From positions 1 to 40,874 of the forward strand of contig JAADVB010000172.1 in the NCBI GenBank assembly GCA_023334545.1: a DNA stretch of 40,874 bases. The letters are read 5' to 3'. Positions 1 through 40,874 of the stretch are shown piece by piece; the stretch's first letter is position 1; every line of letters starts with the position of its first letter. The notes under the pieces were generated by a model. That model did no database searches and was not told the origin of the DNA. It saw nothing but the letters and a program-made list of their open reading frames with translations. A program made the position numbers and the translations under genes. The DNA is from Salisapilia sapeloensis CBS 127946. Lineage: Eukaryota > Protista > Oomycota.

Positions 1-735
1 GATAACAGATAGTTCTAGCTGCTTGGCTAGATAGTAGACTCAGAACAAAGTCCACAGTGAATATGGACTTTGCTCCGTAAGTTCGACATCACGAATAAAC
101 TCCCACTTTGGTTTCCAGTTTCGTATAGACTTCAGCTTTCTGATTTACTCCTCATAGAACTGGTAGACTACTTCTACTAACTGCACTCACCATCACTGAA
201 CTTGGTTGCATAAAGCATGACACCGTTTTCATTTTTGACAGAAGATTGCTCAGTTACTCACGCTTGGTCGATTGCTCTGTGATATAGATCAAGATCAGCT
301 TGTATATCACACTGATCATCAGAAGGATGGTACTAAGTTACCGTGATGATGCGGAGAAGATTGAGCTGACGTATTAAAGAGACATATGCAATCATGCCTG
401 CTTCAGTGCTTTCCCTTTTCAAAGAGGAATTTTGTCTTCTGTCTAATTATAGACACAAGGGCTTTAATTGTCCACTCTAATTATCTTTATCTTCCACCGA
501 TCAAAGAAAGAATGCACAATCTCTGCAGTAGCTCACTATATTGCCAGAACTCACTTATTTATCCCATCGTACAACTCCAGTCGCAATGGGCAGTACGACG
601 ATGGTCATTGATAACTTTATTGAAGAGTAACTCGTCGTTATAGCTGCGTCGAATGTGCACTTCAGCTAGATTTCCATTCGCTGTCCTCGCATTACGCGAG
701 GCAATCAAATCCCAATCGTATCCATATCAATGCAC

Positions 736-1296
736 TTACGCAAGAAAATGGCAGTTCGTCTCTCGAACCATCAGTTGTAATTCAGTAGGAATGACCGATC
801 CGTCCTCTGCGTCCTCTGCTTTGTTAAAAGAGTTGGTATGTAGCTCAAGATATTTCAATCGTTTGAGCAACGCTAATGACGAAGGTATCGTTCCCGTAAA
901 CTTGTTTCCATCAAGTCGCAGAATTTGCAGGGACGTCAGTATCGAAAGTGAAGTAGGAACAGTTTTCGTAAGAAAGTTAGAGCTCAAATCAAGTTCACGC
1001 AATGCGCTCAGCTTTCGACGAGCAAATTCTTTCGGAATATACCCAACAAGATGGTTATTAGCCAAGCGAATGCGAATGATACGAGCATCTCGATCGCATT
1101 GAACGCCATACCAATGGTCTCGACATGGATCGCTGTAACCCTGAACGTCCCATGTGTGCGTCCACCGACGTCCGTCCGTCGCCCAGAACAAGGCTTTCAA
1201 GGCACCCACTTCACTTCGGCTCGTCTCTACAGGTGCGTGTGCCCATGCTATCGGTAGCAACAAGATAAGGCAGACAAGGAGAGACCATCGAAACAT
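736..1296 (-). CDS. Small secreted leucine-rich-repeat protein (signal peptide, LRR N-cap, ~4 plant-type LRRs), 186 aa
   Basis: Likely start is the ATG at 1296 (MFRWSLLVCLILLLPIAWA, signal-like), not the ORF-track start at 1407. N-cap ALKALFWATDGRRW...DPCRDHWYGVQC; repeats IRLANNHLVGYIP, LDLSSNFLTKTVP, LRLDGNKFTGTIP, LELHTNSF. Confidence 0.85.
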   Translation of the reverse strand: MFRWSLLVCLILLLPIAWAHAPVETSRSEVGALKALFWATDGRRWTHTWDVQGYSDPCRDHWYGVQCDRDARIIRIRLANNHLVGYIPKEFARRKLSALRELDLSSNFLTKTVPTSLSILTSLQILRLDGNKFTGTIPSSLALLKRLKYLELHTNSFNKAEDAEDGSVIPTELQLMVRETNCHFLA

Positions 1297-1481
1297 GATC
1301 TTAATAAAAACCAGAATAACTTTGGGAAAAATGAAACCACTCGTACATTTCTTGCAACTCCTACTCTTCATGGTCCTGTAGACGAATCGCCCACTTCTTA
1401 AATACAAGTCATACGTCTCCTAACTGGTTATTTGTAGTCCAGCAAGTAGATCGTTCTCATAGCACCACTTGGGAAAAATGG

Positions 1482-2558
1482 CTAGCGGCGCGACTGCTGC
1501 AGTTGAGCTCGTAACTCTTGCACTTCTCGCATCAACTGCGAGTTTTGCGCCTGCGTCTGTTCCAATTGGGACGATAGACGCTGGATCTCCAGTTCATACC
1601 TCTGTGCAGCATCTTGCTGACTGACTTGACCAGCTCCTTTGGCCAAAAGGTGCATCCTGTTCTGCGTTGAGTCAAGAGATGAACCGTAAAGTGGAGACGG
1701 CGCAGTGTACGACGGACTAGCGTCCAGAGACCTCTTTCGGCCGTTGCTAGTGTTCGTAGTCATTAGAGGTGGAACGAACGGAGGACCCGAGGTTGTCGCT
1801 ACGGACGATGGAGACGTGCTGAGCATCGACTTGCCCACTTCCGACACTGGTTGTCGCAGCAACTGCGATGCCGATGGGAGATTTACATGACCTGAATTAG
1901 GGAAGAGAGTGGATGGAGACGTCTTCCGTCGCTTTGCAGCCTGCTCATTCACGCCTGCACTTACTTTCGACAACTCTTGCAGTAAGATGTCGCCGTAGAC
2001 GCGTAGCTGTTCCTGTGACAAGCCGCATGCTGCCAACTCCTTCTTGGATGATGGCTTCTCTGCAGCTACTTTAGCAAGCAACGCATTCGGCAGTACGTCC
2101 GATGGTGCAAGCGAAGTGGAGTTCACGACCTGTTGTCGCCACACTTGCAAGTGCTGGAAGAGCTGCGTCACTTGGGACGACTCTGCTGGTGCTGCATTGC
2201 GCTGTAGAAGCTGCTTGGCATTCGCTTGATGGACGAGGTTCAAGCGCTGTGCCAACGTGCTATTGTCCAAGTACTCGGCCTCGGATGACGCACGTGCAAG
2301 CAGCGTGGCTTCCATTCGTTGCGCCAGTCCAGGCAATTTCTGACGCACTTTTTCCGGTGCATTCGGCTGCATACGTGACAGCAAGTCGGCAATCTGGCGC
2401 TGCACGCGCTGGCGCGTAGTCAATGCGACTCGCTCTCGCCATTCCGGCATTAGTTGCTTGGATGGCATATTGGTCGGGACACCCCACGGCTCCGTCGGAC
2501 TCTCACTGCCAGAGTGCGTAGCTCGGGTCGAGTCGGCGTGTCTCAATTGGACACGCAT
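1482..2558 (-). CDS. Protein with KIX-like helical domain, HRDC domain, S/P-rich linker and C-terminal coiled coil
   Basis: 358-aa ORF. aa ~40-110 WRERV...RQRVQRQI...AQRMEATLLARASSEAEY resembles KIX. aa ~131-198 LFQHLQVWRQQV...APSDVLPNALLAKVAAEKPSSKKELAACGLSQEQLRVYGDILL follows the HRDC pattern. Ends in heptad-rich YELEIQRLSSQLEQTQAQNSQLMREVQELRAQL. An Inr/FPR-like motif lies 73 nt upstream. Confidence 0.75.
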   Translation of the reverse strand: MRVQLRHADSTRATHSGSESPTEPWGVPTNMPSKQLMPEWRERVALTTRQRVQRQIADLLSRMQPNAPEKVRQKLPGLAQRMEATLLARASSEAEYLDNSTLAQRLNLVHQANAKQLLQRNAAPAESSQVTQLFQHLQVWRQQVVNSTSLAPSDVLPNALLAKVAAEKPSSKKELAACGLSQEQLRVYGDILLQELSKVSAGVNEQAAKRRKTSPSTLFPNSGHVNLPSASQLLRQPVSEVGKSMLSTSPSSVATTSGPPFVPPLMTTNTSNGRKRSLDASPSYTAPSPLYGSSLDSTQNRMHLLAKGAGQVSQQDAAQRYELEIQRLSSQLEQTQAQNSQLMREVQELRAQLQQSRR

Positions 2559-2619
2559 TCAAGTGGGAATAAGGTTCCGGTGCGGGACGCTCGCGGTTTC
2601 GATGTGCCTCGTCGAGGTC

Positions 2620-2635
2620 GAATTTGTGAATGACG
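2620..2635 (-). promoter_or_regulatory. Oomycete Inr+FPR-like core promoter
   Basis: Minus strand CGTCATTCACAAATTC versus consensus GCTCATTYBNNNWTTY; upstream of ATG 2558. Confidence 0.55.
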
Positions 2636-3816
2636 CGATGGTCTGGCACGACTGACGGTAGAAAGCCGCGATGAGACGTATGAGTCCTCACGATCGATCC
2701 TGACGCTGCTGCGTCATCAATTCTACGCACAATGCCACGAACCTGCTGTTCGCGTCAGGGTGAGTGTCCTCGTCCAGTATAGCCTGCTGTCCATACGAGT
2801 GCACTGGGCATCGTGTGAAACTTGGGGTGATGTGGAGTATTTCCGTCAGTCATCGGATGTGCTGCAAAGATGGAGATTTGCATGCGGATCTGATAATGAA
2901 AGTCGATGGAAAGATGATGAGAGCAATTGCGCTGTGACGTTCGAGCGCAAGTAGCTAAATTGGATACTTGAGCTACGCAAGACATGAAACCGGTTGAGAT
3001 ATGTCGCTTGAAAAAGCTATTTTATCACGTCACTTGAAGTTAGTCTCGTCGTGGCATTTTCGGAGAAGTATCTTTTGTCGTTGGTAGCGTGTCTATCGGT
3101 AGTTTGTGCTTTCCCGCTCGTATCTTTGGTACAGTAGAGGGCATCGGGTACTGCTTATATTCAAATGCAACGACTTGTTCGAATATGCAAGCGGTAAAGA
3201 GGCTTTTGATGAGAAAGAAGCTCGATAAAGAAGCTGGTCTTACCTTTGCTACGATGTATCGACAAGATCGAGGCACCGTCAATAGCTCTAAAAGATTCAA
3301 GCGATTGAAGTTCGTGCAATTATACAACCTTGCACGTCGTCAGTATGCATTGCCAGAGCACTCCTAGATAGATCTGCACTAGTACAGGCACATTGATCGT
3401 CGGTAGGACAGCATCGAAAGTCGATATAGTGGGCACGACAAGTATCACAGCATATCTTTTATTCAAGCGTGTGAAAGACCGCTCATCTATTTGAACCTAG
3501 GAGAAGCGAGAAGGCTGATCGAGAACACGTCGACTGCATGCATTCTCAGGTGTGCATAGTAGATACCTAGATCACTATAAGCGAAAAATACCATACAAAG
3601 TCACGACCATATACATGAAAGTAGAGACTTAGAGCTGCCTAGTCACAGAAGCATCTTATTACTTGAATTTTCGCACCAGCAACTCCACATCATGCCTGCA
3701 TGATGTTTGCTGAGACCAATCTCTCCTATCAGTACCGTCTCAGTATATATTCTTCATATAGGTACACTCACAAAGCGATTGCACCATTTTCAGTCCTGCA
3801 AGTACACGCAAGCTGA

Positions 3817-5970
3817 ATGGCTCCTTCGGCACTAGCACTAGTTCGATATGTGTCTCTACGTTCCTATTGCGAAGACCTTCAAGGGAGCTTGACACTAGAA
3901 ATGTCCTATGGTCACAGCCTGTTTTCTAAACCATGGCGACTGCGGATACATCACCCACTTCCCAAATCCCACGATCTTAATGCAGCTCGTCAGACATTGG
4001 AAACACTTTCTCTGCTTCGAGTAGCCGATCCAACTTCCTGGGAAGCATTGCTGTTATTACCCTGTAGATTAATTACGTCAGAAGTCAATGGGTACGATCG
4101 TATCAGTCCACTCACAGATCTCCCTTTGAATATGTCGATGCCAGTACTTGAATTCTTTTTCCAGCCGACACGTCCTAAAGTGTCTATCTACGACGTTTGT
4201 CAGCAGCTTTTTCCTCCAGACAGCAATCTGCTTGAGTTTCCACCCTTTAGTGACGTCATGAGTCGAATCTCATCCGTTCGAACTAGAGGCCTATCAACTG
4301 TCTTTCCATTAAGGTTTGTCTTCCCAGGCAAAAGCGAAAGCGAATTGTTAGGAGCCTACTTAACTGACGTTGGGAAAGCAATTGAGTACCTGCATTCTAG
4401 AATCGGACAACACGCCTTCGTTTCTGACAATGAGGTGTCAAATGAGTTGATCAAAAGTCGCTGGAAACTCAGTGCAATCGCTATCTCGATCATGACTTCC
4501 ATGCTACCAAAAGAAATGGAAATCCTAGCACGAATTGTACCATCCGACACGTCTGTAACCATCAATGGTTTGTATCTTGCTCCGAAGACGCATTTGGACA
4601 TTCCAAGGGGCCGAATGGCAATGCGAACGCTGCTGACGACTTTATTCGACAGTCATCGTAAAACGTCATCATCCAGGTCCAAGAAGACATCCGATCATCG
4701 CCTAGAACTAAATGTCAATTGTAATGACGCAACAGTAGCTCATGTCATGCGATTATTCTCTGCTGTCATGACTTCGAAGAAGCATACCAGATTACATCTT
4801 TCTCATGTATTTAACGATGACGTCGCAGAGGTGAGAGCTCTAAAATGGAAATGGCTTGCATATGCCTGTTTCCATCGGTCCAATAGCTCCAATCGTTCAA
4901 TCCAGCTCGAGTTAGACGGCATCACTATTCAGCATGAAGACGTGGATGCAATGGAAGATATACTCAACAGCTCTAGACCATTAAATCACCTCATGCACAG
5001 TGACAGCAACTTGTCTTATCAAACCTACGAAGCTCAAGTCGATCACACTACTGTCTTCCGGCCTATTGCACTTTATGAAACAGCAACAGATCATCAACAA
5101 CGACCGGATAATCATCAATTAGAGACGATAAGTCTCGGAATTCAAGAACCAATCTGGATACCAGTGTTTAAAACCGACACATCGGAATGGATAAGTGCTT
5201 TGGTTCCTGGGTATGGACTCTGTCAAGTACGTGAAGACAGCCTTGTCGCGATGGAAACGTATACGGAAACCGAAAGTGGCAACATCCATTCGACGAGTGC
5301 TTTGTTTATCAATGCAGAGACTGATGATATCGATGCAAGTGTTGTCGAGCGGCTGCTTAGTCTCATAGGACGTCCTCTTCAATCGTTGTCCATTCAGCTA
5401 CGTCCTGATGAGCGTCAGGCTTTAAACATGGAGGCAATTCAAACCTGTTGTCCTCAACTACGTCATCTGTCACTAGAGAATGTCCAGATACGATCCAACC
5501 TCTTAGCTTTCTACAACTCTTCCGACTCCCAGCTATCGCATCTATCACTTTCGAATATCCTTGTGGACAACTTGGAGCTGGAAAAGCTTGCTGTCGCGTT
5601 GTCCAACAAGCTTTCCGTTGTCGCAAGGACGTTGCAAGAGCTAATACTTCGTTTCCCTTCACCTAGGAATGACGATGCACTTCCGTCGTTTGATTCGATG
5701 CTAGATACGAACTCCAAGCTTCATACCTTTTTCCTGTATTTCGATCATGATCGTTGTGAAAGGTTCACTCCGTTGTTCAAGAGACATAATGGAGATACCA
5801 TTGCCACTCGACAGGAAGAACTCGCCTATAGCAGTAAACTGGCTTTCTTAAGCGTCATGCACGGTAGCAATACGTCACTTGCCACGTTGGATGTAGAAGT
5901 CATCCAGCTCATCTTTGCATTTGCTGCGACAAATGGGCATCGAAAAGTGTGGATGATGCCAATTTCATGA
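3817..5970 (+). CDS. Hypothetical 717-aa protein with C-terminal RNI-like/degenerate LRR region
   Basis: Long uninterrupted ORF. C-terminal LxxLxL repeats (LQSLSIQL, LRHLSLENV, LSHLSLSNI, LQELILRF, LHTFFLYF); tail KLAFLSVM...LDVEVIQLIFAFAA recalls an oomycete hypothetical family (from memory, unverified). Confidence 0.7.
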   Translation: MAPSALALVRYVSLRSYCEDLQGSLTLEMSYGHSLFSKPWRLRIHHPLPKSHDLNAARQTLETLSLLRVADPTSWEALLLLPCRLITSEVNGYDRISPLTDLPLNMSMPVLEFFFQPTRPKVSIYDVCQQLFPPDSNLLEFPPFSDVMSRISSVRTRGLSTVFPLRFVFPGKSESELLGAYLTDVGKAIEYLHSRIGQHAFVSDNEVSNELIKSRWKLSAIAISIMTSMLPKEMEILARIVPSDTSVTINGLYLAPKTHLDIPRGRMAMRTLLTTLFDSHRKTSSSRSKKTSDHRLELNVNCNDATVAHVMRLFSAVMTSKKHTRLHLSHVFNDDVAEVRALKWKWLAYACFHRSNSSNRSIQLELDGITIQHEDVDAMEDILNSSRPLNHLMHSDSNLSYQTYEAQVDHTTVFRPIALYETATDHQQRPDNHQLETISLGIQEPIWIPVFKTDTSEWISALVPGYGLCQVREDSLVAMETYTETESGNIHSTSALFINAETDDIDASVVERLLSLIGRPLQSLSIQLRPDERQALNMEAIQTCCPQLRHLSLENVQIRSNLLAFYNSSDSQLSHLSLSNILVDNLELEKLAVALSNKLSVVARTLQELILRFPSPRNDDALPSFDSMLDTNSKLHTFFLYFDHDRCERFTPLFKRHNGDTIATRQEELAYSSKLAFLSVMHGSNTSLATLDVEVIQLIFAFAATNGHRKVWMMPIS

Positions 5971-6024
5971 GAAAATTGATCAACGGAAAGATGCAAATGA
6001 ATGAATTGGAGTTACTTGATGATT

Positions 6025-6843
6025 TCATTTTGGTATATGAACGCGTACTACAGTTTCCTCCCTTCTAGATGCACTTTTTAATACAGTAGGTTCTGCTAGT
6101 GAAAGAGCACAGCTAGCTCCAACGAAATTTGTGCCGTTTTCAATGCCTACTCGATTGGATGCTAAAAAATGGCAATTTGGCTTTGGATAGTTTCCACTCT
6201 GGAGTTGGTCGATGACTGGGGAAAGTCGAGTTGCCCAGTAGTTGAGGGTCGGAAGCGTTTCGTTACTTTCTGGCTCAAAATCATTCCAGGCGCAAGAGAA
6301 GAGAATGAGGTCGCTACCGTGCTCCAGAACGTGATTCGCGAACTCAAAAGCTGAGAACTCAGCGACAAAGTCGAATGGATTGATGTCCATGCAGATACCA
6401 AACGAGATCGTCTTGTCCAACCAGTCACAATACCAGCTTGTGAATCCATCCCCTGGAGTAGCCCATGATTTGTCCGTCTCGTATAAAAACGTCTTGCGAG
6501 GATTACAGACGAGCTGTCCATCAGGGCTCACCACCATCATGGCGTTGTAAAGAGTCGACGGATCATCCGGATCTCTTTCAACGTACCCACAAGTGACGAG
6601 GCACTGTAGACGACGAGCGTGACGCTGGCACCACTCGAATGTTGGTCCGCTTCCTGCAAGCTCAGCTAGGGGCTCGACTTCGGATTTTGTTTTAAAAACA
6701 TACCCAGTGAAGATCATTTCTGAGAGCACGAGGATATCAATGTTATCATCCTTGTGCAGGGATTCGACCATTGCATCCACGTGGTCCATGTTGTGCTGAA
6801 CTTGCCCGATCACAGGCTCACACTGGACGATAGCGACTTCCAT
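6025..6843 (-). CDS. NTA1: Protein N-terminal Asn/Gln amidase, yeast Nta1 type (nitrilase superfamily)
   Basis: Start at ATG 6843 (MEVAIVQCEP). Nitrilase triad motifs VLSEMIFTGY (E), RKTFLY (K), GICMDINP (C), plus Nta1-type FEFANH and LFSCAW. Confidence 0.88.
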   Translation of the reverse strand: MEVAIVQCEPVIGQVQHNMDHVDAMVESLHKDDNIDILVLSEMIFTGYVFKTKSEVEPLAELAGSGPTFEWCQRHARRLQCLVTCGYVERDPDDPSTLYNAMMVVSPDGQLVCNPRKTFLYETDKSWATPGDGFTSWYCDWLDKTISFGICMDINPFDFVAEFSAFEFANHVLEHGSDLILFSCAWNDFEPESNETLPTLNYWATRLSPVIDQLQSGNYPKPNCHFLASNRVGIENGTNFVGASCALSLAEPTVLKSASRREETVVRVHIPK

Positions 6844-7277
6844 CTCCTCTTCGATTAAATTGTGTCCATGCTTCTTGTTGAGGTTACCGATTATTGGTTG
6901 TGTGATGAAATGTATCAAAAACACAAATAAAAGTTGATTGTTACTTTTTTATGCATGTGGCGTCGTCTCAGTGCTGAGCAAATATGGACACTTCAGCTTG
7001 TACAATTGAGTACGTGTAGAGCTGCTTTGAATATGTAATGTTGCTTTTCATTTAGCTATAAGCAAATGGAAAGAATAGATGTGGTGGATATAGAATGGGA
7101 ACATGTCAACTGCATTTGCTATCGTGTTGAATTTATTGTTGACGGTAGCATGATGGAGATACTGTGCAAGTTACTCCAATAAGCGTGTGATCAGTTTGGT
7201 AAACGAGTTGGTGTAAAACTTAAGACGTGTATTATCATCTTACAAATGCGATTGCACAGCATGTACCTGCATAATTC

Positions 7278-8183
7278 CTACTTGGCTCTGCAAGGCTGCT
7301 TCGAGGATGGTGATGGTGTCTCTGCATCCATCTCTCCTTCGTTGCCCTCTGCCTCATTGGCCGTATCCCTGTCTTTATCATCATCAAACGAAAGACCAGT
7401 GCTGCCTTCGGTGTCCGTAGGTTTTTCATCGCTCGTGTTCTCGGTTGAGTTTCCACCACCGCATTGCTCTACTTGAGCAGGGATACCAAACTTGTAGTAC
7501 TGTTCGAAATCATCGTTACTTCCTTTGAACTGCTCCGACACAATATCATTGTCGTAAAAGTACATGCACTGATCATCTCCTTTACCCTCAAGCTTGGTTA
7601 CGCGGTCGCCGCCAACAAATGTTGGACAAGACGGTTCCTCTCCATCTCCATCCGAAGTTAGATGGATGTCAGCACAAGAGCGGAATTGTGGTTCCATCCA
7701 ACCAATGTTGCCAAAGCTGGATCCAACGCTGTGCCACGTCCATTGCAGCACATAGTCTCCTTCCGGTAACCAATCAGGAAGAGTGATCGTATCTCCGCAG
7801 CTGATAGTAAAATCACCACTGCCGTCACTGGCGTACCGAGTGTTCTCTCGATTGGGTACACACTCTGGACCAGATTCTCGGCAAGTATAAAAGAAAACGT
7901 TGTCATCAAAGTTTTCCTTGGTCTCTTCGCCTAGAGGTACCATCGCCCAACGAATAAAGCCGCCGAGGTGATTGTTGCGCCAGTACCGGACGTCAATAGT
8001 TTCACCGGGTGAGTAAGAGGTTGATTCTCCGGGACCATCGACTGGACACCCCATCACGTTCTCCATATCCGGGGTAGAAGAATCTATTCTTGATACGGGC
8101 TCGACAAGATACGAATGTCCAAGTACGGTCGACCCGTACATGTTAAACAGAGAGAATGCGATCGTAGTAACTGAGAATTTCAT
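7278..8183 (-). CDS. Secreted LPMO-like (putative copper His-brace) protein with Cys-containing second module and acidic tail
   Basis: ATG 8183 and 22-aa signal-like leader MKFSVTTIAFSLFNMYGSTVLG, followed by His1 (codon 8115-8117). HSYLVEPVSR; second His in RNNHLGGF (7968-7970); LPDWLPEGDYVLQWTW; QFRSCADI (Phe codon 7683-7685). Confidence 0.75.
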   Translation of the reverse strand: MKFSVTTIAFSLFNMYGSTVLGHSYLVEPVSRIDSSTPDMENVMGCPVDGPGESTSYSPGETIDVRYWRNNHLGGFIRWAMVPLGEETKENFDDNVFFYTCRESGPECVPNRENTRYASDGSGDFTISCGDTITLPDWLPEGDYVLQWTWHSVGSSFGNIGWMEPQFRSCADIHLTSDGDGEEPSCPTFVGGDRVTKLEGKGDDQCMYFYDNDIVSEQFKGSNDDFEQYYKFGIPAQVEQCGGGNSTENTSDEKPTDTEGSTGLSFDDDKDRDTANEAEGNEGEMDAETPSPSSKQPCRAK

Positions 8184-8225
8184 TGCCAATAGCAGTGGTT
8201 GAAGTAGTAGCTGGATGACAGAGGC

Positions 8226-8241
8226 AAATTTAAAAATGAGC
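8226..8241 (-). promoter_or_regulatory. Oomycete Inr+FPR core promoter (perfect consensus match)
   Basis: Minus strand GCTCATTTTTAAATTT matches GCTCATTYBNNNWTTY; predicted TSS ~8237, 54 nt upstream of ATG 8183. Confidence 0.8.
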
Positions 8242-8725
8242 TTTGATCGTATTGCCAAAGCACCAGGCTACCTGCCTCATGTCATGGGTGACAGCAGCGA
8301 TGGAGATCTCTATACTACTACTGATCCAAGTATCCGAATTGGATTTCTCCCAAACCAGCAGATTTGTTAGAATCTGTACACGATTGACTACGATTATTTA
8401 AGGATGAGATTAGTCGTGCGATCACGACGATTATAAGATCAGAAACTAGTGACTAAAAATCAACTTGATTATTCTGAACAGAATCTCATTCCACTTGTAT
8501 GTCTAGGATAGTACATTGGACGACCATCGTAGAAACTTACGGAGAATAATATGGATATTTAGGTGTTCAAAAGGACTTGGACACGTTTAGCTTCCACCTC
8601 GTCAGAAAAATCCGCGAAAGCTGCTGCATTTACTTCACGAGTTGGGGCTTTCTTTTAACGAGTCTATAGGATACGATAAGATTTATACTGAAAATGGCCA
8701 AGCGATAAGCTGTATATTACGGTAT

Positions 8726-9400
8726 CTACTGCTTTAGATGCTGCTGCACGACTCTGTTTACTATTTGTGGTATCTGTTCTCTCATGTCAGTGACCTTCTT
8801 TGGCGTCACATACTCCTGTAGGCTTTCTTCTAATTGCATCCCTACCTCCTTTTTGCATAGGTAGTCGGCGACAGCGAGTACGTATACACCGCAGTCATAT
8901 CCATTCTCTTGCTGTGGGCTATCTGACATCTCTTTCACGGTCAGACACTCATTGGATCCCACTCCTTCCCCCTTTTCATTCGCTAGCAAAGACTGGAATT
9001 GCTTTGCAACACGCTTTGCTGCAGCATGGTTCGAGCCGGCACAAGAATCGTAGTGTTCTAGGACAGCGGACGCCCGACGGTAGACGCACAAAGACCAATG
9101 ACTACTACTTCCTCCCAAGCTCTGGTTGTCACTAACAGGAATAAAGCAAACTTGTTTTTCAGCTAACTGGATCCCACGCGCAAGGTCAGCAAACTCATCA
9201 CCATCGTCACATTGGAGGACCATACACGAGACCACAGTCGGGTCCATCAGAACCACCTCGTTATTCTTACAGCATATCGTGTGCTGCAAATGCTGCAAGT
9301 AAAAGTTGATAGCATTGTCATTGAGCCACTGATTTGTATGAAAGAGTGCTACGTCCGACTCGTAGAGCTGGACATCGTCATACACATGCAGAAGCTTCAT
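8726..9400 (-). CDS. SENP8: NEDD8-specific protease (DEN1/NEDP1, Ulp1/C48 family)
   Basis: LYESDVALF...WLNDNAINFY; catalytic HWS, HYDS, QQENGYDCGVY; 224 aa. Confidence 0.9.
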   Translation of the reverse strand: MKLLHVYDDVQLYESDVALFHTNQWLNDNAINFYLQHLQHTICCKNNEVVLMDPTVVSCMVLQCDDGDEFADLARGIQLAEKQVCFIPVSDNQSLGGSSSHWSLCVYRRASAVLEHYDSCAGSNHAAAKRVAKQFQSLLANEKGEGVGSNECLTVKEMSDSPQQENGYDCGVYVLAVADYLCKKEVGMQLEESLQEYVTPKKVTDMREQIPQIVNRVVQQHLKQ

Positions 9401-9551
9401 TATGATACACTAGAATTTCCTATGGAACTCCTCGCCACATTCCATAAAAATAGCTTTAATAGTAATGTATAAAATGTATATACAAAGGTATGGTACGTGA
9501 GACGAAGAAACCAAAGAGCGAAAAAACACACAGCCAAGATCCCAGAACAGT

Positions 9552-11526
9552 ATGTCCCAATCACTCTTTCCTCAGTTCGGCAACGTATTTGGCGGTGGCA
9601 ATACCTCCGGGCGAGTATGTCTACTCTATTCATCTATCTAATTCCTCTTATTATCTCTAGTTTGCATTGTGTACAATTTACTGACCAACGATCTTCGTCT
9701 ATCTCTTCATTTGCTTAGAATGAACTCGTGGCGTTTAATGCTGGCAAGATGACAGTCAAGCCGACGTCGAGTGGAAAAGTCTTGATTACACCGGAAACGA
9801 AGAAGGGCAAAGTCGCTCTCACCCGTGGGGATGACCAGCTCCTTCACTTCCAATGGATCGACCGTCAAACCGGCGCAAGCGTCGAGGTAGGACATTTTCG
9901 TCATGAATACACATACAGAATCTAATGGACAAGTAGGACTTTATCATCTTCCCAGACGATGCTTCGTTTGAAAAGGTTGATACCGGTCGCCCAGGTGACC
10001 GTGTCTTTATCCTCCAGTACAAGAACTCGTCTCGTCGATTCTTCTTCTGGATGCAGAGCAAAGACGATTCTCGCGACGAGGAAATCGTCCGAAAGGTAAA
10101 TGACTACATGAACAATGCGCAGCAGGCTCCCAGTGCCACTGGCGACTCTAGAACCGGTGCCAACAATGTGCAACTGGACCACAACGCCATCATGCAAATG
10201 CTCGGGTATGTCTCTCGTCTCAACACATAAGAAAGCGTACTAATAGTCGATTAGTGCCATGAACAGCGGCGAGCAAGGTCGTGGCTCTAATGCCTCTGGT
10301 CAGTCCGGTGCAGCAGCCCAGAGTTCTGTCCAGATGGCCGAGCTGCAGAACATTTTGCAGAACATGGGTCTACCTGCGAACCAGCAGTCGGCCGCGTCGT
10401 CTCCGGCCACTTCTGCAGCTAGCTCCTCTCAAGTGTCTCAGAACGGTGGTGGCAGCTCCGCTGCTGCGACGACTGCATCGACGCAGCAGGAGCATGACGT
10501 GAGTGGCATGGACGTGGACGAAATGTCCGAGGAAGAGCTGCTGCGTCTGGCGATTGAAGAGAGTATGCGCGACACAGGAGGTAATACGAATGCAAGTCAG
10601 GATGACAGTGAAGGGCAGGACAAGAGTGGCAGTCGAGACGCATCGTAAGAGTATGGGGTGGCGGGCTTGAAAGTTCCTGATGCGATAACAACCAATACAA
10701 GTAATCCTTCTTTCCACACCAATGTCCGCTCGCCACTCGACTTTGTCGTAAGATCTCCCTTTCACTTTCCTCGCTTCATTCTTCCCTACTAATGTATCCG
10801 AAGTAGACGCACCTGTCATCCAGGAGGTACGAGACCAGCATCTAATGATATGGTAATGTAGAAACGACGGAGAGATCGACTACGGAGCAGGAGAGTACGT
10901 CTGCTGCACAAGATAGTGCATCGGCTACTTCCTTTACGCCTGCTACGGCGCCAGCGACCTCTGCACCCCAAAATCAGGTGTCAGCGGAAGATTTGCAACG
11001 TGCCATGGCGTTCTTCCAAGGCTCGTTTAACGTAGGTTACCATTGAAATATGCGCTAGAAGTGATCTTATGAATGTGGTAGCAACGTCGGCAAGGAATAT
11101 CGCTGATGAAATTGCTGTCAGCGTCTAATGTTGCTGGTATTCTTGATGATGACGAAGCTGTGGAGCAATTGTTACCGTTGCTACCTGAAAGTGCGCAGAC
11201 CAAGGAAGAGCTTCGTGCAACGGTACGTTTCTCTTATCAATATCGTTTGACATCTACTTACTATATGCGAGTAGCTCCATTCTCCACAGCTACGTCAAGG
11301 CATTGCATCCTTAGTAGGTGCGCTCGAGACGGGGAACTACAACGCTGTGTTGACGAACTTTAGTCTCGATCCGAATGCCGGTGCCAACGAAATGGCTCGA
11401 GGCGATAGTACGTATATTAATATCTTGTGACTGGTTTAATGGAAACTAAGACTGTATCTAGGCGTTGGTGCATTCTTAGCTGCTCTCCAACACTGGGCTG
11501 CGCAACAAGAGAATGAAGATGCGTAG
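9552..11526 (+). CDS. RPN13: Proteasome ubiquitin receptor Rpn13/ADRM1 (Pru, UIM-like motif, DEUBAD), multi-exon
   Basis: Inferred exons 9552-9614, 9719-9886, 9937-10205, 10255-(10580 or 10644), optional 10807-10826, 10862-11031, 11082-11222, 11275-11407, 11462-11526; all GT-AG and phase-compatible. Spliced product has MSQSLFPQF...NELVAFNAGKM, DFIIFPDDASFEKV, FFFWMQ (Pru) and LHSPQLRQGIASLVGALETG...VGAFLAAL (DEUBAD). Confidence 0.9.
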
Positions 11527-11729
11527 ATGGACACATCCGAGGTCGAAATACACGACTGAATCTCCATTTCTTGCTCTTGTTCCTTTTTCTACCAATGACA
11601 TGTGGTACAGGGGAATTGTAACCAATCCCATGGCTACAACTACAACATTAAACGTATAGCTCTTGTCTTCGTCATCGGAGCAGACGTCCATTTCTTCCCA
11701 TCCATTGTGCGTGACAAGGTGCTAGGAGA

Positions 11730-14135
11730 ATGGAAATGGATGCATGGGGGTTTGATGTACCTCCAACATTTCGTAATGAAGTCTTGGGGTATGCGTCCCA
11801 CTCGACCACTAGTAGTCGAGCTGTTATCACACCCGTTGTGGCGTATGCGACTATGCTAGTTGCTATTCGTGCCTTGTTATCATCTCCAGGTACTGATAAT
11901 GCATTCGTATTAGTGTACATGTTCCCGACCATGTTGCTCGTGCAATGGGGAGCGACAGCTTGGCATACAGACCCATACGGACGAAAGAGTATGCCATCAA
12001 GTCACTGGACTACTGCAATGCTTCCGAACGTTGTGCAGCTACTAGTACAGAATACCCTGCGTCTTGTCGCTATGTATCACTTTGGTCTTTTATTCGGCCT
12101 ACTACTTGAGTTCATCGACTCGTTGCTCCTTCAGCGGTTGAAACGAGCCTGTGGGATGCCGATGGATGGTCCATTAAGTCTCTCCTCCCTCCACAGCATT
12201 CAAGCAAACAGTGGCATGTGGGACTTAACTCTTGCAGTCGTCGGGCTTACTGTTGTCGCTGGTGTAGATGCTCAACAGTACGGGTCACTCGTGCGCACCA
12301 CACTGATCATTCTCACAGCCTTGGTCACAAGTGAGGTGAAGTACCACATCCCCACGCTACGTCTACACCAAGATCAAGTGGAGCTACAAAGCGCTTCTCT
12401 CGTTGCTTGCACTGTCCTATCTCTCATCGGTTATACACTCGGTGTCTTCCAATTGGTACTCGATACTTCTACCATCCCACTCGGCGGTTTCGCCGAAGAC
12501 TTTGGAGTAGTCACGTGGTTTATCTGTCTTGTCCTCTGTGCCGTCTCTCAATACGTAGCCAAGCGGTCCTATCGACAGTCGATGGAATCGTCTGAACTCG
12601 TTGTCGATGTTGCTTTACAAGTCAAAACGTCTCTTGCTTCTGTCGCCATGGCAGGTCTCACGTCATTTGTATACGCCGTGTACATGCACGATTGGTTGCA
12701 CTGTATTACGGAGCCATTAGCCTTGTCCATCCTCCTCTACACGCTTTCACGCCAGTATGCTAGCACCAGACACTCGGATGACATAAGCACACACGTTGAT
12801 CCGTCCTCTTCTAGTATCTCCGCTAAGAAAATCTTGCAGTCGTTGCTAAAGAGAGAAGATTCCCGACGTATGCTCCTCTTCCTCGCCGTCAACGTCTCCT
12901 TCATGTTCGTCGAGTTCGTCGTTGGCTTTTGGTCCAACTCGCTCGGTCTCATCGGCGACGCTGGTCACATGCTCTTTGACAACAGCGCTCTCGTCATCGG
13001 TCTTGCTGCATCGTATGTCGGCCAACTACCTGCCAATAACCGCTTCACCTACGGCTATGGCCGTGTCGAAGTGCTCTCTGGCTTTTTCAATTCCCTCTTC
13101 CTACTCTTCATCTCTGTCCATTTACTAGCAGAAGCTTTCACTCGATTTTTCGATCCACCTGAAGTCACGACAGACCATTTGCTCCTGACGTCTGTCCTCG
13201 GGTTAATTGTCAACCTGGTCGGTCTCGTCTGGTTCCATGACCAAGCACATGGACATAGTCACGACCACAGTCATGATCATGGCCACAGCCACGACCATTC
13301 GCATGAGAGTGGTGTCGGCAATAGCAACATGTACGGTGTCTATCTGCATGTACTCGCAGATACGTTAGGTAGTGTCGGTGTGATCATATCGTCTCTCTTG
13401 ATCGAGTATAAGGACTGGCATATTGCTGATCCATTGTCAAGTGCGATGATTGCACTGCTGATTTTTGGAAGTACGATCCCACTGTTGAAAGAAACGGTGG
13501 AACAACTTTTACAGCGGGTGCCGAAGAAGTTGGAGAAGGAAGTCAACACAGCGTTGATGGAAGTGCGATCGACTGTGTATGGAGTGGTGGACATTGAAAA
13601 GTGGAATGTCTGGAGACATTCAAATGACGATTGTGTCGGTAGTGTGCATGTCCTCGTGTCGGATAACGCCGACATGCAGTATGTTGTGGAGCAGACGAGA
13701 CGTATCTTTACGAGATACACACAGATCGACCGATTTCTGACAGTCCAAGTGTCAAAGCAGTACTTGGCACCGCAGCAAGGTTCACATGACCACAGTATAG
13801 GAGCGAAGGAAAGTCTTGAGGTGCATGGTTATAAAAAGATGAATCACGACTATGTCGTGACCGAAGCTGGAGGCATACCTGTCAACCACCAGATGCATTA
13901 TGGCCAACGGCACCAGACTGCATCGATGCATCCTTCACGTAACGAGAACTGGAACAATGGAAGCGCTTCTGTTCAGCATAGCGATGGTGATCTATCTCAT
14001 AGTCATGACCATAACCATGGACATGAACACCATCACCAGCATCCGACCACTCCAATCCTTCGTACTCGTCATGGGAGCCATTATGAAACTCGTTTAGGAT
14101 CTGAAATGCGAGCTTCCAGTAGACATTTTGACTAA
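11730..14135 (+). CDS. Cation diffusion facilitator Zn transporter, ZnT5/Msc2-like with N-terminal multi-TM extension
   Basis: GLIGDAGHMLFD and HVLADTLGS metal-site motifs, FTYGYGRVEVLSGF, His-rich loop, long hydrophobic N-terminal extension; exact start uncertain. Confidence 0.88.
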   Translation: MEMDAWGFDVPPTFRNEVLGYASHSTTSSRAVITPVVAYATMLVAIRALLSSPGTDNAFVLVYMFPTMLLVQWGATAWHTDPYGRKSMPSSHWTTAMLPNVVQLLVQNTLRLVAMYHFGLLFGLLLEFIDSLLLQRLKRACGMPMDGPLSLSSLHSIQANSGMWDLTLAVVGLTVVAGVDAQQYGSLVRTTLIILTALVTSEVKYHIPTLRLHQDQVELQSASLVACTVLSLIGYTLGVFQLVLDTSTIPLGGFAEDFGVVTWFICLVLCAVSQYVAKRSYRQSMESSELVVDVALQVKTSLASVAMAGLTSFVYAVYMHDWLHCITEPLALSILLYTLSRQYASTRHSDDISTHVDPSSSSISAKKILQSLLKREDSRRMLLFLAVNVSFMFVEFVVGFWSNSLGLIGDAGHMLFDNSALVIGLAASYVGQLPANNRFTYGYGRVEVLSGFFNSLFLLFISVHLLAEAFTRFFDPPEVTTDHLLLTSVLGLIVNLVGLVWFHDQAHGHSHDHSHDHGHSHDHSHESGVGNSNMYGVYLHVLADTLGSVGVIISSLLIEYKDWHIADPLSSAMIALLIFGSTIPLLKETVEQLLQRVPKKLEKEVNTALMEVRSTVYGVVDIEKWNVWRHSNDDCVGSVHVLVSDNADMQYVVEQTRRIFTRYTQIDRFLTVQVSKQYLAPQQGSHDHSIGAKESLEVHGYKKMNHDYVVTEAGGIPVNHQMHYGQRHQTASMHPSRNENWNNGSASVQHSDGDLSHSHDHNHGHEHHHQHPTTPILRTRHGSHYETRLGSEMRASSRHFD
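13248..13304 (+). repeat. Coding His-x repeat (HGHSHDHSHDHGHSHDHSH), CDF cytosolic loop
   Basis: Direct reading of sequence and translation. Confidence 0.9.
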
Positions 14136-14233
14136 GATTAAAATGCTGAATAATATGTTTGAAGTCTTGACAGTTGATGATCAAGTATTTTTAGCCTTTA
14201 TCACGAGTATAACAAGAGCCTTATCTACCAAGG

Positions 14234-16363
14234 ATGGATGACAGTGATGCGCAGATGGAAAGCTTTGAGAAATTCCATCATCATAGTAACCTGTCGCTGG
14301 ACACGAGAAAGTCACAGGTACTTGCTCCTGTATTAATGCCTGGGAAGCTGTGGGATCGTATTGAAAAAGCACAACGCCGAGCTGCTGCTTCGAAAGATGG
14401 CGTCTCGATCTTTTCAGCTAGAGAAAATATTTCTCGTGCATCGACTGCATTGGACTTGACGTCGAGTCAATTCGATCAATTTGGAGAACCGAGTATAGCA
14501 GACTATAGTCGTGTAGAGACTGCACCTAGCCTAGAACTGGCGTCCGGACTAGACTCTAAAAAGGATCACAGTGCCTCGACACCAAATCTTATATCTAGTA
14601 CCACGAAGGTGGACTATTTAGGCCGTCGGCACCTTCCCGATTTCGTGCTGAGTTACAAGATGAGGGACTTTGAAGCACGATCGTCAGCGAACAGTATGCT
14701 CTTCGATCCTTTGGACACGTCATTCGTCGGTCTAACGCTGGAGGAGAAAGAGAGCGTGATGCAAACGCTTCATGACAAAATCCAAAAGATTGCTCATAAC
14801 ACGGATATTCGATTTGCTGATCTGAAACATCGCTTGGATATGTGTGGTGTATTTGACTCCTCAGCAAACGCTCAAAGAGCTCAAGCAATGTGTCTCGTTG
14901 AACTACAGAAGAACTGTCAGCTTGACAAACTTCGAGATGAAGCTGTGGATGAGGTGCTGGCTCGAGCTGGTAAGCAGCGACGAAGCTTGTTAAAGTTTGT
15001 GTTTGGAGGTGATAAGGCAAATAGCGAAAGGGATAAGCGAGGATCTAGAAATCAACAGCGAGCACCACTGGACACGAAGAATGTGTTGTATATGGAAATG
15101 AAAAAGCAGCGCCGATCGTTGTCTAGTAAAAATGCAAAGAAACGGCTGCCAGCCTTGCAGCAAACAACGAGTGATGCCACGCAAGGTACCTCGGCCCGTA
15201 GAGGTCGAAAAAAGGGACCACGAGTCGATACTGGACAAAAGAATGATCCAGAAAACGGCAACGATACACTTCGGCAAGTGTCAGCTACTTGTAGCGTTAG
15301 TGAAGAGCAGTCGAATAGGATTGCTATTCGTCATCCACATGTAGCAAACGTACTGGAGCAATTTCATTCAGGAGCGATAAGCATCTCAGTCATTTCAGGG
15401 CGTCCAATAACAAGCGGGGTGAACGACCGCAACTTTGAGAGCTCCAAAATGCAGTCCACAGATCCCATCGCAGTTGCTGTCGGGGAATGGGCAAAGCGGC
15501 CTAATGGCTATATAGAAGCTGGTGCTCGAGCCGTTGAATTACTTACTCAGCGTTGTGAGGGGCGCCGTTGGGACTCGACTGAGCACTTCGAGTGGGACGA
15601 TGAAGCAGATACCGAGTTACCAGAGGCTTTATGGTCACGGATCCATGATTTTCACGATAGAAGGCTAAATCGAACTAGTGGTAATGAGAAAGGTACTAAT
15701 AACGATGATACACCGGAAGAAACGGACAAAGAGCGGTTTGCTAGGATTAGACAGGAGTATGCTCTCGCGCAAGACCGAATACGAAGTAAGTTGGAAAACT
15801 CAAAGATGGAACAGAAACGCAGACTAAGAGTTCGAGCAAAAGAAAGCAAACTGAGAAAGCATGTAACCAGGCAAATGTTGGGTCCCACTGTTTTAGGCAA
15901 GATTAGTCGTATTGAAGAGCATCTTCAAAGCTCTTCTCACTTAAGCAGTGATGAGACACGAGATTCTACCGAATCCATCGCACGGACATCTAGCTCTGCG
16001 CACGTAATGACACAACCTGGAATGAATAATGACAGTCTACGCACGTCTATATCAGCTCCGGCACTAGGTGCTCAGAGCTTAGTGATGACACAACAAGAAC
16101 GACGTATCGGTAGTTCGAAGGACCATGTTCGTCTAGACTTAATGGATCGAAGCCAAAGCAAGCGTGATTCTCGTCGAAATCGCTTTTTGATTGGAGCACC
16201 GCCTCCTTTTAATGATTGTACTCATGGACATTACTCTGACGCGCGCATCAAGATGAGGCGTGAGTCTGCACAGACCTGGTATTGGGATGCTACGAAGAAA
16301 CTTGAGCCTTGCGACTCAATTCTCGAAGAGAAATGTGGTGTCGGTGATAAGAACAGAACCTGA
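14234..16363 (+). CDS. Hypothetical hydrophilic 709-aa protein, no recognised domain
   Basis: Long uninterrupted ORF with charged helical segments and basic clusters (KKQRR, RRGRKKG). Confidence 0.7.
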   Translation: MDDSDAQMESFEKFHHHSNLSLDTRKSQVLAPVLMPGKLWDRIEKAQRRAAASKDGVSIFSARENISRASTALDLTSSQFDQFGEPSIADYSRVETAPSLELASGLDSKKDHSASTPNLISSTTKVDYLGRRHLPDFVLSYKMRDFEARSSANSMLFDPLDTSFVGLTLEEKESVMQTLHDKIQKIAHNTDIRFADLKHRLDMCGVFDSSANAQRAQAMCLVELQKNCQLDKLRDEAVDEVLARAGKQRRSLLKFVFGGDKANSERDKRGSRNQQRAPLDTKNVLYMEMKKQRRSLSSKNAKKRLPALQQTTSDATQGTSARRGRKKGPRVDTGQKNDPENGNDTLRQVSATCSVSEEQSNRIAIRHPHVANVLEQFHSGAISISVISGRPITSGVNDRNFESSKMQSTDPIAVAVGEWAKRPNGYIEAGARAVELLTQRCEGRRWDSTEHFEWDDEADTELPEALWSRIHDFHDRRLNRTSGNEKGTNNDDTPEETDKERFARIRQEYALAQDRIRSKLENSKMEQKRRLRVRAKESKLRKHVTRQMLGPTVLGKISRIEEHLQSSSHLSSDETRDSTESIARTSSSAHVMTQPGMNNDSLRTSISAPALGAQSLVMTQQERRIGSSKDHVRLDLMDRSQSKRDSRRNRFLIGAPPPFNDCTHGHYSDARIKMRRESAQTWYWDATKKLEPCDSILEEKCGVGDKNRT

Positions 16364-16700
16364 AGAGCCTAGCAAGATATTAGTTCGTGCTGGCATTGAA
16401 CTGGCACAAGGAGCAACTGCTACGCAGGAATAGCAACGAGATCTCGAATTAGTTTTGGCAAGTATCGTTTAAAATAAAATCGTATACGTACGCTTATTTC
16501 AGCAGTACATAGTGGACATGCAGAAATGCATATCTGTCAATGCAGACTTGCTTGGAATGGATATGTCGAGCTCAATTACGATAGAAAAGATCCCATAGAC
16601 CTAGCTGTGTACGTCTGTCACATTCACATAGATGTTTAACAGTGAGCTAACGATATAACCGCTACATCAATGACTGATCGACACATCTTCAGATATCGTC

Positions 16701-18158
16701 ATGCCGACTCGAGCGTACCAAGTGATCGAATACGTGCTGTTCTTTGCAGTGGCAATCGACTTGTCATTCCAGGCACCATGGATGGTGGAAAGGATGTATA
16801 AACTGCCAATTTCTGCGTGGGTACTGGAAACATCGCTCCCAATCCTTACAATCGTTCTACTGTATGTCCATCACTGGCGAGAGCAGCTTATCCCGTTGTA
16901 CGGAGCGCTAGCTACTTCGTTCTTCCATCGTTGCATGCTGTACTTCCCATCGTCGACTGGCACTGGGCCCCGTTATACGATCACAGGATCCTTTAGCTCT
17001 GCGATGTGGTACATCGCTGCTGTCGGACTATGCGCTAGTTTGATTTTGACACTCCTCTTCCCACTACCAGACTTTACAAAGCTTCATGGTGAATACCTGA
17101 CCATCGGAGGCTTGTCAGCGAGGATAGGAGGTGTTGACTGCCGAGTCTTTTATCCTTCAGCCAAAGCAGCGAACTCTGTGCCGCCAAAGCAGCGCATGCC
17201 CTACCTCCATCACGGTGAACATCTTGGTAAAGGCATTAGCATCTTTAGTAAAGTCCCAGAAGCCGCTTTCCGTAACTTCCAAAATGGATACTTGTCTGCT
17301 ATCCCGGATGCCGTTCTCGCCGACTCGAAAGAAGTGGGCAAGTCGGATGGATGGCCAGTCATCGTCTTTAGCCACGGTCTTGCTGGCTCACTAGAGCTCT
17401 ACTCGACAGTCAATCAAGAGCTAGCGAGTGCCGGTTTCGTTGTGATTGTCGTGAATCATAATGATGGTTCCGCTAGTGTCGCTAATGTCCTGAATAGTGA
17501 TATGAAGGAGGAAATTCGATACTATGACAAGATTCCAGCTGAAGTGTGGGAAAAGGGCACAGAGGCACTCATGGACTTTCGAAGAGACCAGCTCCGCCAC
17601 CGTGTCAGTGAAATGAAAGCTGTCGTTGATGCACTCTTTAGTCAAAAAGACGATGGCAGTAGACTAGCCCAAGTACTTTTATCCTGTGACAAAAACAAGG
17701 TGAACCTCGTCGGACATTCTTTCGGTGCTGCAACGACACTCACGACTGCGCATCAAGACGATCGGTATCAGACAGTCGTCCTGCTAGACGCGTGGCTAGA
17801 ACCTGTGGATGAATCGGTCAAAGTATCTAGCACGTCGACTAATGTACCTATGCTGCATCTCATCTCGGACCAATTCGCCGCTTGGAAGCCGAACTTTGAG
17901 GACATGAAGAAACATTCTGCAAGCAATAAAAACCACCGATCGAGGCTGATGCAAGTACGTGGGTCGAGGCACAACAATTTTTGCGACCTTCCGTTATTCT
18001 CGCCCTTCATCTCGAAGATATCGAAAGTAAGTGGCCCGATCGATCCAGTCGTAGCTTTGGAAATCATCGGTCGACTCAGTGCCACCTTTGTCCAGGGTGA
18101 ACAAGCATTTGTCGATACCTTAAGCGGTTACCCTCAGACATTTACACCGGCGGAATAA
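16701..18158 (+). CDS. Platelet-activating-factor acetylhydrolase-like alpha/beta hydrolase with N-terminal TM helices
   Basis: VIVFSHGLAGS, nucleophile elbow GHSFG, LLDAW (Asp), RHNNFCD (His); hydrophobic first ~120 aa. Confidence 0.85.
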   Translation: MPTRAYQVIEYVLFFAVAIDLSFQAPWMVERMYKLPISAWVLETSLPILTIVLLYVHHWREQLIPLYGALATSFFHRCMLYFPSSTGTGPRYTITGSFSSAMWYIAAVGLCASLILTLLFPLPDFTKLHGEYLTIGGLSARIGGVDCRVFYPSAKAANSVPPKQRMPYLHHGEHLGKGISIFSKVPEAAFRNFQNGYLSAIPDAVLADSKEVGKSDGWPVIVFSHGLAGSLELYSTVNQELASAGFVVIVVNHNDGSASVANVLNSDMKEEIRYYDKIPAEVWEKGTEALMDFRRDQLRHRVSEMKAVVDALFSQKDDGSRLAQVLLSCDKNKVNLVGHSFGAATTLTTAHQDDRYQTVVLLDAWLEPVDESVKVSSTSTNVPMLHLISDQFAAWKPNFEDMKKHSASNKNHRSRLMQVRGSRHNNFCDLPLFSPFISKISKVSGPIDPVVALEIIGRLSATFVQGEQAFVDTLSGYPQTFTPAE

Positions 18159-18344
18159 ATCAAACGAAATACAATTGAAAGTAAAAAAATGATTTTCCAT
18201 TTCGTACATACTACTTTGGATCGTAAAGTGTCTTCCAGTTTCTGCATGGACGGAAGGAGTGGAAGACAGAGAAAGAAATCAGTCGAGACACGCATGCAGG
18301 TTGAGTCCTCTGGGTTCCATCGAAAGTGCTGAATGCCAAGGCGT

Positions 18345-21300
18345 TTACGTGCTTCCAGAAGATGTCAACGTCTTGTCCTCCTTGACACCCGGAGACGTCA
18401 TGTCACCGGCATACGCCGGACTGCTTCCAACTGCGCCAGTGGCTGGCGTGTTCACGTCCTGCGCTTGTCCGTTCGTATGTGTGTGTCCACGCTTGCGCGC
18501 GAAGAAGCCACGCAAGTCGGTCACACTACTCAGGACGACTGGTAGCAAGACCATACCGTTGAGGAAACCACAGAGGACGACGCACATGTACATGCGGAAG
18601 TAGTACTTTTGGAAGATACGCGAGTCGGCAAGCGTGAGGACACTGAGTCCAATGACCTTGGTGACGGTGATACCAAAGAAGACCGACACGAACACCTTTT
18701 TCAACGCTTCCTTGGCACGTTCATCACCGGTACCGACGCTCTTGGCAAACATACGAGCGTAGTGACCACAGAACTCGACCGAGATACCGGACGCAATGAC
18801 CAGGTTCACCATACTCAGACCGTTCAACAGAATGTCGTTCGGATGCATGAGTCCACCAACTTCAACGACGATATTGATCGTCGTCAACGTCACGATGAGT
18901 GGGTAGCCGATGCCACCGAAGAAGATGGTGAGAACGACAAAGATCGCAGCAATGGCCAGACCCACAAGCATGTACGTGTCGCTCACGACAGTCAGGTACT
19001 GGTCAAAGTAGACGTACGTGAGGGAGTAGACCCAGATGTCGATGCCAGTCTTGTCACTGATCCATTCAGCAGCACGTCGCGCCTGGGCGTATCCGTCGAT
19101 AAAGTCCTGCTGCGTCGGATTCGCCGTCTGGAGAACGCGGTAGCTGAACGCTGTGATCTCCTTGCCGTAACCAGAGCCGTTCAAAGTCGCGTTACCAGCG
19201 TTCTCGGCGATCGGGATCGGATTGTCGTCGACACTGAACTGACCTTGGTAGATCGATCCACCACCGTACGAGCACAGACTACCGGCCGGAGCCGTGGAGA
19301 ACATGCGGAAGAGAGACATGTACGAGTCGGCAGGTACTGGCGGCGCAGAGTACCCGGTCGCGAGACACGTCGGGTTATCTGTACGGCTATCCATGTACTT
19401 TGGATCATCCGACACGATCGGAAGGTACGACTTGTCGTTTTCATCGACACGACAGCACTCCGAGTCTGGGTTCACGAATCCCCAGTAGTCATCCATCCAC
19501 GAGTAGAATCGCCCGGAGCTCATGTGTGTCATGTCACTGTCCAAGTCATTCGACAAGGCGTCAATGATCTTAGGAATCGAGAACTCATCGCAGAAGTTCT
19601 TCGAGTTACAGAACTGCGCCGTTACGGACTGGTCGTTCAGATCCCACTTCTCCGGGTTGTTACCGTACCCAGCTTCGACGATGTAGTAGACGGGTGCACC
19701 CGTAGCAAGGTAGTCATCCAACGCTTCAAAGTAGCTGATCATGTACGAGTCGGACGGCAGAGCTTCCTTCTGCGGAAGTCCTCGCTGAAGGAACTCGAGC
19801 GAGTAGATCGACACGAGCGTCCATGCAAGGAAGATGAGGAGGACAAGCAACTTGACGAACGTGTTGGACAGAATGCTCGTGTACGCATCCAAGATCTTGT
19901 CAAAGATGTGCGACACTGGGTCCACACTCTCTTCCAATGGACCAGTCGACTCTCGCTGTGGCGTTGTGGGCGTCGAGTTACCTTCCACGTGCATCAACGG
20001 TCGGTCGTGCGTGCCTTTACCAGGTCCATCCGCCTTGCGGATCGGAGCTGCTTTGGAAGACGAGACGCAGCACAAAAAGTCGTACTTCTTCTTGAGCTCC
20101 CGACGCTTGTCGAGCGTCACGATCGCGAGGAACAAGGTCATTTGGAGCATAAAGTTAAACACAACGGCGACTGCAGCAAAAGCAGCAAACCACAAGACGG
20201 CAGGCATCGGGTTGATGCAACCAAAGACGAAGGCGATACTTTCGGCCATGGATGCCATGAAGATACTCGGACCAATGTACCCGACACCTTCACTAACAAA
20301 GAGCGACGCGACTTCATTAATCGCTGCATCGCTCTCGGCCAGACCAACAAAGATCTCTGGCTCTTGTGCATGGAGCTGTTCTTGACGGTGAGAGACAGCG
20401 TGGACGATGAGGAAAATGTTATCGACACCAATCGCTAGCGTCAAAAACGGCACGACTTCCATGATAACGAGCTGCAGCTTGACGCCGAACCAGGTGAAGA
20501 TACCGATGGTTGATGCGACGGTGAAGATGATGCAGATGACACCGAGGAAACCGACGGTCGTCTTACTCGTTTGGAAAAAGGTCTTGTCGAAGGCCCAGCG
20601 ATTGATACCGATGGAAATGTAAACCATCATGAGCAGGTAACTGAGCGCAATGGGCAAAACATCTCCCGTCGACTCGGCAGCAATCTCGTCCTGGATCGAG
20701 ATCTCGGCCATGACATAGATGTGGAAGAGCTCGTTCTTGGCGTTCTCTTCGTTCATACGATCAATGTACTCTCGTTCCCAAGCAATAGCCGGTACGTTCT
20801 CCGATTCGTCATAGTAGTTGTACACCAAAATAGACACGACGAACGCATGTGCATCGAGGTACTGCGTTGTGTTGTGCTCTGCTGTTTCAGGGAAACCTCC
20901 AAGGTACGAGTTGTAGATGTTCATGGGCGCACCAAAGGCCGAGAGACACGGACAGTCGCTCATGGTATCCGGGATCTTCTCGCCAGACTTGAGACTGTTC
21001 TGCAACTTACTACAGGTATTCACGTCCGTATTCTCCGGCGAGTAGATGCACGTAGAGAAATGTTCCATCGCCAAGTCGTGCTTGGCATAGAATTCAAAGT
21101 GCTCCATGTTGTTCTGGAAGTACTGTGTGATACTGTTGACCGTACATGCGGAGCCAGTGGCTTTCCAGCAAATGTCTTGCAACCTGACTTCAGTACCATC
21201 GTCGTCTCCAACGACATCATCGGAAAAGATGTTCTGGAGACGAATCGCTTCTTTAATGTACTCCTCACGACCGATGATGCCTCCGTCTTTCGGGACGAAG

Positions 21301-23084
21301 ATCACTTGTTCCGATCGGTAGAAAGGACGGAAGAGCTCGCCGTAATGGTCCATCTCGCGGTACGGCAGACTGGACTCGGCCACCCAAAGCATGACAGGAT
21401 CTGTCTCGACTTCGAGACGGATGAGACCGAGCGTGAAGACGACGATGATGGTGAGCGTTACTAAGATCGTGTACATCGGGTTGCGGCCACGGGAGATCAT
21501 AGCAGCCCAGCGCTGCATGGATCGCGTCATGAGGTCATCCATGTAACTCATGCGTTGACCGTATGGAGAGTTTGCATCGACGTGTGCATGGTCCGCAGGA
21601 GTTTCATTCGCGTGCTTTCGACGGCGAATGGCGACGAAGATGAAGATGACGATGAGCAAGAGACCGAGGACACCTCCGACCGTTGCGAGAACGTAGTTCA
21701 AGACGGAAAAGTCCGTGTGGGTCAAATTCGCTTCCAAGTAGTCGTTCAAGTCCTGCCACTTCTCCGGCACACCTTCCGAAACGTTCGTTTTTCCACCCAT
21801 GGTCAAGTTCGCACCGAAGCAAGCTTCCGAGTACGTCCGCCCTTCATCGGAGCTGACGGCACAGAGGGAACCACAGACACCGACGCAGGTTTTAAGACGG
21901 TCGTTCATAGGCGAAATGCATCCAGATGTGTTCTTGTCGTCACAAGCACAGAACATCTCCTCTTGCTCCTTTTCATCGAACGCTGCCATGGTGTAAAAGT
22001 TCGTCTGCAACGGACTACCGATGGTGTTGAACTTGTACTGGCCCATGAAGGAAAGGAGACCGAGGCCGTCGGTACAGTCCTGATTCGGGTTACACAAGAG
22101 CGAGAAGGAACTGTCTTCTTCACAGTAGTCATAAATGTCTCGCACCCAGTCCTGTCCGACGTAGTAGTTGGCGACACTGAGCGATGGGAACATGTGCTCA
22201 GCGTGCGTGTCATCACCAGCACGCAGATTCACCTCCACCGGCTCGACGAATTCACTGTTACTCGGGTTACAAGCGAATTGGCACCAGACGTTACGCAGAT
22301 TCTCCTTACAAGACGTACAGAGTCCTGGAATCATTCTTACTTGTGTACTGAGACTCGCATACTGGCTTTCAGTACAGCACAAGTACTCTGATCCTTCGGC
22401 AATCGTTTCGTTATACAAGATCGGGCAATCGACCTGGAACTGCTTTTGATTCGACTCAGTCCATTCTGAAAAACGGTTCGTGTATCCCTTCTTGTACGCT
22501 TCTTTTCCACTCATCGGATTGTACTGGTTCGGTAACGCAGCACCAGACCCCGTGACGTTCACGAAAGCAGACTCCAATGTCGTGCAGTATCCTTTTCCAC
22601 GGTGCCACTTGCCAAAGAAGTCGTATTGAGTCACATTCTGGATGCACGTTGCCTCGTTTGAGTACGTGCAATTGGTCGCGTGACGAACGGCGAGTCCGAG
22701 TGACGTGAGGTTGTCCATGGACGTGTCCGGGATGTTGGTGTTATCGACGACCGAGACCGAGCCAGCGCTTTGAGCGTCGGCGAGACCGGCGAGGTCTTGC
22801 GCAGCAGTCAGCGCACCGCCAGCCGTCAAGAGAGACGATGTGAGCAGAGCTGTCTGCCACCATGCTAAGGTAGAGGAAGAGCGCTGGTTGCTGCGAATCG
22901 TGGACCCTCCAGACTTGTTCTGGACGTCATAAGCGACGAGAGCGACGAAGATGCAGGCGATGCAGACACTGAAGGCTGATAGCCAGTCGAAGAAAACGAT
23001 CGTGAGCTCCGCAAACAACGCCTCGAGTGCACTGCGCACTGGCGGCGTTGCGATCGCGAAGAGGACGGTCGCAAAGAGCCACAT
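18345..23084 (-). CDS. NPC1: Niemann-Pick C1-like sterol transporter (Patched/RND family)
   Basis: Cys-rich NTD (LCCTESQY...CKENLRNVWCQFACNP), PFYRSEQ, sterol-sensing domain (EVVPFLTLAIGVDNIFLIV), GAPVYYIV, YVYFDQYL, GISVEFCGHY, FQKYYFRMY; 1579 aa, intronless. Confidence 0.95.
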   Translation of the reverse strand: MWLFATVLFAIATPPVRSALEALFAELTIVFFDWLSAFSVCIACIFVALVAYDVQNKSGGSTIRSNQRSSSTLAWWQTALLTSSLLTAGGALTAAQDLAGLADAQSAGSVSVVDNTNIPDTSMDNLTSLGLAVRHATNCTYSNEATCIQNVTQYDFFGKWHRGKGYCTTLESAFVNVTGSGAALPNQYNPMSGKEAYKKGYTNRFSEWTESNQKQFQVDCPILYNETIAEGSEYLCCTESQYASLSTQVRMIPGLCTSCKENLRNVWCQFACNPSNSEFVEPVEVNLRAGDDTHAEHMFPSLSVANYYVGQDWVRDIYDYCEEDSSFSLLCNPNQDCTDGLGLLSFMGQYKFNTIGSPLQTNFYTMAAFDEKEQEEMFCACDDKNTSGCISPMNDRLKTCVGVCGSLCAVSSDEGRTYSEACFGANLTMGGKTNVSEGVPEKWQDLNDYLEANLTHTDFSVLNYVLATVGGVLGLLLIVIFIFVAIRRRKHANETPADHAHVDANSPYGQRMSYMDDLMTRSMQRWAAMISRGRNPMYTILVTLTIIVVFTLGLIRLEVETDPVMLWVAESSLPYREMDHYGELFRPFYRSEQVIFVPKDGGIIGREEYIKEAIRLQNIFSDDVVGDDDGTEVRLQDICWKATGSACTVNSITQYFQNNMEHFEFYAKHDLAMEHFSTCIYSPENTDVNTCSKLQNSLKSGEKIPDTMSDCPCLSAFGAPMNIYNSYLGGFPETAEHNTTQYLDAHAFVVSILVYNYYDESENVPAIAWEREYIDRMNEENAKNELFHIYVMAEISIQDEIAAESTGDVLPIALSYLLMMVYISIGINRWAFDKTFFQTSKTTVGFLGVICIIFTVASTIGIFTWFGVKLQLVIMEVVPFLTLAIGVDNIFLIVHAVSHRQEQLHAQEPEIFVGLAESDAAINEVASLFVSEGVGYIGPSIFMASMAESIAFVFGCINPMPAVLWFAAFAAVAVVFNFMLQMTLFLAIVTLDKRRELKKKYDFLCCVSSSKAAPIRKADGPGKGTHDRPLMHVEGNSTPTTPQRESTGPLEESVDPVSHIFDKILDAYTSILSNTFVKLLVLLIFLAWTLVSIYSLEFLQRGLPQKEALPSDSYMISYFEALDDYLATGAPVYYIVEAGYGNNPEKWDLNDQSVTAQFCNSKNFCDEFSIPKIIDALSNDLDSDMTHMSSGRFYSWMDDYWGFVNPDSECCRVDENDKSYLPIVSDDPKYMDSRTDNPTCLATGYSAPPVPADSYMSLFRMFSTAPAGSLCSYGGGSIYQGQFSVDDNPIPIAENAGNATLNGSGYGKEITAFSYRVLQTANPTQQDFIDGYAQARRAAEWISDKTGIDIWVYSLTYVYFDQYLTVVSDTYMLVGLAIAAIFVVLTIFFGGIGYPLIVTLTTINIVVEVGGLMHPNDILLNGLSMVNLVIASGISVEFCGHYARMFAKSVGTGDERAKEALKKVFVSVFFGITVTKVIGLSVLTLADSRIFQKYYFRMYMCVVLCGFLNGMVLLPVVLSSVTDLRGFFARKRGHTHTNGQAQDVNTPATGAVGSSPAYAGDMTSPGVKEDKTLTSSGST

Positions 23085-23159
23085 GTAACTGCTTTCTCAC
23101 TTATACAGTTCGACGGAGGAACTTGAGAGAAAGTAACACGGCCGTAGGAAGGCGAAGGC

Positions 23160-23175
23160 GAATTTCAAAGTGAAC
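23160..23175 (-). promoter_or_regulatory. Oomycete Inr+FPR-like core promoter of NPC1
   Basis: Minus strand GTTCACTTTGAAATTC, ~87 nt upstream of ATG 23084. Confidence 0.6.
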
Positions 23176-23824
23176 GGCTACGTGCGTCCCGAGGCTTCGT
23201 CCGTCTCGTAACCTAGCAGACCTTTGTCGCTCGTGACGTCTTCTACGTCTGATTGGGACAAATGAATCATAGTGGTACAAAAACCTTCATGGCAAAGATG
23301 GACATGAATGAACACTTTCATTCGTGCGTCGGCTGGATCGGTAGTGCAAGGTACCCGACACCTTGCATCGAGCACTATGTCGATATATAGACATAGAGAA
23401 AGACAAGAGGTTGCTCAATAGCTTATTAATAAAGAGGAACATCAGCTGATAGATGGATCGGAAAGAGTCGAAGCTTATTCATTATGATACATACGCAACG
23501 TGGGAAAGGTTTGCGCCAACAAAACCCACAGCTGTAGATGTGAAGGAGTTCTGATGTAATGGTAGGACGGATCAGAAGTTAACAGAGGCAAAGTACGCTT
23601 TGAACGAGTCTGTTTAGTCCTGTGGAACGTCAAGCTCGGATAGAAGCATAGACGCATGATGCGTGTTATTGATAGCCATCTAAGGAGATTGTCCGAATCA
23701 GATTAGAACCGAGTACTACTTGAACGCTACCTAGGTTTCTACGTAAAGCTTTGGAGGTGGTTGGCAGCGCCATTGCACATGGCCCGTAATGTCAATTTCA
23801 CTTACAATCCCGTGAGAGGGAGAA

Positions 23825-24510
23825 CTACATACTGTCCAAGCCAAGCGCCGTGATAACTTCTTCCCATATTGATAATTTCTCTTCCGTCCTTGGCGCTTCA
23901 GCTGCGTTCGTTTCTTCTTCAAAACGCTTGCCATCAAAGTCAGAACCTGCCATGGCAGATGACTTTACCTGATAAGAGAGCATCTGATTTCGAATCTCGA
24001 GCTGTGCGATCGTGCTCTTCAGTGAGCCAATTTGCTGACGGAGGCTCTCGAGCTCTTGCTTGTAGTAGGCAGTCGTCTCATTCAGCAACCGATCCAGCGC
24101 TTGAGCTTCTGATCGGAGGCTTTCCGTCTCGTTCTACATGTCCAGTACCGTCATGAATGATATCAAGAATACGTTCAATTGAAACTCGTCGACACTACCT
24201 TTCGACGCTCACGTAATCGGCGAGACGCTTCCCGAACTTGCTTCCGTCGACGCAGTATCTTGCTTTCCAATCCATCCTCCGAGTTAGAAATCTTGTCACG
24301 ATTTCGCTTCTTCGGAGGATTCGCTTCCATTGCACTGGATGTACCCAAGTCATGGAAACCTAGTGGTATCACTAGACACTTCCGACCATTGGACTGCGTA
24401 TCGTAGCAACGTGGGTAATCGAAAGTAGAAGCGAGGTCGTTGTTAAAAGCTGATTGTAGATCTGCTCGATCAAAGTCAGAGTGGGAAGCTAGCTCTGAGG
24501 ACTGCAGCAT
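23825..24510 (-). CDS. bZIP transcription factor with Asn-to-Val basic region, 2 exons (24510-24199, 24133-23825)
   Basis: Intron 24198-24134 (GTAGTG...ATGTAG) joins RRRKQVREASRRLRERRK in frame to NETESLRSEAQALDRLLNETTAYYKQELESLRQQIGSLKSTIAQLEIRNQML (zipper). Confidence 0.8.
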
Positions 24511-24547
24511 GTCGTTGATGTGCTGTTGGTCTTTTGCTTGACGAGAC

Positions 24548-24563
24548 GAACGTAAAAATGAGA
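24548..24563 (-). promoter_or_regulatory. Inr(+partial FPR) core promoter of the bZIP gene
   Basis: Minus strand TCTCATTTTTACGTTC, ~50 nt upstream of ATG 24510. Confidence 0.45.
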
Positions 24564-25791
24564 TAGGAGCAAGGTGGCTCTGTCGGAATGCTCAAATCTC
24601 GCTACAACCAACTGGATTGGATTTATACTTTCTACGATATTGCTATCGTGATCCAGTTGATATCTGCCGCGTACGAGGCCACCAGATCGCTTCAAGATGA
24701 CGATATTTTCTTCCAGTGATGGAAAATTTATGCTCAAGCTAGAACCTTATCTCGTGTCCTCTATTTTACATGCTGGTTATTCGTTGTATATTATGCAAGT
24801 GCAGTACATGCTACCTTCACTTTTTAAATATGCAGGCAAAAGAATCCATGCTCTGGACATCGACCGGAGTTATAGTCGAAAACTTGATACTAAACTTCAA
24901 AGTCAAACTTGAAAGGTAAGAGATTTTGCGACAACTTGGCCTTTGCAAGTTTGTGCCTTCGATCAGCGTTCGATAACGTCGTTGTGCTGCTTTCTATCAA
25001 CTCGTCTGGTGCATACAGATAGTTTCTGGTGTCTCACTGTGTAATGTCCCAACGCACAAGTGTTTATCTATGCATGAAAAGTGGCCATTGGAAACGTCTT
25101 TTAAGGTAGCTTCAAAAACAAGAATTGCCTACTCGTCAGCTTAGTGCTTCGACGCCTTCTTACAGATCTAGCACCCATTTCAAACGCAGACACAGAGTAT
25201 TCAAGTAAATTCGTCGACCGCACTCACTTGCAGCCAACTTTCCTTCTACTTTAAATCAAGTTGATCCCTTGGATTGCGTAAAGAAGAAGGCTTGATACCA
25301 GTTGCTCGCTTTTGCCCTGGCTGAATGGACATAACTCCGCATCGCGATATTGCCTGGAAGGTTTGCTTGATGCCCGATTGACAGGAGAAGCCACTCAACC
25401 GACAAGTTGAAGTACACTTCAACATCTCAAACGTTGCCCATCACGCCGTTACGCTGTTTATCTTCGGGAACGCAATGATAGGTAGAATGAACAGTCAATC
25501 CTCTGGACGCTAAAGTCGCCGACAGCTACTGGATACAAAGGTGAAGCTGCATTCGACACAAGATCACTGCACTGGATGCAATGAACGTTTCATTCTACAT
25601 TGCCGGATGGTCAAAGGAAATGCAGATAAAATGTACTTTAGTGCTATCCAGGTTACCACTTAAACATCCAAAAGTAAAATATAACATCGAATGTGTTCGC
25701 CTGATGTATGAGAGGATTCCTAGATAGAACAAATGACTGTAAAGGACAAAGTCCGAGTGGGAATCTATAGGTCCTATTCGTAGTAATACAG

Positions 25792-28614
25792 TCACAAGCT
25801 AGAGGTAGCCGTCCGAGCGTCCCATGCTTTATCCAAATGGTCTAAGCGCACGCAGGTCCATTCACCTCCAGCAGCCGTAGCTTCTCGAATAGCTGACAGT
25901 GCTGCTTCCTTGCAGACGGCCGCAATATCTGCTCCTGAAAACTGTTTCAATCTACGCATAGCACGTGTCAGCACTTTGTCGCTGCACCATACTTTGATGA
26001 TTCCGAACCCTGTATTTCGTTTCGCTAAAGCCACCAAGTCCACATCCTCAGCCAAGGGCATCTTTCGTGTGTGGTATCGTAGAATAGCCTATCGTATATG
26101 TAAGAAACACAATAGAAGCATGCACGTCGAAGAAGCTTACTTCTTTATCGTGCACAGAAGGATAGTCGAGCTCATAGATCCGATCGATACGACCAGGTCG
26201 AACGAGTGCAGCGTCCAAAGCTTGCTTACGATTTGTAGCTGCGACAACGAGTACTTGACCAGTTTCATTCGATCCGACGCCGTCCAGCTCGTTTAGGAAT
26301 GTCGACAGAACGCGGGCATAGACACCAGTGCCTCCTCCATCATCATCCTCTCCAAAACCACGTTTGTGAGCAATTGCATCAAACTCGTCAAAGAAGAGCA
26401 AGCACGGAGATGACTTTCGAGCACGTGCTACACGGATTTAAATGAATTTCAGCAAGCATTTTACGTACATGGCCATGCAACGCACCAAATAGCTGTCGAA
26501 CTCCTTTCTCGCTGTCTCCAAAGTACTTGGACAACAATTCGGACGACTAGAGACCAATATATAAGATGCTAGTTATATCAAGTACATGGTGCCATTCTAC
26601 CTTAACCGAGACAAAGTTCACGCCGGTATGAGCAGCAAGTGCTTGGACGATGAGAGACTTGCCGCATCCGGATGGGCCTGAGAGAAGGATACCAGATCCA
26701 TTGCTTACGCCCAAACGCTACATCGATAGTTACTGGACAAAGTGCAAGAAACAAGGTACGCTAGAAACGCACCTCCATAGTTGGTGTAGGTGCAAATGCA
26801 GCTTGTGCAAAGTCCAGTAGCTTTCGTTTGACGGTAGTGTACCCTGCAAAGCCATACGACGCATGATCTGCGGTAGCGTTGCTGTCCTTGATGCCTGGAG
26901 ATGAGACATTTAACGTTCGCAGCTGAGACGGTTTAACTTGCTGCTGTGCCAAGACGAGATAGTTCCACGTAATCTTCTTTGGATCACCTTGCAAGTGAGC
27001 TAGCAAAAGGCTGTTTCTGCATATACGAACGAGGTCTTTGGCAACGTACCCACCGGTCAAGGCTGCCAGTCGAGTCGATATCTCGACGATATCGGATGAT
27101 GCATCTAGTGGTAAATTGGAACAGTGGTATGCAATGATATCTCGTCGACTACTTTCTACTGGAACTCCTAGCTCAATCGTTTTCGAGAAAGCCTTACTAC
27201 GCATCGCTTTCGAAGGGATTGGCAAGTCACTTCCAGATAGTGCTGCAGTAGCGATAAAGCATAGGGGAGTAGACTCGTCTAAGCTTTCCATGAGACGGAG
27301 GAACGCGCTAGCTAGCGGAGACTCTTTCTGTGCATCCTCGTCTTGAGATTCTTCTGCCGGTGGGAAGATCGAATGCAAGTCGTCTAAAAGCACTACGGCT
27401 GGATGGTCGATTGTGCCTTGTTGCTTGTTAAAGCCTGGAAGAGCTTGTTCACATTGCTCGCAGATAAAGTCGTACGCAGTTGCTTTGGAACTGTTTTCAA
27501 ACGCCATCCGCAAGGACAGACCATCGAGGTACCATGTTCCGATTTGAGAGTGCTGAAATTCGTGAGCAAGTGCTTTCAATACATTGGACTTACCAACGCC
27601 ATGGACACCAGTGATAAGAATGCCACGAGAACTGATGGCATGAACAGGCGAAAGATTACTTTTTGATGTGGACACTCGAAGTGACGCAGTTAGCATGACA
27701 TTGTGCAGAAAGTCGGTGTAACCAGCGAAGCCGTAGGCCCAGCTTCTGGCTTTTAACTGCTCTCGGTAGTCCCTTAAAGAGTCGTGTACATGTAGTCGAC
27801 CAAACTGTTCAGAAAGTAAGTCATAGTCGACACTTGGCGATACGTTTGCTGACGTAGAGGATGGAAATTTTATCGTTAGTAAAGACCACGATGGTTCTGG
27901 AGTCGGTTCACCCTCCGTGATGGCAATAGGATCGACTTGATCGATGGAAAAAATAAACGTTTCGCCCACGATTTGAACAGGAAGAAGCGTGCTTTCATGT
28001 GTATGCCAAGGAATCGATGTAAACACTTCCAACGCACCAAAGATAGACCGGAATTGACGCTGGATGATACGAGTCATGTCGATTTTGCCAGATTGAACGG
28101 CTGGAGGGAGAATAGAGGCAATGCTCTCTGATTTCTGCTTTGGCTGCCAACTCTCACCAACATTTTTACTTAAAGTATTGGACTTGGAAACGATTTGAAG
28201 TGGGTACTTGGCAGTTGGAGTCATTTGAATCTTCCATTCTCTTGTGCAAGTGCTTGGAGAGGACATGAGTACTTGGGTCACCTTCACTTGATAGTTTTCT
28301 CCGAGCTGTAGTGTATGATGGATCCATGCGTGTACTTGAATATAGCCGCTTGACAAGAATGGCATTGCGTCGGCCTTGCTTAATTCATGTTGGTCGCTGG
28401 ATGAAGAGATAGGAGAGTCGATGATACACTGGAGGAGAGCACAAGGCTTCGATTGAGGCGTCTGGCGGACCTGTAGAAGTGCGAACGGAGATATGCCATA
28501 GTCCAGTGCATCCTGGTGCGAGATGAGTATGTGATGCGGCTGAAGCGGTCGGACATCGGTGTCTCCGGTCAGTACAGTCGCTTCATACGTGTAGTTACCG
28601 CCATCATTGGTCAT
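25792..28614 (-). CDS. Type II AAA+ ATPase, CDC48/AFG2(SPATA5)-like, multi-exon
   Basis: Inferred exons 28614-26773, 26717-26601, 26546-26486, 26427-26141, 26088-25792 (last may hold a small in-frame intron). D1: GVHGVGKS, VLLDDLH. D2: GPSGCGKS, SELLSKYFGDSE, FFDEFD, AATNRKQALDAALVRPGRIDR, FSGADIAAVCKEAAL. Confidence 0.85.
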
Positions 28615-28758
28615 TTCGCGCTTTGATGTCCAAATATGGTACAGTATCGGTACTCTCACCACGTATATAGATCTACAAAGCGAATCTGGTGAGCGTTCGT
28701 GCACAGAGCAAAAAGGGAGTAGACGTCCCTACCAGTGCTCCATTTGAAATCAAAAATT

Positions 28759-28830
28759 GGGCCCAACCGGAGATCGAATCCGGGACCTCTCGCACCCAAA
28801 GCGAGAATCATACCACTAGACCATTAGGCC
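28759..28830 (-). tRNA. trnP-UGG: tRNA-Pro (anticodon UGG), copy 1
   Basis: GGCCTAA/TTGGGCC acceptor stem, anticodon arm CTCGC-TTTGGGT-GCGAG, T-loop GGATTCGATC, followed by T5 terminator. Confidence 0.95.
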
Positions 28831-29165
28831 ACTAAATGAGGAAAGAGTTGTTTTTAGTTTAAAATATGTTTATCTGTTTCGTCAAGCTATTCGCTTTTGA
28901 ATGGTTTTGGCTGGGATGCAAGGCTAAGCTAACCATAAAGCAGTCTGGATTGGCTTCCATTTATGTTCTAGTAATGAAGTTTAAAATTAACTCGGCTATC
29001 TTTGATAGTGTAGCTCCACGCATTTGCTTAGCAATATGTCTACAAAACGAGTTGGAGCAACTATCTAGACGATCCGCTTGCACAATTTGTGTATTCGGCT
29101 TTGGAAAAAATCGATTTAGACCCGCAATACGATATATTGAAGCAAAGCTCACAACAGGAAAAAAT

Positions 29166-29237
29166 GGGCCCAACCGGAGATCGAATCCGGGACCTCTCGC
29201 ACCCAAAGCGAGAATCATACCACTAGACCATTAGGCC
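29166..29237 (-). tRNA. trnP-UGG: tRNA-Pro (anticodon UGG), copy 2, identical to copy 1
   Basis: 72-nt sequence identical to 28759-28830; followed by T6 terminator. Confidence 0.95.
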
Positions 29238-32071
29238 ACGACATTGGCTGAAGTAAAATACTTTTTTATAAAATTTTGTACAAGAAAGTTTGCTAGTTGC
29301 CACTCGTCGTCACTGGCCTTGGATTTGGCTTATGCAAGTCGAGAATCACGATTGAAATCGTTTAGGCATATAAAACATTCTTTGCAATATGTCTGCGGCC
29401 GTGGAATCAGGGGTTCATTTGATTCCAACTCAGTTCGATTGATGGCGACTTATCAAGCACTGCCATAGAGGAATGTGATGAAGTGAGTCAGGGATGTTGC
29501 TGTCATTTTGGTTTGGGCTGTAGATGTCAAATGGATTTGTACAACGATTAGAGCGAAGTAGTCGTCTGTAGCATAGTTGTAGAGAAATATGTCGCTATGA
29601 AGACTTCTTTCGATTATAATGTCAGTAACACTCATCACTTGACAAGGTAGATATGAAAGGCCCATACTTGGCATATATCTCAGCTCCAGTGCATCTTCAA
29701 TCCTGTGGGTGCAGCATCAAAGTGACAGTCAATGTGTGTCAAGATAGTCTGGTACATACTGCACCGTTTAAACCATATTAACACGACTCATCCGCATTAA
29801 AGCCCAGCCTTTCACGACAATCACAGTTGCCTTCCCAACGATTTTCCCTTGTTTCTATAGCCTGCTTTTATAGTGTCCTGGAAACGAGGTTACCAAAGGG
29901 ACATATAATCAATACGACGACATAGCGCGAATCCTGCGAGGATAGCTGTGGCAAAAAAGAATGCCAGAATAGATTGCATGGCAACCAACCACTTGAGCTT
30001 GCTCCATGTTTACTCGTGCATGAGCGCACTGACTTTAAAATATACAATTAACAATCAGGAATGTACACACGCGCTATGACATGCGGGTTCTTGCGACGTT
30101 GCTGGGTCGTAGACTTCAAGCTGCAACAGAAGATAGAATATTGAACAGTGCGACGAATGGTTCCTTACATGTAGCGCAATACGTCTCGGGCTTTTAGCAA
30201 CTATATTATTGAGCTTAGCTAAAACGCAAGCGCTCCAAAATCTAACTATAGCTTGTCAGACAGCTTCTATTGCTTGATATTGATGGGCTATGCATGAACG
30301 AAACTAACGAATATAAAATTCCTATTTCAGCGTACTGAGACAAACAGTCGATGCGGATGTTGCGTGAATATGTACCATAAAATCTATGCGCTTTATTTGA
30401 AGTTCCAGGTAATTTGGAGAGTATGGTAGCCACAAACTGCTCTAAAATCTTTCGAGCTTGCCTCTCAATCATGGGTGACTCATGAACTTTGCTTTGGTCT
30501 TGTGACCTTTCGTGCGCATCATCGTCAAGTTAGCTTCAATGCATCTTCAACAAGGCTGATTTTGATTTGGCTAGTACACCACATGAGAGCATTTTAACTC
30601 AGACGTCAGCAATGATAGACTGAAACCATTTGCTGCTACAGAGGGAATCGTCAGTCCGCAGTCAATTGTCTGTAGAGCTCCGGTAGCTTCTCTACATGCA
30701 TAAACATCTCCTCTGATGTGAAAAGGGATTTGTTTCTCTGACCGTTTTGGGTCATTTGGTGAAAGCGAAGCATTCTTCCTGTCAGGTGAGATTGTACGTT
30801 CACATTAAGCGAAAAACAACTCTAGACTGGTGAGTTTTAGCTTTTGTTTTGGATTCACGGTCTAGGATTCATGGTTAACTTCCCGAAGTCGACTCAGATA
30901 TCGTTGACAATTTAGCCTGGTGAGCAGCAAACATAATCGCAGATAATACGGACATAGACGCATGAAGATGCACCCATGAAGTTGGGTGACAAAAAGTACG
31001 AGGCTAGCAGAGTGACGTACAAAGTACTTTTGCCCTTCTATAAGTTATCGCCAATTGGGTTTTACAGAGTTCACATTCGAAATAACTGCATTTCTTTCGC
31101 GAGTAACACAGCGACAGCAAGATTACGTATTAACTAGTATGCAATGGACCATGAACACGTTCTATCAATCTTGCTTTAAACGAAAGAACTTACATGAAAA
31201 GTCATCATTGGAGCACAGAGTACAACTTATAGTTTATATTTATCGAAATGGAGACTCAGAATGCTTATACTACGACTACATTCGTGTTGATGTCGAGAAA
31301 GATCCATTAAACGAAAAGGGCAGTGGATAGCAAATTTTCTTGGATAAGAACAAAATGAATCGTAGACACACTGATCTTTGGAAATCCAGCACTTGCCGTG
31401 CTAAAATACCTTGCAAGTACTGTAATTGACGACAGCACGGTAATATATAACATTGCGTGGGAAAATGTATACACCATGACTGTCGCAACTTTGACCTTTG
31501 CTTGCTCTCTACCATTCGAACTGTACCTTAACTTCTTCTCTATTACTATCGTGTCGAATTTCATGCGTACATCGCTACCAAACTGTCAAACGTCGGCATA
31601 TATCCCGCCATGAGCAAATGGCGGCACTTAGCTCCGTGAGGAACATAATGTCTTTGATAGCAACTTCGATTATAGTCGAAATCAATGTACCATACAACAA
31701 CAACAAACAAAAAACTTCAAGTTATAGTGGATGATCATACTTGTGGTATAAATGAATCGATACCTTAGCTTGCACATCTATTCCGATGCTACATAGTGCT
31801 TTTATGACATTCACGCTTTTACGGAAAGGTAATGTAGCCTACCTTTACATTTAGGGGTGAGCTAAGATAGGACATCCAGTCAAGATCACTTATTTAAAAT
31901 AACTACTATGCCAATCATTCGACCAAATACGAGTATCTACACAAACGTTCGACTCGATGTGAGCGTAACAGTTGCTGAAGTCATACCTGTACTCGAATCA
32001 TAACGACAAAGTGCTTTGATGTTTTATTTTGTTATATTTATAAATATAATTTTTACGCCACTTAAATATGT

Positions 32072-32143
32072 GCGCGAGTAGCTCAGTGGTAGAGCATTCG
32101 ATTGCAGCTCGAAGGGTCACTGGTTCAAATCCGGTCTCGCGCT
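32072..32143 (+). tRNA. trnC-GCA: tRNA-Cys (anticodon GCA)
   Basis: GCGCGAG/CTCGCGC acceptor stem, U73 discriminator, A-box TAGCTCAGTGG, anticodon arm TTCGA-TTGCAGC-TCGAA, B-box GGTTCAAATCC, T5 terminator. Confidence 0.95.
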
Positions 32144-32689
32144 TACTTTTTCGCTTTCATTTTTTCCAATTACAAATGCACTTTGGAAGTCGGTGTAACA
32201 TGTGTCTAGCGGATGATACTCAAAAGCAAGTTTTTTTCTACAAGAGATGAGCTGAACCATGGGAGCCGATTATAAATTTACTTGTAAAAGCTCCACTTTT
32301 CATAGAGCCACAAATTTTGGATCGCTATCATGCCATCAATGTTGATTTATGGTTTAACTTGAACTTATCGGGAAAGATATGAGCCATCGCGATACCACAC
32401 GAATCAAGTAGCATTAGTTCAAGGCTGTAGGTGATCTCCTGACGTCGTGCTTTCACTCTACGTACTTATTGGAATCGACGTTAAATTTGCATCTCGTATG
32501 TATTTTCTAGTGCCTTACATGCAAAAGTAATAAAGCAGTTCTACATTTCCAATCAGAGGCTTGCAGCAGTATAAGTTATGACGCAACAGTTTCAGCAAAG
32601 AGTATAATCAGTTTTCAAGGTCAACAGAAAATTGCTACATTCGTAAGAACTTTATATTTATATTTTATAAATATCCTTTCGAACTTCAA

Positions 32690-32762
32690 GTCCTTGTGGC
32701 CTAATGGATAAGGCATCGCCCTCCGAAGGCGGGGATTGAGGGTTCGAGTCCCTTCAAGGACG
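32690..32762 (+). tRNA. trnR-CCG: tRNA-Arg (anticodon CCG)
   Basis: GTCCTTG/CAAGGAC acceptor stem, A-box TGGCCTAATGG, anticodon arm TCGCC-CTCCGAA-GGCGG, B-box GGTTCGAGTCC, T5 terminator. Confidence 0.95.
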
Positions 32763-32763
32763 A

Positions 32764-32789
32764 TTTTTCTTTTCTTTTCTTTTCTTTTT
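32764..32789 (+). repeat. (TTTTC)n microsatellite overlapping the Pol III terminator of tRNA-Arg
   Basis: tttttcttttcttttcttttcttttt read directly. Confidence 0.7.
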
Positions 32790-33210
32790 GCAGTGTATGC
32801 TAGCAGCTCCGAATAATCCACAGCCTGGGTTGCTGCGGCGAGGATTTGGTGAAACCCTACGCTGCTGGTAGATTGTACTATCCACTGAAACCCCTCCATT
32901 ATGAACCTGATTCATGTAAACTTGGGGCACGACCTACCCCATCTCTTCATACAAAAAGTGTCGTAATAGGTCACGCAAAACTTTGATATGCTTAGTAAAA
33001 CCATTTTTACGTCCAATGCCTACGCTTGCCCTGTCTGGAAGCTGACGAGAAAAATCTGTATGGATGATAACGGGCACACACCTGATCACCGTCACGATTT
33101 TACTTTCCACGTGGTAAGCTATGGCTTCCAAGTGTACGGTTTGTAAAAGATCATCAGCGCCTTCTTCAATGTGAGCGCAGCCAGCTCGCACTAGCGTTCA
33201 TTTCCGAAAA

Positions 33211-36148
33211 ATGCCGCCGCCGCTAACTGCTATCCTATTCGTGTTGGTGGCTTCTGTCACTTCTGCCCAACGGTGTTTCCCTGACGGCTTCCTCTTCGGT
33301 TCCGCAACGGCCGCTTATCAGGTCGAAGGAGCATGGAATGAAGGTTTGTTTTATTTTGTTTGCATTGGAGTCGAGTTTCTTACGATCTTGTAATCATGAA
33401 GGTGGTCGAGGTATGAGTATTTGGGACGTGAAGTGCCGAAATGATGATACGGTCGAATGTGCCAACGTCGCGGACGATTTCTATCATCGATACCACGATG
33501 ACATTGGGTTAATGAAAGATCTGAACTTGGGAACCTTCCGGTTCTCCGTCTCATGGCCGAGAGTCATGACCTGGAATGCCGAGACGCAGCAAATGGTCCC
33601 GAATGTCGAAGGACTGACGTTCTATCATGCACTCATCGACGACCTCATTGGCAACAACATCATTCCCGTCCTGACCATGTACCACTGGGACCTACCAGAG
33701 GAGCTGAACGAGCTGAGTCCTCCCGGATGGCTCAACGATGGTATCATCGACCACTTCAATGCCTTCGCAGAGCTCTTGTACACTGAATATGGCTCCAAAG
33801 TACCCTACTGGTCTACCTTCAATGAGCCGAGTACCTTCCTCGGCCAAATGTACTCGGACGGCGCGGTTGACAAGTACACTGCTGCCCACAACGTCTTACG
33901 TTCCCATGCCAAGGCAGTGCAATCTTTCCGTGCCTTCCAACAAGAGGGTGTGGTATCAAGTAACGCACGTATTTCCATCGTCCTGAACCAAGACTTTATC
34001 TTGCCACTTGATGAGAACAGTCCAGAGGATGTTGAAGCTGCGGAAGACGCAAATCAGTTCGGACTTGGATGGTACCTCCAACCGATCGTTAGTGGAGAAT
34101 ATCCAACCGTCATGCGTGAGCGTGTCGGGGATCGTCTACCGACGTTCACGGACGAAGAGAAGGAGATGATTGCCGGATCTTACGATCTATTCATGCTCAA
34201 CCACTACGGAGCGAAGCAGGCGACGTACTGCTGGACTGAGCGGTCGACTGTCAATTGTAACGATCTCCCGCCAGGCAATTCTGCTGATTTGGGTGTGGAT
34301 GGATCGCATGTTGTCCCAGGCTCCATCTACTCTGCCACCAATGCACAAGGACAACCTAGCTGCGGCTGGTTCACTGGCTACCCTCCGGCATACTTACTAC
34401 TTCTCAAGTGGATGAACAACTTTGATACGAGTGCCGACATCTTGTTGACCGAGAACGGATTCTGTGGAAACCTAGAAATTGAGTCGCAAGAACAGCTTAA
34501 CTACTATCAGCTCTTTGTCGAACAAGTATACAAGGCAGTGGTGGAAGAGAAGCTTCCGATCATCGGCTACACGGCCTGGTCGCTACTTGACAACTATGAG
34601 TGGGGATCGTTTGAACCGAGGTTTGGACTCTACTACGTTCAGTACGTGGATCAGACGGGAAGCGTCGAAGGGTATACGCCAACGCCGCAGGATCTCGCGA
34701 GAACACCACGCACGGCTGCTAAGTGGTATGGAGCTCTTGCTGGCACTGGATGCTTGGATGATGCGGATACTGCTGTCGGTCAAGGTGGTGCCAAGTCTGG
34801 TAACTTTGAAGAAGAAGGCAGCAACGGGTCTTTCGTTGATGACAGTGAGTCGAATGCTGGTTCCACTGGAGATGGGACATTGGATATGGGAAGTACTGGC
34901 AGCATGCTGCCGGATACAAGTGGAAGCGTTGTAAGCAGTGCTGACGATGCTGATATACCCTCCGATGCTCCCTCTGATAATGGATGGACGGCTAACCAGA
35001 GTACTACTACCAGCGGCAACGGTGAAGACGCTGGCAGCGGAAACGACATACCGTCGGATGCTCCTTCCTCTTCCGAAGGTTGGATGAGCGGCGAGAGTGG
35101 AAGCAGTGAGGACACTACCAATGGAAAAAATATGTCTTCGGATGCTCCAGCGTCCTCGGACGGATGGATGAGTGGCGAGAGTGAAAATGGTGCGGACACT
35201 ACTAGTGAATATGAGATGCCTTCGGATGCTCCTTCCTCTTCTGAAGGATGGATGAACAGCGAGAGTAGCAACGACGAAGATGCCAATGGTGGAGAGGACA
35301 TGGCGTCTGCTACTACATCCCCTGCTGATGGATGGTCATCTGGCGGAGATAACCCAGCAAACATGCCGACAGAGACTCCTACTTCGGACAATGCTAGTGC
35401 GGGTAGTGACTTCTCTGGAAACGCAGCATCCGATACTCCTATCTTCGTTGGAAACAGTGCAAGTGATGAAGAAGGCTTGAGTGCCATCACAGATGACACT
35501 CCTGCCTCCACCCCTGCATCGACACCAGCCTCTACTCCTGCTTCGACTGCTAAGACTACATCGATGCCGTCCGATGGCAGTTGCTATGAAGTCAGTGTGG
35601 AGCAAGATGCAACGTACTGCATTGATGGTCCGATCTGCAGTGGTTCTGGCGCGGAACCGGAAGGCTGGAACTGTCCGACGCAAGGAGCGTCGGCAGTGGC
35701 AGACTGCCACGACCACCTTCCGAGTGCTGCCAATGAAGGATCGTGCATTCTTCCGGCTGATTCCGAGTGTAAACTCATCGATTCTGGTGTCTGGGGCTGC
35801 ACGCTTCCTGGTAATAACCTTGGAGCTCCAAATGTAAATGTTGGCGAAAGTGACAACACGAATGGGGATGATGCCATGAGTGCCGACACGAATATTGGAG
35901 GCAGTGCATACATGAGCGGAAGTACTTCTACGAGCAGTGAAAAGGTTGGAAGCGAAACGAACATGGCTACAACCAATACGGGGACGTCGACTGGAAGCGC
36001 TGGAGCATCCGTCGGCGCGATTGCTGCGATCGCCGCAGTGATTGGCGTTGTCTGCATTGCCGTCGGAACAGTGTTGTACAAGAAGCACAAGAAGTCCTCG
36101 GCACAAACGAATGACGTACTATCGGCGGATATGATTGAGACGCCGTAA
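33211..36148 (+). CDS. Glycoside hydrolase family 1 (beta-glucosidase-like) with acidic repeat linker, 8-Cys module and C-terminal TM helix; 2 exons (33211-33343, 33402-36148)
   Basis: Signal-like MPPPLTAILFVLVASVTSA; FLFGSATAAYQVEGAWNEG|GRGMSIWD across a 58-nt GT-AG intron; TFNEP (acid/base Glu 33824-33826); LLTENG (nucleophile Glu 34451-34453); WSLLDNYEW; TM ~36011-36079 followed by KKHKK. Confidence 0.92.
35042..35347 (+). repeat. Coding tandem repeat, 84-bp/28-aa unit x3 plus partial
   Basis: NDIPSDAPSSSEGWMSGESGSSEDTTNG / KNMSSDAPASSDGWMSGESENGADTTSE / YEMPSDAPSSSEGWMNSESSNDEDANGG / EDMASATTSPADGWSSGG. Confidence 0.9.
35498..35545 (+). repeat. Coding (TPAS)x4 repeat, mucin-like
   Basis: Four 12-bp units with synonymous variation. 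Confidence 0.85.
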
Positions 36149-37146
36149 TTTTCGTTCTTGGTATTCGACCAATCTCTTACGGTGCAGAACGTGCCTTGTT
36201 GCTGTGCGGAGGAAAGCATTGAGGCTGATGATTTTTGCCTTCTTACTTGAAATAAAGAGAAGTTATTTGGCTCCATACACTTATCTTTGAGATATTATCG
36301 CTATATCTACACACATGTTCATGTAGGTATTGAGTAGGCATTTGCTTCTCGCTGCACACTGGCACCATGCATGTAGGTAGAATATTCGAAACAAGCTCTG
36401 GATGGACTATGAAAGCTTCAACTTACGATGAATACAAATCATGTACGCATACGAATTTAAATGCTGCTACCGACTAATGTGTAGAGGAGATGATCAGGTT
36501 CAAAGTATCTTTGAGATTTGGTCCATTACGTTATAACAGTACATGAGTATAGACCAATATCTACACACACTTGATTGTACTAGCAGATACCACAATTAAC
36601 AATCACGACTAGTCGTGCACGACAATGAGAACACCAGGACCATCGAGGCAACTTTAGGAGATAGTCAGTACCGGTAGACGAACGACTTTTTCGTGTTCAT
36701 AAGCTTGAAGCTACGTTGAACGCAAACTCGCTCTGTGCGACAAGTGAGTACTCGACTTTACTCGTACCTCTCCATCCATTCACTACTAACCTAATGCACA
36801 CATACATTGCAGTAACATACACGATCCAATGGCAATATCACTAGTATCCATTCCATACTAAAAGTACTTGCTCTCGTCCAACCAAGCAACTCGTGTACCG
36901 TTAGCTCAAGTCGATGTACCCAACAACAGCTGTGGCATAAGTGTAGCCATTCCTATCGTCTTGAAAAGAAAGTGGCACTTGAATCGGTTTCTCTAACGGC
37001 CAGTGGCACGTCAAGTGATGATCGGTCGATTGTAAGGACTATTTCCTCTCGACCACGAAAGCCACAAGATGGAAGAGAGCATGTCGTCGCTCACGAATGG
37101 GCTCGTGAGTCCCTTCAAGTGGGCAAAAGATGTCGTGACTGGGTAA

Positions 37147-40100
37147 ATGTGCCTCCTTCCTTCCTCCTCTAGCCGTTTCACTAAAATAGCTCATGCACGA
37201 TTTGCTAGTACGAATGCCGAATACTGGGAGACTACGAATGTGAATGACGGGAATCGCAACAATGATACATTCTATGGATCACTCATGCGTACACCGACGT
37301 TCGATAGCGTCGGAATCAACTTTAATATCGGCATGCAGTCCGAGAAGAAGCACAGCCGGAGGCGGATTCGACCAAGCTTTTTAGCCAATTTAGACATATC
37401 CGTTCGTGTTGGTGTTGCCACCGTCTTGTCCTCCATCATTCAGATGAGGAAAGATCCGTACCACGAGATCGATCCCACTTCGCGTATTCAGCAGTGGTAC
37501 TTCTTCCCAGATTGGTACTACTTGGGTGGTCTCAGCTACTGCGCTGTGGCCATCATCTTTGCTGTCTGCGAGAACTTTGGTGGCACGCTCGCAGAAGTCT
37601 GTCACGCGTTCTTTGGTGTCGGGTTCTCCCTCCTGTACAATATCTTTCTCTTCCGAGTGATTAACGTCGAGCTATATGATCCGAACCAACCGGATCCACA
37701 CGAGGACTACTATCGAGTCGAACGTACGATCACTGGAAATTCTTACTGGGTGAACCAGAGCAACTTTTTCTACGTCCTCCCATGGGTCGTCCTTTTCGTC
37801 ATCCTCGTCGTCGTCCTGCCTCTCCATGCCAGTACGAAGAAGTTCGCGCTAGCCTACGACCTCTTCTTCGCCTTAACCGTTCTCAATCCTTCGGATCCGT
37901 TAAATGGAGATCAGCTCAAGAAAGAAGGCGACTGGTACTTTCACACAGACAACATCCTGCACAACCTCGAGCTCTACTTTGTCGTCGGGGCCGTCGGTTG
38001 GGCACTCTCTCTTCTCATCATGCTCCTTCCTTACCCTCTTTTTGCCATCACAAGCTTGCGTCAGCAGATCGAAGAAGGCTCGTATGAAGTCGTGTCGATT
38101 CTAAACCTCATTGTCGATGCTTACTGCTTTCAACACAAGAGCGGTGCAGCCGTTAAGATCCTCGCTGGAAAGTTAGACCGGATGTTCAAAAGCGCGACGG
38201 CTCGAGAGCAACGTATGAAGCAATTGGTGGATGATGTCTGGTGGGAACAAATCATTGGTCTCAACTACATCCTCAAGTTTAATCAGTCGATGCTCCAAAG
38301 CTACTTGCATCTGTTGTCCACCCTCCTATCCGACCTTCGGTCTCTCTACTTTGCCATGGAACTAGAAACATATAACGGTTTGCATACGAGGTACATGAAG
38401 TCTTTACAGAAGGATCTACACTTGTTACAGCGATACTCGGAAGACAGCTTGCGAGAGATATCGAGTAGTGTCAGTGACTGTGCCTTGACACTTGATCTAA
38501 AGTCCGTGCGAGACTTGACTAAGCACATGGAACGCACGTTGAAACACTTTCGACGGACGAATGATCGTATCCTAGGTGATGAAAACCTGTTCACGAAAGA
38601 CGTCGAGAGCAATTTAGGTCTCAATCTGTTCCTCTTTTCCCTCAATTCCTTCGCAGCATCTCTCACGAGTTTCCAAGACAAGCACAACGCGTCTGACTAT
38701 ACCGTTGAAGGGCGTCTCCAACAGTTCATGCACAGTGCATTTGCTGAATTCACAGACGCGAACCACTACGATAGGCTGCATCTTGTGTCTGCTTTGAAAC
38801 TTACCGTCGCGATATGTGGTGGCATCTTCCTTGCCGTCTACGTCTTCTACTTTGACAGCACAACGCCTGCTGTCGTGGCGTACGTTATGGGCAATCATAT
38901 CGGTGGTGCCTTTAGCGTGACGGTGAATCGAGTGGGTGGCGTCGTGGCTGGATGTGTCATTCCATCCATCCTTCAGTTTTTCATCGCACAGATCTGTTAC
39001 CCTAGGTACTTGAACGACATCTTGATGAACATAGTCCTCTTCGTCTGGGTCACCGCTTCCATGTACGTTCGCTTCTCGAGCGACTACTGGTGGTACGGAG
39101 GTCTTGTCTCGGCCTATGTGGCTGCGATTATCTTCTTAAAGCAGACAGACGTGTGTCTCCCAGGAGGCACGGACAGTCTGGCAGACATCTCTTCTTCGTC
39201 TTACTCTTCCTTAGCTCAGAACTCAGTCGGCATTTTATTATTCATCCTCATGGAACTACTTGTCTTTCCTGAAAGCTCCATGAGTCTTCTCCATAAGAAC
39301 ATCCAACGGACGTTCACGCTCTTACGAGATAGCTTCGACGTCTTATTCACGCACCACTTATCTACTTCCGGAGAGATGAAGCAGGACGATTTGGAAGAAG
39401 TAAGAGAGACGTTGCAGATGACAATGCCAGCACTCTTGGCTGAACAAAAGAGTTTAATCCAGGAAGCAGCGGCGGAACCAGCGCTGTGGAAAGCTGATTT
39501 TTCCAAGGAAAAGTATGAACAGGTCAACGACATGTGCCAACGTCTTTTGAACAATGATAATCTGCTTTATAAGCTCATGCGGTGGTACTCGAAGCGACTG
39601 GAACAGCACAAGATCGACCAGCTAAAGACAGAGGACATTCGAGATCTCCATTGGTCCTTCACGGACGATGAGATTAAGCGGGCAGTCAAGTGGCGGGAGA
39701 CGAGCCAACGGTTCCTAGGATCCGTCAGCGATGCGTTTAATGACTTGAATAGTGTCTTTAGCGAAGACTTTTTATACGCAGAAGCAGATCAGATCGCGGT
39801 GTTTATGCAGATGAAGGAAGCGTTTCGACTTGCAGATAAGAATTGTAGTGGGTCAATTGAAAAGGACGAAGTTGAGAACATGCTGCGGAATATCATGTCT
39901 GTGGTTTCGCAAACTGGAGCAGTCAAAGACGAGCAGGTTGCGGATTACGTCGACAAGTTCATGTCTGTCGTGGATAGAGACAATGACGGACAAGTGTCTT
40001 TAGCCGAGTTCATGAGTGCTCTCGAAGACGGATTGCAATTTGAAACGTCCATCTATCAGCTCGCGACACCCAAGACGTTTATACTCACGGACACTGCCGA

Positions 40101-40530
40101 GACGGAGACTGAACCGGACATCTTGGATATATTGAACACACCGAATCCACCGCTGACTCCAGTGGTGGAGGAAGAACCATGGAATGGAGAGATCACGATG
40201 TCACGACAGCTACCACCTCCAACGAGCGGCGAGACGGACTTTATACGAACACCACGATTCCTCTCGCTGCTTTCACCTTATGCTCGATCAGAGACTACTG
40301 ATCTGGAGACGTCGATGCGTCGTCAGCACGAACTACTGAACATGGTAGACTTTTCACTCAAGGAGTATGCGGGTGAAATGCGATCAGCATTCGTCGAGTG
40401 GATGATGGAAGACAATCGGTTCCAGCAAGTGGCAATGGAGGAGCTTATCCTCTTGACGTGTCTTGTGAGTGGAGCCGAAGGGATTTCCCGACAATTGACA
40501 GAGCTCCAAGAGACGGTCTTTTTTGGATAG
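37147..40530 (+). CDS. FUSC/ALMT (aromatic-acid-exporter)-like membrane protein with duplicated membrane modules and an EF-hand pair
   Basis: Two hydrophobic modules (SVRVGVATVL...; SALKLTVAICGG...GGAFSVTVNRVGGVVAG) separated by a helical region. EF loops DKNCSGSIEKDE (from 39835) and DRDNDGQVSLAE (from 39973). True start may be a downstream Met. Confidence 0.75.
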   Translation: MCLLPSSSSRFTKIAHARFASTNAEYWETTNVNDGNRNNDTFYGSLMRTPTFDSVGINFNIGMQSEKKHSRRRIRPSFLANLDISVRVGVATVLSSIIQMRKDPYHEIDPTSRIQQWYFFPDWYYLGGLSYCAVAIIFAVCENFGGTLAEVCHAFFGVGFSLLYNIFLFRVINVELYDPNQPDPHEDYYRVERTITGNSYWVNQSNFFYVLPWVVLFVILVVVLPLHASTKKFALAYDLFFALTVLNPSDPLNGDQLKKEGDWYFHTDNILHNLELYFVVGAVGWALSLLIMLLPYPLFAITSLRQQIEEGSYEVVSILNLIVDAYCFQHKSGAAVKILAGKLDRMFKSATAREQRMKQLVDDVWWEQIIGLNYILKFNQSMLQSYLHLLSTLLSDLRSLYFAMELETYNGLHTRYMKSLQKDLHLLQRYSEDSLREISSSVSDCALTLDLKSVRDLTKHMERTLKHFRRTNDRILGDENLFTKDVESNLGLNLFLFSLNSFAASLTSFQDKHNASDYTVEGRLQQFMHSAFAEFTDANHYDRLHLVSALKLTVAICGGIFLAVYVFYFDSTTPAVVAYVMGNHIGGAFSVTVNRVGGVVAGCVIPSILQFFIAQICYPRYLNDILMNIVLFVWVTASMYVRFSSDYWWYGGLVSAYVAAIIFLKQTDVCLPGGTDSLADISSSSYSSLAQNSVGILLFILMELLVFPESSMSLLHKNIQRTFTLLRDSFDVLFTHHLSTSGEMKQDDLEEVRETLQMTMPALLAEQKSLIQEAAAEPALWKADFSKEKYEQVNDMCQRLLNNDNLLYKLMRWYSKRLEQHKIDQLKTEDIRDLHWSFTDDEIKRAVKWRETSQRFLGSVSDAFNDLNSVFSEDFLYAEADQIAVFMQMKEAFRLADKNCSGSIEKDEVENMLRNIMSVVSQTGAVKDEQVADYVDKFMSVVDRDNDGQVSLAEFMSALEDGLQFETSIYQLATPKTFILTDTAETETEPDILDILNTPNPPLTPVVEEEPWNGEITMSRQLPPPTSGETDFIRTPRFLSLLSPYARSETTDLETSMRRQHELLNMVDFSLKEYAGEMRSAFVEWMMEDNRFQQVAMEELILLTCLVSGAEGISRQLTELQETVFFG

Positions 40531-40651
40531 AGATAGAAGGGAGGAATAGCGTCGCAAGTACATCTATAGGGTAGTATTTGCACGAATATGACTCGAGTAC
40601 AGGTATTCATATAAACTGTGTTATTGGCTTTACATCTACCTACGGTAGTTT

Positions 40652-40874
40652 TTAAAAATCCATTTGTTTAAAGCGGAAGATGGCATGACGATCATCTTTC
40701 GAGGCTTGGATTGCTGCCATCTCCGTCTGATGAAGAAACGTACGCCCACCTGCGGCAAACAAACCAATAGGGCCAAGTGCTCGTGGGATACTACGCCCAA
40801 TGGCAGTGAACAAGGTGATATAGTCCGGCTCAGCCAATGTGACGTTGTAGTAACTTAGAATGTCTGCTGGAGAC
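40652..40874 (-). CDS. Probable 3' end of a gene continuing beyond the window
   Basis: Frame is open from the window edge (PADILSYYNVTLAEPDYITLFTAIGRSIPRALGPIGLFAAGG...KQMDF*) and converges on the transporter gene; family not recognised. Confidence 0.45.
   Translation of the reverse strand, partial: SPADILSYYNVTLAEPDYITLFTAIGRSIPRALGPIGLFAAGGRTFLHQTEMAAIQASKDDRHAIFRFKQMDF

Follow-up and report, generated by a model that had tools for sequence, protein, structure and literature searches.

A probable secreted LPMO-type copper oxidase of Salisapilia sapeloensis from a conserved oomycete clade labelled 'AA9'

The gene at positions 7278..8183 on the minus strand of a 40,874-nucleotide stretch of Salisapilia sapeloensis DNA (contig JAADVB010000172.1, hereafter the window) probably encodes a secreted copper-dependent oxidase of the lytic polysaccharide monooxygenase (LPMO) type. 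It belongs to a conserved oomycete clade that carries the label 'AA9', in which it appears as the orthologue of Phytophthora infestans PITG_08631.

The coding sequence is complete and intronless: 301 codons and a stop codon form one unbroken ORF, read from 8183 to 7278, for which no spliced model is needed. All of its features lie on the minus strand. Full-length homologues match with E-values down to 4e-107, which puts the gene far beyond chance. An oomycete Inr+FPR-like core promoter element, GCTCATTTTTAAATTT, is located at 8226..8241 on the same strand, which places it 43-58 nt before the ATG. A pattern search finds this element once in the whole window and in 0 of 100 shuffles, and no other ATG occurs between it and the start codon, which bears out the original prediction that the element backs this start. 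Three unspliced, transcript-like contigs of 983, 991 and 989 nt, assembled from runs X2-X4 of one sample, span 7223..8213 (minus strand) and nothing else, with 0 differences and 0 gaps; they comprise the coding sequence with a 5' leader of about 30 nt and a 3' trailer of about 55 nt, and a fourth run contributes a 161-nt piece. Because the contig ends coincide with the limits of the gene, the contigs resemble assembled transcripts more than genomic DNA, and they support an unspliced mRNA, although they cannot prove its strand or exact ends. That the runs are RNA is only a guess, and on these 'expression-like contigs' the gene is probably expressed. The flanking ORFs on the minus strand are 6025-6924 downstream, which was read as a putative Nta1-type amidase in the original prediction, and 8726-9400, of 224 aa; no sign of a CAZyme cluster was seen around the LPMO-type gene.

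The protein starts with a signal peptide, residues 1-22 (MKFSV…STVLG; 8118..8183), whose n-region carries a single basic residue and which also has a hydrophobic core, with V at -3 and G at -1. The predicted cut after VLG obeys the (-3,-1) rule. Among 37 homologues, 31 have A and 6 have G directly ahead of the invariant histidine, with V, T, A, I or S at -3. Cleavage there would expose His23 as mature His1 (8115..8117), as originally proposed, and this predicted N-terminal brace residue is invariant in 38/38 and 36/36 homologues and is the point at which the structural alignments with LPMOs begin. The predicted second brace residue is His72, mature His50, in the motif RNNHLGGFIRW (7968..7970), again invariant in the 36 trimmed homologues, and the predicted axial aromatic is Phe167, mature Phe145, in EPQFRSCADI (7683..7685), which aligns with the Tyr of AA9 QNYPQC. 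The earlier counts, 50 for the histidine of NNHLGG and 145 for the phenylalanine of QFRSCADI, agree with these positions, and the core motif LPDWLPEGDYVLQWTW is present as described. Gln147 (mature Gln125) in YVLQWTW, at 7743..7745, is a candidate second-sphere residue that is conserved in 36 of 36 homologues.

Nine cysteines are found in the 301 residues, at positions 46, 101, 108, 129, 170, 186, 206, 241 and 298. Three of these (Cys186, Cys206 and Cys241) fall in a C-terminal segment, residues 186-245 (7449..7628), which is part of the catalytic fold according to the AlphaFold2 model and the AA11 and AA9 alignments. The folded domain is followed by an acidic and probably disordered tail, residues 246-301 (7281..7448), of which both length and sequence vary among homologues. 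The acidic tail had been recognised correctly: its 56 residues include 16 D/E against 6 K/R, 25 of the 56 are S, T, P, G or N, and its pI is about 4.05. Near its end lies the presumably unpaired ninth cysteine, Cys298 (7290..7292), followed by basic residues in the terminal C-R-A-K, and a Cys with K/R near the C-terminus is found in 37 of 60 homologues. The very end, KQPCRAK, is polar and basic and contains no hydrophobic stretch.

AlphaFold2, run on an alignment of 36 sequences, predicts one confident domain that comprises mature residues 1-223 (7449..8117) with a pLDDT of 94.2 and a pTM of 0.92. A Foldseek search of the PDB with this model returns AA9 as the best match (4e-6, probability 1.00), followed by AA11, AA15, AA10, AA16 and AA13, with low TM-scores of 0.3-0.47. 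When 48,161 representative chains are searched exhaustively with VIA-align, 22 match at Z >= 8; all of these are LPMOs or LPMO-like copper proteins, and all 22 (Z 8-11) align from model residue 1. By family, the Z-scores are 11.0 for AA11 (4MAI), 10.2 for AA10, 10.2 for AA15, 9.9 for AA9, 9.4 for AA13, 8.5 for X325 and 8.0 for AA16, and AA17 (8S71) is the lowest among the LPMO families compared with a Z of 6.5 and 12% identity. That the protein adopts an LPMO-type beta-sandwich with conserved brace positions is thus a well supported prediction of the modelling. The alignments with AA11 and AA9 reach model residues 216-223, which identifies the stretch from Cys186 onwards as the C-terminal wrap of the catalytic domain. 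A separate C-terminal module was considered and rejected on the grounds that there is a single modelled fold, that in AA9 and AA11 the stretch has its counterpart at the C-terminal end of the alignment and that the AA11 profile covers it.

These results uphold the core of the original prediction, a secreted LPMO-like protein, in that the model has the LPMO fold and all three brace positions are conserved; its description as divergent also holds, the protein having no close membership in any structurally characterised family. The further Cys-containing module that had been described (SCPTFVGG .. QCMYFY .. EQCGG) is present in sequence from Cys186, but it is not a separate module, as it packs into the single confident fold. 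Nor is the protein compact, since its folded part of 223 residues is about the size of an AA9 or AA11 catalytic domain. The short spacing between the two histidines, which had been taken to point to small copper proteins, is nearest to that of AA11, and the protein has no GPI-type hydrophobic C-terminus. The kinship with AA15 and AA10 that had been read from HxxLxEPxSR and FRxCADI is weak, with Pfam LPMO_10 absent from the protein and found in 1/36 relatives at 0.002, and AA17, which had been raised as a comparison, turns out to be the most distant LPMO family compared (Z 6.5). The suggestion of a novel candidate subfamily does not stand: the gene belongs by orthology to a family conserved among oomycetes whose members already bear the names putative LPMO, AA9 or chitin-binding type-4 in public records and which was analysed as 'AA9' in PMC7720654.

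At the sequence level, Pfam gives sub-threshold matches only, to DUF7492 at 17.7 bits (cut-off 27) and to AA9 (PF03443) at 12.7 (cut-off 27.8), and there is no match to LPMO_10 (PF03067) at E <= 1. NCBIfam has no match, and a single-sequence search of PDB chains gives chance matches only. Among 36 relatives, DUF7492 is matched by 25, AA9 by 23 at E < 0.01 (best 1.1e-10) and LPMO_10 by the one already mentioned. The profile of the oomycete family, when compared with PDB sequences, matches AA9 at 5e-5, AA15 (5MSZ) at 0.01 and AA11 at 0.8, and finds no chain of AA16 (7ZE9) or AA17 (6Z5Y, 8S6S, 8S71) at E <= 10. In the profile alignments His50 falls on a His of the AA9 HHGP stretch and on the His of AA11 H-G-G, Phe145 on the axial Tyr of AA9 QNYPQC, and Cys46 and Cys170 on the Cys at the AA9 early-Cys and axial+3 disulfide positions. 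The second-sphere Q-x-Y motif of AA9 and the N/Q/E-x-F/Y motif are absent, their place being taken by P-Q-F, and so is the conserved Q-T/N-Y motif of AA16. A profile of the wider relatives finds AA11 as its best match at 8.7e-10, in an alignment that extends from His1 across the C-terminal segment, then AA9 at 1.7e-7 and MtAA16A of AA16 at 3e-6. Taken together, the scores of the two profiles place the clade between AA9 and AA11; judged from profiles and model, the protein is about equally far from both, with AA15 and AA16 next. The name 'AA9' for this clade is therefore an annotation label and not a tested membership. Three other assignments were considered and rejected: a kinship with AA10 and AA15, which LPMO_10 matches do not support, an X325-type copper carrier, for which a GPI signal is missing at the C-terminus, and AA18, a name that belongs to an unrelated new family.

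A word-index protein search retrieves 58 proteins with 38-68% identity over the aligned part, and the named sources are all oomycetes. They include P. infestans PITG_08631 (XP_002903988), which is named 'putative lytic polysaccharide monooxygenase 9', and a tandem series from Pythium oligandrum whose members are called 'Auxiliary Activity family 9 catalytic domain-containing protein'. The family profile was built without P0030 (Globisporangium splendens) and P0058 (Phytophthora nicotianae), whose public models look mis-predicted; P0030 has an extended N-terminus and no signal peptide, and P0058, which is named a C-type lectin, has a frameshifted core region. In the trimmed alignment of 36 sequences His1, His50, Gln125, eight cysteines and a GGDR motif are invariant. 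The axial column holds F in 22 sequences, Y in 13 and W in one; two residues before it the family has P, G or V, giving P-Q-F here and G-N-Y in one subclade. A maximum-likelihood tree groups the window protein with its Phytophthora and Nothophytophthora orthologues in a 99/99 clade in which all members have P-Q-F. This grouping, together with the homologues, identifies the window gene as the orthologue of a conserved oomycete gene and not an isolated oddity; it is orthologous to PITG_08631.

An oomycete 'AA9' family is known to be expanded in mycoparasitic Pythium, with 16 copies in P. oligandrum and 17 in P. periplocum against 1-5 in plant-pathogenic Pythium, and with six in Phytophthora species, a figure that is ambiguous between a count per species and a total (Liang et al. 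2020, PMC7720654). Part of the copies form tandem arrays, and for several of them induction is seen during mycoparasitism or on prey (Liang et al. 2020). In the supplement of that paper, the sequences printed for the C-termini of PyolAA9-1 and PyolAA9-2 match the relatives P0039 and P0041, and the family of the window gene is therefore the 'AA9' family of Liang et al. A literature search for PITG_08631 and DUF7492 found nothing, and one for an enzymatic characterisation of any member of the clade had the same outcome, so that activity is read here from fold and residues alone.

A profile search that covers all 1.84 billion representatives retrieves 466 proteins at E <= 1e-3, of which 241 (clusters at 50% identity) match at E <= 1e-10. 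Among the 141 matches listed beyond the word-search set, 21 touch Pfam AA9, with a best value of 1.4e-7, and these weak matches imply that none of the 141 is a canonical AA9. The same 141 include five proteins with CBM18 chitin-recognition modules (P0094, P0140, P0131, P0170 and P0093), one fusion to a GH18 chitinase (P0174), three with ricin-type lectin modules (P0126 among them) and one with a CBM2. Such CBM18, GH18 and lectin fusions are hints, at the level of domain architecture, that the wider family may target chitin or other glycans. Its named members come from Blastocladiomycota (Paraphysoderma, Allomyces and Catenaria) and Amoebozoa, and further relatives from metagenomes. The best fold match in the ESM Atlas is a Zoopagomycota cluster with a TM-score of 0.70 over residues 1-218, and feature matches from the Atlas serve as leads only. 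It is conceivable, if somewhat doubtful, that the clade constitutes a distinct LPMO family which automatic annotation has filed under AA9 or 'chitin-binding type-4'. Such a family would be shared by oomycetes, Blastocladiomycota and Amoebozoa, and by fold Zoopagomycota, and would have its own substrate range (chitin or another glycan of fungal or oomycete walls), an axial site that varies between Phe and Tyr, and a dimerising tail Cys.

Five paralogues of the window gene were found in the same 22-Mb assembly (G000). Three are long, about 475-483 aa, L004 at 1279-2700 of C967, L005 at 1381-2808 of C505 and L011 at 586-2034 of C767. None of these retains the axial aromatic, Y or M takes the place of the second brace His, and only two of the three still have His1; an insertion of about 200 acidic, Ser/Gly-rich residues separates the core from the C-terminal Cys segment. 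From their sequences, all three look like pseudo-LPMOs. Two paralogues of canonical type, L007 (G000 C658:15358-15711) and L008 (C1101:3019-3372), are cut by contig ends; they have an axial Tyr, and over residues 129-263 they show 48-53% identity to the window protein. The identical profile scores of L007 and L008 and their truncation at contig ends suggest that they may be one locus assembled twice.

The analysis shows the gene, contigs that look like its transcripts, the fold, the conserved residues and the place in the family; for the mode of action, we infer copper binding, catalysis, substrate and dimerisation. Cleavage of the signal peptide would free the amino group of His1, which together with its imidazole and with His50 would hold a single copper on the flat face of the beta-sandwich, with Phe145 in the axial position beneath the metal. 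Once reduced, the copper would react with O2 or H2O2, leading to the oxidation and breakage of glycosidic bonds in an insoluble cell-wall polysaccharide, for which cellulose or another beta-glucan, or chitin, are candidates. The lone Cys near the end of the tail, with the basic residues that follow it, could possibly form a disulfide that links two molecules. CoAA9A of Colletotrichum orbiculare is known to dimerise via the disulfide of a tail Cys (PMC10990093). Its disordered tail and X283 motif are like the window protein in having a lone near-terminal Cys with acidic residues before and basic residues after it, a likeness of pattern only, and by analogy Cys298 may mediate dimerisation.

A role as a wall-polysaccharide LPMO is considered most likely because of the conserved brace residues and the alignment of Cys46 and Cys170, the induction of relatives on prey, and the CBM and chitinase fusions of distant relatives. 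Against this role speak the axial Phe, the missing second-sphere motif, Pfam scores under the AA9 and DUF7492 cut-offs and the existence of at least one AA16 that has a perfect His brace yet cleaves no polysaccharide (PMC10088020). A distinctly improbable reading is that of a His-brace copper protein which cleaves no polysaccharide, either an H2O2-producing oxidoreductase, as reported for MtAA16A, or a copper handler of the X325/Bim1 type. The fold and the brace are common to X325 (Z 8.5) and AA16 (Z 8.0), but the catalytic families AA11, AA10, AA15 and AA9 all outscore these two in VIA-align. One distant relative matches Pfam BIM1-like at 2e-5, yet the KQPCRAK end of the window protein is not a hydrophobic GPI-type C-terminus, and other relatives are fused to CBM18 or to a GH18 chitinase. 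That a normal brace need not bring polysaccharide cleavage is illustrated by MtAA16A, which has the one and lacks the other (PMC10088020), and in three paralogues of the same genome the second His is lost, which suggests that the fold also serves with an incomplete brace. Set against this is the induction of family members during the attack on prey walls (PMC7720654).

The two remaining alternatives concern family membership. A pectin-active AA17 LPMO would share with the window protein an origin in oomycetes, to which AA17 is specific, secretion and a disordered tail after the domain (PMC8615602, PMC8393829). However, the family profile has no match to 6Z5Y, 8S6S or 8S71 at E <= 10 as opposed to 5e-5 for AA9, and 8S71, which is PsAA17B (PMC11992081), scores below every other LPMO family listed at Z 6.5 and 12% identity. 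This leaves AA17 highly improbable, and the lack of a profile match together with the low Z of 8S71 serves to exclude it. It is rather unlikely, while deserving more weight than the other alternatives, that the clade is a member of the CAZy family AA16, namely the oomycete clade 5 of X273 (Filiatrault-Chastel et al. 2019), and that these are the proteins which older dbCAN runs called AA9; this would change the label only, the mechanism being the same. The numbers invite such an identification, as 5.7 X273 genes per oomycete species are reported for Phytophthora and Pythium (Filiatrault-Chastel et al. 2019), to be compared with the six 'AA9' in Phytophthora species, per species or in total (PMC7720654), and Sabbadin et al. 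give the Peronosporales only AA16 and AA17. The profile of the wider relatives moreover matches MtAA16A at 3e-6, whereas that of the oomycete family has no match to 7ZE9 at E <= 10. The Z of 8.0 lies under those of AA11, AA10, AA15, AA9 and AA13, and the Q-T/N-Y motif is absent from a family that has P-Q-F, or G-N-Y in one subclade. The supplements of the AA16 papers and of the crayfish-plague paper contain no oomycete accession lists.

LPMOs are used on recalcitrant biomass and act as virulence factors. To our knowledge, AA17 is the only LPMO family of oomycetes to have been characterised biochemically. The window gene is one more orthologue of an oomycete LPMO clade that had already been noticed, and on its own it alters nothing. 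What is gained besides is a better idea of where that clade belongs: it is not AA17, it lies at the edge of AA9 and AA11 and it has distant relatives with chitin-binding and chitinase fusions. This makes the clade a sensible choice for a first biochemical study.

Among the known systems, the AA17 proteins of Phytophthora (6Z5Y, 8S6S and 8S71) resemble the window protein in their oomycete origin, secretion, His-brace fold and disordered C-terminal tail, but sequence similarity is undetected and the structural score (Z 6.5) is the weakest. AA9, AA11, AA15, AA16 and AA17 all use an axial Tyr (PMC10088020). With fungal AA9 (7OVA, 4B5Q and 2YET) the window protein has in common His1, the H-x-G of the second His, the G-x-Y-V-L strand, the aromatic-x-x-Cys, the flanking Cys and the C-terminal wrap. 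Unlike these, it has Phe where they have Tyr and lacks the second-sphere Q-x-Y, and its second His, at 50, comes far earlier than that of the aligned AA9 chains; identity in the structural alignments is only 13-23%, and the protein stays below the Pfam cut-off. The chitin-active AA11 of fungi (4MAI, 7P3U and 9EXJ) is the best structural match, with a Z of 11.0 over 152 residues that cover model residues 1-217, and has an early second His and the Y-T-L-x-W-T-W-F strand in common with the window protein. AA11 differs in its axial Tyr and in the X278-type module, which is absent from the window protein, and the oomycete profile reaches it at only E 0.8.

The closest known counterparts are the 'AA9' proteins of Liang et al. 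Compared with these, the window gene is an orthologue of the single-copy type, outside the tandem expansions of mycoparasitic Pythium; the window protein has Phe where the expanded G-N-Y subclade has Tyr, and its tail is acidic and not Ser/Thr/Pro-rich. Common to both are the positions of His1, His50 and the axial residue, the pattern of eight cysteines, the C-terminal segment, a variable tail and, at its very end, the Cys-basic motif.
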